A stretch of DNA of 64,000 bases, from NCBI GenBank assembly GCA_011109175.1, contig RDEW01000037.1, forward strand, positions 407,600 through 471,599, given 5' to 3'. Positions 1 through 64,000 of the stretch are shown one piece after another (within the stretch, counting starts at the first letter, position 1; every line of letters begins with the position of its first letter). The stretch is from Dicyema japonicum. Lineage: Eukaryota; Animalia; Dicyemida. The notes under the pieces are model-generated. The model was given only the letters and a program-made list of their open reading frames with translations, ran no database searches and was not told the DNA's origin. A program made the position numbers and the translations under genes.

Positions 1-1330
1 AACTTTTCCATTATGTCCTCACAAAACTAAATCTATTATTATGCACATTCTCAATAATAAAGCTATATCCTTTCCGTCACTTGTGCCACCCCCAGATGAT
101 CTTGTCTGTTAGACTCGTACACATTCTTCTCTAGATTGCGAATTTTCAGAGGCTGTCTAGATCTTCTGGGTCTTCTAATGCCATTTTAACATGTTTTAGA
201 TCGATGTTTATTATTAATATCAAAGTTATTTGTAGCTAGCTTCAAGTATGTTCCTTAAATCCCCGGGTCTTTGTAATAATTGTATCCAAGTGCGTCGATT
301 TTGCAAGCTTGGTTTTCNGTACACATTCTTCTCTAGATTGCGAATTTTCAGAGGCTGTCTAGATCTTCTGGGTCTTCTAATGCCATTTTAACATGTTTTA
401 GATTGATGTTTATTATTAATATCAAAGTTATTCGTAGCTAGCTTCAAGTATGTTCCTTAAATCCCCGGGTCTTTGTAATAATTGTATCCAAGTGCGTCGA
501 TTTTGCAAGCTTGGTTTTCGATAATTAAAAATTCTACAGGGTGTTTTAGACGTTCGTGCAACTGAGGGAGATAACCACTTCATTCAATATGTTTTAAGTA
601 AATCAGATGGATTTTAGGTGATTTATGCTAAAACCTCTAAACCTTATGCTTTTGAATTTTAAGACTTATAAATTAGGTATTAAGTAATATTTATAGTCAT
701 CATCTCAGAAAGAAAACTCAGAGTTTCCAGTAGCATGAGAGATTGATGGGGATATTATTCTTGAGTGAATCTTGTTAAGGATTTTCTTAAAAACACGGAT
801 GCCAGTATATGGATTATTCTTTGTTTTTTTGGATTTTTTAAACTAACTTTCTCTTCTCCAAAACACATCGAGTTGATTCTTCGATGTTTATGAAATAGAT
901 AATCCAGGGGAAAGTGTAGGGCATGATGTGAGATGAAACCACTTGGAATAATTTTTTGTCAGCAGTTATAAAAAAATTTGTGAGGGACTCAATAGCGACT
1001 TCAAAAGATGGGAAGGACGTACAAGAGAAGTCCTTGAGAACGGTCTCATTCCTATGAATCCCATTTCCACGTAAATAGTTAATATATGTCCTTTGCTCCT
1101 CAGGACTGTTAATTTATGATTATTATAATCGGATTATCTGCTGAAGATTGTAGAGAATATCCCAATGAGCTTCAAGAGCCAGACTATGAGAACAAAAGGA
1201 GATAGAGAAGGTAATTGAATGTTCGTAAATCACATGAGCGTGCAATTGTGGGTTTATGGATAAGAATAATGTCCACAGAATAATTGTGGAAATTGCGTAA
1301 ATCAATACATTTTAGGAAAGTCAATTAATA
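1..1330 (-). mobile_element. Heavily degenerate APE-type LINE (end of endonuclease, linker, start of RT)
   Basis: The minus strand gives 'SFCSHSLALEAHWDILYNLQ' (APE C-terminus), an ~118-codon open stretch with 'EVAIESLTNFFITADKK..PW' (EN-RT linker) and RT-like remnants toward position 1. Many stops and frameshifts. Confidence 0.5.
117..519. repeat. 201-bp direct duplication joined by a single N (probable scaffolding/haplotype artefact)
   Basis: 117-317 and 319-519 are identical except for 2 substitutions; the N is at 318. Confidence 0.9.
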
Positions 1331-1341
1331 TTATGAAATAT

Positions 1342-1560
1342 TCAAGTGTCTATTAAATAGTAAGTTAGTTGCCCCGACCTCACTAACATGAGACCGCTTG
1401 CCATCAGAGTCCAGCTGTTAGTGTTGGGCACTCCCTCAAGTGCCTTAGTGTAAAGACCAACACCAATACGACTAGTATCGTCATCCAGAAAAGTACCAAC
1501 TGGGCGAACCGGGGAGGCATTGAACCAGGCCCCAGAATTCTCAACGGACGCCAAATTTCG
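1342..1560 (-). mobile_element. CRE-clade (RLE-type) non-LTR retrotransposon fragment
   Basis: 'NSGAWFNASPVRPVGTFLDDDTSRIGVGL' matches the CRE 'SGAWLNALP..GTLLD...RIAIGLRLG' motif upstream of the RLE. Confidence 0.6.
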
Positions 1561-2037
1561 ACATGTGCGGGATTATTAATTATTTACATGGAAAACAAAA
1601 ACAAAATTAAAGTCAATAGGCCAAATCTACAAGGCTATTCCCTTTCTAGATTGTGAGAGAAATAAACTTGAAAAGCAGCATTTATCAGGTTAGATCTCGT
1701 CTTTTGAGGTATAGGACGATTGAAATTAATAATCTATTTAAGTACATAATATTTATTATCTGAGTGTCTATAAGAATTAATTATTATAGATTTACCTTAA
1801 ATGAGAATTAAAATTTAATGGAATTAAACTATAGCAGTGAAAAGCTATCCTAATGATAGTAAAACAGCTAACTGAATACCTATAACAAGAGTTCTTCACT
1901 TTCATATATGTAATCAAAATTGTAAATGGATGAAAGTGCATTTTGCGATTTTATATTTAAATTAAATATAATAATAGATTTAATATTATACATAAAATAT
2001 AATAAAATATATAATTACATAACACAGTTAGTATAGC

Positions 2038-5033
2038 ATGTGTGTTTCAACAAGCTTTCAACGTTTACCAAAAACAATTATACCTTCTGCCTATGAGATA
2101 GAAATAAAAACCGACACGGACACAGAAATATTTTCAGGCTCAGTAAAAATTAATGTCACGGTTTTTATAATTTTAATGTGTTAGATACGGTCTCCAGTCT
2201 CTGAAATTTTCCTGCATTCTGTTGACTTAAACATTAAATCTTCAAAAGTTGTCCAAGGTTAACTTTATATGAATTCTAAGACTCAAATGATTATCCAGCC
2301 ACAATACAGCTGGTTCCTGATATGGAGGGAATCATTCTAAGAGTTGACGACAAACTGGTGGAATGATCTATATAACTAAATAGACGGAGGGAAAGGCAAC
2401 TATATTTATCACTTATGGGGGGGAACTTAACAAAAATATGAAGGGTTATTACACCACGTGCTACAAAAATGATGAAGAGTTGATCAAATGTGCAGCCACT
2501 CAGTTTGAGGTTTGTCTCTTTAATGAAAAAGCCCGCCGACGCTAGACGAGCTCTCCCATGTTTTGATGAACCTGACCTGAAGGCAATATTTACTGTTACC
2601 TTGATTGCCCGCAAGGACCAAACTGTCCTTTCAAATATGGTAACTCATTATTCTTTATTTTAGCAAGTTGATAGCTCTGAACCATTAACGGACGAGAATG
2701 ATGGTGGCTTCGTTATTACTCGGTTCAAATCTTCTCCCATAATGTCAACTTATCTTTTGGCTTTCATTGTGGGGAAATATGACTTTGTTGAGGGATTCGA
2801 CAATAATGGAGTCCGTGTTAGAATTTACACATCACTTGGGAGATCCAACGAGGGAAACATCGCTCTCAATGTTACAATTAGTGTTATTTCATAGATTGCA
2901 ATAAAGGCCCTCGAATTCTACGCTGAATTCTTTGACTATCCCTACGTTTTACCAAAATGTGATATGATTGCTTTAGCTGACTTTGCTATGGGTGCTATGG
3001 AGAACTGGGGATTGATTACTTACCGTGAAACTGCCTTGTTGGCTACAGAGACCTCTTCTATGGCTATTAAACAGAGAGTGGCAGAAGTTGTCGGTCACGA
3101 ACTTGCCCATATGTGGTTTGGTAATCTTGTTACAATGGTATTTTTGTTATGCTATTGAAGGAATGGTGGACTTATTTATGGCTTAATGAGGGATTTGCCA
3201 CGTGGATATCATATCTATGTGTTGACCACGTATTTCCTGAATATGACATTTGGACTCAGTTTCAGATTAATGAGATATCAGTTGCTATGGTGCTTGACTC
3301 TTTGGAGACAAGTCACCCTATTGAAGTTCACAATTATTTATATTTAAGGTCTCTGTTGGTCCTCCTTCTGAAGTGGAAGAGATCTTTGATAGAATATCGT
3401 ATTTAAAAGGCTCTTCTGTCATTGGCTATCTCTATCACTTTTTGGGAGAAGAGGTTGTTCATTATGTTATCTAGTCCTTTCGAAATGGTCTTAGGATGTA
3501 TTTGAAGATTCATTCTTTTGGAAACACTAAAACACAAGATTTATGGTCTTCCCTGCAGGAGGCAAGTGGGGTTGATGTTTGTGGAATCATGAACAACTTT
3601 GTCACATGCAAGGGATTTCCTTATTTAACGGTTGTAATTATTATTTACTAAGATTTCTCGATTAAACTCAAACCAAATTATAGTCAAACAAAACAAGTGC
3701 TCAAAGTTCTCTGGTAGTTTAATTATTAATAAAGATGACTCAACCATATGGCAAATTCATTTCAACATGGTGACCCAGTCTTCACCCAACACACCAGTTG
3801 AGTTTTTCCTCAGAGAGCGGGAGTTTATTTATGATCTGGAAGTACCCGAGAATGGTTGGATTAAAGTAATTGGTATTAATATTACAGCTCAATTATGGGA
3901 ATAATGGGTTCTATAGAGTAAAATATGATGGAGATTTGATGAATTCTATTATTAGAGCTGTGGAGAGTCCTGATAGTCTTGATAAACGTGATAAGATTGG
4001 ACTATTGAATGACTTTTCATCACTTGTTTGCATAGTAATAATATTTTAGGCTAATATTGGGGAAATGTCACTTGTTGATTGTCTAAAGTTGTGTTGAAGT
4101 CTTCGTGATGAGACAGATTATAACATTTGGAGAAGTATTTTTGATATCATTTCGACTGTTAATACTTTTATGCAAATGACTTACTCATTCCCTCAATTCT
4201 CTACTTTTGTGAGCTGTCTTGTTGAGAAAGTTTATGGGTTTGTTGGATGGATTCTTTTTTCTGGTGAAGGTTATTATTTCTCTGTTAGTTTAGACAGTTC
4301 TGTTTCACTCCTCAGAACTCTAATATTCTCTATTATGGTTAAATTTGGAAATGATGAATTTGATGAAAAATGTCGTTCCTTTTTTGCTAAGATTGAAATG
4401 GGAACTCCTGTCCATGCGGATTTGCAGTCTTCTGTATTTATGATAACTTATTGAAGGTTTATCGGAATGTGATGCTTAAAGGCCCCAACCAAATGGACAC
4501 ACTCACAAAACTCATCAAATATTACTCAGAATCCAATCTGAGTGAAGAGAGGATGAGAATTCTAACATCACTGGGCTATTCTGAAAATCAACAGATCATT
4601 CAAAGGATTATAGAGTTCTCTGAAACAGTCATGTGATTTCTAACTACTAGGATGCTGTGAGATCTCAGGATTATCCATTTTTGATGGCCGGATTGTCTGC
4701 TCTTAAATCTAATACTCCTGTGGTTTGGAATTACTTTAAGAACAAATATGTGACTCTCTCCAAGAGACTGACTGCATTTGGTCTTATTTCCCGTATTGTC
4801 AAGGTCTCCTTTTGGTTTATCATAGTCTGTAACATCTAACTTTGATACTCAAGAGAGCATTGATGATATGGAGGTTCTACTTTAAAATATGTTTATAGAA
4901 TTTCTTTGCTGATGTGGACGTCGGTGTTATTGGAAGATGTGTCAAACAATCCGTGGAATTGGCTAAAGTTAGGAAATGTTTGAGTGATGATAACTATGAC
5001 AATGTTGCTAGTTATCTTCGCAGCTTTAATTAG
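2038..5033 (+). CDS. NPEPPS: Puromycin-sensitive aminopeptidase (M1 family); 19 exons, 18 introns of 21-26 nt; one in-frame TGA at 4095-4097
   Basis: The spliced translation gives [53 protein letters not shown] (HExxH..E), 'FDRISYLKG' and an ERAP1-like C-terminal domain. ATG 2038, TAG 5031-5033. Introns: 2161-2184, 2258-2280, 2358-2383, 2510-2531, 2640-2663, 2871-2894, 3138-3160, 3326-3348, 3454-3474, 3631-3652, 3714-3734, 3866-3887, 4026-4049, 4270-4293, 4434-4456, 4628-4650, 4804-4825, 4874-4898. Confidence 0.93.
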
Positions 5034-5099
5034 TTTTTCGGCTTTCTCTTGATTTTTCTGATGTTTTCTTTTTTGTTTTAATATTATTACGAGCACTGG

Positions 5100-5950
5100 T
5101 TAAAAGTTTTACAACTAGGTCATTGGCCCTGCTTCATTCAGAGGGTTTCTGGGCTTTTGGCTGCCCTTAAGATCTTCCTCAGCGATTTGGTGACAGAGGC
5201 TATCCCCGATTATGCCACCGCCAGCTTGGATGACTGACATTGTCCAGGAGGAGTTGCATATATTAGGGTTGGCTTGATGAATTGTAGGAAGATAGTCTTT
5301 AATAATCCAGTTTTTTATAGATATCTAGTGATGATTTTAAACACCTTTATTTTCTTCGTCGCAGCCAATATAGAGTCTTCGATGTGTTTTGCAAAAGATA
5401 GTCCTTGTTCAAAGGTTACCCCAAAAATCTTATGTGTTTTGTTAATAAGGTTAGCCTCGTTCTTGATAGGGATTTTTGGCTCGACACGAAGCTGTCTTTT
5501 GTACGTGGTAACAGCATGAAAGAAGACTTTGTTGCTTACATGTCGAACTTCCGCTTCGAGTAGTCCACGGATATAAGTACTGTCCTTTGAGGGGATTTGG
5601 GGAAGTTAAATCCTGCAATAAATTCTGTGAGCGTCGTGAGGTGTGTTGCGGTCGAAGGTATATTGACTTGTGATCGAACATAAAGGCGAGTTCTAAGTAA
5701 AAATTCTTGCATCTCGAATTCATCCTCGTCATCAGAATTGGCTAACGAATTTCCTCTCAGGAAGATTTTGGTTGGGCTGAAATATGTCTTGTTTATCTCT
5801 ACCGATTCTTTCTAAAGGGAGTCTTCCAATACTGTTCCAGGCAAATCTCTTTTGCTTTTCTGTTCCAGGCAAAGGAACGTCGGAGGCCCAAAAATTTTTT
5901 CCCTAATCGATTTCCTGAGGTGTTTCCATACTGTGATAGGTACGATGATG
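5100..5950 (-). mobile_element. Ingi/Vingi-like LINE fragment (RT thumb and C-terminus, internally deleted)
   Basis: 'KTHKIFGVTFEQGLSFAKHIE...QFIKPTLIYA' is homologous to the element at 45390-46505. Confidence 0.65.
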
Positions 5951-5959
5951 GTTCAAGGA

Positions 5960-6720
5960 TGTAAGATGGCGTCGCTAACTAGGGAAACTGGAATCACCTA
6001 ACTATCTATTTTTTGTTACCAAAAACGATAAAATTTTGAGGACTTTACTCATCTTATTTCAATGTTTGTCCCATGACGTCTTTTATGTTATGCTACATGC
6101 ATTCAAACTCCCGTTCTTTTCACAGTACATCGAGTAATGTTGGTCGTAAAGCGAATTATTAAACCTTGGTAGTGTTTTAAAAGTTGTCGATTTTCTTTAG
6201 ATTTGTTTAGACAAGTTTGTATCCTTTGTAATGTCCAAGGAGAACCTTTACAAAGTTTTTGTTTGTCTCAAAAGACTGGACATTGTGGTACACGATAAGG
6301 AGTCTGGCCAAGTCCTTATGATGAAAGTTGCATTACGTCTCAAGACCGTTAGCAAACTGTGGAAGTGTAGCAAAGAGGAAGTACAGTAAGACTCCTCTTA
6401 ACCTCCAATTTTGGGAATTCAAAAAAACTGGTGGTTAAGAGGAATTGGCGTTATGAGTAATACCTCTGTGTGGCAACATGCGAGATTTTGATCGTATGTT
6501 GTCATACCATATCCCCCACATTGACCTGAAAGGAATTTACTTAGCCACAATTTTATATTCAGATGAATATAGGTCTCATTTTTTGTTAATATAGACCTCG
6601 AGACAGAACAGAATAGCTTTTGTGTGTCCACTGATACCATGTGTTTTGGTGTGTATAATTTATCGGTGACGGATCCAATATTCTTCATAATTAGAAGACC
6701 TAGTCTTAAGTCCAACGGAC
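5960..6720 (-). mobile_element. Degenerate RTE-like LINE RT remnant
   Basis: 'DTQKLFCSVSR' (cf. DxxKAFDSV) and a downstream 'RPTLL'-type C-terminal remnant; many stops. Confidence 0.4.
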
Positions 6721-6900
6721 GGTCTACTTTTGTTTGAGGTTAATTTGAATTAGTAGAAATATTATAGAATTGAGAAAATGTACTGAGTCCCCTATTTGGA
6801 TCCTAGTTTTTTAAGGCATTTTTATGGTAGCCTAGACGTGTGAGGATAGTCTTTGGTTACAATTATTGTAGGAGGATAAAAGAATGAAGATCCTATTGGC

Positions 6901-7073
6901 TTCCAAAATAACTAAAGACAATATCTTACTTTCCACAGAGAATATACACACCCCACAATATGTGATTTTTCAACCCAAACGGACACNTTCCAAAATAACT
7001 AAAGACAATATCTTACTTTCCACAGAGAATATACACACCCCACAATATGTGATTTTTCAACCCAAACGGACAC
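6901..7073. repeat. 86-bp direct duplication joined by a single N (probable assembly artefact)
   Basis: 6901-6986 is repeated at 6988-7073; the N is at 6987. Confidence 0.9.
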
Positions 7074-7139
7074 GAATTCTCACGTGAAAATGTCCACCAT
7101 GAAAACTAATCGACAATACAAAAACTGTCTTGTGAAATT

Positions 7140-7620
7140 CGACTGAGAAGAGGTGTATCTAGCCAAAATGCTCAGTCCTCTGTTATTCAACATTACAATG
7201 ATTGAATACTCCCCCAGAAAACCTCATATTTTATGACGTCTCTTTAACCCTATGGTATCTGAGAAACGGTGGAAGATGTAAATAATCGAAGAGTCTAATA
7301 TAAACTTTTATTACATCGAATATGGGAAGTCTGGTAAGGGTAACTGGAAGCAGGAAGCTCGTAACTTGAGGAATTCGTTACAAGACATACCTCAGAATAT
7401 GACTATGAAATATTTTGGTCTCTTTATTGACAAGGGAGGTAATTTTATGGAACATGTGGAAACACGTAAGAAAAAAGCCACGAGTGCTCTGGTATGCATA
7501 AAAATGTTAAAGCTCGAGTCGGCGACCTTTGTCTATGTTTTCAACACCCTGATTCTTCCTGTAATGTTACGCGGTTTTGAGGGACGATAAGACTCAAAAA
7601 AAAGAAATTTGAAAAACAAG
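7140..7620 (+). mobile_element. LINE RT palm/thumb fragment
   Basis: 'LSPLLFNITM' and 'KYFGLFIDKGGNFMEHVETRKKKA...VFNTLILPVMLRGFEG'; related to 43570-44560. Confidence 0.55.
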
Positions 7621-7959
7621 TTTGCTTAAGGGACAAATCCTCATAGGCCGATTTTTGGTAGATGGAAAATGTGCAAAGTTGGCTTATTACCAGTGTTTAC
7701 TATAATGTTATCATTTCGTGATAAAACCAAGCCAGTCTGCCATCGATTAGTTCTTAAACTTTGTAGAACACTGTGACAAAGAGAATAAGCATGATATACT
7801 TCCCTCGGCTAGTACTGTTACCACCGTGGATGTTTGGGGTTCAAATCACCACAAATAGTAAGTATTTTAATCCATAGTCTTTAGGAATATATGAGGTCGG
7901 ACACGATCCCGGAAATATGATACATCAAAGAGTATGGAACGTATCGACATTGAATAGTC

Positions 7960-8470
7960 CAATAGATAGATGTTTCTAAATTATTATCTCCTAAAGAGAG
8001 GGCACAACTTGGGCAACATTAATACAATTTATTTTTTCTATCAGAATGCCAAGAATAAGTTGAAAAGTAGCGGCGATGAACCTTGGTACCCCATTAGGAA
8101 ATAGTCTAGAGAGTTATCAAATGTTCTCATTCGTAGCCTTTTAGAAAGTTAGCCATAGTTTAAAATTCTCGGAAATATTCTCCAAATAAGATTCTTTCTG
8201 GGAATAAAGTCGAAGGGATTGCATATGTCAACTGAGAATAGAACTGTCTTCTGATGTCTGGGCATGTGGAGGATGGCAGAGTGAATTATGCCACTCAGAG
8301 AGATCAGTTGACTTGCAGTTGATCGGTCTTTTTTGAATCCATGCTGGGACTATCTACCAGGAATAATGTCTTGGTTTTTATAAGGACGAGCTTCTTAATG
8401 ATTTTGGAGCATGGGAGAGCAATTAGTCTGAATGAAGTTGGGTTTTTCCGTTTGACCTAATTACGACTAA
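7960..8470 (-). mobile_element. Ingi/Vingi-like LINE RT fragment
   Basis: The minus strand has 'PNGVP..' and 'FDFIPRKNL' remnants matching the RT of the family at 33380-36253. Confidence 0.55.
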
Positions 8471-8779
8471 ATTAAATTTACTCTTTCATTTGTCCATCAT
8501 TTTAGCATAAAATAATAATTTATACAATTAAATTACAATTAGTGGGATTTAGTAGTATTTTACAAGGCATTTAGGTCATTTTGACTGCATTTGTGTCTTC
8601 GGCTGACCTTTCATCTTTCCTCAAATGTTAACAATTATTTTCGATTATAGCTGTCGACTGATTGCGGATTAAGAGAATAAGAACACGTGTCCATTTTGTT
8701 CTCTTTATTTTGAATTCCTTGGTTTTTATTTCATCGTTCAACGATTCTTGTTTCGGGAAAAGTCTTTCTTTGACTAAAG

Positions 8780-9563
8780 CAGTGGTTCTCAAACTTTTTT
8801 AAAAAAGACGTCGCGGTCCTCTTTTATTTTTTAATTGCTTGTGGTACTTCATTAAATTAGTGAATTAAATTTAAACAAAAACAAAAATTATTGCAAAATT
8901 AAAGAATGATAATTAATGAGATGATTCACTTGTTTGGCCATCACCAGTTTTTCTAAGTCGGGGGTTGTGTTTTGGGCAATGCAACCCTCATGTCATTTGA
9001 GACATCCAATCTATTGCGGAATTTTGATTTGATGGTAAGTAGTGCTAAAAACGCTGTCTCACACTCATATGTAGTTGAAAATGGAATAAGCACTTTAAGT
9101 GCCATCTTTGCCAATTCTGAATAGGAATCAGCCATTTTAATCCATAAATCGCTTCGGGAAACTTCGCTGAAAACGTGTTTTGCACATCCATCATTAAACG
9201 AATCGATAAACTGTTCCTGAATTACATGGTTTTCAGAAGGAGATCCTTAACTGAAATTGCAAATGGGTTGCTGAGAAAACGATAGTATTTATCAAATTCA
9301 GAAATATCAGGAAAATATCGAAAAAATACCTAGAAATTTCTTTACTAATAAATAATACATGTTGTGTCATCACATCAATCCAAAGTTCATTTTCATCAAT
9401 AATATATTTAGATGTGGAAATGGTGCAACTTGTAACTATTTAATTTCGAATTCCACAGTTCTAGCTTCATTTTGAAACCAGTCATTTTTTCATGGTAATG
9501 GAGGACTAAAAGATTTTTTCCGCTGTCCAAAAAAGACCGCGGACCCCAGTTTGAGAAACACTG
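8780..9563 (-). mobile_element. Non-autonomous hAT (Buster/Charlie/SPIN group) DNA transposon, 784 bp
   Basis: TIRs CAGTGGTTCTCAAAC (8780-8794) and GTTTGAGAAACACTG (9549-9563). The 8-bp TSD is GACTAAAG/GACTAGAG with central TA. The internal remnant 'YSELAKMALKVLIPFSTTYECETAFLALLTIKSKFRNRLDV' is the hAT dimerisation domain. Confidence 0.9.
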
Positions 9564-9944
9564 GACTAGAGTTATCCTTCCATGGCCACTTGTATAACTG
9601 GTGTGTCTTTTTGTCATAGCTGTTGCTTCCAGAATGACATTGTTGATATAGGCAACCCCGCTGTCAATGGAGGTTAAGCTCTCCAACTGAAACCCAGTCA
9701 AACGATTGTCTGTAAGATCTCGTAAGAGAACTGATAGGTCCACCATAGAGTACCTTATTTTCTGGCATGACCCAAGCGAAGGTAAAAATAATTTACATTC
9801 ACTAAAAATAATTTTCCTTTTGTAGGCATTTCCCATTAGTTCATGTCCCCACGTGAAACTCCGCCGTACGTGGAACTCCATCTAATTTTTATGAAATTTT
9901 TCTGACTCTGATATAACTTTCGACTGGTGAACCACACCACATTA

Positions 9945-10870
9945 TACAATAAAAATAACACCAGAGACCACGGTTACACAAACTAACTAATCACGTGATC
10001 CCAGCACGCTCTAGCAGGGACCTCATCTTGGCCCAATGATCGTCCCCACACAAGCACGTATCGGTCGAGTGACTGAACCTTCGCAGTCACGACGGCGCGT
10101 TCCGTGGTTCATTCTTATCAAGGTTTCAAAAAGCATTGGTGGCTGGAGTTCTCCAGGAATCAAGCGTTCCGTGATTTTGGAGGCTCTTCTCCGGCTAGCC
10201 TCGATCTTCAAGACATTAGTCCAAAGATAAGTGGACCCCATATACCACATGCATAAGAGATGCGTAGTTTATATATATTGCTCAAAACAGAATGCTTTCC
10301 GATTTTCCATAAGCCTGTGAGGCATTTCAGAACATTAGTTTTCTTTTCGCATTTCGTAATTACGTTTTCAACATGGGGAGAGAGTGACATATGCATGTCA
10401 AAAGTCACCCAAAGGATCCTTTGGGATTTTCTGAAAGGAATAGCTTCATTGTTTGCCTTCAGTTCGACCGTCCGTCTTCCCAGTCTCTTGTCTGAAGTAA
10501 ATAGGGTTGTGACGGACTATTCACTGCTAGTAGTTAGGCGATTCTTTGATAGTTATGCCAGTCCAGATTTTCTTGCAATTTCGAAGTGGCAATCTGGATG
10601 TCCTGATCGCGTAGGCAATGACGATGTCATAGGCATAAGTTAGAATAATATCATTTTCGGAGTCTGGAGTGGGGAAGTCCGCCATGAATAAGTTGAATAA
10701 AACTGAAGACAAAGGGGATTTTTGCGGAACCCCATTAGGGAGAAGCCGTGAAATAGACCTTGACTGGCCAATGGAGACGCGTCCCCTCCGACCACTAAGG
10801 AAGTTAGCTAGCCAGAGTTTGAGCTGGAAAAACTTCCATAAGGCTGGAATACAATTTTTGTGTATAAGCC
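9945..10870 (-). mobile_element. 5'-truncated Ingi/Vingi-like LINE
   Basis: RT 'GVPQK...LFNLFMADFPT..ILTYAYD', thumb 'MTFDMHMSLSPHVENVI' and the family C-terminus 'RPIRACVGT...AGIT*' followed by a short 3' UTR and an AT-rich tail. Confidence 0.8.
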
Positions 10871-10889
10871 TATTTTAACCCAACAGGCC

Positions 10890-13392
10890 GACACGAGAGG
10901 GAAGCTATTGTTATTGAAATCGGACTCCTAACGATTCTGAACGATCCAGCGAAAAATACAAGGACCCCACTCAGAGAGACGGATCAGCCTACCTCACCGG
11001 ATGTAACACTCTGCTCATCGTCGCTTTCATCAAAAATTGATTGGTCAGTCCTCTACGAAACAAGAAGCGACCATAACCCAATTGTGATGAAGGTCATGAG
11101 AGAAGTCAGAGTGAGGAGAACACCTGCTAGTTATAACTACAAAGCTGCTAATTGGGAATTGTATCGCGCAATCTCTGATGATAGACTGAAGAATTGTTAC
11201 TTGGTCAGCTTTAAATCGCTAGAAAAAGCGATCAAATACTTTACTTGCACAATCTTAAAAGCAAGATCATTGGCTATTCCCAAGCATCGTCTAAATTCCT
11301 CTAATGGTTGAGGGAAGTCAGCATTGATCAAAGAAAAAAAATCACCTCAAAAAATCTACTTGGATCACATTAGAAATAAAACTCCGGATCAGAGCTCTAT
11401 ACAACGAAATAAAGGCCAGAGAGTTCAAGGCCCAGAAATTAAAGCGGAATCGGATTCTTACAAAGGTAAATCGCAACCGTAGTACCGTAGTGGTTAGGTG
11501 TCGGGCTAAAAGTGACTTAGGTTACGGGTTCGATTCTCGCTGCAGTTCACCTGGTGGAAGGTTCCACGCGTCTACGATCCAGAAAGGGTTTGACGAGTGA
11601 CGCCGTCATCAGTGGATAATCACTGCGGAACTGGATTGTCTAGAAAGGACACTCACACAAGAAAAAGAAAAACAAGTGTAGATCATTCCTTGGTTCTACG
11701 ATTAGTTAAAATTAATTGTTCTTTACTTGAATAAAGTGTGTGTCCTGCCTATGCGGAGCTATAAATACTATGGCTCTCGTGAAAAGGCTTTAAAAAAAGT
11801 ACCGGAGAAGTGTGGAAAGCCATCCGAAATGTTGCAAAGGGCGAAGAAACTTCCCCCGAGGATGACTATACTCAACGAGACGTTAACAATTTGATAAAAT
11901 TCTACACAAAAATTTCGTACAAGGAACACAGGAAGTCGGAAGTGCTTCTCTCTTCATGGAGAAAACTGAAGAAAGATTCTAACCAAGTTTACTTCTCGGA
12001 TGAAGACGTGAAGAATGCGCTGCGTTTTACAAGAACAACGTACTCTGCCGGTCCCGACAACATTCCAGTAGTGTTATTGAAGAACCTTGGAGATATGGGA
12101 GTTGGTTTTCTAACGTCGATTTTCAACTATTCAATTAATTGTAATACCGTTGTTATGGAATCAAGCCAACATCCAACCTATACTGAAACCTGGAAAATCT
12201 AAGAAAGATCCGGCATCATTTAGACCTGTGTCATTGTTATGTTCCGTATCGAAACTCCTGGAGAAGCTTGAGCTCGGGAGAATCAAGGCTTTCTTACCAG
12301 AAAAAGATTTTCAACACGGATTCAAGAGCGATTGTTCAACATCAACGTACCTACAGAATTTAACCAACTTTATTTTCAAACAAACCAAGGCATTTGAAGA
12401 CAGTCTTATGTTCATTGATATTAACAAAGCCTTTGAATCTATTACGAGAAAAATATTATCAAAGAAAATTTTCCAGTCCGAGATCCCGGGGAAGCTTAAA
12501 CTTGGATAACAAATTTCTTAAGTGGACGAAGGAGACGTGTATGCCTCGGAGGACTGAAATCAGTCTCACGTCTTCTCCCAAACGGTGTCCCCCAAGGATC
12601 TCCTTTATCCCCGCCTTATTCAATTTATACCTGGCAGACCTCCGACACCGGAATCCAATAACGATGTTCTACTCACATATGCAGACGACATTGTTTTGGC
12701 CTCGCGTGATCGGGATATCCAAAATGCTACAGAAAGATTACAAATAAACCTGGACCGACTCAACGCCTGGGTAATGCCGACTCACGATAAATTCCAGAAA
12801 GTCTGTCACGTCTATGTTTACTTCGGACAAAAGGTTGGGGAAGATGACTGTCAAGTTAAAATTGGACAACATTGAAATCCCCTTCACCAAATGTCAGAAG
12901 ATCCTGGACGTGAAACTGGATACACACCTATGTTTGTCAACACACGTCGCAAACATTGTTCTGAAGTGCGAGAAGTGGATCAATGTATTAAAATGTTTAT
13001 CTGGATTATGGAAGACAGGTACCCATCCGGTCTTGATGAACATTTAGAAACAATAGATCGAACCATGTTTCTCGTACGCGTGTGCTTCGTGGGGACCTTC
13101 ATTATCATGGACGAACACTAAGAAAATCGAGGACGTTCAAAAGAAAGCTTTCATAATGACGGAGCGGTGGTCTTGTGGGAGACACAGAACCGGACCGACT
13201 ACTCTGGAGGCCCTCATTAAACAAAACTCGGGCATGCGGAAGGTGGCCTGAATTTACAGTCAGCCGCCCAGTACGAGCTAGTGTGGGTACGAGGGAGGAG
13301 CACCGGGAAAGAATGAGGATTTTGGCGGAACGCATCGGGATCACGTGATAGTTAGTTTTGGTTTTACCGTGGTCTTGAATGTTAAATAAATA
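10890..13392 (+). mobile_element. Ingi/Vingi-like LINE (EN end to 3' tail), frameshifted and interrupted at ~11470-11800
   Basis: 'SDHNPIVM', 'YNYKAANW', 'SAGPDNIP', 'PASFRPVSLLCSVSKLLEKL', 'QHGFK', 'IDINKAFE', 'LTYADD'; ends 'EEHRERMRILAERIGIT*' plus a TAAA tail. Confidence 0.8.
11473..11675 (+). mobile_element. Candidate tRNA-derived SINE
   Basis: Pol III box A TAGTGGTTAGG (11488-11498) and box B GGGTTCGATTCTC (11526-11538) at tRNA-like spacing, then ~120 nt of non-tRNA body and an A-rich tail (11659-11675). It interrupts a LINE. Only one copy in the window. Confidence 0.55.
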
Positions 13393-13488
13393 AGGCTGAT
13401 AACAATAAAAACAAAGACATTATCAACCAATAATATTATTAAATATTTTTATCAAAATTTAAAACCTAATATTTTATAAAATATTTCT

Positions 13489-15417
13489 ATGGAAATGGCC
13501 AATATTATTAACGCAAAAGGATTAATGACAAATAACAAATATCAAAGGGGTCTGGATTTAATTAATAATTAAAGAAATAAATGAAATTGACAATGTGGGG
13601 GATGAAGAAACTGAGAGAGACTTGATTTCAAGCATAAATTGTTTACAAGATATTCTCGAAGAGGGAGAAGTTACCGATCATGAATCGATGGTTGATAATT
13701 CCCGTCAGATTTTCAGTAAATCATTCTCTGACTCTGACAACACATTAGAAGGAATTCAGTATATTATTTTAACCACCAAGACATGTTGCCCCATCCATTG
13801 ATGATGTACTGGAAGATGAAAAATCAGTTTTAGCACATTCTCATAAATAGATTGATTTAAATTTGATGAACGGCCTACATGATGAATTACTAAACTTGAT
13901 GACGTCATTCAAAAACTCAATGAAAGATAAAATCAACCAAGAATTCCAGCAAGTATAAGTTTATTTATTTTTATAGAGAATAGACTTGTTGGAGGCAAAA
14001 GACCAAGCAGAATGTAAGGTTGGTGAACCCATAAAACGAGAAACCCCGTCTCCTATTAGTGATGTCTCTAGACAATCTAAAGAGTTTATGGACAAAAAGT
14101 AATGTTTTGGTTATATCCAGAATTTCTATGTTAAAGTCTAAGCATGCTCGTCATATTGCTGACCTAAAGACTTACTATGAGGACAGACTCGGTCAACAAA
14201 AACGTGAAGGTGACGTAAAGGAGAAAGAGCTTCTAAGGGAAATTGAAAGTCTGCAAGCAGAAGACAGTGGAGTAGTGGAAGAGTTGGAAAAAGTAAAGAA
14301 GCAGTATGCAGAAACTCTAAAGTTGATAAAATATTGATTTGTTAGAACTATTAATGAAACAGAGAATCAGCTGAAGGCAAACAACCTGACTTTTCAACGG
14401 TGGAGGAAGCAGAACACACATAGTACAGCCATAATAAATGAACTGAATTCTAAAATTGACAAAGTCTATGCTGAGAATTATGAGAATGACAAAACCATTG
14501 ATATGTTGAGAGTACAGTGTTCCACACTACAAGATGAACTGAATGCTTCACTGCACGTACTTATTTGCCACATTGATAGAAAACCACAATTTGGAAAGAA
14601 AAGTTTACTCAAGAATGCAACAAATACGAAAAGGTAGAGTTTTTTGTTTATCCGTTGATTTGTTGTGAACTGCGTGCTAGTGCAGATGAAAACGATAGAC
14701 TTAGTCAACAGTTGACATCAACAGAGGATAGGGTGAATGAACTAAGTGATGAGGTTTCCAGACTTCATTTGTGATTAATTTTTATTATTTCTAGGAAATT
14801 GAAGGCAAGGACTGTCGATCCTGCTCTTTCTATAAAACCTATAAAGGTTGATAAAGAAAGGTAAGTTGTATAGTTAATTAGTATTTCTGATAATTTCAAC
14901 TCTCCTGTGATTATGGCCCAGGACATCCTGAGGAGATCAAAGATGGAGGATATCAAGACAATAGAAAGCATAGAAGCCAATATATATGGTCTTTTCCATA
15001 ATAATAGTTAGAAGAGGACACGCAAATGCACACTGCCATAACAGCTGCGCTTGAAAGAATACGAGATGGAAAGATTTTTTCAAAAACAATCGACACAAAG
15101 AAGGATAAAAGTCAAGAACATATTCCCAAACCAGACGAAGGATCCATCCTTAAAGTTGTAGACAAACTGAAAGGGGCGAATGAATGAACTAATCAGTGAA
15201 AAGAATGAGGTCACAAAATAGTGTAATTAATAGCTTTTGTCTTGTCTTTCTAAGGTTTCAAGTATTTTTGGTAGTGGAAAGGTATCATTACGGAATAAAC
15301 AGAGGAAGGTAGTGTATTTAACTGATCTTTCAGGAGGAGATCGAAATTCGTCTTGATGAAATTGACAGAGAGTTAGGATCAGTCAGAATGAATTTAAAAA
15401 AATACCATGTTCTTTAA
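13489..15417 (+). CDS. MPHOSPH9: MPHOSPH9-like centrosomal coiled-coil protein; 12 canonical introns of 21-25 nt, one GT..TG 24-nt intron-like segment, one +1 frameshift at 15173-15176
   Basis: The spliced product contains 'KHARHIADLKTYYE', 'AALERIRDGKIF' and the C-terminus 'EEIEIRLDEIDRELGSVRMNLKKYHVL*'. These resemble remembered MPHOSPH9 motifs (KHARHIADLRAYYE; ERINRELGSVRMTLKKFHVL). ATG 13489 is inferred; TAA 15415-15417. Confidence 0.75.
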
Positions 15418-16065
15418 TTTTTTGTGTTATATGATTTAAATTTTTATTTTCTTTAATTACCTTCACTATTAATATTACTCGGGGACATCCAACAGAGCCC
15501 CATATTCCTGAACAACATTCAGTCTAACCACCCTCATTACATTATGTCTTTACGAATTATATTCCTCAAACTTCCACAACTACAGACATTTTAAAATATG
15601 ACAATCTGGGAGATGCTTTTTTCCAGTCAGAATTCTCTCTATCAATAGACATCCGTCTAAGCCTGCTCGTCAATGTTGTGGAAATGACTGCCTTTACCAA
15701 CATATGGATATTAACTGCATTTCCGAAACTTATAGGTCCATCTACTAGCACGAATCTGATATATAGTGATTTGCAGTCTCTTACACGCTAGACAGGTTAT
15801 TGATGTGAGAATAACTTACAAATTAGTTTTGTGAACCAACCAAGGTTTGGTAAATACGTAGTGATTTCTATGAATAACCAATCAGGTAAATAGTTTTGTT
15901 GGATAGAATACTGGTTTTGGATGCCCAGATAAGGGTTCTGTTCATAAGCGAGTTAAGATAGTTTTTGGAGTAATTTTTACTAAATTTTGGATTAATTAGG
16001 GAGAAGGTAGATGTTTTATAGATAATTAAACAATTTATTAGACTAAAGAGAAAATAAAATTAATG

Positions 16066-17810
16066 TTATCCTCTATTACGTCCGTCCATATACTTGCTAT
16101 CGTCTGAAGAGTGAGAAATGTGAAGATGAGTAACAGTCCAGTGTCCTTCTAATCTTTTCCAGATAACAGTTTCCTCCAGTTTATCGCAAACCACTTCCTG
16201 ATTACTGAAAATTAGACAAAGTAAGACATGTTCACATATTGGACAATGCATACAAATGTGACATAAGCACTATCTTGAGATAGCATTTGAATATGTGGAG
16301 ACTCCATCAATACTGTTGAATCATGGTTGGTCTTAACACCCAGTTCTGCAATAATTAAACACAAAACTCAGTTTGAATTGTGCCTGGTAGTAATTATACG
16401 CTCCAATCAGCACGCCTCCAGTATTTGATCCAAACATTGTTGCTTCCCTGGACACGAGCTTTCTATACAAATTAGTCATGACAACTACTGAAAAGTTAGA
16501 CTGTCAAACGAATTTATAGCCTGTATTAGTTTATCCGTCAAATCGATTATATCATCTGTCATTAAATTAATATGCATACCGTTCTTAGGGAATGACTTGA
16601 CATTTGAAATCTTTCCACCTACGCTTACGGTCAAATAATTACTTAATTTTAATCCCCTGGCAGCGAATATTGTAGACAAAATTGCCACCTACAATCAGCA
16701 AAAAGTCAACTTTCATTTTTCTACGAGCATTGTACTGTTTCAAATGGTTAATTGTCTCCTGTCTGTGCAGTGGACTTACAATTTTCTCGGTATTCTCAAA
16801 TAAATATATGAAATACAGTTATCCATGGCAATTTGAGCACATCAGCAGCTGTAAAACGGTATGTGGGGTTAACACTCAATAGGTTCTTTATTATATATTT
16901 GGCATCCTCAGATGCAGAATCCCACTCTGGTGACGGAAACTAAAAATAATTACTTAATTTACGTTGACCACACCAGACTTTATCTGCTTAAACAATCCCT
17001 TAGTCGTATCATCCCAAAAGGGAGGATAACCGACCATTAGAATGTACATAATGACCCCACATGCCCAGTTATCCACAGGATAGGAATAAGGCATCTTAGA
17101 AATTACCTCCGGAGAAAGATATCCAGGAGTTCCAGCCAATCCTTTAATGAGAATATCCCCAACCATGCCAGGCGGGAGAATCAGCTGATTCAACAGCCAA
17201 CCCAAAGTCAGCTATTTTCAAAACAGCTCCTGGTTGACGGGAGGAAAGGAGTAGATTCTCAGGCTGTGGATGTCTTATTAAAATACCTTAAGATCCCTAT
17301 GGACGATGTTACATGAGTGAAAGTAGGCGACACCCGAAAATAGTTGTTTCATACAGAGACTGAATATAAAAAATGGATAACCTAGTGTCTATCTCACTGT
17401 AGAAATCCCTGGCTACAATATCATCAAATAGTTCTCCCCCGTCAACCCTAAATAGTAACATAACAGTCCCACAGCTCCATTATTATGTAGAAATAGTTCT
17501 TATTGGTAATTGCTTCGTACAATTCGACTTTAATAGTAAATTAAATTACCTATATTTTTGTGTTTTAACTTTTTGCAAATTCTAACCTCCCTTTCTATTT
17601 TACTAAAATCTGTAAATATAAGAAGCCAAAACCTCTGGCAGATAGTTTCTCAGTGTTGAATATTTTAGCAGCCATTCTCTTCCCAGTCGACTGTTCTACG
17701 CAGTTTTTGACTATAGAGAAGGCACCTCTACAGTAATAAGTCCCTTACTTTCCTATTTGTGTCCCCAATTTGTAACGTTTCTCAAAATCATCGTCTATAT
17801 AGCCTTTCAT
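16066..17810 (-). CDS. CAMK2: Ca2+/calmodulin-dependent protein kinase II (kinase, regulatory segment, hub); 16 exons, 15 introns of 21-26 nt; intact
   Basis: GKGAFS, 'KLSARD', HRDLK/PENLLL, DFG, '[12 protein letters not shown]', 'GYPPFWD', 'LHRQET' (T286-equivalent), 'NARRKMK'. Hub: '[16 protein letters not shown]...[17 protein letters not shown]...[21 protein letters not shown]'. ATG 17810, TAA 16066-16068. Confidence 0.95.
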
Positions 17811-18237
17811 TGTGTTACTTGTAGTCTCGTTGGTCACTATTGTGGTTATTAAGCGGCAATATCAAATTATAACAGCCAATTGCTGATAAAAGCAAATTTA
17901 ATTATTAGTGCATGACAATTACTAAAACAGGCCAAATGCATATTATTATTTTATATAAACATTTTATATAAAAATGATTAATTACATATTTTTTAATCAA
18001 TTTGTCAGTTATAGTTTATCATTATTTTTGATTGTAATTGTGAAAAACTTATGTGGATCTCCAGTAACAATTTAACCATGAATAGGCAAACCAGTAATTA
18101 TCCAATCAATAACCACTTTTGAGAATAAATATATGTATTTTCATAATCACTGGTTATCGATTCTCAATTTTCATTCACTGCATAATATCAGAAAATTATT
18201 AATATTTGGGTTTACCTAATCAATTTTTATTAATTTT

Positions 18238-18331
18238 TGTTCAATTGCTATCCCCAGCTATGAACTACTTTGGAAATTCCCTAAATCACCCCTCTTTTCT
18301 GTTCAATTGCTATCCCCAGCTATGAACTACT
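18238..18331. repeat. Perfect 32-bp direct repeat with a 30-nt spacer, upstream of CaMKII
   Basis: TGTTCAATTGCTATCCCCAGCTATGAACTACT at 18238-18269 and 18300-18331. Confidence 0.85.
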
Positions 18332-18499
18332 CCATGTTATTTGTGTTTACAATTCACGATAGTGATATTTGAATATAAGTTTTACTTGAAAGAATAATTT
18401 GATCATATGTCACGTGTGATTTATCATTTTAATCTGGGACATTTTACAATTAGTAATTGATTAAAGTTAGGCGATGATTTATATTGAAATCCTATCAAA

Positions 18500-19680
18500 A
18501 TACGACTTAAGAAATTCTCAATATCCCATTTGATAGTACTGCAAAGCTCACGATAAGGTTTGGGGGAATCGGTCTGAGGTCTCCTGCCGATTTGGGTATT
18601 CCATGCTACCTCTCAAGTTGCCGTGCTTATACCAATTCAATCTTGTGTTCCTGCCCCGGATTGAGTTTGGACCCTGTGCTTGACACTGTTGTGCAGTAAT
18701 GGAGAACAAGCGGGATGGTGTTTCAAAAACTTTATTTCTTAGTTCTTTTAACAGAATTAAAAATTTAATCCATTGAACCAGAAAACCACATTCATAACCA
18801 AAACGAAAAAATTCAGTGATCCCTCAGCAGTCTGCGCATCTTTTCCTGGTGTTCAGACTTTGTTCCAACACATCTACGGTAAGAAAGGAATTCACGAGCA
18901 CGAATTCTTCGCTAGAAAATTATTCCAGTCGCATTAAACATAGTTTCAAAGCTTCTGGGCAGGATTTCCTTACAAGAAGACTCCTAATAGTTTCGCCGCA
19001 TTTGATTGAGACTGTGTAGATCTTGGTCAAGTTCTTTACGTCAAGGTTTGTCCCACAAGCAGCACATGCATAACCTATCGTAAGTTTAATGTACTGCTTG
19101 TAGAGGGTATTCACTTAGGCTTAGAGTCTCTAGTCCTTACGTTTGCTTAGAACACCGATGCCGATGGATGGTAGACAGGAAAGGACAACATCCGCTATCA
19201 TGCATACGGAGCCCCGGGAGATTCCCTTGTCACGCCATGTTAAAATCGACTGTCATGGTGACTATCTAAGACATCGGCTTTATTACCTTTTGGAACCTGT
19301 CGGTCTTGACAGAGGTGATGGCTAGAGGCCGGATGGGATAACGAACATGCCATGGAGCTAAGGGAGGTTTCTTGCCTGGATTCATGTACACACACTTTCT
19401 CTAATGGGAATTTGTTCAGGTTATCGTTGCGCCCGGGTTGCGCAGCGAACACTGCTGACGATCTGAAAAAGAGGAAATACCGTGGCATCTGTGACCGGTT
19501 CGCTTTCCAGCAGATCTCCATTGAGACGTCTGGCGTTATTGGCCCGAGCATGTCTGAGTTTATCAGGTTAATCAGAGGGCTTGCGGGGCTGCGAAAGGGT
19601 GAGCCTAGAATAGCATAATGGCTCTTCCAGAACATTGGGCTCGTGATCATGAAGGGTAACTCCCATTGCGTGTTCAATGC
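18500..19680 (+). mobile_element. CRE-clade RLE retrotransposon 3' part (split by a nested LINE)
   Basis: 'LTIRFGGIGLRSPADL', 'LEPVGLDRGDG..PDG', 'AANTADDLKKRKYRGICDRFAFQQISIETSGVIGP..LVIMKGNSHCV' (RLE: RPDG..E..K..KY). Confidence 0.8.
18720..19135 (-). mobile_element. 5'-truncated Ingi/Vingi-like LINE nested in the CRE element
   Basis: 'TLYKQYIKLTIGYACAACGTNL..NLTKI' is close to the C-terminus of the 33380-36253 element. Confidence 0.75.
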
Positions 19681-19689
19681 CTGACATAA

Positions 19690-21780
19690 TGAAACCTCGT
19701 AATAACAACTACCTATATTTAATTTTGCACTTAAATATATTACTTCGTTTCATAATGGACGGTGCTTTATGGATTATCTTCCAACCACAATCCAATCATT
19801 ATTCGAATCAAAAAGTTATTTACCACAGGAAAAAGACTGTTTCATTTTTCAACTATAAAAAGCAAACTGGAATGACTATTCAAAATACATCGATCAAGCT
19901 CTACTAAACTTTAACATGATGACATTTCCCTCAATAGATGAAGCTATTGACTTTTTGAACAAAACTATTCCCATGGCGCGGAGAACATTCATTCCGCGCG
20001 GATCATTTAAATTCTACAATGAAAAACTCGATCAGAACACCAAATCATTAATTAAAGAAATGAATCCCCTGAAAAGACACGTAACTTCTTTTCCCGGACA
20101 GAAAAATCATACAAAAAATCTCAATGACGAAATATCAAAAAGGATTAGCAAAGCCAATGGGACAAACTAGTATCTTCCCTTCCATTTCAGAAATCCGCTC
20201 AGACGATAGAGAAATTAAACAATTTGGCCCAAAAGGAAATTTTAAAAGACAACAGACGGATCAGCACAGTCTTAACAAGCTCATGAAATATTACGCCAGT
20301 ATAAGCCACAAACCTTTCAGGAAAATGGCCTTCTTTATCCCCAATAAGACCGAAGAGAACCCAGCCGATCAACTTTATCTCACATACAGATGTAAGTGAG
20401 GGTTTGAAGAGGATGAATTCTTCCCTCTCATGTGGGCCTGATTCTATCCCTGGTATTTTACTAAAACACTTAGGACCTATTGCGATTGATGCAATCACAG
20501 TGATCATCAACTATTCACTAAACATGAATACAATTCCAACTATCTGTAAACTGTCCTATATACGCCCAATCCTTAAGCCTGGGAAGCCTAAGGACAATCC
20601 TGCATCATTTCGACCAATCTCTTTACTATACACTCAATTTTTGGAAAAATTGATTCTTAATCTTATAACCCCGTCCCTTCTATTTTCATCCTCACAACAT
20701 GGATTCAGAAGAGGTTATTCAACTACTACCCACCTAACTTCCTTCAACCAATTTATCATTGAAGGCTTTAACACAAATCCTCGTCACCTCAAAACAGTCG
20801 TTTGCTCTATCGATTTACAATAGGCCTTCGACTCTGTCTCAAGGAAAATCCTAACCCGGAAATTGTTTGCCCTCCCCGTCAACCCAATATAAAACTTCGG
20901 CTTGTTAACTCCATAAATGGAAGAAGGGCCCGGGTATACATGGATGGGACCAAATCAATTTCAAGATTACTACCCAAAGGTGTCCCACAAGGTTCCCCAT
21001 TATCACCCGCCTTATTTAACTTATACATGTCCGATTTACCACAACCCGATAATAAAGACGATTTCCTCCTATCATATGCTGATGACCTATTAATCGGATC
21101 CCGCGATCGGCTTGATATATCTACTGAAAAATCTTCTTTATTTACCTCAGACAAACGACTTTGACATATGACAGTGGATATATTTATCACCAGGCAAAAA
21201 TACCTTTCACGAAGAAACTGAAAATCTTGAGGATCACCTTCGACATACACATGTCTCTTTCATCTCATGTCGACGGCATCTCCGGAAGCTGCTCAGGAAA
21301 GCAGGGAATAATCAAAACCATTTTCGATGGCATTAAGACCCCTTTCTCAACATTGAAATTATCGTATAAACAATTCATTGAGCCATCTGTCAGCTATGCC
21401 TGTGCGTCATGGGGAATCAATCTGTCCTGGACGAACAAACAAATAATCCGCGACATTCAGGCCCTAACAGTCACTACTATTAGTAATCTCAGGAAACTAG
21501 AATAACTAATACCCTCATCACTTGAAGACCTTATCCGACAAAATGGAAAGGGATTTGCTTCCCTGTGAAGGCAGTTCAACTCTTAACAATACACAGCCAC
21601 GACGTGTCTTATGAGAAGGGTATACATCACCCCTCTCCAATTCCTATTCCCGAAACCACCCCGCTCACAGAGAAGTTGTGTTGGATCCCAGAAGGCGCAC
21701 GAGGAGAAAATAAGAAATCACTTATTAATTTAGTTAAAAATTAACTATTGGTGTTCTTGAGTTAATAATATTAATAATGA
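19690..21780 (+). mobile_element. Ingi/Vingi-like LINE (linker, RT, 3' end), frameshifted
   Basis: 'SCGPDSIPGILLKHLG', 'PASFRPISLL', 'QHGFR', 'SIDLQ*AFDSV', 'GVPQGSPLSPALFNLY', 'SYADD'; AAT-rich tail. Confidence 0.8.
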
Positions 21781-21799
21781 GTGAAACCACTTTGGTTGA

Positions 21800-22270
21800 G
21801 GTGGTGACGTGCCTCTCTTGCACCTATGTCCAAATATACAATTTATCGACCTTGAAGACGCAAAAAACCGAACAGCTTGGACTAGTTTTTTTTCCACCCA
21901 AGACAACTTAGATCCTTACTAAGACTGAACTGGCCTATAAGAATAATCAAGGAATCACTATATAAGAAATGACGTACGGGTCCACTGAGTCTCGAAATTG
22001 TTGATGTGAGTTGGAGGCTATTTGGACATATCTTACGAATGGACTTGGGTGCTCCAGCCAACATAGCAATGGAAGATTACTTCATGAATCAGGGACCGTG
22101 TTTCCGTAGACGTAGGAGTATTACACTTCCAGAAACACTTGATGAAAACCTCTAGCTTGTGAACAAAAGTCTAAGAAGTGGAGACGATCTGGACGACTTG
22201 AGGAAACTGTCTCACGATCGAGGAGGTTGGTGGGAGGATTGTTTCGAATGCTGCAGGAGTGAAATTATAA
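21800..22270 (+). mobile_element. RTE-like LINE 3' fragment
   Basis: 'RWRLFGHILRMDLGAPANIAMEDYF...RRRSITLPETLDE...DDLDDLRKL..DRGGW'. Confidence 0.7.
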
Positions 22271-22552
22271 CTATGATGATTTTACACATGTTGCTTATAA
22301 TAAACCCCTTTTCCTTCTTTTTTTAGTGAGCATGGACAGGACTCAGAAAGCATAGGAAGGTCGAATTTCTCGACAAAGGAAGGATGTAATTCTCCCTGAG
22401 TGCCGCCCTCGGACGATCACGGGTACTAATCTGTTTGATATCCTCAAAACACAATGTGTTTACTTTGGTAGCCTCAGATCTTAAATTTATAGGAAACGTC
22501 TTACATCCACAGAATTTCCCCCAAATGTTGCTTAGTAATTATCCATGATAAC

Positions 22553-22740
22553 ATCTCATGTGGATTGCCGACGACGTGGTGCCATTTGGAAGAAAAGAGC
22601 TACACTTTTTTATCCTTACTAAATGGACCAACAAGGAAGGCATATGCCGTTGTGGATATGTTGAGGTAAACCATGGACCAACCAGAATAGTTCAATATAA
22701 ATGGAATCATAAACAAGAATTTAAACTTTTCCCCAAGAAT
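22553..22740 (+). mobile_element. 5' end of an Ingi/Vingi-like LINE with an MW-start leader and a degenerate 2A-like motif
   Basis: 'MWIADD...CRCGYVEVNHGP-TRIVQYKWN' (motif at 22657-22680) is followed by the APE start motif; nucleotide homology to 42090-42200. Confidence 0.55.
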
Positions 22741-22759
22741 GTAACATCAACAAAGTCGT

Positions 22760-24180
22760 TTCAGCCTTGGGTAAGCTCAAGAATGGCAGAGCCCCTGGAC
22801 CGTACAACGTGAATGCAGAATTATTGAAATACGCGCCAGACAGGGTGGCTGAGTTAATCTGCACAGTCCTACACAAATTGTTCAAATGTCACAGTCCATT
22901 TGATGCGGGGAATGACACCTTGATCCCAATTCAGAAACCTGGAAAGGAAAGAGGAAATCTAAACAGTCTACGCCCGATTACATAATGAATACGATAAGCT
23001 CCCTTGTTGTGCTGGATCGTATTTCAGGCCCTGTAAATAAGTTCCTGAACCCAAGTCAAAGTGGATTCAGACCTGGAAGGTCGACGGCAGACATAGTATG
23101 GAGCCACAGGTGGATGTGTGCAATGTGCCAGAAACACAAAGAAGAAATCTCAATCCTTGGAATTGATTTATCCCGTGCTTTCGACACAATCAACCGCAAA
23201 AAGCTGATGCATGTATTGGAAAGCATCCTAGATGGGGATGCATTACGTATGATCAGATTCTTACTCGCCAACACATCGCTATCCGTGCGTGGGAAACTAT
23301 ACCTCGATGAAGTTTAAAACCGACAGCGCACCTCAGGGCGACTCGTTATCCCCGATCCTATTCATAATCTACCTGGAGGCAGCTCTAAGACCTCTTCGGA
23401 GAAATTAATGCTTTACTAAAGTGATGGAAGTAATTTACGCCGATGATATTGTTCTGGATGAACTGGAAACTATACTAAAAGTCATCTCTCAAGGCTTGGA
23501 GGACTGGTCCCTGGTAGTAAACCAAGACAAAACGGAAAGAACTAGCATAATCCCGTTGCACGACGAGAAATGAGGAAAAGTGGAGAACATGCAAGAAAAG
23601 TTCGATCTTCCTCGGAACTCGGAGGACGTTACTCACAGGAAAGTTCTGGCGGTTGCTTCTATCAAAAAATTGTGGGCGAATCTGGATGCGACGAAAGTAC
23701 ATAGGCACTTGCTTTCGAATTCGGTTGTACAACTCCTTTATCGAACCCATTCTATTTTATAACGCGGGAACCTAGGGCCTAACCACCAAAGAACTGGAAA
23801 ACCTCAACTCTTTCCACAGAAAACAACTGACTTATGTGAATCTACTGACCAAACCGGAATAACCAACAGCAAGCTATATAGAATTACTCAAACAACAAAG
23901 ATTGGGAATAAAGTTACTTCTGCGAAATGACAGCTCTTTGGACATATCCTAAGAGCTTCGGAAATGGCACTAGCCAATCAGGCATGGAATCATATTTTCT
24001 GTATTAAAACAAAACAATGAATCGAGGTCGACAAAGAACTCACTTGGATAGAAAAAAAACTGAAAACAGCAGAGGATCTGGATGATCTGAGGGCGGTTGC
24101 GAGAAACAGAAGATGGAAATGACTCACAGCGCGTGTCCAGAGATGCATGGCAAAAGTGGAATCTCAAATGAGTTAACTTT
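22760..24180 (+). mobile_element. RTE-like LINE (RT to 3' end), frameshifted
   Basis: 'NGRAPGPYNVNAELLKY', 'LRPIT', 'QSGFRPGRSTADIVWSHRW', 'IDLSRAFDTINR', 'PQGDSLSP', 'YADD'. Confidence 0.8.
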
Positions 24181-24259
24181 CTGGTTCCGCGGAAATAATA
24201 ATGTAACACCAAGATTTCCGAGTTTCACATCATTGGTGGTGGAGGCCTTCTAAGTCATT

Positions 24260-24620
24260 GTAACGGAATTACGTTTGGGGATATAACTGACAATGTCTAG
24301 AGTGTGCTCGATGACTGCGGAAATCTCGAACTTGTAATCCGATTCCAAAAACTTGCAATAACATTGTTTAACGCATATCTCATTCTGTTTGACAGGACAA
24401 GCCCACAAAAGGGGGGAGATGATAATTGAAGATCTTCACAGTCTCTGTATATTCAGCGATCCGGCTTTCCATACAAGAACACCTACTCAACGTGACGATA
24501 AACCCTCATCCATTGACATCTCACTGTCATCTCTATCTCTGACCCCTCTTATTGACTGGTCTTGAAATATGACACCATGAGTGACCACAATCCAATTTTG
24601 GAGGTCAAAACAAGATCACG
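24260..24620 (+). mobile_element. Ingi/Vingi-like endonuclease C-terminal fragment
   Basis: 'HTRTP...PSSIDISL..PLIDW...SDHNPIL'; ~80% identical to 32812-32900. Confidence 0.6.
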
Positions 24621-25690
24621 GAGAAGGAACGAGCACAATAGCATATGTGGATGACGTGGACTTTATTTCGAATAACAAAGAACAGTTAATTGCACTTTCG
24701 GATAAAATGGTTGATTGGTCATTAAAAGTAAACACAACAAAAGGATTAATTATTTTAACAAGCCGCGTGGCGCCATGTGGTGCTTCGTGGCTAATTGGTT
24801 GAAGTTTCTGTTTTGTTTGTCTGTTCCTCCTCTCTCTTATTAGATCCACTTGTCTAGGTGGCGCCCAGTGCCAGGCCGGCACGAAAAAGGATCATTTGCT
24901 CTCTCCCACTCCACTGGAGGAACTTCCACAACTGCAAGTATGGACGTCTTACCCTTTATGTTGATTCGAATGGACTCTGATTCTGTAAAAGTGGAAACTG
25001 AATGCACTTAATTAGTTGTTTACTTTAACTTCTTTCTCGGTGTATCCGGGGTTAATAAATAATAGTAAAATACAAACAAAACCGAAATCATGGGGCTAAA
25101 TAGAAGTGAGGAAAGGACCGAGGAGCACTGACACAGATCTCGGTGACACCAAAGATATAACACGAAGGATGACAGTAACTAATGTCGCTTTCAACAAAAT
25201 GAAGAAGACTTGACTTCTAAAAAAAAGGCTTGACCCTTAAACTCGAATGAGAGTATACAATGCCCTAGTGAGGCCAATCCTATTATATAATGCCGGTACA
25301 TGGGCATGTACAGGACAGGAACTCGAAAAGTTGAATTCTTTTACAGAAATCATCTCCGAGCGTTTCTTCCCGAAGCTTTTTCAAAATGCCGTCCGAAATC
25401 TTATACAAGAGAACAGGAACTGAGCAATATCATGTGATATTACTGATTCAAGATGGAAGCTATTTGGACACATACTCCACCACGATTTGGGGACTCTTGC
25501 CAACATAGCAATGGAGGAGTACTTTGTCTTTGAGGCTTCGCGTTTCCGAGGACAACATTGCCGGTACTCCTAGATGAAGATCTCAGGAGGATTGGAAAGT
25601 GCCTTAAAGATGGGGATGATCTTGATATGCTACGGAACATGGCAACGGATAGAAAAAGATAAGCGATGTTAATTAGATTGTTACCTTTTC
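24621..25690 (+). mobile_element. RTE-like LINE RT/3' fragment with a nested Vingi-like 3' end (~24770-25070)
   Basis: 'IAYVDDVDF', 'RVYNALVRPILLYNAGTW', 'RWKLFGHIL'; the inserted segment ends 'GGGGTTAATAAATAAT'. Confidence 0.7.
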
Positions 25691-25849
25691 GTGTTAGCAC
25701 ATGCTTTGTTATGATCTTGGTATCCCGTACCTATAATAATAATAAAACGAGATCACGGATTAAAGTACAGTGTCCGACGATAATTAATTAGAGCCTTGCG
25801 AATTAGAGAGGATTCGAGGAGTACGTCGATGCTTGCATTGGACTCTTGA

Positions 25850-26820
25850 ATTTTCCCACTTTTCCTTCCGTTTTCAATTAGTGAAATGGTTCAACTTCAC
25901 CATAAACGTTGTGAGAAGGAAGTACATTCCAAGGCAATCTACGTTTTATAAGAGGACGAAATCCCCAAGAAGAGAACAAGAAAAATAAGAGAACTAAACA
26001 GAGAGATCGACATGAACATCATGGAAGAAAATGTGAATAGATGGACGAGACTATCGAAGGCTCTCTGAGTCTGGAAGTGGGTCAAGAACATCATAAGATC
26101 TTCCCAGAGACAAAAAGCAAAGTCAAGATCCAACCCGACAGTCTGATGAAATATTACATCTCTATCTCCTACAAGGAGTTTCAAAAGAACATCAAGTATT
26201 CTTGAAAAAGATTGAACTGAAACGCTCCTATGACTGGATTCTCTTTACTAGCCTAGATGTCCGCAGAGCCATATCAAAGACCAATAACTCAGAGGCCACA
26301 AGACCAGACAACATAACCACATGTGAACTGAAGCACACATGCCACCAAACCCTGGAACTATTAGCTTACATCTTCAACCTATCCATAAACACAATCTCTG
26401 AAATATGGAAGAAGTCTCTAATCAAACCTATTTGAAAACCTAACCAATAAATGAACCTGTTCTCTGACGCTCTCTACCAATTGACCACTGCTCTCTTACC
26501 ACCTGACGAATGACGTATCTTAATGAAGCAGAATCTTTTTCCACACAATTCTTCCAAAGCATTGTGTCTACAATGGTTAGTGTCACGGATCTCTTCTGCA
26601 ATTATCCGCATCTCCTCTGTGTTGGTTGAGGCGATAACGAGCTTGTGATTAGATAAAGAATCTTAAAGATCCAGCTTTCCTTCTATCAAAAGGAAGTTTT
26701 CAGCGTTCTTTTTAATACTTCCAACTGCTGATACATTCAGGTTTTGTCCTTCTAGGTGGGATCACTTAGTTGAGAACTTTTATTTCTTTATCTTTGACCC
26801 TGGGGGTAATAATAATGAGA
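25850..26820 (+). mobile_element. Ingi/Vingi-like LINE fragment, internally deleted, with 3' tail
   Basis: 'AISKTNNSEATRPDNI..LKH..IFNLSIN..WKKSLIKPI'; ends 'GIT*' (TAG) plus GGGGGTAATAATAAT. Confidence 0.65.
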
Positions 26821-26859
26821 ATTAGGTTCACAAAAGGTAATACATGAGACCAAGTAAGA

Positions 26860-27700
26860 AATAAACAGAACGTCTTATTTGTTAATTGTAGATACTCCCG
26901 ATAATTTTTTTTTCAAATTAAAGAGAAATTCGAGTTTCTGGAACTTTATTTTTCTACGTGACTTCATCCGTTTAATTTTAAAGGTGTTTGAGATGTTCAT
27001 GGATAGGAATCATTCCTAGATGTGATACTTCAAACAAATATCTGGAGTGTTTCCCGGTCATTTGAGACAATGTCCACGTTCTGTAGAGTTTATGAGGTTG
27101 TGCAGAGCTGATTTCCAATAAACGAAGAATAGTAATGGGGATAGAGAATTTCCATAAGGTTTTGTTATGATTTCCAGAGACAGGGAATTTCGAATGCGAA
27201 CCACAACGTATCGTTTGTGGTAATCAATTCTAATTCTCTTTTTCGAATATTCCTTATTTACTACAGCTCTGCTAGTATTTTTGCAAGTTCCACTGGACTA
27301 TGTTAAATAGCTCTAATATTATCGCGTCCTGGAGAGCTCTTGCGATAAAAATTTATAGTTAAAATTATATCCCTCATCAAACATATAATCTGACTTTTTT
27401 CATATCGATCAGACGTTCAAAGTGAAAGATTACAATTTGTACTTACATGACTTCCAATTGTTCTTACAGTTGATTATGAAGGACAAATGTCTCTTCTCCA
27501 TTAGTTTTATAACCATTGTTATTCGATTCTCTGGAATCAAATAGGTTACTAGCGTGTTTGTTATTAAGTTTTTACTCCTACTCTGGACGGAATCCCATTC
27601 ACATTAAAAAAATAAATTGATGATTCGAAAAACATTTTCTGATTTTTAAATCCTTTTAAAGTTTCGACAACCTAGGTAACACGCTTGTGATTCGAGAAAA
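26860..27700 (-). mobile_element. Possible Penelope-like element remnant (RT thumb plus GIY-YIG)
   Basis: Weak, frameshifted similarity: 'HLSF...', 'EIPC', 'SALH...GH'. Confidence 0.35.
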
Positions 27701-28178
27701 GTAGGCTTCTGTTGATTGGTTTTAAAATTGGATTTCCTTAAGTTTAATGACATGTTTTGCTTAGAGGGAAATCCATCTTATTTTTTATCCATGTAGATAC
27801 AGTCTCTTAAAACTTTTCCCGCAGGTGTTTCGTATGGTAGTTTTTGATGCAACAAAATTCCCTACATGGAATGTACCAAACCGCTGGATAAAAACTCCAG
27901 CTCTTTTGTACCTTTAAAGATATAGACATTAGTCTTCTCAATTAGATGAGACGCGTAATTAAATAATCATCCCTCCACGGTCCATTAACAGACAAATGTC
28001 CATAGTATCAGGAGGAAGTAAAATTAATGTTTAATACCGTGACATTAAACCTTAATTGATTTTCGTTTCTTGAAGACATTAAATCGATATTTCTACTTGT
28101 AGTGGTCACAATGTAGCCTCTTGGTTAGTCAGGTAATGTATATTGGAGATGGAATAATATTAAGTTAGTGAATAATAA

Positions 28179-30711
28179 TTAATATAAAGTAGAATATCGT
28201 GCCAAAGCCCACATTGGGAATATATTTCTATAACCATTATAAGATATAGCACAATTCTCATTAAAGACTCCAGCCACATTTTCCTTATATAAGCTCATAA
28301 ATAAACCTGTGGCCAATCACCATTTTCTAGTTGTCTACTTTTGATAAGATTTATTCCTCGTTCAATAACAGTTGTGTCAGGATATCTTTGGAATAAATAA
28401 TATTAACAACTTTATGACCATTAAACCAAGGAGAACAAATGATGTGTTAACAATCTGTGATTTGGAAGAGGATATATATTTACGCAATTCGCAACTCTCA
28501 AAGTCTTCTCCCCAACCACCATCAGGTAATTGTCTTTCGAGTAAAAACACTATTCCCTTTGGAATCTCAGGAATAGGATCACTACTAATTTACTACACCT
28601 ACTCACCCATCCACACAAGTGTACCCACAAGCAGCAAACAACTCCATAGCGAACCAGAAGGCGTACGTAAAGCAGACAGCCCAAGATCTAACACTATCAA
28701 ACCTCATGTACCCAATCCATGAACCATCCGGTCTTTGTTTTCGTCTAACAAAGTTTAACCCGTCGGTAGTGACTTTTCTATTGTAAAAAATATGATGAAC
28801 TTGATGTCATCCCAACGGTAATTTGGATATTTGCGGTTAAATCTGAGCAACCCCCTGATAGCTGCACTCGTACATTCCACATAAGTGTAATCGATCATAA
28901 TATTTCCTTACATATATAAACACGACTCACCGAACACTTCAGACGGGTTAAGAAGTTCCAGGAAGCTTCCCCCACGCTGTCTCTCATAGGACGCAAAACC
29001 ACCATCAGAACAAACCATATCCAGAATCTAATGAAATAAGTGAACAAAAATACACAATCCACACAATCGGTCAAACGGTTGTAGTCCAATTGAGGAACAA
29101 AGTCGAATTCTTGTAGCATCATAAAAAGAGAGAGTCCCTCCCCCGTACAATCACTAATTATGTATGAGTAATCGTGTGTGGAAAAAGGGAATCCACCCTG
29201 AATATACAAAATCTACAGACCTTATTCCGTTGACGATAAAATTTGTGATAATCTGGGGGGTTGTCCTCAATCTGACTGTCAATGATCCACTCTATGGCAC
29301 GTGTAAGACTGTCGACAATTTGTGGATATTGGTGAAAGTTTGGAATCTAGTTGTAATTAAGGATACCTCTATCAATGCCAAGCATATAAAGACCGTATCC
29401 CAGAACTGAGAGCCATTTGTACCCTAAATGCCTAGACATTAAAATACAGTCATTTTCATTCCATCCACACCAAGCCTTATATTAGTAAATGATAAAACCA
29501 TAGAAAGTCATCTATTCTGTCAACGTGAGCTTGGAATGCTTCGATATCTCCTCTGTGCCACCTTATCAACATATTGATACACTTGGATATCTAAACTTAT
29601 ACAACCCATTACAGGGCCAACTCCAATGTAATTAGTAAACGAATCTTCAGCACATATATGATCATATACAACATCTAAGGCCCTCTTCTTATATATTCAG
29701 AGTGATATCTCTCATAAATATTTAACACGGCTGTATTACATAAATAGTCAACCATATGAAGATTTTAATAGGAATGAATGAGGATTATGCATGTCACTCT
29801 TGGCCACGTGCAACCGAGTACTAACCCAATCGATATCATTGTATTGCTCGTTTGGGTAAAGTTCCTGTAATAAGTATTCGATAAACCTGACGGAGATTTA
29901 GTATCAAAGGATCAACCGGAGCAGAGATCTTTAATCCAAAACAGTAACTCATAGCGATATAGATTACTCGACAGTGACACCACATTTTGGAAGGATGGAA
30001 TGGTAGACATTCAGGTAAAATCCTAATATTATATTAAAACCAAACCATAGTTCTGGGAGAACAGCATTAATACCTTCCCAATCGTAGCAGTTGAGGACTG
30101 CAAGCCAGAACTTCCCCAACTTGGGATTCCCTTTGTTCCCCCAAGATTTTGGATTACACACCGAGCTCGACACATTATCTTCTCATTGGGATCAACCCCC
30201 ATCAGTCGTAATGAAACATAATTAAGGACAGTCCCAAGGATAGTAGAAGGAGAACAGATGTGTCTAGGTTGGTATCAAAGACATACAGTCCCCATCCCCC
30301 ACCGGGACATTCAACAGAATGAAGATATCTTATTAGTTCTGATAATTTTTCCTGACTTATATCCACTTTGGTGATGTACCCCACAATTAATAGACCTTTA
30401 ATTGTATATACGGACTACCAGGTAGTAAAAATAAGGGACCACCATAATCGTAAGCCCAATGGCCATCTCTGCCTGAATTGCAGCAAGAAACATAGCCCCA
30501 TTGATAGCAAATTCGTTAGCAGAAGAAGGGTCATTGAAGAAGGTTATTTGATTTTCAATGGTCAATCCAACAGAATGTCTTTCTATATTGTTTGCTCACG
30601 ATCGTTTATTTTATTGTAGAACCATCTCTGTCTCCCTCTCACACACTCAAGTCTCCATTTGGTAATATCAGTAGATGGTTCTGTCTTATATGGTCCTCCT
30701 TGATTCCTCAT
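28179..30711 (-). CDS. LSS: Oxidosqualene cyclase (animal lanosterol-synthase-like); 18 exons, 17 introns of 20-26 nt; four -1 homopolymer frameshifts in the 5' half
   Basis: '[21 protein letters not shown]', '[17 protein letters not shown]', QW motifs (GGWGL; QRPDGSW; QLPDGGWGE; QLENGDWPQ), 'WCHCR', '[10 protein letters not shown]', 'SDCTGE', '[20 protein letters not shown]', '[17 protein letters not shown]'. ATG 30711, TAA 28179-28181. Confidence 0.92.
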
Positions 30712-30859
30712 TGCTACAAGATATTTCTTAAATTATAAAATAGTTAAAAAGATTTCAATCACGAAAGCTACCTTTGATAATTTAATTTAATAATATAAAA
30801 TTTATATAAAGTCAATTTATATAATTGACATAATCCACCTTTACTGCCTCTCACAAAAA

Positions 30860-31480
30860 AATAAATAAATAATAATAACTTCCTCATTGCAACGGAGATC
30901 AACTTTAGAAGCCACTGGGTCTCACCTGCATCTTGGCTTTTGAGTGTAGCCAGACGTCCCAGTTTCTTGATGAAACGAAGTGGTTTCCAGCTTATTCTTC
31001 CAATTGTCTTAACTACGATAGGCAGGAACGAGAACCGATCTAATAGCAATTCTTTCCATTGCCTTCATAACTTTTTCCGCCCAATACATTGTTTGCATCG
31101 CGTGGCAGTCTGTTAATTTTGGATGGACAAAGCGGGTCATTGCACGCGACATTCCTTACCAATGGCTTTCCCTTCTCGAACGGAAAGATTTCAATTCCGT
31201 CCGACAGGTTTTCCATCTCCTCTGTACAGGCCGACCAGTATTGAAGGGTATACTTAACAGACTACAGAGTACGTTTCACAATCCTGTTTATCGCTTTATG
31301 TCTTGAAAATGAACTTATTCGGCATGAAAAAGCTTTATCTCCTCAACAGTCGACGGTACCATAGCACTGGTACTTGTGGTCTTGCAAATCTCCAGTCCAA
31401 GTTTGATGGAGTTACCGATTCGGAAAGTATCGTCGTCGCTGTGGCTCCCGACGCTTTCCAGTGAGTGATTAATCCAATCG
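30860..31480 (-). mobile_element. CRE-clade RLE retrotransposon fragment
   Basis: 'SESVGSHSDDDTFRIGNSIKLG', 'PDGIEIFPFEKGKPLVRNVAC', 'DRFSFLPIVVKTIG..KKLG..ETQWLLKLISVAMRK'. Confidence 0.7.
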
Positions 31481-31659
31481 CCACCCAATCGCATCTTCCA
31501 TTGACTAGACATGTGTGTCGGTGTTGGTTTAATGATTCAGAAGCTTCTCATATTTATTTTCGCAAATGCACCTATAAAATTCTCTTTGGTCAGGCGGTCT
31601 TGCTCCATATCTTGACGATTCTGTTGGGAGTTCAAGAATCATTTTGATCAAAAACTGAC

Positions 31660-31852
31660 TGAAGCAAAAGATAAATAAAAATACAGAATGTGCTATGTCT
31701 GTTGATGATGGTATTCCCAGACCACCAAAGCGAACGGGTGAGGTTGCTTAGTCCTTGAAGCAAAAGATAAATAAAAATACAGAATGTGCTATGTCTGTTG
31801 ATGATGGTATTCCCAGACCACCAAAGCGAACCGGGTGAGGTTGCTTAGTCCT
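31660..31852. repeat. Tandem duplication of a 96/97-bp unit
   Basis: 31660-31755 is repeated at 31756-31852 with a 1-nt indel. Confidence 0.85.
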
Positions 31853-32691
31853 ACCATGGTCATCAAATTTAACGTAAGTAGACGTTAGTGTATTTAAATG
31901 CCAAGAAAATCTTATGAGCAAACACTGCTATGATCTAATTAAAAGCAATGTTACTGCAAAACATCAATCTCGAGTCTTCGTCACACAGAATCTCACAATT
32001 TCGCAACGTGGAACGTAAAAGGCTTAAACGAAGTGATACTAGAAGTCATAAAAAGAGAAATGAGAAGGCTTGATATTGCTTGGAGTAAGCGTATTTCACT
32101 GGATCGACAGTGGTTATTTTGTTCTGATGGTTTCGTCATATATTAGTAACATTAATGCGAAGAGAAACGGAATGACCTTAATTGCTTCAAAGAAAATAGC
32201 AGCTGCTATTGAAAGTCATAGAATATTCAATGATCGATAATACTAATCCACGTCCCTGGACGACCATTGAATATTACGTCATGCAAGTGTATTCCCCAAC
32301 ATCTATTGCCAAGGATGACGAAATTGACCAATTTTATTATGAATTTCAAGGGGCACTAAAACTAATACCCAAAAAAGACATAATCTACATAATGGGGATT
32401 TCAATTCAAAAGTTGGGTGTATGCCACATACGGATATTGTGGAAAGTTTTGGTTTGGGGAAAAGAAATGATGCTGGGGATCGAATGGTCCAATTCTGTCA
32501 GGAAAATGGATTTCAGATAACTAACACATGGTTTAAACACCACAAACGACGATTATACACTTGGACGTCGCCAAATGGAATCTCTAAGAACCAAATTGAT
32601 TATATTTTGTGCGCCAAACGCTGCAAAAGCTCTATAACAGCTGTCAAAACATATCCAGGGCAGACTGTGGAACAGACCTTCAGCTACTATA

Positions 32692-33217
32692 CCATTTCAG
32701 GTTTAAAGTGGGTCTTACCAAAAGCAAAGTGGGTCTTACCAAAAGCAAAGTGGTACTTACCAAAAGCAAAGTAGTACTTGTAGGATATAGACGCGTAATA
32801 TTTTATCAGTGGCCCCTCTTATTGACTGGTCAGTGAAGTATGACCCCAGGAGTGACCACAATCCAATATTTTTGGAGTTCAAAACGAGTCACGGATAAAA
32901 GGACAATACCCAACGATAACAAACTCAGCCTTGCGAATTGAGAGGATTCAAAGAATACGTCGAGAAAAGTCGACTCTACATAAAACCAGACACACTGATA
33001 AAATATTACGCGTCTATATCCTACAAGTACCACTTTGCTTATGGTAAGTACCAATTTGCTTTTGGTAAGTTCCACTTTGCTTTTGGTAAGTACCACTTTG
33101 CTTTTGGTAAGTACCACTTTGCTTTTGGTAAGTACCACTTTGCTTTTGGTAAGTTCCACTTTGCTTTTGGTAAGACCCACTTTGCTTTTGGTAAGACCCA
33201 CTTTAAACCTGAAATGG
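32692..33217. mobile_element. Foldback-type non-autonomous DNA transposon (526 bp) with 21-bp subrepeat arms and a 181-bp LINE-derived core
   Basis: Termini CCATTTCAGGTTTAAAGT...ACTTTAAACCTGAAATGG are flanked by TATA on both sides. The left arm has 3 and the right arm 8 copies of a 21-mer (TTACCAAAAGCAAAGTGGTAC). The arms end in an inner ~37-bp inverted repeat. The spacer is 32812-32992. Confidence 0.9.
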
Positions 33218-33450
33218 TATAGTTGCAAAAATTAGGACAAGTAAAGAAATTTGATGTCTCAAACATACCACCAGCATACAAATGGAAGTTAAGCACAATA
33301 TAGGATTACTGGATTTGAACGAAAGAATACCTGATGAATTATGGAATGATATGCAGTTGGTTATCAGGAACGGTGCAATTATTATTATTATTTAAGCCAA
33401 AGAAACACCGTCTTAACCAATAATTAATATTCAGGTGATCCCGGCATCTC

Positions 33451-36237
33451 TCAATAATCGGGCCATTTTTTCTCGATGCTCCGACCGTGATCCCACGCAT
33501 TTTCTATACGGACGGGGTCTTTTTCCTTTTCTCTTCTGAAATTGCCTCCAGTTGCCTCTATGATAGACTCGAGTGCTCTGGGGGCAATTTCTTTATCTGT
33601 ATATTTTTCTAGTAACTTTTTTGCTCTTGACTGGATATCTTTAATTTTTGTTAGGTTCGTTGCCGACAGGTTAGATCCCCATGCAGCACATGCATAGCCT
33701 ATTGTTGGCTCGACATACTGCTTGTAGAGGGTCCCGATACCTGGCGGATAAATTCCTCCACAGTTCCAAAGGAAGGCCTTTACAAAATTGATCTTCTTTG
33801 CACAGGTTGATATGATAGATTCCACATGGGCTGAGAAGCAGAGGAAAGTATCAAAAGTTACTCCCAGTATCTTCTGCGTTTTCTTTTGTGGTATAGGTAC
33901 TCCATTTAACGTGACATCAATTGTTTGCGTTCCCATCTTTCTATTCTTAGTAAATAGAGTGACTGCTGACTTTTCGGAACATGCATTTAATCGATTCTCG
34001 CACAACCATCCAAATATGTTATTTAGTATTCCTTGTAGTCTTTCCTTAGCATGTTCGACGTTTACGTCTCTAGATGCGACAACTATGTCATCGGCATAGG
34101 AAAGTAGTATGTCATTATTATTCATAGGTACGGGGAGATCACTCAAAAACAAATTAAAAAGGATTGGTGACAGAGGAGATCCTTGGGGTACACCATTGGG
34201 TAATAATCCCGATCTGGAACTCTTGTTTCCGACGGATACTTTCCCTCGGCGTCCACTTACGAAATTTGCTAACCATAACTTTAATGGTGCATCAATTTTT
34301 GTCAAAAATATTTTTCGTATGAGGATCTTCCTTGGGACAGAGTCGAAAGCTTTTTGAATATCGATCGTACATATGACCGATTTTTCCTGTTTTGGCTTGT
34401 TCTTGTGTCCTTCAGTTATGAACTTCATTAATGTTGTTAGGAAGGAGGTTGTTGATAATCCTTCCTTGAAGCCATGTTGGAATGTAGGTTGTGGGAGAAA
34501 AGGGCGAATAACTTTTAGGACCAGTTTCTCCAGGATCCTCGACAAAACACATATAAGGGAAACTGGTCTGTAAGAGCCGGGATCGTTCTTCGGTCTTCCC
34601 GGCTTCAATATTGGTCGAATTTTTGATAGTTTCCACAAAGTCGGTATGGTATTTCTGTTCAGCGATGTGTTGTAGATGTTTGTTAATGCATTTATTGATG
34701 CTGGGCCCAAGTGTTTCAGCAGAATAAGAGGAATTCCGTCTGGGCCACATGAGTTTGTTTTTTTCTGATTTGATATTGCTTTGGATACATCTTTAGGGAG
34801 AAAATAAATCAGCGGGGCAAATTTGGATGGCTTTCTCTTTATTTTCGTTTGTGTGTTAATCTTTTTATAAGGAATGTGACTGATTCGAATACAATGTTTC
34901 ATATATTTATTCAGATTGAGCTGGCATTGTTCTTTGTTATCTTCGTATTCTGGGTTCTTCAGACGCCTCAACATCTTCCACATGTTGGAAATTGAGGTCT
35001 GGTTATTCATGGCAGCAGAGATTCGCATGAGTTTCTTCCTTTGGGTGTTGTTTGTGCTTTTCGTGATAAGAATGTTTAGTGACCTGATTCGATTAATAAC
35101 CTCTCGTGAACGATGTATCATTTTCTTAAGGTTGTTTCTTTCCATAATTATTTTCCTTGTTTTTGAGTCGTATTTCAATTTTTCGTTTTTTATATATGCT
35201 TTTCTGATAAAAATATTTCTTCCGTCAATGATTATTTTGTTGAAATAGTATATAGCTTTGTCTATGGAGGAGAAATTTTCAGATTGGAAATGTTGCAGTT
35301 TTGAATCAACGAAATTTGTAAAGCCAGTCCAATTTGCATTTTTGTAATCATAGAAATGAATAGGCTTCGGTACAAAGCGTGGCTCGCAGTTCAGCTTCAT
35401 TAACATTGAATGGTGGTCGCTCCGGAGGTCATAACGGACCGTCCAATTAATGATCGTGGAAAGACGAGGTGAGCAGACGGATAAGTCCGGAGATGTCACC
35501 ATGTCCTTCGTGTTGTATGGTGTCCTAGTGTTCTTTATCGGGTTGTTGATGATTATTAAGTTTTGCATTTGGGATAATAGCAGGTTTCCTCTGTTATCAG
35601 CGGATTGGTAGCGGAACCAAGAAGGGTGCTTCGCATTAAGGTCTCCACATAAAAGCAAGTTCTCCAGTTTGTCCAAGGTAGATAGGTCAAAGGAGAAATT
35701 TTTCTTGCAGGAGCCAGGAGGAGGAACATAAACATTCGCAATTTCAATTTTTCCAATGGAAGTTATAACAGAGATTCCAATTATCTCCGTGTTCGAGTCT
35801 TCCATTAAGCTCTTGTAAAGAGAAGGGTTCTCGAGGTATTTTATTCCTTTTCTCACAAGAGTCAGTAGACCCCCTCCTTGACCAGATGGGCGGTCGGATC
35901 TTACTGTGTTGTATCCGTTAAAGAGAGGAGTAGGAATTTTATTTGAAAGTTTCGTTTCCTGGAGAAGGCAGATGTCCACTCTGTTCCTCTCCAAGAATAA
36001 GGAAAGTTCGGCAATTTTTCCTCTGATCCCGTTTATGTTTAAGCTTTGGATTGTTAACTTCTTTGGGCCTGGGTTTTGTTCCACGTCTCCTGAGGTCAAC
36101 ATTCTCAATCGATAGAATGTTCCAACAGTGAGAGAATGCCGTCCAGTGGGAAGTCCTCTGGTTGGTAGAGAGCAAATGGTTCTTTTTAGATATAGTTTAG
36201 GACTATATCCGACGCCACCAGAAACGGTGAACCACAT
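33451..36237 (-). CDS. 2A-APE endonuclease-reverse transcriptase polyprotein (928 aa); no RNase H, no C-terminal zinc finger
   Basis: 'SGDVEQNPGP' (36064-36087). EN: 'SLNINGI..LQETK..VRSDR..GGGL..NVYVPP..GDLNAKH..SPDLS..SDH'. RT: 'SCGPDGIP..SYRPVSL..QHGFK..IDIQKAFDSVP..GVPQGSPLSP..SYADD..KILGVTFD'. Confidence 0.95.
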   Translation of the reverse strand: MWFTVSGGVGYSPKLYLKRTICSLPTRGLPTGRHSLTVGTFYRLRMLTSGDVEQNPGPKKLTIQSLNINGIRGKIAELSLFLERNRVDICLLQETKLSNKIPTPLFNGYNTVRSDRPSGQGGGLLTLVRKGIKYLENPSLYKSLMEDSNTEIIGISVITSIGKIEIANVYVPPPGSCKKNFSFDLSTLDKLENLLLCGDLNAKHPSWFRYQSADNRGNLLLSQMQNLIIINNPIKNTRTPYNTKDMVTSPDLSVCSPRLSTIINWTVRYDLRSDHHSMLMKLNCEPRFVPKPIHFYDYKNANWTGFTNFVDSKLQHFQSENFSSIDKAIYYFNKIIIDGRNIFIRKAYIKNEKLKYDSKTRKIIMERNNLKKMIHRSREVINRIRSLNILITKSTNNTQRKKLMRISAAMNNQTSISNMWKMLRRLKNPEYEDNKEQCQLNLNKYMKHCIRISHIPYKKINTQTKIKRKPSKFAPLIYFLPKDVSKAISNQKKTNSCGPDGIPLILLKHLGPASINALTNIYNTSLNRNTIPTLWKLSKIRPILKPGRPKNDPGSYRPVSLICVLSRILEKLVLKVIRPFLPQPTFQHGFKEGLSTTSFLTTLMKFITEGHKNKPKQEKSVICTIDIQKAFDSVPRKILIRKIFLTKIDAPLKLWLANFVSGRRGKVSVGNKSSRSGLLPNGVPQGSPLSPILFNLFLSDLPVPMNNNDILLSYADDIVVASRDVNVEHAKERLQGILNNIFGWLCENRLNACSEKSAVTLFTKNRKMGTQTIDVTLNGVPIPQKKTQKILGVTFDTFLCFSAHVESIISTCAKKINFVKAFLWNCGGIYPPGIGTLYKQYVEPTIGYACAAWGSNLSATNLTKIKDIQSRAKKLLEKYTDKEIAPRALESIIEATGGNFRREKEKDPVRIENAWDHGRSIEKKWPDY

Positions 36238-36247
36238 GACGCACGCC
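36176..36247 (-). ncRNA. Candidate HDV-like self-cleaving ribozyme (double pseudoknot) at the LINE 5' end, overlapping the ATG
   Basis: P1 GCGTC/GGCGT, P2 GTGGTTC/GAACCAT, P3 ACC/GGT, P4 (GG)ATATAG/CTATAT(CT), J4/2 CTAAAAA. The pairings covary with the copy at 57225-57290. L3 (GTTTCT) is non-canonical. Confidence 0.5.
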
Positions 36248-38449
36248 TAAATTTCAGGAACGGTGCAATAAAACATATCAAATGCAAAACGCCTGCCAAG
36301 TGCTCTGAGTAGCTCTCTGTTAACATCTGTTAACAAGCTCGAAAGCTGCTAAAGTCTCTGAATATAGACGAGACAAGAAAACTTAACTCTGAATTCAAAA
36401 AGGCAGCCAGGAAGGATAAAGAAGACTACTGGAGGTTACATTGCAAAAAATGAAAGATGATTATAAGAGAGGTCACACTAGGAATGTGTATTTACAACTA
36501 AAAAGATTACGAGCCCCCTTTACGAAAATGATGGGCAAAATCAAGGACAAGGATGGTGTTGAATTGCTAGGCCAACAGAACATCCGAAATCCTTGGAGAG
36601 AATATACGGAATGACTATATTCAGAAACTGTGTGCCTACCCATATATGTTGATGAAACAACGTTGGGTGAGGGGCATAAAATTTTTGAGGAGGAATGCGT
36701 GTGGGCTACACGGCAATTAACAGGAACAAGGCACCGGGGATTGACAACATCTCAAGCGAATTGTTGAAGGCTATACCGGTGACAGCTATCACCAGTCTAT
36801 GTCAAAAAATTTGGGAAACTGGTATTTGGCCACGTGAGTGGAAAAGATCTATATTTATTTTAATACCGAAAAAAGGAGATAGCAAGGACTGTTCAAACTA
36901 TCGTACAATAGCCTTAATTCCCCACGTCAGCAAATTACTTCTAAAAATAATACAACATCGTCTAATGCCAAATGCCGAAATTATTCTACCGGATGTCCAA
37001 GCAGGATTCAGGAAGGGACGAGGCACTATGGAAAAAGCCCATGAATCCCAAAAGAATGTATACATGTGCTTTATTGACTATCGAATGTGCTTTATTGACT
37101 ATCGAAAAGCTTTTGATTCCGTTATACATGACAAGATGTGGTCTGCTTTAAAAGAATTTGGATTCGATGGCCATCTGATATTGCTCATCAAATCTCTTTA
37201 TAAGAATCAAGAAGCTATTGTTAGAACAGTGTATGGAGTTACCGATTGGTTCAAATTGGTAAAGGAGTAAGACAAGGATGCTTATTATCTCCCATCATAT
37301 TCAATAATTATGCCGAAATGATCATGACTAAATTGGATATTGTATCTAATAACAGGATTAAAATTGGAGGCAGGAATATCAATAATTCAGAGAAGAGAGC
37401 GCCGTCTTTGGTTTATTGCTATATGTCAAAAAGACCAAAATTATGACGACTGCTAATAATGGAACTAAAAATTTGGAATAAAAAAATAGAGAGTTGCGAT
37501 GATGTTGTCTTTCTGGGATGTCTAATTAATCGGAATGGTGACGGAGGCTTGGAAATCAAGAGTCGAATTGCCATGGGACGCCTTCCAGTGAATGAATAGA
37601 ATTTGGAAAAACAAAGATATTTGCTTAAGGAACAAATGCAGACTGGTTAATGCAATCGTGTTCTCGGTTTTTCTATACGGCGCAGAATCATGGATACTGA
37701 AAAAGGCGGATAGACGAAAAATTGATGCTTTTGAACTTTGGTGATGAAGGAGGTTACTAAGAATCCCTTGGACCTCCAAAGTAACAACCATCAATGTACT
37801 CAAACGGGTAGAGACTGACATTTCGTTAGAGGGAAGAATCGTAAAACACAGATTGGCGTTCTTTGGGCATGTTGTCCGCTCTGATTCCCTGGAAAGAACC
37901 ATTATGCTGAGCAATATTCTGGGAAGAGAAGACCTGGCCGACCAAGGACTCGGTGGCTATCCACGGTGGAAGACGTCACGGAAATGCCTATATCAAGGCT
38001 ACTCCAAATTGCGACGGATCTGGGAGAGTGAAGAAATTGGCTCATGAGATCTCCAAGGGTCGGACACGACATAATTTGGGTAACATAGACGTTAGTGTGG
38101 AAGTGGAATCGATCGTATTGAGCTGTTGCATTTTCAGCTAACAATAGTAGTTTAATTTTTGAGTTGACAAGACGCTTTTCAGCAAGAAAAGGAAAGTATA
38201 TTCATTCAGCATCTTGGTTTTCCAGCTTTCAATAATGGCTCGATAAGTGAGTGGCGTATTATCAAAAAATGTTCAATTCTATTCATATCTATTTTCCAAG
38301 TGTAGCTGTTTTCCTAAACAAGTAAAACTCAGGGAATCCGGATATTTAAAATGGATTCTTTTAATCATTAATTTGTTTGATATTTCCTTTTATTGTTTCA
38401 TTTTCTCTTGATTAGAATAATTTCTTTATATTTTTTTATACATCGCTGT

Positions 38450-38880
38450 TAAGATTGAGATTGTTGTAAATAATTTGCCTCAGATCTTAAATCAGTGTCG
38501 TAAATTATCATAAGGGATTACAAAAATAATCTTATTTGTCGATAAAGCATATAAACTCCATTAATATTTAGGTTTCATGATTTCATTATGGCTGAAGAAT
38601 TGGAATTCTTTGGCAGGAAAAGTAATTCAATATTTGAATGAATTTGTTTTCTGAAATTGTCTTTTTGAGTTTTCATTAATTCACATAACCATGAATTAAA
38701 AATAGCCTTTGTCTTCCAAGCACTCTGGGATGATGAATTTAATCTTCTGGATTCAAATTTTCTCCAACATTTTTATTTGCTCTACTTGTAGCCAGGTGAA
38801 TTATCTTTTCCCATTTTTTTAATGAGTGACCCACTAACTAAGAAATTTTTCAGTCTTAAGTGCTGAAATACATCGAAAAC
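38450..38880 (-). mobile_element. pogo/Tigger-like transposase DDE remnant
   Basis: 'QSAWKTKAIFNSWL' and 'HSNIELLFLPKNS' (cf. KAWMT..IF..WL; NIKLVFLPPNTTS). Confidence 0.5.
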
Positions 38881-39049
38881 CTTGAATCCAACAATTTTAA
38901 AGTATCTTCATTCTTCTCATGAGATTCAGTCTTTAAACAGGTGTTCCACCAATCACAAGAGCATCAAAAATCTGAGGGTGTTCCAAAACCGCTGTACAAC
39001 AATCAAAATAATCCAGCTGAACTATCCAGAAAGGTCATACAGCGGCCCC

Positions 39050-39440
39050 CTGACTGCGTGGCTATTCCCTTTTAGATTGACAAACTAGATTCGCTCGTGG
39101 AAATTTCCTGTTCATGCATACATCAGATTTCCTAGACAACTTAAGTATTCCAGCGTAGCCAGGGAACCAGGCGTTTCAACCGCAAGCGGAATAAACAAAA
39201 AATCCTCGGGAGGATCGCGCACTTATCCTGTTTTGATTAACAGCAGAGCATTCTCCAGAAGAACTCTGATGTTTCGGTGACATCCCAGAGAAGAGGTTTT
39301 TCGGCTTCAAAGGAGAGGATGGTCATCCCATCGGGTCGAAGATGTCCGACAAAGTCCAAAGCTCGTCTAACGACTTCTTCAAGGCTATGTGTCTGGGAGA
39401 TGTGCCCACACTTCCTACAGAATAGAAGATGTAGGCCAAA
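39050..39440 (-). mobile_element. CRE-clade RLE domain fragment
   Basis: 'HSLEEVVRRAL..HLRPDGMTILSFEAEKPLLWDVT..FIPLAVETPGSL'. Confidence 0.65.
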
Positions 39441-40857
39441 TTGACGATCTATTTATTGCTTTCCAGAATTGACGTAATGAACTTTTCCTGTTGAGGGGAT
39501 TAACCAGGTTTCGACATCTCTAATCTTGGTGTTGTCTTTGATGTTTTCATTAAGTTGTCTGATGATTTTCAAAGAAGTCAATCGGATGGCATTGTTTCAT
39601 CAGGTTTCTTGGTTTTATGTTTTTAAGTGTGCGAGAATTGAGAATATAAAATTCTTATATGATGAGAGAGGAATACATGGTCACCTTTTGAATGACCGAT
39701 TTTGGCGGCCTCATCTATCGAATGTATTGTTATGAGAGACCTCTGGCCAATTCTCTGTCAACAAAATTACTGTAGAACAATCAACCTTATAGTTATTGAT
39801 CTTTGTGGTGGAATGTAAAAATTGATCAAAGTAATCCAAAAGAATGGGGAACAGCTGGAGTTTGATTGTAATCTACTCCATAGTATTGTCAAAGAGTAAA
39901 AGCTCTGCGGTTCGTGGACTTTTGTCCATAAAGGATATGTCGTTCTTCACAATAGTGAGTGGCCTTTTTGAAGATCCTTACGAACCCGGGGAAGGAAGGT
40001 GTTGACGTTGAGGGTGAGAGTGAGGTCGACTCGATTTTAGGAAAGGATTGCCCGAAGTTCGATAATCTTGCTTCTAAATCAATTTGTATGTAGATATGAT
40101 ATTATTAAGTCTCCACGTGGGCCAGGGTTTGTCGCCACATACGAGAATAAAGAACAATGATGAGGCGGAATCGGAGGCACATAGGTTAAAGAAACCACCA
40201 CATGGTGGAAGATGTAATCATAGGTAATGAATTGACTTTTTTATTAAAAATAATTTTATAGAATAAAGAGAACTTTATTTAATTATAAATTAATTATTTG
40301 ATTCATATTTGTTTAGAATTTGAAGTATTTGGTGGATATTTTCATTACTATCCTCAATCAGTCCTACTACCAAAGTCTAATAAATTAAAAGTACAGAGTT
40401 TATATCCTCAGATATTCTCTTCATACATATTTCATATTCAGAAATCAAGTTTGATAAATATTGATATCGGATTTTCTTACGATTTCTACATTCCCCAGCT
40501 TTTCCAGGCATCATTATTGTTATCAGTGTAGTTTTCTTATTAAATAAGTAATATGCGCGCTTATAAAATCAATATTTTTGAAGGTTAAGTATATTACATA
40601 TATTCTTTTTCGAACTTGACAATAGGCTTAACAGAACAAAACAGAAAACCCAAATTTGAAGCAATATGCTTATGGACCGGTTCACTTTCCGTTAGATTGT
40701 TATCGAGACAATTGGAAGTACCAAGTCTTTTCACAAAAGATCGGAATTTTTGGTTTTAGAAGTGACCATAAATGTAGTGCTTCCTCCAGTTGATCTTTGT
40801 TACTATTATGTTGACAAGGATAAATTGACGTTTTTATTCATCTTCTAATCATATCAA

Positions 40858-41270
40858 CCTGTGCAAAGAAGATCAATTTCGTCAAAGCCTTCCTTTGGAA
40901 CTGTGGAGGAATTTATCCGCCAGGTATCGGGACCCTCTACAAGCAGTATGTCGAGCCAACAATAGGCTATGCATGTGCTGCATGGGGATCTAACCTGTCG
41001 GCAACGAACCTAATAAAAATTCAAGAGATCCAGTCAAGAGCAATAAAATTACTGGAAAAATATACAGATAAAGAAATTGCCCCCAGAGCACTAGAGTCAA
41101 TCATAGAGGCAACTGGAGGAAATTTCATAAGAGGAGGGGAAAAAGACCTCCGTCCGTATAGAAAATGTGTGGGGTCGCGATCGGATCCCGATTATTGAAA
41201 GATTCCAGAATCACCTGAATATTAGTTATTGGTTAAGACGGCGTTTCATGGGCTTAAATAATAATAATAC
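40858..41270 (+). mobile_element. 5'-truncated copy of the 33380-36253 family
   Basis: Near-identical nucleotide match to 33380-33800 (reverse strand), with the same 3' UTR and (AAT)n tail. Confidence 0.9.
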
Positions 41271-41289
41271 CATTTGACATGTTTATTCA

Positions 41290-41960
41290 TATGACAATGT
41301 TGATCGTGGCTTACCTCTAAATGCCCCCTAATAGAGGAAGTATGATTTTATAATATAGTTAGCAGAAATGACATGATTTATCCGTAATATGTGCACAAAT
41401 AGTTCCTATGGGGTAATAATTCCAATTTCTCCATAAGCGGTGTACAAGTTTTGATTCTTGATCACCAGTGTACACACATTTAGTCCTCATGTTGTAGAGC
41501 ACTGTGGATAGAACGAAATCATTGAATGGTTGTACTTTTATTAGTCTTGACACATTCACGTATCTCACATGTCGATTTAATCTCTTCAATGCTATGTTGA
41601 CAACATCTTTCTTGGTTGAACATCCTCCCGGTCGCCAAGCAATTACCCGATGTTTTTATTCTTCTCCATATCTCATCAATAAGTTCTCTTTTGATTGTAA
41701 TAAACTCAGTTTTTGTTCGTTCATTTTAAGGAAGCACTTTCCAAATACACAGCATGACTAAGAGCAATCCTGATATGGTTGATGTCTTCAGATCTACGTC
41801 ATCCGCATATATTAATTCCGTAGGTAGAACTAATTTTAGCTCCCACATCCCAAAGAGCGGATTCCATATAAATAACAAAGAGAATTTGTGATATTAAAAA
41901 ACCTTGAGGATTTTGTACAGGAATTATGACTGCTTATGGAACCGTGTAGTGAAAATATCA
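41290..41960 (-). mobile_element. RTE-like LINE remnant
   Basis: 'LIYADDVDL' and 'VLSTVLYN...QESKL'. Confidence 0.55.
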
Positions 41961-42089
41961 TTTAGTATGTTGCATAGCTGACGGGTAAGTGAGGACGGTT
42001 AGTTTTCCAAATCGTTCAAAGTAGTCGACTATTTTTAAATCATTTCTTTTTTCTCGTCATTTTCCTTCCATTGTCGTCATTTAGAGTTA

Positions 42090-42480
42090 ATCGTAGAGAT
42101 GGATCAACAAGGAAGACCTATGCCGATGTTGAGATGTCGAGCCAAACCACGGACTATTAGAATGGTTCAACTTAATGGCATCAATAGTAAAATACTTAAA
42201 CTTCAGACCTATTTGGAGAAACACCGCATAGTCTTCAAGAATCCAAACTTTCCACAACAATGCAACACAAAGATTCCCGAGATTCACAGTCATTTTTAGC
42301 GACAGACGTGAAAAACTTGATGGAGGTCTTCTTACTGTCATTCGAACGAAATTACATGCAAGGATATAATTGACTATGCCTACACTATGCTGCATGACTG
42401 TGAAGATTTCGAAAAGAAGAATCCTCTCAAAAATGAAGACGTCGTCAGAATAGACAACCAAATCAAAGACACTCATATAT
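42090..42480 (+). mobile_element. 5' remnant of an Ingi/Vingi-like LINE with a degenerate 2A-like motif and the start of the APE domain
   Basis: 'LCRC*DVEPNHG' (42133-42153), then 'RMVQLNGINSKILKLQTYLEKHRIV...DRREKLDGGLLTVI'. Confidence 0.6.
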
Positions 42481-43569
42481 TGCCATCAAAATAAATGTTA
42501 TTGCACCCGTTTAAAGATTGTTGAGTATGCAGGTTTTCCATTCCTCTTAAAGTATGAAAATATAGTGAGAGTTTGATCGATGTTTCTTTTCAATCAACCG
42601 AAAAGATGGACGTGGAAGATAATTCAAATGCATGGTACATTTTCTTTAAAGTAGAAGCATCGAATAATTTTGATTTAACTTTGTGCCCACCAGACCTTAA
42701 TTCACCCAATTTCAAAGGATGCATAAAAATGCATGTTCATCAGTCAAAATGTGACTTTAAAGTAGGAGATAAAGTATTTTTATAATTAATTTTTTGGTTC
42801 GCATGGTAGAGGATTATGGAACACATCACTTAACCGTTTTGAAATGCATTATGAAGAACCAGTTTAAATTACTAATATTTTATCATCTCCTAGAAATAAA
42901 TATTAATAATTTATATACTCAAGAGCTTTCAAAAAATTCAAAAATAATTAAAATGTGTCGTGCAGGATAATTAAATATAATAAAGTGAGTATCATTGATT
43001 TACGATAATGTAATGACAGGCAAAATGATTTAATGACAGGTAACCAATCCAGCATGTCACATAATACATGTTCGGAAGGCAGGAAAACTAGCAGAGAACC
43101 ACCATTTTAAAGACAGGTATTATGCGCAGTTTCAAGAATTCTCTACAGCAGTGTTTCTCAACAAAAGGCGATTTGAACCTCAGAAGGGGATTTTTTCAAA
43201 ACGCAAGCATCCTCGATCACTAAGAAAATATATTGAATTTTTTTAAAGTCTAAAGCAAAACTATAAAAAATAAAAATAACTTCATTAGTACCACAAACTA
43301 TTAAGGGTTTGTGTATTCATATAGAGTTGCAGAAATTGTTATTTTAAAAGTCATCAAAAGTCGACACAACAGGATTTTCTACTTTCAACGATTTTGAATC
43401 ATACCTCAATACTCATATGGCCTGATCAGAAAATATCGTGATTTATGTATTTTTAAAAATTTTAAGAAATTTTGCGCTAAATGTCTGTAGTAAAAAGTAT
43501 TGGTTTTAAAGCAGAAAAATTGTTGAAAATTCTTTTATTTTAATATTATCGTCGTATGTACTCACGTTC

Positions 43570-44560
43570 CGGAATTTGCTCCCATATAACAACAACGATT
43601 TATTGACAAAAGAGTTAAGGAGATTTCTGAAGGGTATTACATCTGAGTCCTACCATAAGGCTTGGACTCCACACCTGAACTCTTCCTCCTTTTTTTTATT
43701 ATTAATCTTTTTCAGGACGTTTCTCCCAGCTTTATATACGTGTCCTGGACCTTTGACCTCTTCCTGAAACCATTGATCTGATCTTCCACAATCTTGCTAA
43801 TCGGTTCTAAGAGCTTGTTTTCGTCCTCGCTTAGACAGTCTTTCAGTTTCTTGTTTAAGGAGAGTTTAATTGCAGCTCTCCTAGTCTTCTCTAGGAAGGA
43901 TAAAATCTTCTCCCTCTTCGGAGAGAAGAACCACCCCTCGCACCCATAAAGTAGGCCAGGAAGAATAACTCTCTTGAAGATGAACAGGTAAGTGTCACGG
44001 CTAACGTGTAACTTCTGTGTACATAGGAGCAACTGAAAAGCTCTCTTTCCCCTTCCTTTTATGTCCTCCATGTAATCTCTTGCGTGTCCATAGTCGACCC
44101 CCAGATAGCGCAGACTATGTGCATTGTTTACTCCCAATGTGTATTCTTGTTTCAGGTGCTTTTTCACATTGTTTATTCGGAGTGCGCATGATTTTTCAGC
44201 AAAGAGCTTTAGCCCTCTCAAATTGCACCAATGCTCAATCTAGTCAACATACTCCCAGATTCTTCCTTCAGATATAAAAGATTTTAGAGATGTGTCCACC
44301 ACGATTACGTCATCCGCATAAATAAAAAGACTAGTATTAATATTTCTCGGACGTTAAAAACTCGCCATGAATATATTATACAAAATAGGGCTCAATACCG
44401 AACCTTGTGGTACTCCCCTCTTGAATGATATTGCATCAGATATATCACACCATCACAAAAGATTGTCTTTCCTGAAGATAATTTCTTAGCCAAACAAATA
44501 GGTATCTTGGAACACATGCTGATACAAGCTGCTTTAACAACGCTTCATGGCATACACTGT
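43570..44560 (-). mobile_element. LINE RT fragment
   Basis: 'GVPQGSVLSPILYNIF', 'IYADDVIV', 'LRYLGVDY..IFKRVILPGLLYGCEGW'. Confidence 0.75.
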
Positions 44561-44561
44561 C

Positions 44562-45388
44562 GGATTGTAGGAAAAAAAGTCAAGTGGAAAAAAGGTCAAG
44601 CGGAAAAAAAGTCAAGTCCGTAAGCGGAAAAAAAGTCAAGTTGTCTTTTTTAGTTTATATCGCATTTTTGTGATACTACTAGCATCTTTTAATTTTTAAA
44701 AATTTTTTCAATACTTGACTTTTTTTCCGCTTGACTTTTTTTCCATTTTTGAAAATTTTTCCCTTATAAATTTTCGAAATTTAGCGCAAAACGGAAAAAA
44801 AGTCAAGTCCGTAATTTCGTTAACGGAAAATCCGTATATTGATTAAGTCAAAAAGATTAAACCAAAGCGAAAAAAGTTAAGTCAATTTTATTATATTTAG
44901 GAATTCTTGGCCCCCAAGCAGAATGAGTTGGTTCGTAAGATCGGCTCCATGATTCAAGCTGTGATTAAGGATCTGCGAGAGACTAGTTGGTTCCGAGAAC
45001 GTATCTCGTTGGCTATTGTTAAGGGAAATAGCATGGCCATTCAGATGCCTTAATTTAATTTTTATTCATTTAATAATTAAAAAAATTTTTTTTTATTATT
45101 ACCTTGAAATTCTTAAATTGATTTAGTCAAAGCGATTATACCAAAGCGGAAAAAAAGTCAAGTCCGTGATTTCGTTAGCGGACTTGACTTTTTTTCCATT
45201 TTGCGCTAAATTTCGAAAATTTATAAGGGAAAAATTTTCAAAAATGAAAAAAAGTCAAGCGGAAAAAAGTCAAGTATTGAAAAAATTTTTAAAAATTAAA
45301 AGATGCTAGTAGTATCACAAAAATGCGATATAAACTAAAAAAAGACAACTTGACTTTTTTTCCGCTTGACTTTTTTCCCCTTACGGAC
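44562..45388. mobile_element. Foldback/Mutator(Phantom)-like element: ~190-bp inverted arms with GGAAAAAAAGTCAAG subrepeats
   Basis: 44622-44811 is the near-perfect reverse complement of 45179-45367. More than 10 copies of the (C)GGAAAAAAAGTCAAG unit occur in both orientations. The superfamily assignment is inference. Confidence 0.85.
44903..45110 (+). mobile_element. CRE-clade 3'-terminal fragment inserted between the foldback arms
   Basis: 'GILGPQAE..VRKIGSMIQAVIKDLRETSWFRERISLAIVKGNSMAI' plus an AT-rich tail. Confidence 0.65.
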
Positions 45389-45389
45389 C

Positions 45390-46505
45390 TAACCCTCACA
45401 CAATTCATTGCGGAAGGATTTAACTCCCCCAAACCCCATCAGAGGACAGTACTTATATCCGTGGACATCACAAAAGCGTTCGACTCAGTCCCTAGGAAAC
45501 TTCTAACAAAGAAAATATATGAAACCAACATCCATCCGAACCTGAAACTTTGGCTTGGAAACTTCTAAATGGAAGACGAGCACAAGTACTCTGCAACAAC
45601 ATCAAATCAAGATCTCGCTATTTCCCAAATGGAGTCCCTCAAGGCTCACCACTATCCCCACTCTTCAATCTCTACATAAACGACATGCCACAAACCTGTA
45701 ATGAAAACTGTCTAATCCTCTCATATGCCGACGATATCATTCTTGCCTCCAAGGACAGAAACATTCAATCAGCGACTCAGTTGGCTCAACAAATGCTCGA
45801 TAACTTGAACTATGGCTCTCGAGCGGAGACTTGACACATCAGCAACAAAGTCCTTTGTCACATTGTTTACCACTACAAGAGACAGCTCTGTATCGAACCA
45901 AAAGTCTTTATGAAGAACGAGCTATCTCTATTAACAAAACACCGAAGATTCTGGGAGTAACCTTTGATCAGGGACTCACCTTTATCCGGCATGTTGAAAA
46001 CAGAGTAACTTCTGCTCTGAAAAAATAAGAATATTAAAAGTGCTCTCAAAAATATTTAGAGATCAAACTGGGATCCTTTCCACGATATACAAACAATTCA
46101 TCCGACCAACGATGACGTATGCAAGTCCTTCATGGGCAATGCAAATGTCACGATCTTCCACATTGAAGTTATCTGCAATCGAGGAGACTGCAATGAGGTT
46201 AATTGGACCAGATCACAACATCCACCTATTGAAAATTTTTTAATTGAAATACAACGAAAACTATTAAAGGAGGCTGTTCTATCCGAGCTGCCCTCTATTC
46301 CATATACTATCGAATTATCTACAATCATACAGAAATTGTGAGCCGATGCCATGTCCTATGAGAAGAGCTGTTCAGGATTCTCGACCCCGCCGGACTCCGT
46401 CCTCACCTTTGTCGGTCTGGGTCACTTAGTTAGATGAGAACTTTTATTCTTTCTCTTTGACCCAGTGATCCTGGGGGTAATAATAATAATAATAATAATA
46501 ATAAT
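45390..46505 (+). mobile_element. 5'-truncated Ingi/Vingi-like LINE
   Basis: 'SVDITKAFDSVPRK', 'GVPQGSPLSP', 'SYADD', 'TPKILGVTFDQ'; 3' GTGATCCTGGGGG(TAA)n. Confidence 0.8.
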
Positions 46506-46519
46506 TAAGATAGTATAGG

Positions 46520-47960
46520 GATTCTTGTTGTAGAACTCAGTGATATCTGTAGAACAAGTCTCAAGATTCTTGGAATATAGACCTCCAACACTAATCTATT
46601 CTCCGTGTCAACAAACGTCCATGCTTACAAATTCACACAATACATCACAAACGACTTTTGGATTACGAATTCGGAAAAAGTCCAGGTAGAAAATAGAAGT
46701 TCCTGTACCAGGAGCTGCTCCAGCCTTTCATAAAACATCCACGGAAATGTATCCAGTCATTATATTACTCTTCGCTTTCTTTACTTTCGTCTCATTGACC
46801 ACCAAGACGTCGATCTTGGAGGCTCTCGCAAGTAGTGCTAGTTCATTAAGCCTTTTCCCTAGGGATCGGACATTCACTAGCACTATTTTTAGTCATTGCT
46901 TCTTCAAAGCCAAGGTCACCGTTTCCATTAAATCCACATGTGCAATCGAGCACAAATAGTTTAACCGCGACATAATCTCCGATATTTCAGCGTGTATCTT
47001 CTCTGATAGATTGGGTGAGACATCGTTCGGTTTTCGACGAATTTTAGGTGCCGACTTTGACATAACTGTCTTTGCTGTCCACGTTCTCCCAATATCGCTA
47101 TTATCGCCTGTCCATCGCCTTTAGTTGCTTTCCTCTGATCAGATTTCTTGGCGGCTGGGCATCCACCATATCTGGCACAATGTGAGGACGAGCCACAATT
47201 TATACAATTCATTGTGTTCCCAGGAGTCTCTCCACAAGCAGTTAAGTCGTGTTCCCCTGCACAACGGAGACATTTGAAACATATAGGTGGGCCTCTTCTG
47301 TACCATTCACATGTAATCGGCACGTGGGCAATGTTGAAACCAAGACGGACAAGCGATGTAGCCTCCGCCCTTGATCCAACTAGAACTTTTGCAAGAGGGA
47401 GTCTCCTATCTCCTTTGTAGAAACGGCATATGCTTGTAATAGAGGGAGCTATTTCCTTGACAAATTCATGAAGGTCGTTATCATCAACCCAAAATGGCAA
47501 GTTCTTAACACAATTTCGGACGGTTTCACTCGGATTTCACTGAAACAATGGTTTCCAAGACCAAAAGGTGAAGTGACATTCACATGTTCACAAAAGTTCC
47601 TTTTGTCATCCTCCTTCGTGAATTCGAGGCGGAAGATGCCGGAGCCTTTGTGGCTCAATCTGATAGACCCTGTCGGGTCGAACGAGTACAGTAAGTTGGA
47701 GATTTTGATGGCTCCCATATTTGACATAACAGTGATTTGTATAAAAGCATTCCCAGAGTATTCAAAAGGAGGCTTCAGAGACAGATCCTTAACATTTTCA
47801 ATACAGCTATTCTTTAAAACCCCTCCAGAGGTAGTCTTATCGTTTTCAATATAATTCTCCTTTAAGACCTCTCCAGAGTTAGTCTTTTTGATTTTAGTAT
47901 TCTTCTTTGTAGTAGCTTTTCTAACGACAGGCATGAAAAAAAACCCAATATAAAGTATGG
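46520..47960 (-). mobile_element. 5' portion of a two-ORF LINE (gag-like ORF1 with CCHC knuckles, then the start of the APE domain)
   Basis: ORF1 pieces 47934-47449 and 47500-46961 contain 'CFKCLRCAGEHDLTAC' and 'CINCGSSSHCARYGGCP'. The EN follows: 'RLNELALLARASKIDVLVVNETK'. Confidence 0.75.
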
Positions 47961-48049
47961 AAAAATTATTTTTACTACATGCTATTCCTAGGCGAGTTGT
48001 CTCTCACCGAATTATTATGAAGAGAAAATAATTATCTACAGGGCGATAG

Positions 48050-48720
48050 TTTTTTCATGGGTGATACAAAAAAAGCAAGAAACACTTCTCTAAAGGATGG
48101 TCTTAGATTGTATCCGAGATGACATCAAAATGTCTGGTTTTCAGCATGCGTTCCGAGCAAACCATTCAACTTCCACACACTTGACGACATTCTCCCAATT
48201 TATTTCAGAAGGATTCAAAGTCACATTTAAAGACTGTTCTTGTTTCTCTTGACATTACCAAAGTATTCAGTCTCAGAAAGTCTCTAGATGAATAGATATT
48301 TGAAAAGATATGCAACTCTAACTTGAAAATATGGCTCTCTAACTTTCTAAGTTGAAGGCGTTGACAAGTAATTCACAACAACGTGAAATCGAGGACACGA
48401 TTTCTCTCAATGGGGTGCCCCAAGGATCCTCACTATCACCAACACTGTTCAATTTGTACATACACGACATACCAAAACCCACAGACGAAAAATGTCTCCT
48501 TCTTTCACATGCGGATGACATAGTCATTGCTGCAAGGGACTACCCAGTCCCTACTCAAATGGTTCAGAGAATGCTCAATTCCTTAACCCAATGGTTGGAA
48601 GACTATGCTTGGAGATGTCACCTACAAAATCATTAGTGACCTTCTTTACCACTGGGGAAGATCATTAATGATTAAATATTAACTTTTTTGGTTGGTTGGT
48701 TAAATAAATATTAATTAATA
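48050..48720 (+). mobile_element. Ingi/Vingi-like RT fragment
   Basis: 'LNGVPQGSSLSPTLFNLYIHDIP..LSHADD'. Confidence 0.6.
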
Positions 48721-50029
48721 AAAATAAGATTAATAAATGAGCAGATTTTTAAAGTTATTTTCCTGTGTGACAAAAATGCGTATAATTATATTTAATAATT
48801 AGAAATATCCGACCAGTCTAAACTTTGCATACTTCCAAGTAAACAAGGGTATTCAATGTAGAATTTCTCAATAAAGACACAAAATGGATAAAATCAAAAG
48901 CCATTGAAGGTAACGAACCTAAGACCTATCTCACTGATGGAGAAACAGTGCTCGAATTAGTCAAGTTCTCTGACGCGAATAGCAGCATTTTCATGGACGA
49001 CTATATTTTAGAGGGTTTTACTATTACTTACGTTCAGATCCAAGTTTAGTTTTCTTTACACCAGTCGATCCACTGTTTGTCCTTCTCCCATATTTGTGTT
49101 CATCACCACAGTCTGAAGTAAGGATTCCTCCCATAGATTTGGAGGGACTCGTTGATTACAACTTCAAACAACTGTCCCACGTGGGTGATGTTAAATGTTT
49201 TGTTTTATAGTCAATTTCAGTAAGGAATGGTGTTTTTTGTACTTTTAATGAGACAAAAACTCTGAACTGGTTGGAAAAGAAGACTAAAAGATGTGTTTTA
49301 TCGTTAAAAGAGGAAATATCTGTTACAAACCCTTTATATTCTGCAGTCGACTTGATTGGAAGATATATTTCCAATGATATGGAGAACAAACTGAAAATAA
49401 AGATGGGAATTGATGACAATATACATTTTAATAAAAATGGGAAACGTATAAACTATAAACCACTTACTCACTTTTTTAAAAAAATATGATATTTTCCTAT
49501 ACTTATTCACTTCATTCTAAGGAAATGTCACAAGTTAATATGATTCCACTCACTAAATTAATATTGCACTCACTTTTGTCTTTAATATTCCACCTGGGTG
49601 CAGTTCTCAGAATTAGTAGAACATGCAAAGACAGATATTTACGGCAATAAGGGGGATTTTTGTGGCTTCGTAATAGATTTTGAGGACTATTAGTAAGTTT
49701 GCAAGTCATCGTCTAAATAGGGGATTTCAATGTTGTAAATTTGATCGGTGATGTCCAAGATAAATTTGACAATGTGAATTAGCTTTTCTTGAAACTACGT
49801 TGGAAGATAATGTTCTCGTATTTGTCGGGGGATTGAAAATCTCAACATAACAACACGTGGAGACAATTGAATCATTTGACAATACAGATACTCACAATTG
49901 TATGATTCCATTTGTCAGAAATGAGATTCCAAGGCATTTCATATGCAATTGTTGTATCTAAGGGTCGTCGTGAAGCAGATCTTAAGAGTAATGATTTTAT
50001 ATTTGTGAATGATGCGTCTGACTCAGTCT

Positions 50030-50115
50030 CGCAAAGATGAGGTCGCTGTTAAAATGCATGGGATCACGTGATAATTAGTTTGATTTTACCGTGGTCATGG
50101 GTTGTTAAATAAATG
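50030..50115 (+). mobile_element. Very short 3'-terminal Ingi/Vingi-like fragment
   Basis: AAGATGAGG...GGGATCACGTGA...TTACCGTGGTC...TTAAATAAAT matches the 3' end at 13300-13392. Confidence 0.7.
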
Positions 50116-50899
50116 CATGTAATTTGAGTTGAAGTGACCCTTCTTAACAACGAGAAGGTATAATTTGATAGACTTTTTATATACTTTTTGAGGAGACACA
50201 CAGGAAGGATATCGGTCTGAATGAGTCATTTGGCTGTCCGAACTTCAAATCGTATATTAGATAACTTCCATATGGATGAGATAGTTCCTGTGCATATAAA
50301 ATTCTGGTGAGGGGCAAAAATTAAAAAAATTAATTAGGCTTTAAATACAGTTTATTTGTTTGAGACTATTATGTGACCAACACCTTGACAAACGATTACA
50401 ATGAATCTCAGGCTTTCTATCCACTCCGCATTGACTTTAGAGAAACTCACGTTTAGCCCCAATCTAACAAGAGATTGAGCTTCTCCTCTATTATACATTA
50501 CTAATTAGTAGAACAGGTTGAGCAAGTATTACATGTCATCTTAGACAATTCTTTATTACGCAATTCACTGTTCAATTGAGTTGCATTCACAGAATTAACA
50601 AAAGTTTCTTGTTTGACACTAAAATTCTTCATCAATTGTTTCTTTTGCACGTGTAGTCTTGTTACAGCCTTACTACACAAAAAAGATAGAGAATTTTTTA
50701 AAGAAGGTTGGTCAGCCTGGTATGCCATGAAAACATTCTAAGGGAGTCTAACAGAGATATTTCGACTGACTTCGACGTGGAGATGGGGAATTGATGGCAC
50801 ACTCTTCTTCTAAGAGGAGAGGGATTACCAAAAAATCCTCTTAATTAGATAATGTCTGAAAACAATTATAATGATTTCGCTCATTTATCTACACCCTCC

Positions 50900-51480
50900 G
50901 TGCAACATAAGGACTGCGGTCAAAACTAAACTTTGACTTCAAGGTCGGCCAATTCTTTCTTCTTTATAATAAAGGATGAATTGTGCATTGAATTCCAAGG
51001 TGAATAAGATCACCCTTTCCACCATATTAAGCGTTTTGAAAGTTAGATTCAAACTTAAATGTCTAAAGATGCTGATCTGAAAGATTTTTCTGAAAAAAAC
51101 GCTATGGACAAAAAATGAATTACGAAAAATTTATTCCAGTGTTAAATCGTGTTGTAAAATTTTGGAAGTAGTCAATGGGTATCGTTATTTGGATATACTT
51201 GAAGATGGAGGAAATACTATTCTTTAGAAAAAAGTTATAAATTCTATCCTTAAGAAGAGGATAACTATGATTTCAGGGACAAAACTAAATTCAGTAAATT
51301 TGTTCCATGGAATTAATGAATATGAGTTTTCTCTATAATTATTGGTTTGGTCAATATTGAACCATTTGAATTCGACTATATTGACTGTGAAACACGTTAA
51401 CTGCTTACTATTATGGGGTTGTGCCTGAAGCCTGCAAACAAGGAGAGATTATATTTAAACAAGAGGACTTTTGAGTGAGG
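50900..51480 (+). mobile_element. Possible R4/Dong-like retrotransposon RT thumb remnant
   Basis: 'EVVNGYRYLDILEDG...KKRITMISGTKLNSVNLFHGINEY' (cf. R4 YKYLGILE..L.SKLN..N...AIN.Y). Confidence 0.45.
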
Positions 51481-51789
51481 ACTTAACCGGTTTCGCTCAA
51501 AAGTGAACTGATGCTCTTTTGGAAAAGAATTCTGCTCTTTGTTTGGGAAGGTTGGGGATTCTGCGAATTATTAAAACTAATAAATGGTATTTGGCTACAA
51601 TTGCAGGATTTCTTACTTCTAAATATGGAATGACTGATAAGGAGAGTATTAATGTTTAGTCCCTCAATACCATCCAGAAACAATATCGTTACATTCTCTG
51701 CTCTTCAAATGTGATTTTTTAGTGAATCCGCCATGTCTCTTAATTTTAAATAATTTTTTTAAATAACTTATTATCACGTTGTCATTGTT

Positions 51790-52625
51790 TATTGTTGTTT
51801 TAATGAAACGTAACTGTACAAGACTAAAAAACAATCAAAAAATTGAGATTTTGAAGTTTCTTCAAACAAATAATGAATTATCTTCGCTTAAAATTTCTGA
51901 GATTTTTATAAAAAAATGCAATGCACCTATTTCTCGCCGATCTGTTGATGATCTGAAAAGTAAAAGAGGATCTGAAAATATGTTGAATAACTTACGATCT
52001 GACATTTCTCGCAAAGAATATTTAAAGTTTAGTGAAATCGATGATAATACTATTGCTTGGGTTAATTCAATGGATGTTAAAGGAGCCACTTTGAACGATT
52101 AAATTATTACTGAGAAAGCTAAAATATTTGCATCGAAACGTAAGATCACTGATCTCAAAGAACCAAAGGGTGGCTTGTTAAATTTTAAAAGAGGAATGGT
52201 TTGAAGTTACGAAATATGCATGGAGAATTTGCAACTTTATTTTTGACCCTAATGTGGTATCAGATTTTATTGAATTAATCAAAAATAAAATCAATCTCTA
52301 CGGAGCTCAAAATGTTTATTATGCCGACGAAACTGGTTTATTCTACAAAATGATACCGTCCAAAAGTGTTTGTAGAAACTTTAAATAAGGTTATAAAGTA
52401 TTGAAAGACAGACTTTCAGTCAGTTATGTGGACGGTTCAGATAAACGAACAACCTTACTAATTGGGATGTTAAAAATCCTAGATGTTTCAAAAATTTTGA
52501 TATAAAAAATATGTCACATATTCTAATTCAAAAAAATGGATAGCCGAATTTTTAATCAATTTTTTTGAAATGGGAAATAGAATAGAAAAATTTTGCTTGT
52601 TGTAGATAAATGTTCTGCCCAGCAC
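51790..52625 (+). mobile_element. pogo/Tigger-family transposase (HTH-psq, CENP-B HTH, DDE start), truncated by an RTE insertion
   Basis: 'RLKNNQKIEILKFL', 'IITEKAKIFA..KGWL..F', 'MHGE', 'VYYADETGLFYKMIP', 'LLVVDKCSA'. Confidence 0.85.
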
Positions 52626-54197
52626 TTTAGCAAGCAGTTCAATCGGGAGGATACTACACCTCTCACACAATTCGAAGGACAGCCTCGTTCACTTAATAAT
52701 GTGTTTACGGATTCCGAGATTCGTGGAGCACTCCTTCGCCTGAATAACAACAGAGTAGCTGGCTATGACAATTTTGTGGGAGTTGTTAAAATACGCACCA
52801 ACCCAGATAGCAGAAAATATAACTTTCATATTCAACGAGATATTCAGGACTCATTGTTCAATTGACATCGCGATGGGAGTTCTACTTCCTTTACAAAACA
52901 CAGGCAAATCTCCAGGTCCAATTGAAAATCTCACACCGATCGTGCTTTTGACCACTTTGCAAAAAATTGTCGATTACAACATTGAATATCAAATTCAGTT
53001 GACCAATACTTGTCACAAAGTCAAAGCGGATTCAGACCAGGAAGATCAACCGCTGATATAGTATGGAGTCATCGGTGGCATACGGCAATATGTCAGAAAA
53101 ACAGAAAAACAATGTATATTCTGGGAGTCGACTTAGCGAAAGCATTCGATTGTGTCTCCCAAGATAAACTATGCAAGTTATCAAAAACATAATTGATGAG
53201 GACTGTTTGAGTATTGTGCGTTTTTTGCTGGCTGACACAAGCCTCATAGTGAAAGTGGGGGAGGGCTATTCGGAAAAATTCACGACCAGGATTGGTACTC
53301 CGCAAGGGACTCGCTTTCGCCAGTTCTCTTTGCAATATACTTGGAAGCTGCGTTGAGGGACGTTACAAAAGAATTGGGTCACTTAAATAATCATTTTGTG
53401 AAATTAATATATGCTGATGACATCGATTTTGTGTCTGAGGATGTGGAGGTACTAAGAACTGCTTGGAGAGGCGGTCTTTGAAAGAAATTCAGAAAAAACG
53501 GAGCTAAATTCGATTAGCGGTTACCGACACGGATTGATGAGAAATGGAGGTTTACTAAAAGGCTTGGCTCGTTTTTGGATGATGCTAGGACATTGCTCGT
53601 AGAAAGATGTTGGCATCGTGTGCACTGAAAAAGATGTGGAGTATTTGGACTCGCAGAAAACAAATCTTCGGATGCGCTTATATAACGCGTTCATACAACC
53701 AGTCCTATTATATAACTCGGGAACATGGGGAACATCAAAAACGGACCTTGACAGACTAGACACATTTCATGGAAATCAATTGAGAAAAAAATTTCAAATG
53801 GCCACAGATTATCAAAAACGACAGTCTACGAATTATGTAAATGCAAACCGATAGCAGAGAAGTAATTATTTCACGCTGGCGACTTTTCGGACATGTTCTG
53901 AGAATGGACGAAGTGATTCCTTGCAATCAAATCATGGAAGATTACTATTCAAATCACGGAATTGGATTTCGGGGTCGGCCAAGATGTACGCTTCCCCTCT
54001 GCCTTAATAACGATTACGCACGAATTGGCGGTCAACTCAAAACTGGAGACGATCTTGAGGATATTCGTAAACGCGCGAGAAACAGAGCTAGATGGAGAGG
54101 GCTGACTGAGAGGATAGTCGAGTGTACTGCACGAGCGAAACCCTAGGCATTTTACGTGCCTATGGCAACGCGGAAGTGCTATTAACTAACTAACTAA
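52626..54197 (+). mobile_element. 5'-truncated RTE-like LINE with a (CTAA)n tail
   Basis: 'LNNNRVAGYD', 'QSGFRPGRSTADIVWSHRW', 'VDLAKAFDCV', 'GTPQG', 'IYADDIDF', 'RWRLFGHVLRM..GRPRCTLP..DDLEDIRKRARNRARW'; tail ACTAACTAACTAA. Confidence 0.85.
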
Positions 54198-56319
54198 TTT
54201 ATGATACATCGCTTTGATGATTGAGGTTGCTTTTTTGTTGAAAATACTGTTCCAACATTTTATGACAGATTCATGTTGGATATTAACTTTGTTAAGAGAT
54301 TCATAAAAATATCTTTTTCGTCGATAAAGTATTAATAGTTTTGAATAATCTTTTTATTCTAGTTACAGTTTCAATGCTCGTTTCGAACTTTTGTGTAAGA
54401 ATCTGTGAGACATATTTTTTCGATAGAAGAGATATTACAGGCTTTTCTTAGTATTTAGGCAGCAGTGATGTTAAGAACGCCACAGTGATATTAAGTCAAC
54501 TTGAAATTTTCCTATAAATAAACCATTAAATAAGTCACAGTTAATTAATTTTGTTCCACATTGAGGTTTTTGGTCTTTTACATTTCTATGCCAATCCTAC
54601 CAAGTGTTCAAAAATCTGTGGGTGTTCCAAAAATTGAGGTAATGTTTTCTCCGAATCGACGTCGGACTGTAGTTACCTTGGTCTTTAGAATTTTTAATTT
54701 CAAAGTAAAGAATCCTGTGATTGGGGTCATATGTATTTTCTTAGCTATAAGGACCCCAGGATTCCATGAACCACATCTCTGGTGAGTATTTTCCACTAAC
54801 AAGGATTTCTTCGGGCTTCTAACGAATAAATAATTTATAGCTGGTTTATCGAGCGCATTTCCTTACAAATCGTCAGGGGGAATGCGTTTTCAATCCTGAG
54901 AGCAGCCAGCCTTGACTGAAAGGAACTTAAATTAGTTGTTGACTGTTTTAGGTTTTCATAAAAAAACTATATTTAAAAAAATTAATTCGATAACAATATG
55001 TGGTTAAGTCACAAGGAATATGCGAGATAGCACGCTACATTGCTAACAATTTGGTAAACCATAAATTTTGTCTTTAAGATGGGAACATTATATTTATCAC
55101 AAGATCCCTATTATTAACAAATATTTATATACTCCAGTATCTTTGGAATGTCCGCTTGTGCTTGTTCTCCTGCTAGCCATCGGTTTCTCGAAGGGACCGG
55201 AGTGAATAAACATAACAACTCCCAAGAGTATTGTACCACAGCTGGTATCCTAAGCCAACTGTTATTGTGAAGATTATGAAATCAATGAATTCCTTCTTTA
55301 TTGGTGATACTATAGGATTCCGACCTTCGGACGATGCCAGAATGGAGTATTAAATATGAACTTATTATATTTATGAAAATTCAGATTATTAATGGATAAT
55401 CTGATATGTAAATAAATTAGAATAAAGAATTAAATAAATTAGTCATTAATGTTAAAATCCTTGAAATTTAGATAGTAATTCTACAAATAACCTTATTGGC
55501 ACCATTTATTTGGGGATCAGGGTATCCCTGTTCGTAGCATCCCTAGATCGGTCTTCAGTACCTGTCGTCCTCCTAGCATCATCAGCTGAATGAGATCTCC
55601 TCATATTGCTCTGCTCCTAACGCATTTCTTCATTTATATTGCGAATTAATATTTTATCGATTAAATTTTATTTTAAAATATATTAATAACCGCAAAATTA
55701 CACATATTCATAGTAAAAATGTGTGTCCTACTTAATAGCCTATCCTACAGGTTAGTGAGGCCGGGGTACTTAACTAACTGACTACAAACGTGACAACTCG
55801 ATACCCATAAAAGGATCAATTTCACTGTAGTTTTCGGTTGACCTTAAAAATACAAAAATTTGGCCTAAAATGAAACTTTCAAAAAGAGGTATAAATTACA
55901 TTTTTGGGATTGCACAGAGGAATCAGTCCATTAGCTGAAGTATATCCTATTACATCAGCCTGTGGTTAATTTGCTAATTTTATCTTTGATGATAATCTAC
56001 GCGGTTATGACCAAAGCCTAATTTGGACTTCAGTTGACTTAACCCAAATTTATCTTTCCAGCAAAGATCTTTATAAAAATGCAAAACGATTTAATTATAA
56101 ACGTTTACAAGTCTTTAAATACGACTATTGAATTGAAATCTCCACTGGATGGGTCCCTAAAACTGCAAAGACTGGACATTTTCACCCCTTTCCTCTACTT
56201 CTAAATAGACTTGATGTTATAAGATCTCTGATTATGTGACCGTGTTTATTAAGTGTTAACTATTAATATCTTTACGGTATAAAATTAAAATGAACCCGTT
56301 CTTGTAAAATTCCACTTCT

Positions 56320-56395
56320 TCAAGATGAGGTGCTGGGACAACGTGATTAGTTAGTTTGTGTAACCGTAGTCTCTGGTGTTATTAATATTATTATG
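56320..56395 (+). mobile_element. Very short 3'-terminal Ingi/Vingi-like fragment
   Basis: Matches the 3' end at 9945-10030 (GTGATTAGTTAGTTTGTGTAACCGTAGTCTCTGGTGTTATT). Confidence 0.7.
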
Positions 56396-56399
56396 TGCA

Positions 56400-56900
56400 T
56401 CGAGGGAATGTCTGATATTCAAAGAGAGAATTGATGTTATTAACTTCCAAGATTGTTTTCGAGACACCTCCCAACCTTTCGGAAGTCTTCGCTCAGAGGA
56501 GCTGATAATGAATGTCGATGTAAACGAAAGCCAATTGGATGGCCATGTTCACTAAACCCCCATTGGTGATAGTTTGATACTTCTCTTCTGATAGTTGGTT
56601 TCTTAGAAGCATGGCCTGGGTCCGATGCTGAAGTGACCAAATTTTTCGGAGAGTACGTATCAACACACGTAGCATCCCAAACTAGATTTCGACTACTAGC
56701 AAAAAGGAAATGTCGTCATCCCGTCGGGGGGGTTGCCATCGCTCCAGGCGAGACCACTAGCTTCCAAAATGCAGTGGTGACCAGCATTGGAAGGTGCGTT
56801 TTTCAACGTCATGTTGAGACAGGCATGCATGGGAAACGGCCCACGCTCAACCTGCACGACAGTGGCTGGTAACCAAATGGATCAATCAAACCTCCACAAC
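56400..56900 (-). mobile_element. CRE-clade RLE domain fragment
   Basis: 'LEASGLAWSDGNP.DGMTTFPF..RNLVWDATCVDTYSP..SASDPGHAS..KY'. Confidence 0.7.
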
Positions 56901-57221
56901 GACATTTTCGCTCAACATATACTTTAAGTCCAACAAAGGCCAATCTGTTGTCAAACTTACTCAGAAATGTCCTTTTGTCACTTAACGATTCCTTTATTCT
57001 ATTCTTTGTTATTTCACATCCTAGGAAATCAAGAAATCTGAGATCCGTATTTCGAATAGGAATGATCGGAGTGCATCACAAAGTTTTGCCTTCAAAAGAG
57101 AAACTGTCTTGGGAAACTATAATCGATACACAGTCCAAACAGCGGCAGTGAGATACCCTTCCATCAATTTCTTTCTATTGAAGAAGCCTTTCAGACTCAG
57201 TCAGTGAAGGATTCTTTTATT

Positions 57222-60026
57222 TAACGTCATGTGGTTCGCCGTTTCTGGTGACGAAAACTGTGGAATATACTTCACAGACAAAAGAACCATCCTCTACGTC
57301 CAATCCAAAAGGAATGTCCTTCTTGGACGATCTCTCCACTGGCCTCTCTCTCCTGCCTTGATGGAAGCCCACCTAATGCTTTCCTGCGATGTAAACGCCA
57401 ATCCTGGACCTCGAAAACCCATTATTTTGATTCAACTAAACATAATGGAGTGAAGGGAAGATCCTCGAACTCAAAACCTCTTAAAAGGTATAATACTGAC
57501 ATTTACCTACTCCAAGAAACAAGACTGACTCCGTCTTCTTCCACTCCCGTCTTCCCAAACTATCACGTCATCAGGCGCGACCGACTGCTTACCCTTATCA
57601 AAAATGAAATTCCGTACGCAAACTAAACTTTTGTCAACCTCAAGTCTCCCGTCAAATATATTAGTATTTAGTAATACAAGATATTCGAGTTCATCGGAAA
57701 CATAAACATATTGAATGTGTATGTGCCACCGCCCAACTCATGTCCCAAGGAATTCAGGTTTTCCCTGTCAGACATCGACAAATCAAAAAATATGTTACTT
57801 TGTGGAAACCTAAATGCAAAGCATCCGACATGGTTCAAGAACCTAACATGCGATGTCAGAGGAAACCAATTGTTATCGAATCTGGATGACCTGATAATAT
57901 TAAACAACCCTACATTCAATACAAGGACTCCCTACGAGCGAATGACATGACATCGTCCCCCGATCTCACTCTTGCCTCAACAAACATCGCAACATTAACA
58001 AAATGGACAGTGCTATACGATACCAGCAGTGACCAATCCCGTTATGATTACGTTTGAAGGAAGTGTCAATTGCAAAAAACCTGTTTTATTTACCGACTAC
58101 AAAAATGTCGACTGGAAAAAGTTCTCAAATTTTGTCGACTATTATCTACTTGACTTTCATTTATCCAATTTCAACTCCATCGATAAAGCACTATTTTAAT
58201 AGAGTGGTACGCGAGGGAATAAAAATTTGTATTAAAAGAAGGCCACTGACCTCAAGAGAAAATTCTTCCCCAGAGCCGATCCACTCATAAAAAAATAAAT
58301 TACCTAAAAAGCCTCCAAAAACAATCCTGGGAAACAAGATTGAAAATTCGTACATTAGAAAGAGAGATCAGGAACAATGCAAAGAAGAAACAAGAGAAAG
58401 TTTGGAAAAACCTCATGTCCAATCTAAACAAGCAGAACTCCTATACAAAAATGTGGAAAACACTTAGAAGCGTAATTAACGCTGACAACCCGGCCGCACG
58501 TGATGAAATGGAAAACAAGATCTTCTTAAACAAACTTCTGAAGTACTACTCCTCCACGAGTTTCATCCCATATAAGAAATTCGAAGGTCCATCCATCCTA
58601 GCCCTCAATCCTAAAAGAGTCACCTCCCGATTGTCCTCTCTGTGGAGAACGTATAGAATATGGTCAAGGGTCAAAAACCGATTTATTCCTGTGGTCCGGA
58701 CGGAATTCCTGCAATAGTTCTGAAAAACATAGGCCCCTATGCTATCATGGCCCTCACAAAAATTTTCAACTTTTCAATCAACGAAAATTGTATTCCTTCT
58801 ATATGGAAGCTATCAAACATACGACCAATTCTGAAACCCGGGCGACCAAAGGGATCACCAGCCTCATACAGACCAATATCTCTCCTATGTGTTACATCAA
58901 AACTTTTGGAAAAGCTGATTCTTGAACTAATCAAACCATACTTTCCTGATGCACCTTTTCAACACGGATTCAGAAAAGGACACTCCACAGAAACGCATCT
59001 TACATGCCTTACAAATTTCATCAAGGATGGACTAAAGCGCAAACCTCATCAGAAGTCTTTGTTATGCTCCATCGATATAGAAAAGGCTTTTAATACTGTC
59101 CCAAGAAAGCTTTTGACAAGGAAGATCTTTACGTCAAAAATTCCAAACAACCTGAAAATCTGGATCGCAAATTTCCTAAATGGAAGAAGAGGAAGAGTAA
59201 CTGCTGGAAAAACTAGATCAGTGACCAAGTTCCTTCCAAATGGAGTCCCTCAAGGATCTCCACTTTCACCACACCTATTCAACCTATTCTTGAATAATAT
59301 GCCCTCCCATACCAGTGACGATACTCTGGTTCTGCCATATGCAGATGATATAATCGTCGCACTCAAAGACCAGTGCGTTTACAATACTGTTTACCGGATA
59401 CAAGCTTCATTGGACGATCTGAACTGTTGGCTCGTTAAGAACATTTTACATACAACTCCCAAAAAATCTTATACAACAATTTTCAGAACAAACATAAGAT
59501 TGACAAACTCCGCTCAATGTTTAACCGTAAATGGAATCTCAATCCCCACGACCAACTGGGTCAAGATACTGGGCGTAACTTACGACCCACTCTTGACCTT
59601 CAGCAAACACATCGACAACGTTATCTCTCGGCACAACAACAGCTAAATTTTGTTAAAACACTTCTTGGACAATATAATGGGTGTTTCAACTCAAATTTGG
59701 ACTCCCTCTACGTGCAGTATATTTAACCGTCTCTAACTTACGGGTGTGCTGCATGGGGAACCAACCTATCAAACAGGAATATAGAAAAAATCAATACCTT
59801 CCAAAAACTAAGGTTTGCAAAGGTTTTCTTAAACACCTCTAAACCCTACACCTTTTGAAGAATTAGTGAAGAAAACCGGAGCCTTACTACCCTCCAAAAA
59901 AGTTAGAAACCTTTGGAACCCGGGAAGAACACCGAGCAAGAATGAGATGGCTACTCGAGGCAGCCGGAATCACCTGACGGCTATGTAGTTAATTAATTTG
60001 TCATTTTTGGTTTTTAATAATAATAA
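57222..60026 (+). mobile_element. Full-length but frameshifted Ingi/Vingi-like LINE (second subfamily) with the 5' pseudoknot and a 2A variant
   Basis: 'MWFAVSG..LSCDVNANPGP' (57388-57411), EN remnants, a 328-aa RT ORF (58660-59646), the end 'EEHRARMRWLLEAAGIT*' and a (TAA)n tail. No TSD found. Confidence 0.9.
57225..57290 (+). ncRNA. Second copy of the candidate HDV-like pseudoknot
   Basis: P1 CGTC/GACG, P2 GTGGTTC/GAACCAT, P3 GCC/GGT, P4 CTGTGGA/TTCACAG, J4/2 ACAAAA. Confidence 0.4.
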
Positions 60027-60089
60027 GTCTCCAAATGTATAAATATTATTAATAGCACTTTCGAAGAACCGAAAAAGTAATTTATTTAA

Positions 60090-61330
60090 TTAAGGTTACG
60101 CTTGTGCCGTATTTTTCTTCAGGTTATTCTTTCTCCCACAATTCTCTTATCTAACTTTCTCCATGCTCCACGGTTACTGGCAATTATTCTGAGTGTATTC
60201 AAATTATCTCTTGTTTTCAGCTTTTGTTTTACATTGGTCAGGTCCTTGTGTAGAACCTCTGAGAAAGTTATTCGAGGTTTTCCACGGAACGAGGTTTTCA
60301 TTTCTGGGCAGAAATAGTATTCTATTGCTATTTTAGCATGCGTTATCTGCCTCATCCGAAGGACCAAATAGACGCCATCTTTATTAAAGGAAATCGAGAC
60401 TCAATGGTTTTGCATTACATATTTTGTATAGATTCTTGTTTGTAATTTTTTTGGCCAGTTGATGCCAAACAACAGTCGGAGTTGTTTACGATGGAAGGCA
60501 TCTAGTTTGTCCAATACCGCTTGTGAGACTCCCCAGGTTGCAGCGTTGTACATTAGGACCGGTTTCACGAAGGCATTGTATAGTCTTACACGTAATTGTC
60601 TGCTATTTTGTTTACGATGATTCCAGAATGCTCCCGTTTTTCTAAAGGCCGCGACGGCCAATATTTTCCTGTTTAGTGATATCCTCAGCGTCTCCTAGCA
60701 AAGCCAACCAATTTTTACAGTATCTCCATTTTTCATCAGTTCGGGTTAATTCACGGCGTATGGTTGTTGTTTCCGTCTTTTCCGTATTGATTTTGATGAA
60801 CCATTTTTCTAGCACATTTTTGTCCGTATATAGTTTAATGTTTTTTCGTTGCGACAAGGAAGAATAGAAGTCGTCTAGTTCGTCTCCATTGATTGATACT
60901 CTCACCGTGCATATACATTAATAATGGAGATTATGGAATTGTTCTTTTCACCGTATTTTAATCGTAAAACACATATTCTATCACTCACCCTCCACGTCTT
61001 GTGGATTCGATTGTTCAGTTCTTTTTGTATTGCAAATCCCAGTGTGGGCAATTCGAAAGGTGCAGGATCAGGCGGAAATCATTGTTGATTTCATCTAGTC
61101 CGGCTTTTACTTTCGTTTCCTGTAAGCACGCCATGGTTACCTTGTACGATCCAAGATCCACGCATAAATTTCTTTTTTAGTATCCGACTTTTATCCTCTT
61201 ACATTGAACGAGCTGATAGTGAAAGATCCCGAAGAAAAGCACGAAAAAGACATGTGTGCAATAGAGCCACGTCACCAGCTCAACCAAAATAAAGGTATAA
61301 ATAGCTAAGGCTAATTTCTCCCAAGATTGC
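60090..61330 (-). mobile_element. RTE-like LINE with a large internal deletion (EN joined to RT thumb and C-terminus)
   Basis: EN 'SFNVRG..ACLQETK..SDRICVL..IINVYA' is joined to 'RLYNAFVKPVLMYNAATW..LDAFHRKQLR' and 'RGKPRITF..LNTLRIIASNRGAW'. Confidence 0.75.
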
Positions 61331-61499
61331 ATTCGGTAGTCAATTCGGCCTGACGAATATGGTTTTCGTATAAAAGTAGAATTCTATTCCAGGACCGGTG
61401 AAAGTAAATCTCTCGGTTAACCATTGAGAATCTTGCCACAAACGAATCCAACTTTCTACCATTACTACGTTGGCAAACCGGACAGGTTTCTTCATAAAC

Positions 61500-62050
61500 A
61501 ATAACGGTCATTCGAATGATTCTTCGTTAGAGTACCCCAGGTCCCTTCAAATAAACGAAACAGATGGCTAAAAAACGTACAGCCAAGAGCGGAAGCCGAC
61601 AGGTATATTTGGTTCTGTAGAGAACTAGTAGGAGGGCCCGGACAAGTGAAGAGATGACCTTCTGGTCTTCAAGAAAGCAAGATGGGAATAGTGGAAAGGA
61701 CGATTGTCCAATCCTATACAGATATGAATATAAATTCAAATGATGAGCACAACACAACGTAGGCGCCAAGTGAAAGCGAACTTCCCGCGGCAGGTAGCTT
61801 CGCTTCCGTCAACGATAGGGGAATACGCTCCAGAAGCATGTTTATACCAAGGCTTCTGATGTCTTTAGTGGATATCCAGTCATGAATTGTTTTCTGTCGT
61901 GACTTAGAGGGATCAGTCTCTGGGATGGTTTGTAGAATCCGAATTTGATCACCAAGAGTAGGAATAATTCTCCTTTTGTTTGTGAAGATCAAATGCAGTG
62001 AGCTGAATGTCCCAACGTCGTTAGAGAATACATCACACCAATTTATTTTG
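61500..62050 (-). mobile_element. Vingi-like C-terminal region with a degenerate zinc-finger domain
   Basis: 'EAKLP..LCCAHHLNLYSYLYRIGQSSFPLFPSC' (cf. LPR..R..LAQLRSGH...L.SY..RI....P.CP.C). Confidence 0.6.
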
Positions 62051-62149
62051 TATTAGTTTCTCCACAATATACCGCCATACTGGGTGTCTCTCGTTCTCCT
62101 CGTCTTTCTTTTAGTCAGTCCGAAATCACATAGTTGAAGACTTTCTTTC

Positions 62150-62900
62150 TTCCCTTTTAACGATTTGATCCTGGGGCAATAAATAAATTAAAAGATGGTA
62201 ATAGTCGGAAGCGGGAGTTCTCAAAGGTCACTCAATTAGATCTGGTGGGACAGAAGTCGATGGTGAGCCTGGGTGAGACTCGCATGACGGGTAAAGGGAC
62301 GATTCCGATTGAGTCGAATCTGTAAGCATGTAAGGCAAAATGATGCCCACAACAGAGACCTTCGTTGTTGTCGAACTTAAGGAGGTATGGTATTTCTATT
62401 GATATCTGGTAGTGGACACCGGATAGGTTTGTTACAAATCAGGCTTTTGATGGCATTTGTGGCAATCCAGCCATGTATTGCCTTAAACTGTGAAAATTCT
62501 GTATCAGTAAAAAGTGGAGGATACGGAGTTTGTTTGATGAGAGCTATATTTTTGATGTCGGATAAATTCCAAAGTCTGTGTGCCGGATTATCAGGCATAT
62601 TGCACTTTTCAAAGGAGTGTAGGCCAAATATGAGAAAGTGGTCCCGGATGGGAAGAATCTTAGATTCCCAGTGGAGGTGGTTAGTTGGGGTGCATTTCAG
62701 GATTCAATTGTTATTTTGAGGTCAGAATTATAAACTGCCTGAATTTTTCAGGGTTAGGAGAGATTTCAAAAGCGCCGGAGAAGCCTGTATTAATGTTAAT
62801 CTCCCTTGTTATGTTAATGCCTGAATCAGAACAGGCCTTTCTACAGTGACTCATTTAGGATCCGTTCCCAAGTTGATCACAGACGGCTTCAATCGCACCT
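62150..62900 (-). mobile_element. Ingi/Vingi-like C-terminal region (second zinc-finger-bearing relative)
   Basis: Frameshifted 'GHHFALHAYRF.LNR..P..PSCE' remnant. Confidence 0.5.
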
Positions 62901-63560
62901 TAACCAGGTGTGTAACTGGCTATCCGCAAATATGTTGTCTTTATCTGCATCCAAGTCTCAGTTCACCCTGTTCACTACGGACATGAAATTTAGGGCTATT
63001 CTTTGGAGACATCCTTATTCTTTCTACACGAATCCAGGAGATCATTGGAGTAACTTTCGACTCTTTAATGACGTTTTCCAGTCAGCAGAAGAAGTGTTAA
63101 CCAAGGGGGTTCTAAAGGCTATCATAAAGAAGAGCCCCTCCAACATGCTGCCTGTATCAGTAAACTCTATCTTCAAATTATTGTGCCGACAGTTGAATAT
63201 GCTTATTCCGCCTGGAGATTTGCTCATCATTTATTGAGGATTGAGCGTATAGACACTCTCAGGCATAAAACACATTGCTCATGCAAGCCGACAGCTCACC
63301 CACCACCAGTCTCCTTTCTGAGGAAGCGACACAGAAAAAAACAGGGTTTCCTACGTTTCTGCAAGGAGCTAGGAAACCCATTTAGAGAAAGGGTACCTCT
63401 CACATAGGAATTCTGATAGACCATAAAAGACATCCCGAAGATTTCCTTGCAGACACAAAAGATGGAACTTCCGGAAGACAATTGGGTCGCTGTTCTGGAG
63501 CTAGGGAGACTGGGATCACCTAATTAGTGGGTCTGTTGCTTTAAATAAAAGTTTTAATTT
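62901..63560 (+). mobile_element. Ingi/Vingi-like RT thumb and 3' end
   Basis: 'WLSANMLSLSASKSQFTLFT'; ends 'GIT*' (TAA at 63521-63523) plus an AT-rich tail. Confidence 0.6.
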
Positions 63561-63589
63561 AATATTTATGAATAAATGTAAAAAATACC

Positions 63590-63735
63590 AAGATACGAGA
63601 CAACTACATATACTTTCTGGAGAGCCATGCAGGATTCTCGTCCAAGTCAGATAGGACCTCTCCCACGTCAGTCTAGGTCACTTAGGAACTTTCTTTTTTA
63701 CTTTTAATCCTGTGATCCTGGGTAACAATAATAAA
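63590..63735 (+). mobile_element. Short 3'-terminal LINE fragment of the 45390-46505 family
   Basis: CAGGATTCTCG...GGTCACTTAG..GTGATCCTGGGTAACAATAATAA matches 46370-46505. Confidence 0.65.
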
Positions 63736-64000
63736 AAACAGTACACTAACTCACCATATCCTGGTGATGTCTTTTGGGGAGATTGAAAACATAGAAAGCA
63801 TTTGGATATCATAAAAAAGTAAATTTATTATTTATATACGAAAATAGTACTTCCTGTCCTTAAATGAGCTGATTATTCCATATATGGAAATATTCAACAT
63901 CTGCAATTTCCTCATTTAGTAATATTTCTGCTTATAAGCCGTTTGTGAGTATTTTACTATGAATGTTTATTTTTGTTCTGTTCTTCCACGTTTATAATCA

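What the first reader, a model, noticed from the sequence alone, without database searches (positions are those of the whole stretch)
36176..36247. Covarying HDV-like double pseudoknot at the LINE 5' end that contains the start codon
Seen: two LINEs that are otherwise very divergent (36253- and 57225+) share CGTCATGTGGTTC[A/G]CCGTTTCTGGTG[G/A]CG and a downstream AAAAGAACCAT. These segments pair in HDV order (P1-P2-P3-P3'-P1'-P4-J4/2-P2'). P1 changes T.G to T-A and P3 changes A-T to G.T between the copies. P4 has a completely different sequence but is a 7-8 bp stem in both, followed by C(T/A)AA. In the intact copy P1 starts with a G.U pair, as in HDV. The ATG lies at the J1/2-P2 junction, so the RNA structure is also coding sequence. 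Known: HDV-like ribozymes process the 5' ends of R2, RTE and trypanosome L1Tc/ingi elements. Inference: this is a compact, possibly new variant. Its L3 (GUUUCU) lacks the canonical U.G reverse wobble, so cleavage is not guaranteed.
Basis: partly seen in the sequence, partly recalled or inferred. Interest (0 to 1): 0.82.

Follow-up and report, generated by a model that had tools for sequence, protein, structure and literature searches.

The report
HDV-shaped RNA knot heading octopus LINEs
The first ~70 bases of an abundant octopus jumping gene (a LINE with a 2A leader) fold into the same interlocked knot as hepatitis-delta-type self-cutting RNAs and contain the start codon, but the catalytic loop is atypical and four bases upstream of the expected cut are inherited, so self-cutting is unproven.

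Summary
Copy A (minus strand, 36246-36176, intact 928-aa endonuclease-RT ORF with a 2A leader) and decayed copy B (57225-57290) share the 29-nt block and AAAAGAACCAT at the same offset. A third, non-coding copy G lies at 24765-24893, and I fetched four Octopus sinensis copies. All fold in HDV order (P1-P2-P3-L3-P3'-P1'-P4-J4/2-P2').

P4 is a hairpin of unrelated sequence in A, B and G. P2 has two double compensatory changes in G. Every P1 and P3 substitution keeps pairing. Two distant 2A-LINE relatives carry textbook HDV-like folds in their leaders, so this module probably descends from true HDV-like ribozymes.

Three things argue against a standard ribozyme. L3 (GUUUCU, UUUUCU, UGUCUA) lacks the canonical U...G. 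No P1.1 pairing is conserved. Contigs from public runs and the O. sinensis copies put the A-family 5' end at G36246, four bases (GCGY) upstream of the P1 base.

Verdict: a real HDV-derived double pseudoknot and a new variant of a known kind. Self-cleavage is uncertain; it may act mainly as a structured translation start or 5' handle. The scan had already flagged similar folds elsewhere in this genome.

The parts
36254..36269 (-). 5' target-site duplication of copy A (ATTGCACCGTTCCTGA)
   Evidence: An exact 16-nt repeat is found again at 33364-33379, right after the (TAA)n tail.
36247..36253 (-). Seven extra, non-family bases (AATTTAG) between the TSD and the constant 5' end
   Evidence: They lie inside the TSDs, but contigs of other family copies diverge here (loose ends at 36246). 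The O. sinensis copies have different AT-rich bases at this place.
36243..36246 (-). Conserved 4-nt leader GCGT (GCGC in O. sinensis), a tandem copy of the first four P1 bases; constant 5' end of the A family
   Evidence: The same GCGT precedes P1 in copy G.
36237..36242 (-). P1 5' strand (G0 C1 G2 T3 C4 A5); the start codon begins at A5 (36237)
36229..36235 (-). P2 5' strand (GTGGTTC); T6 (36236) is J1/2, and the ATG is 36237-36235
   Evidence: MFE forms P2. One search shows compensatory changes in copy G.
36217..36228 (-). P3 (ACC/GGT) enclosing L3 GTTTCT (36225-36220)
36212..36217 (-). P1 3' strand (T25 G26 G27 C28 G29 T30); T25 is shared with P3
   Evidence: One subfamily has C28>T, which keeps a G.U pair (place 36214).
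36189..36211 (-). J1/4 (C31 G32) and the P4 hairpin (G33-T40 with A46-C53, loop CCTAA)
   Evidence: 9-bp stem reached by 9 of 5000 shuffles. T37-A49 becomes C-G in O. sinensis.
36183..36189 (-). J4/2: C53 TAAAAA (candidate catalytic C followed by an A run)
   Evidence: Equivalent stretches: ACAAAA in B, (C)GAAAAA in G, CAAAT in L001, CCAAGA in L002.
36176..36182 (-). P2 3' strand (GAACCAT)
33451..36237 (-). Intact 928-aa ORF: leader peptide, 2A (DVEQNPGP, 36087-36064), AP-endonuclease, reverse transcriptase
33364..33394 (-). (TAA)n 3' tail and 3' TSD of copy A
57225..57290 (+). Copy B of the module (decayed LINE): P1 C1-A5 with T25-G29, P4 CTGTGGA/TTCACAG, J4/2 ACAAAA
   Evidence: A candidate 9-nt TSD, TTTATTTAA, ends just before C1 and recurs 2856 nt downstream.
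24765..24893 (+). Copy G (non-coding, SINE-like or decayed). Leader GCGT 24765-24768. P1 GGCGCCA 24769-24775 with TGGCGCC 24859-24865. 67-nt J1/2. P2 GATCC 24843-24847 with GGATC 24889-24893. P3 ACT/GGT. L3 TGTCTA. P4 GTGCC/GGCAC.
   Evidence: Covariance-model hit at E 0.024, sequence, fold.

Best explanation
This is a roughly 70-nt RNA module at the 5' end of an octopus 2A-LINE lineage. It folds into the nested double pseudoknot of the hepatitis-delta ribozyme family, and it most likely descends from the ordinary HDV-like ribozymes that head related 2A LINEs.

Shown here:
- The module is constrained at the nucleotide level, not the protein level.
- P2, P3 and P4 form, and P1 can form, in every copy.
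- The AUG that opens the leader-2A-EN-RT frame sits at the J1/2-P2 junction.

Inferred:
- The knot acts in cis on the LINE transcript.
- In the ancestral or B-type state it may cut read-through transcripts just 5' of C1.
- In the very abundant A family the active-site loop is non-canonical, and the RNA that is reverse-transcribed keeps four bases upstream of the P1 base. Cutting there must therefore be weak, conditional or lost.
- The retained job is most likely structural: presenting the AUG for cap-independent or short-leader translation, and/or serving as a 5' handle for the element's protein. An internal promoter may coexist with it, as in L1Tc Pr77.
For: - Conserved block and equal spacing in otherwise divergent elements.
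- All eight codon third positions in the 29-nt block (G7 to C28) are identical between A and B, while the substitutions are non-synonymous.
- P4 is a hairpin of unrelated sequence in A, B and G. Shuffles reached the observed stem in 9/5000, 15/5000 and 90/5000 cases. O. sinensis adds a double change, T37-A49 to C-G.
- P2 in copy G has two double compensatory pairs, U12-A61 to C-G and G10-C63 to A-U.
- P1 pair 3-27 is U.G, U-A or C-G in different copies. Pair 0-30 is G.U or G-C. G has a perfect 7-bp P1.
- 93.8% of cells pair, against 35-56% when partners are slid.
- Related 2A LINEs carry canonical HDV-like folds with U...G loops and C-A-A junctions. Shuffles gave such a hit in 4/400 (L002) and 3/400 (L001) cases.
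- C-N-A-A is present in J4/2 of every copy.
- Variable extra bases sit at the 5' junction, as described for ribozyme-processed R2 (PMC3774820).
- HDV-like ribozymes are reported to promote translation initiation and protein binding in LINEs (PMC6765202).
Against: - The shuffle controls on alignable columns are not significant (63/500 and 56/500). Effectively only 3-4 independent sequences are available.
- L3 lacks the U...G and C residues seen in L001, L002 and HDV. No L3 to J1/4 pairing is shared by A, B and G.
- P1 is only 4-6 bp in A and B.
- The leader GCGY is inherited in A and G.
- No RNA data were available, so neither 5' ends nor translation were observed.
- Rfam gives no hit. It also misses the canonical-looking L002 fold, so this says little either way.
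Confidence: 0.5

Rival explanations
1. It is a fully active HDV-like self-cleaving ribozyme, a compact core variant. It cuts the co-transcript at the base of P1 and so defines the LINE's 5' end.
For: - HDV topology with a C-N-A-A J4/2 in all copies, and a G.U first pair in A.
- Canonical ribozyme-like folds in related 2A LINEs.
- Copy B appears to start exactly at C1.
- Variable non-templated bases at the junction, as in R2 lineages that cut at the element end (PMC3774820).
- L1TcRz also starts with C1 and has a 1-bp P1.1 (PMC4035085, PMC3185411).
Against: - In the A family, contigs end at 36246 in 24, 26, 8 and 5 cases across four runs. No cluster of three or more contigs at 36241-36243 appears in the truncated list. 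Four of four O. sinensis copies begin GCGCG. The template RNA therefore keeps four bases upstream of the predicted cut.
- The same leader is conserved in copy G.
- L3 lacks the conserved U...G and C residues, and P1.1 is not conserved.
- P1 is 4-6 bp, against the usual 6-7 (PMC4908430).
Confidence: 0.28
2. It is a simple three-way-junction RNA (P2 closing the P3 and P4 hairpins) with no functional P1 pseudoknot, for example a translation or packaging signal. The HDV likeness would then be coincidental or vestigial.
For: - Minimum-free-energy folds recover P2, P3 and P4 without any pseudoknot.
- The strongest covariation is in P2 and P4.
- P1 shows only one-sided changes in the alignable columns.
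Against: - P1 complementarity is kept in all seven copies, with three pair types at position 3-27, and lengthens to a perfect 7 bp in G.
- P1' directly abuts P3', as in HDV.
- Relatives have full HDV folds.
Confidence: 0.1
3. The conserved block is only a DNA-level internal promoter or initiator of the LINE, and the pairings are incidental.
For: - The block sits at the extreme 5' end.
- The A family has a precise constant start at G36246.
- LINE internal promoters are known, and L1Tc's first 77 nt are both a promoter and a ribozyme (PMC3383444).
Against: - A promoter does not explain three unrelated P4 hairpins at the same place, the double compensatory P2 changes in G, or the kept 30-nt spacing.
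- A promoter role could coexist with the RNA fold.
Confidence: 0.07

Closest known systems
L1TcRz / Pr77 of the trypanosomatid L1Tc/ingi LINEs (PMC3185411, PMC3383444, PMC4035085)
   Same: A ~77-nt module at the very 5' end of an AP-endonuclease LINE. It has the HDV-like fold, C as its first nucleotide, a 3-bp P3 and a weak 1-2 bp P1.1. Upstream bases that extend P1 modulate cutting. Dual promoter and RNA roles have been proposed. From my own knowledge, L1Tc also has an N-terminal 2A.
   Different: L1TcRz is experimentally active and cuts at the element's +1. Here the A family keeps a 4-nt leader upstream of P1, L3 is different, and the AUG lies inside the fold. There is no sequence similarity. 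Clade membership (Ingi/Vingi) was not tested.
HDV-like ribozymes of R2, RTE, Baggins and other LINEs (Ruminski et al. 2011, cited via PMC6765202; PMC3774820)
   Same: The position at the LINE 5' end, the nested double pseudoknot, variable non-templated bases at 5' junctions, and the proposed roles in processing, translation initiation and protein binding.
   Different: Those ribozymes keep highly conserved P1.1, P3 and L3 nucleotides and a ~7-bp P1. The octopus module has GUUUCU-type L3, no conserved P1.1 and a P1 of 4-7 bp.
HDV and CPEB3 ribozymes and large-J1/2 Agam-type drz ribozymes (PMC4908430)
   Same: The helix order, the 3-bp P3, the ~7-bp P2, the C-N-A-A junction and a G.U at the P1 base in copy A. 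Copy G has a long J1/2 insert like the Agam-2 ribozymes.
   Different: No match to any Rfam HDV-like model. G's J1/2 is not predicted to be structured. The core loop is non-canonical.
Canonical HDV-like folds in related 2A LINEs fetched here (L002:51-115, L001:~309-385)
   Same: The same element type (2A leader, then endonuclease and RT), the same position upstream of 2A, the same helix order and similar size. L001 even shares P3 GCC/GGT with copy B.
   Different: Their L3 loops (UCUGCGU, UACACGA) keep U at position 1 and G at position 6, which the octopus copies do not. In L001 the fold lies in the 5' UTR, not over the AUG.

Membership tests
HDV-like self-cleaving ribozymes | Nested double pseudoknot in the order P1-P2-P3-L3-P3'-P1'-(J1/4)-P4-J4/2-P2' (PMC4908430) | tested here: met
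   It can be drawn in A, B, G and four O. sinensis copies. 93.8% of cells pair, against 35-56% when partners are slid.
HDV-like self-cleaving ribozymes | P1 of 6-7 bp whose 3' strand directly follows P3' (PMC4908430, PMC3774820) | tested here: inconclusive
   The adjacency is met. With or without the T25 shared with P3, P1 is 6 or 5 bp in A, 5 or 4 bp in B, and 7 or 6 bp in G.
HDV-like self-cleaving ribozymes | Conserved L3 / active-site loop (U...G reverse wobble and C residues; the P1.1, P3 and L3 nucleotides are highly conserved in R2, PMC3774820; the U.G detail is from my own knowledge) | tested here: not met
   L3 is GUUUCU, UUUUCU or UGUCUA. No G lies near the 3' end of the loop. L001 and L002 do have it.
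HDV-like self-cleaving ribozymes | P1.1: 1-2 bp between L3 and J1/4 (PMC4908430, PMC3185411) | tested here: inconclusive
   J1/4 is CG(G) in A, AAAA in B and CA in G. Each can make some pair with L3, but no common register exists. An alternative P3 register gives two C-G pairs in A only and breaks a pair in G (reasoned).
HDV-like self-cleaving ribozymes | Catalytic C at the start of J4/2, followed by A-rich bases | tested here: met
   CUAA in A, CAAA in B, CGAA in G, CAAA in L001 and CCAA in L002. The distance of the C from P4 and P2' differs between A and B.
HDV-like self-cleaving ribozymes | The cleavage site (first nucleotide of P1) coincides with the 5' end of the processed or copied RNA | tested here: not met
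   The A-family copies start at G36246, four bases upstream of the P1 base. G has the same leader. Copy B alone fits, on a candidate TSD.
HDV-like self-cleaving ribozymes | Mg2+-dependent self-scission giving 5'-OH and 2',3'-cyclic phosphate ends | not testable with these tools
   No assay is available. No RNA run was identified, and the runs laid were contigs of unknown or DNA kind.
Rfam HDV-like families (HDV_ribozyme, CPEB3, drz-*) | A score against the curated covariance models | tested here: not met
   No hit at the gathering score or at E<=10 for A, B or G. The canonical-looking folds in L001 and L002 are also missed, so the test has little power.
2A-bearing APE-type non-LTR retrotransposon | A single ORF with an N-terminal 2A (D[V/I]ExNPGP), AP-endonuclease and RT, plus a TSD and a simple-repeat tail | tested here: met
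   Pfam Exo_endo_phos and RVT_1, DVEQNPGP at aa 51-58, a 16-bp TSD and a (TAA)n tail. The clade (Vingi, Ingi, CR1-like) was not tested.

The most novel reading that the evidence does not exclude
The knot is a ribozyme-derived element that no longer needs to cut, or that cuts with a different active-site solution lacking the L3 G.U metal site. On this reading it has been exapted as a 5'-terminal device that holds the AUG in J1/2-P2 and recruits ribosomes and/or the LINE protein, in a family with thousands of copies. The inherited GCGY leader, a tandem copy of the first four P1 bases, would act as an alternative-P1 switch that decides between cut and uncut (copyable) RNA.
Probability: 0.3. Interest if true: 0.75.

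Novelty: new variant of a known kind. Interest (0 to 1): 0.5.

Why it matters
HDV-like ribozymes are known to process and help translate some LINEs, but mostly in arthropod R2/RTE and trypanosome L1Tc elements. Here a highly successful cephalopod LINE family keeps the delta fold while changing its most conserved loop. It places its start codon inside the fold and inherits bases upstream of the expected cut.

If the RNA still cuts, it widens the known sequence space of the delta active site. If it does not, it is a natural example of a ribozyme fold retained for translation or RNP assembly. It also gives a handle on how octopus LINEs, which are abundant and reportedly active in neural tissue, make and translate their RNA. 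The three natural variants in one window (A, B, G) form a ready-made mutational series for assays.

Tried and rejected
- Rfam at the gathering score and at E<=10 on A, B, G, L001 and L002: nothing relevant.
- Pattern scans of metagenome, viral and prokaryote-genome collections: nothing, or one chance hit in an Acidobacteria MAG.
- Protein searches found close relatives only in O. sinensis, for the A type. There were no B-type relatives.
- L008, a 44%-identical O. sinensis LINE, and L009-L011 gave no convincing 5' fold.
- The alternative P1 register (leader GCGY with G27-Y30) is only 4 bp. It matches the family 5' end but is too short for a delta P1. I kept it as a possible competitor.
- An extended P1 with a bulged Y-1 (C-3-G32, G-2-C31) works in A but not in G, and it is broken by the common G32>A subfamily variant.
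- An alternative P3 register (U12 C13 A14 with U22 G23 G24) gives A an HDV-like CC/GG P1.1, but it breaks a pair in G and would strip G's P2. I rejected it as the main fold.
- TSDs for the O. sinensis copies were not found.
It gave only contigs of unknown or DNA kind, so there is no information on RNA 5' ends or direction.
- The promoter-only and protein-coding explanations were rejected as sole causes, because of the P4 and P2 covariation and the conserved third positions with non-synonymous changes.
Full report
**What is there**

On the minus strand the window holds an intact LINE. Its ORF runs 36237..33451 and encodes 928 aa with AP-endonuclease and RT domains. The N-terminal leader ends in a 2A motif, DVEQNPGP. 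The insertion is bounded by an exact 16-bp target-site duplication at 36269-36254 and 33379-33364, and it ends in a (TAA)n tail. A second, decayed element starts at 57225 on the plus strand and is 41-44% identical at protein level.

The two copies share CGTCATGTGGTTC[A/G]CCGTTTCTGGTG[G/A]CG and AAAAGAACCAT, with GAACCAT at the same offset. They share nothing upstream.

**More copies**

A covariance model of the nested part (P2, P3, P4) was run over the window without filters. It found a third copy, G, at 24765-24893 with E 0.024. G has these features:
- the leader GCGT;
- a perfect 7-bp P1 (GGCGCCA/TGGCGCC);
- the same CATGTGG, followed by a 67-nt pyrimidine-rich J1/2;
- P2 GATCC/GGATC, P3 ACT/GGT and L3 TGTCTA;
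- a GC-rich P4 (GTGCC/GGCAC) and J4/2 (C)GAAAAA.

It then continues with the same ATTTGCTCTCT as copy A. Its reading frame stops after 22 codons, so it is non-coding.

An exhaustive protein search found an Octopus sinensis protein that is 72% identical from residue 1 (P0046). From it and its cluster members I fetched four genomic copies, L004-L007, from GCA_006345805.1.

**Evidence for the fold**

- P4. A, B and G have unrelated sequences there, yet each forms a hairpin. Shuffles reached the observed stem in 9/5000, 15/5000 and 90/5000 cases. O. sinensis changes T37-A49 to C-G and adds one mismatch. Contigs in the laid runs reveal a further subfamily that keeps the outer P4 pairs around a different interior (loose ends at 36206).
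- P2. G differs from A and B by two double compensatory pairs, U12-A61 to C-G and G10-C63 to A-U. L005 has C13-G60 changed to U.G.
- P1. Pair 3-27 is U.G (A), U-A (B) or C-G (G). Pair 0-30 is G.U (A), G-C (O. sinensis, G) or unpaired (B). One subfamily has G2-C28 changed to G.U.
- P3. The only changes are A-U to G.U in B and C-G to U.G in G.
- Pair counts. On the alignable columns, 93.8% of cells pair, against 35-56% when partners are slid. With five sequences the shuffle controls are not significant, at 63/500 and 56/500.
- Type of constraint. The constraint is on nucleotides. Codon third positions in the block are invariant between A and B, while the observed changes alter amino acids (T/A, V/F, G/D, V/A).
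- Chance. A loose HDV descriptor is common in this AT-rich DNA, at 434 loci per 128 kb. At copy-B stringency it finds only 12 loci, two of them these copies.

**Family context**

The two nearest non-octopus relatives, at about 30% identity, both have 2A leaders and both carry delta-type folds upstream of 2A.
- L002:51-115 has a 7-bp P1, a 7-bp P2, P3 GGT/ACC, L3 UCUGCGU and J4/2 CCAAGA.
- L001:~309-385 has a 5-bp P1, P2 GATCCA/TGGATC, P3 GCC/GGT, L3 UACACGA, a 7-bp P4 and J4/2 CAAAU.

Shuffles of those leaders gave such a hit in 4/400 and 3/400 cases. Their loops keep U at position 1 and G at position 6. The octopus loops do not. The octopus module therefore looks like a diverged descendant of ordinary HDV-like ribozymes. 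Rfam recognises none of these folds.

**Where the copied RNA starts**

Contigs from four public runs of the same organism were laid at >=80% identity over 34900-36700, and thousands matched.
- Depth drops about 6-fold at the bin that starts at 36242.
- Loose ends pile up at 36246 (24, 26, 8 and 5 contigs), with a few at 36245 and 36244.
- The flanks beyond are unrelated and AT-rich.
- No cluster appears at 36241-36243 in the listed rows, though the list is truncated.

All four O. sinensis copies read ...TTTA|GCGCGCGTCATG. In copy A, seven extra bases (AATTTAG) lie between the TSD and G36246. Variable added bases of this kind are what R2 shows when its template RNA has a fixed, processed 5' end (PMC3774820).

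The fixed end here, however, is four bases (GCGY) upstream of the base of the stable P1. The same GCGT precedes the perfect P1 of copy G. The leader is a tandem copy of the first four P1 bases, so it can form a 4-bp alternative P1 whose base is exactly the family terminus. Four base pairs is far below the 6-7 bp usual for delta ribozymes (PMC4908430). Copy B has no leader: a candidate 9-nt TSD ends right before C1 and recurs 2856 nt downstream, compared with 2862 nt in A.

**Reading**

The fold is real and HDV-derived (about 0.8). Whether it still cuts is open.
- For cutting: the topology, C-N-A-A in J4/2 of every copy, G.U at the P1 base in A, B starting at C1, and the ribozyme-bearing relatives.
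- Against cutting: the non-canonical L3, the lack of a shared P1.1, the short P1 in A and B, and above all the inherited leader in a family with thousands of copies.

I therefore favour a module whose main retained role is structural. It would present the embedded AUG for translation of a very short-leader or uncapped RNA, and/or bind the element's protein. Both roles are documented or proposed for LINE HDV-like ribozymes (PMC6765202). Cleavage would be weak, conditional or lost in the A family, and a promoter role may coexist as in L1Tc Pr77 (PMC3383444). A fully active compact ribozyme remains a serious rival, at about 0.28.

**Comparison and novelty**

The closest known systems are L1TcRz/Pr77 and the R2, RTE and Baggins ribozymes. 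This module passes the topology, P3 and J4/2 tests. It fails the L3 test and the test that the cut site equals the 5' end. It is inconclusive for P1 length and P1.1, so I do not file it as a proven member. I found no paper in the held library that links HDV-like ribozymes to octopus LINEs.

Earlier notes of this scan had already flagged HDV-topology LINE heads elsewhere in the same genome. They reached similar cautions: a degenerate core and conserved bases upstream of the cut. My tests were made independently on this window.

**Limits**

- No RNA data were available.
- Only 3-4 effectively independent sequences were available.
- The B type is known from a single decayed copy.
- The LINE clade was not determined.

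Noticed in passing
window 24765-24935 (+): A third, non-coding copy of the 5' module (copy G). It has a 67-nt pyrimidine-rich insert in J1/2 and about 45 nt of homology to copy A downstream of the fold. No LINE ORF follows, so it may be a SINE-like passenger of the LINE head.
   Followed up: partly
L002:51-115 and L001:~309-385: Textbook-looking HDV-like folds upstream of the 2A motif, in two unidentified metagenome and ENA contigs that encode the nearest non-octopus relatives of this LINE. Rfam recognises neither.
   Followed up: partly
window 36342-36700: Another very high-copy repeat lies directly upstream of copy A. Contigs of other copies continue past 36342 with a consistent sequence (agreement 0.98), so the repeat is interrupted or diverged here. 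36247-36341 has about 6-fold lower depth.
   Followed up: no
window 36206 (minus-strand position 36 of the module): Ten and five contigs in two runs share the first ~40 nt of the module. They then carry a different P4 interior (...GGATA CAAGTCAAAAGTG TATCC AAAAA), which again forms a hairpin. This is a separate subfamily.
   Followed up: partly
window 36203, 36210, 36214: One subfamily, dominant in run X5, has G39>A, G32>A and C28>T on the minus strand. C28>T keeps a G.U pair in P1. G32>A would break the extended-P1 idea and lengthen P4.
   Followed up: partly
L004:1983-1991 and L007:1483-1491: Two O. sinensis copies share nine identical bases (ATGTTTTTA) just upstream of GCGCG, although their farther flanks are unrelated. 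All six copies have TTTA within 1-2 nt of the constant start. This could be a target preference or patterned added bases.
   Followed up: no
window ~9930-9965 (-): ATGTGGTGTGGTTCACCAG resembles the ATGTGGTTCACC core of the module, but the covariance model did not pick it up. It is probably chance.
   Followed up: no
window 40848-41147 (+): A 3' fragment, 93% identical at protein level to copy A (aa 808-907). This is a young 5'-truncated copy of the same family.
   Followed up: no
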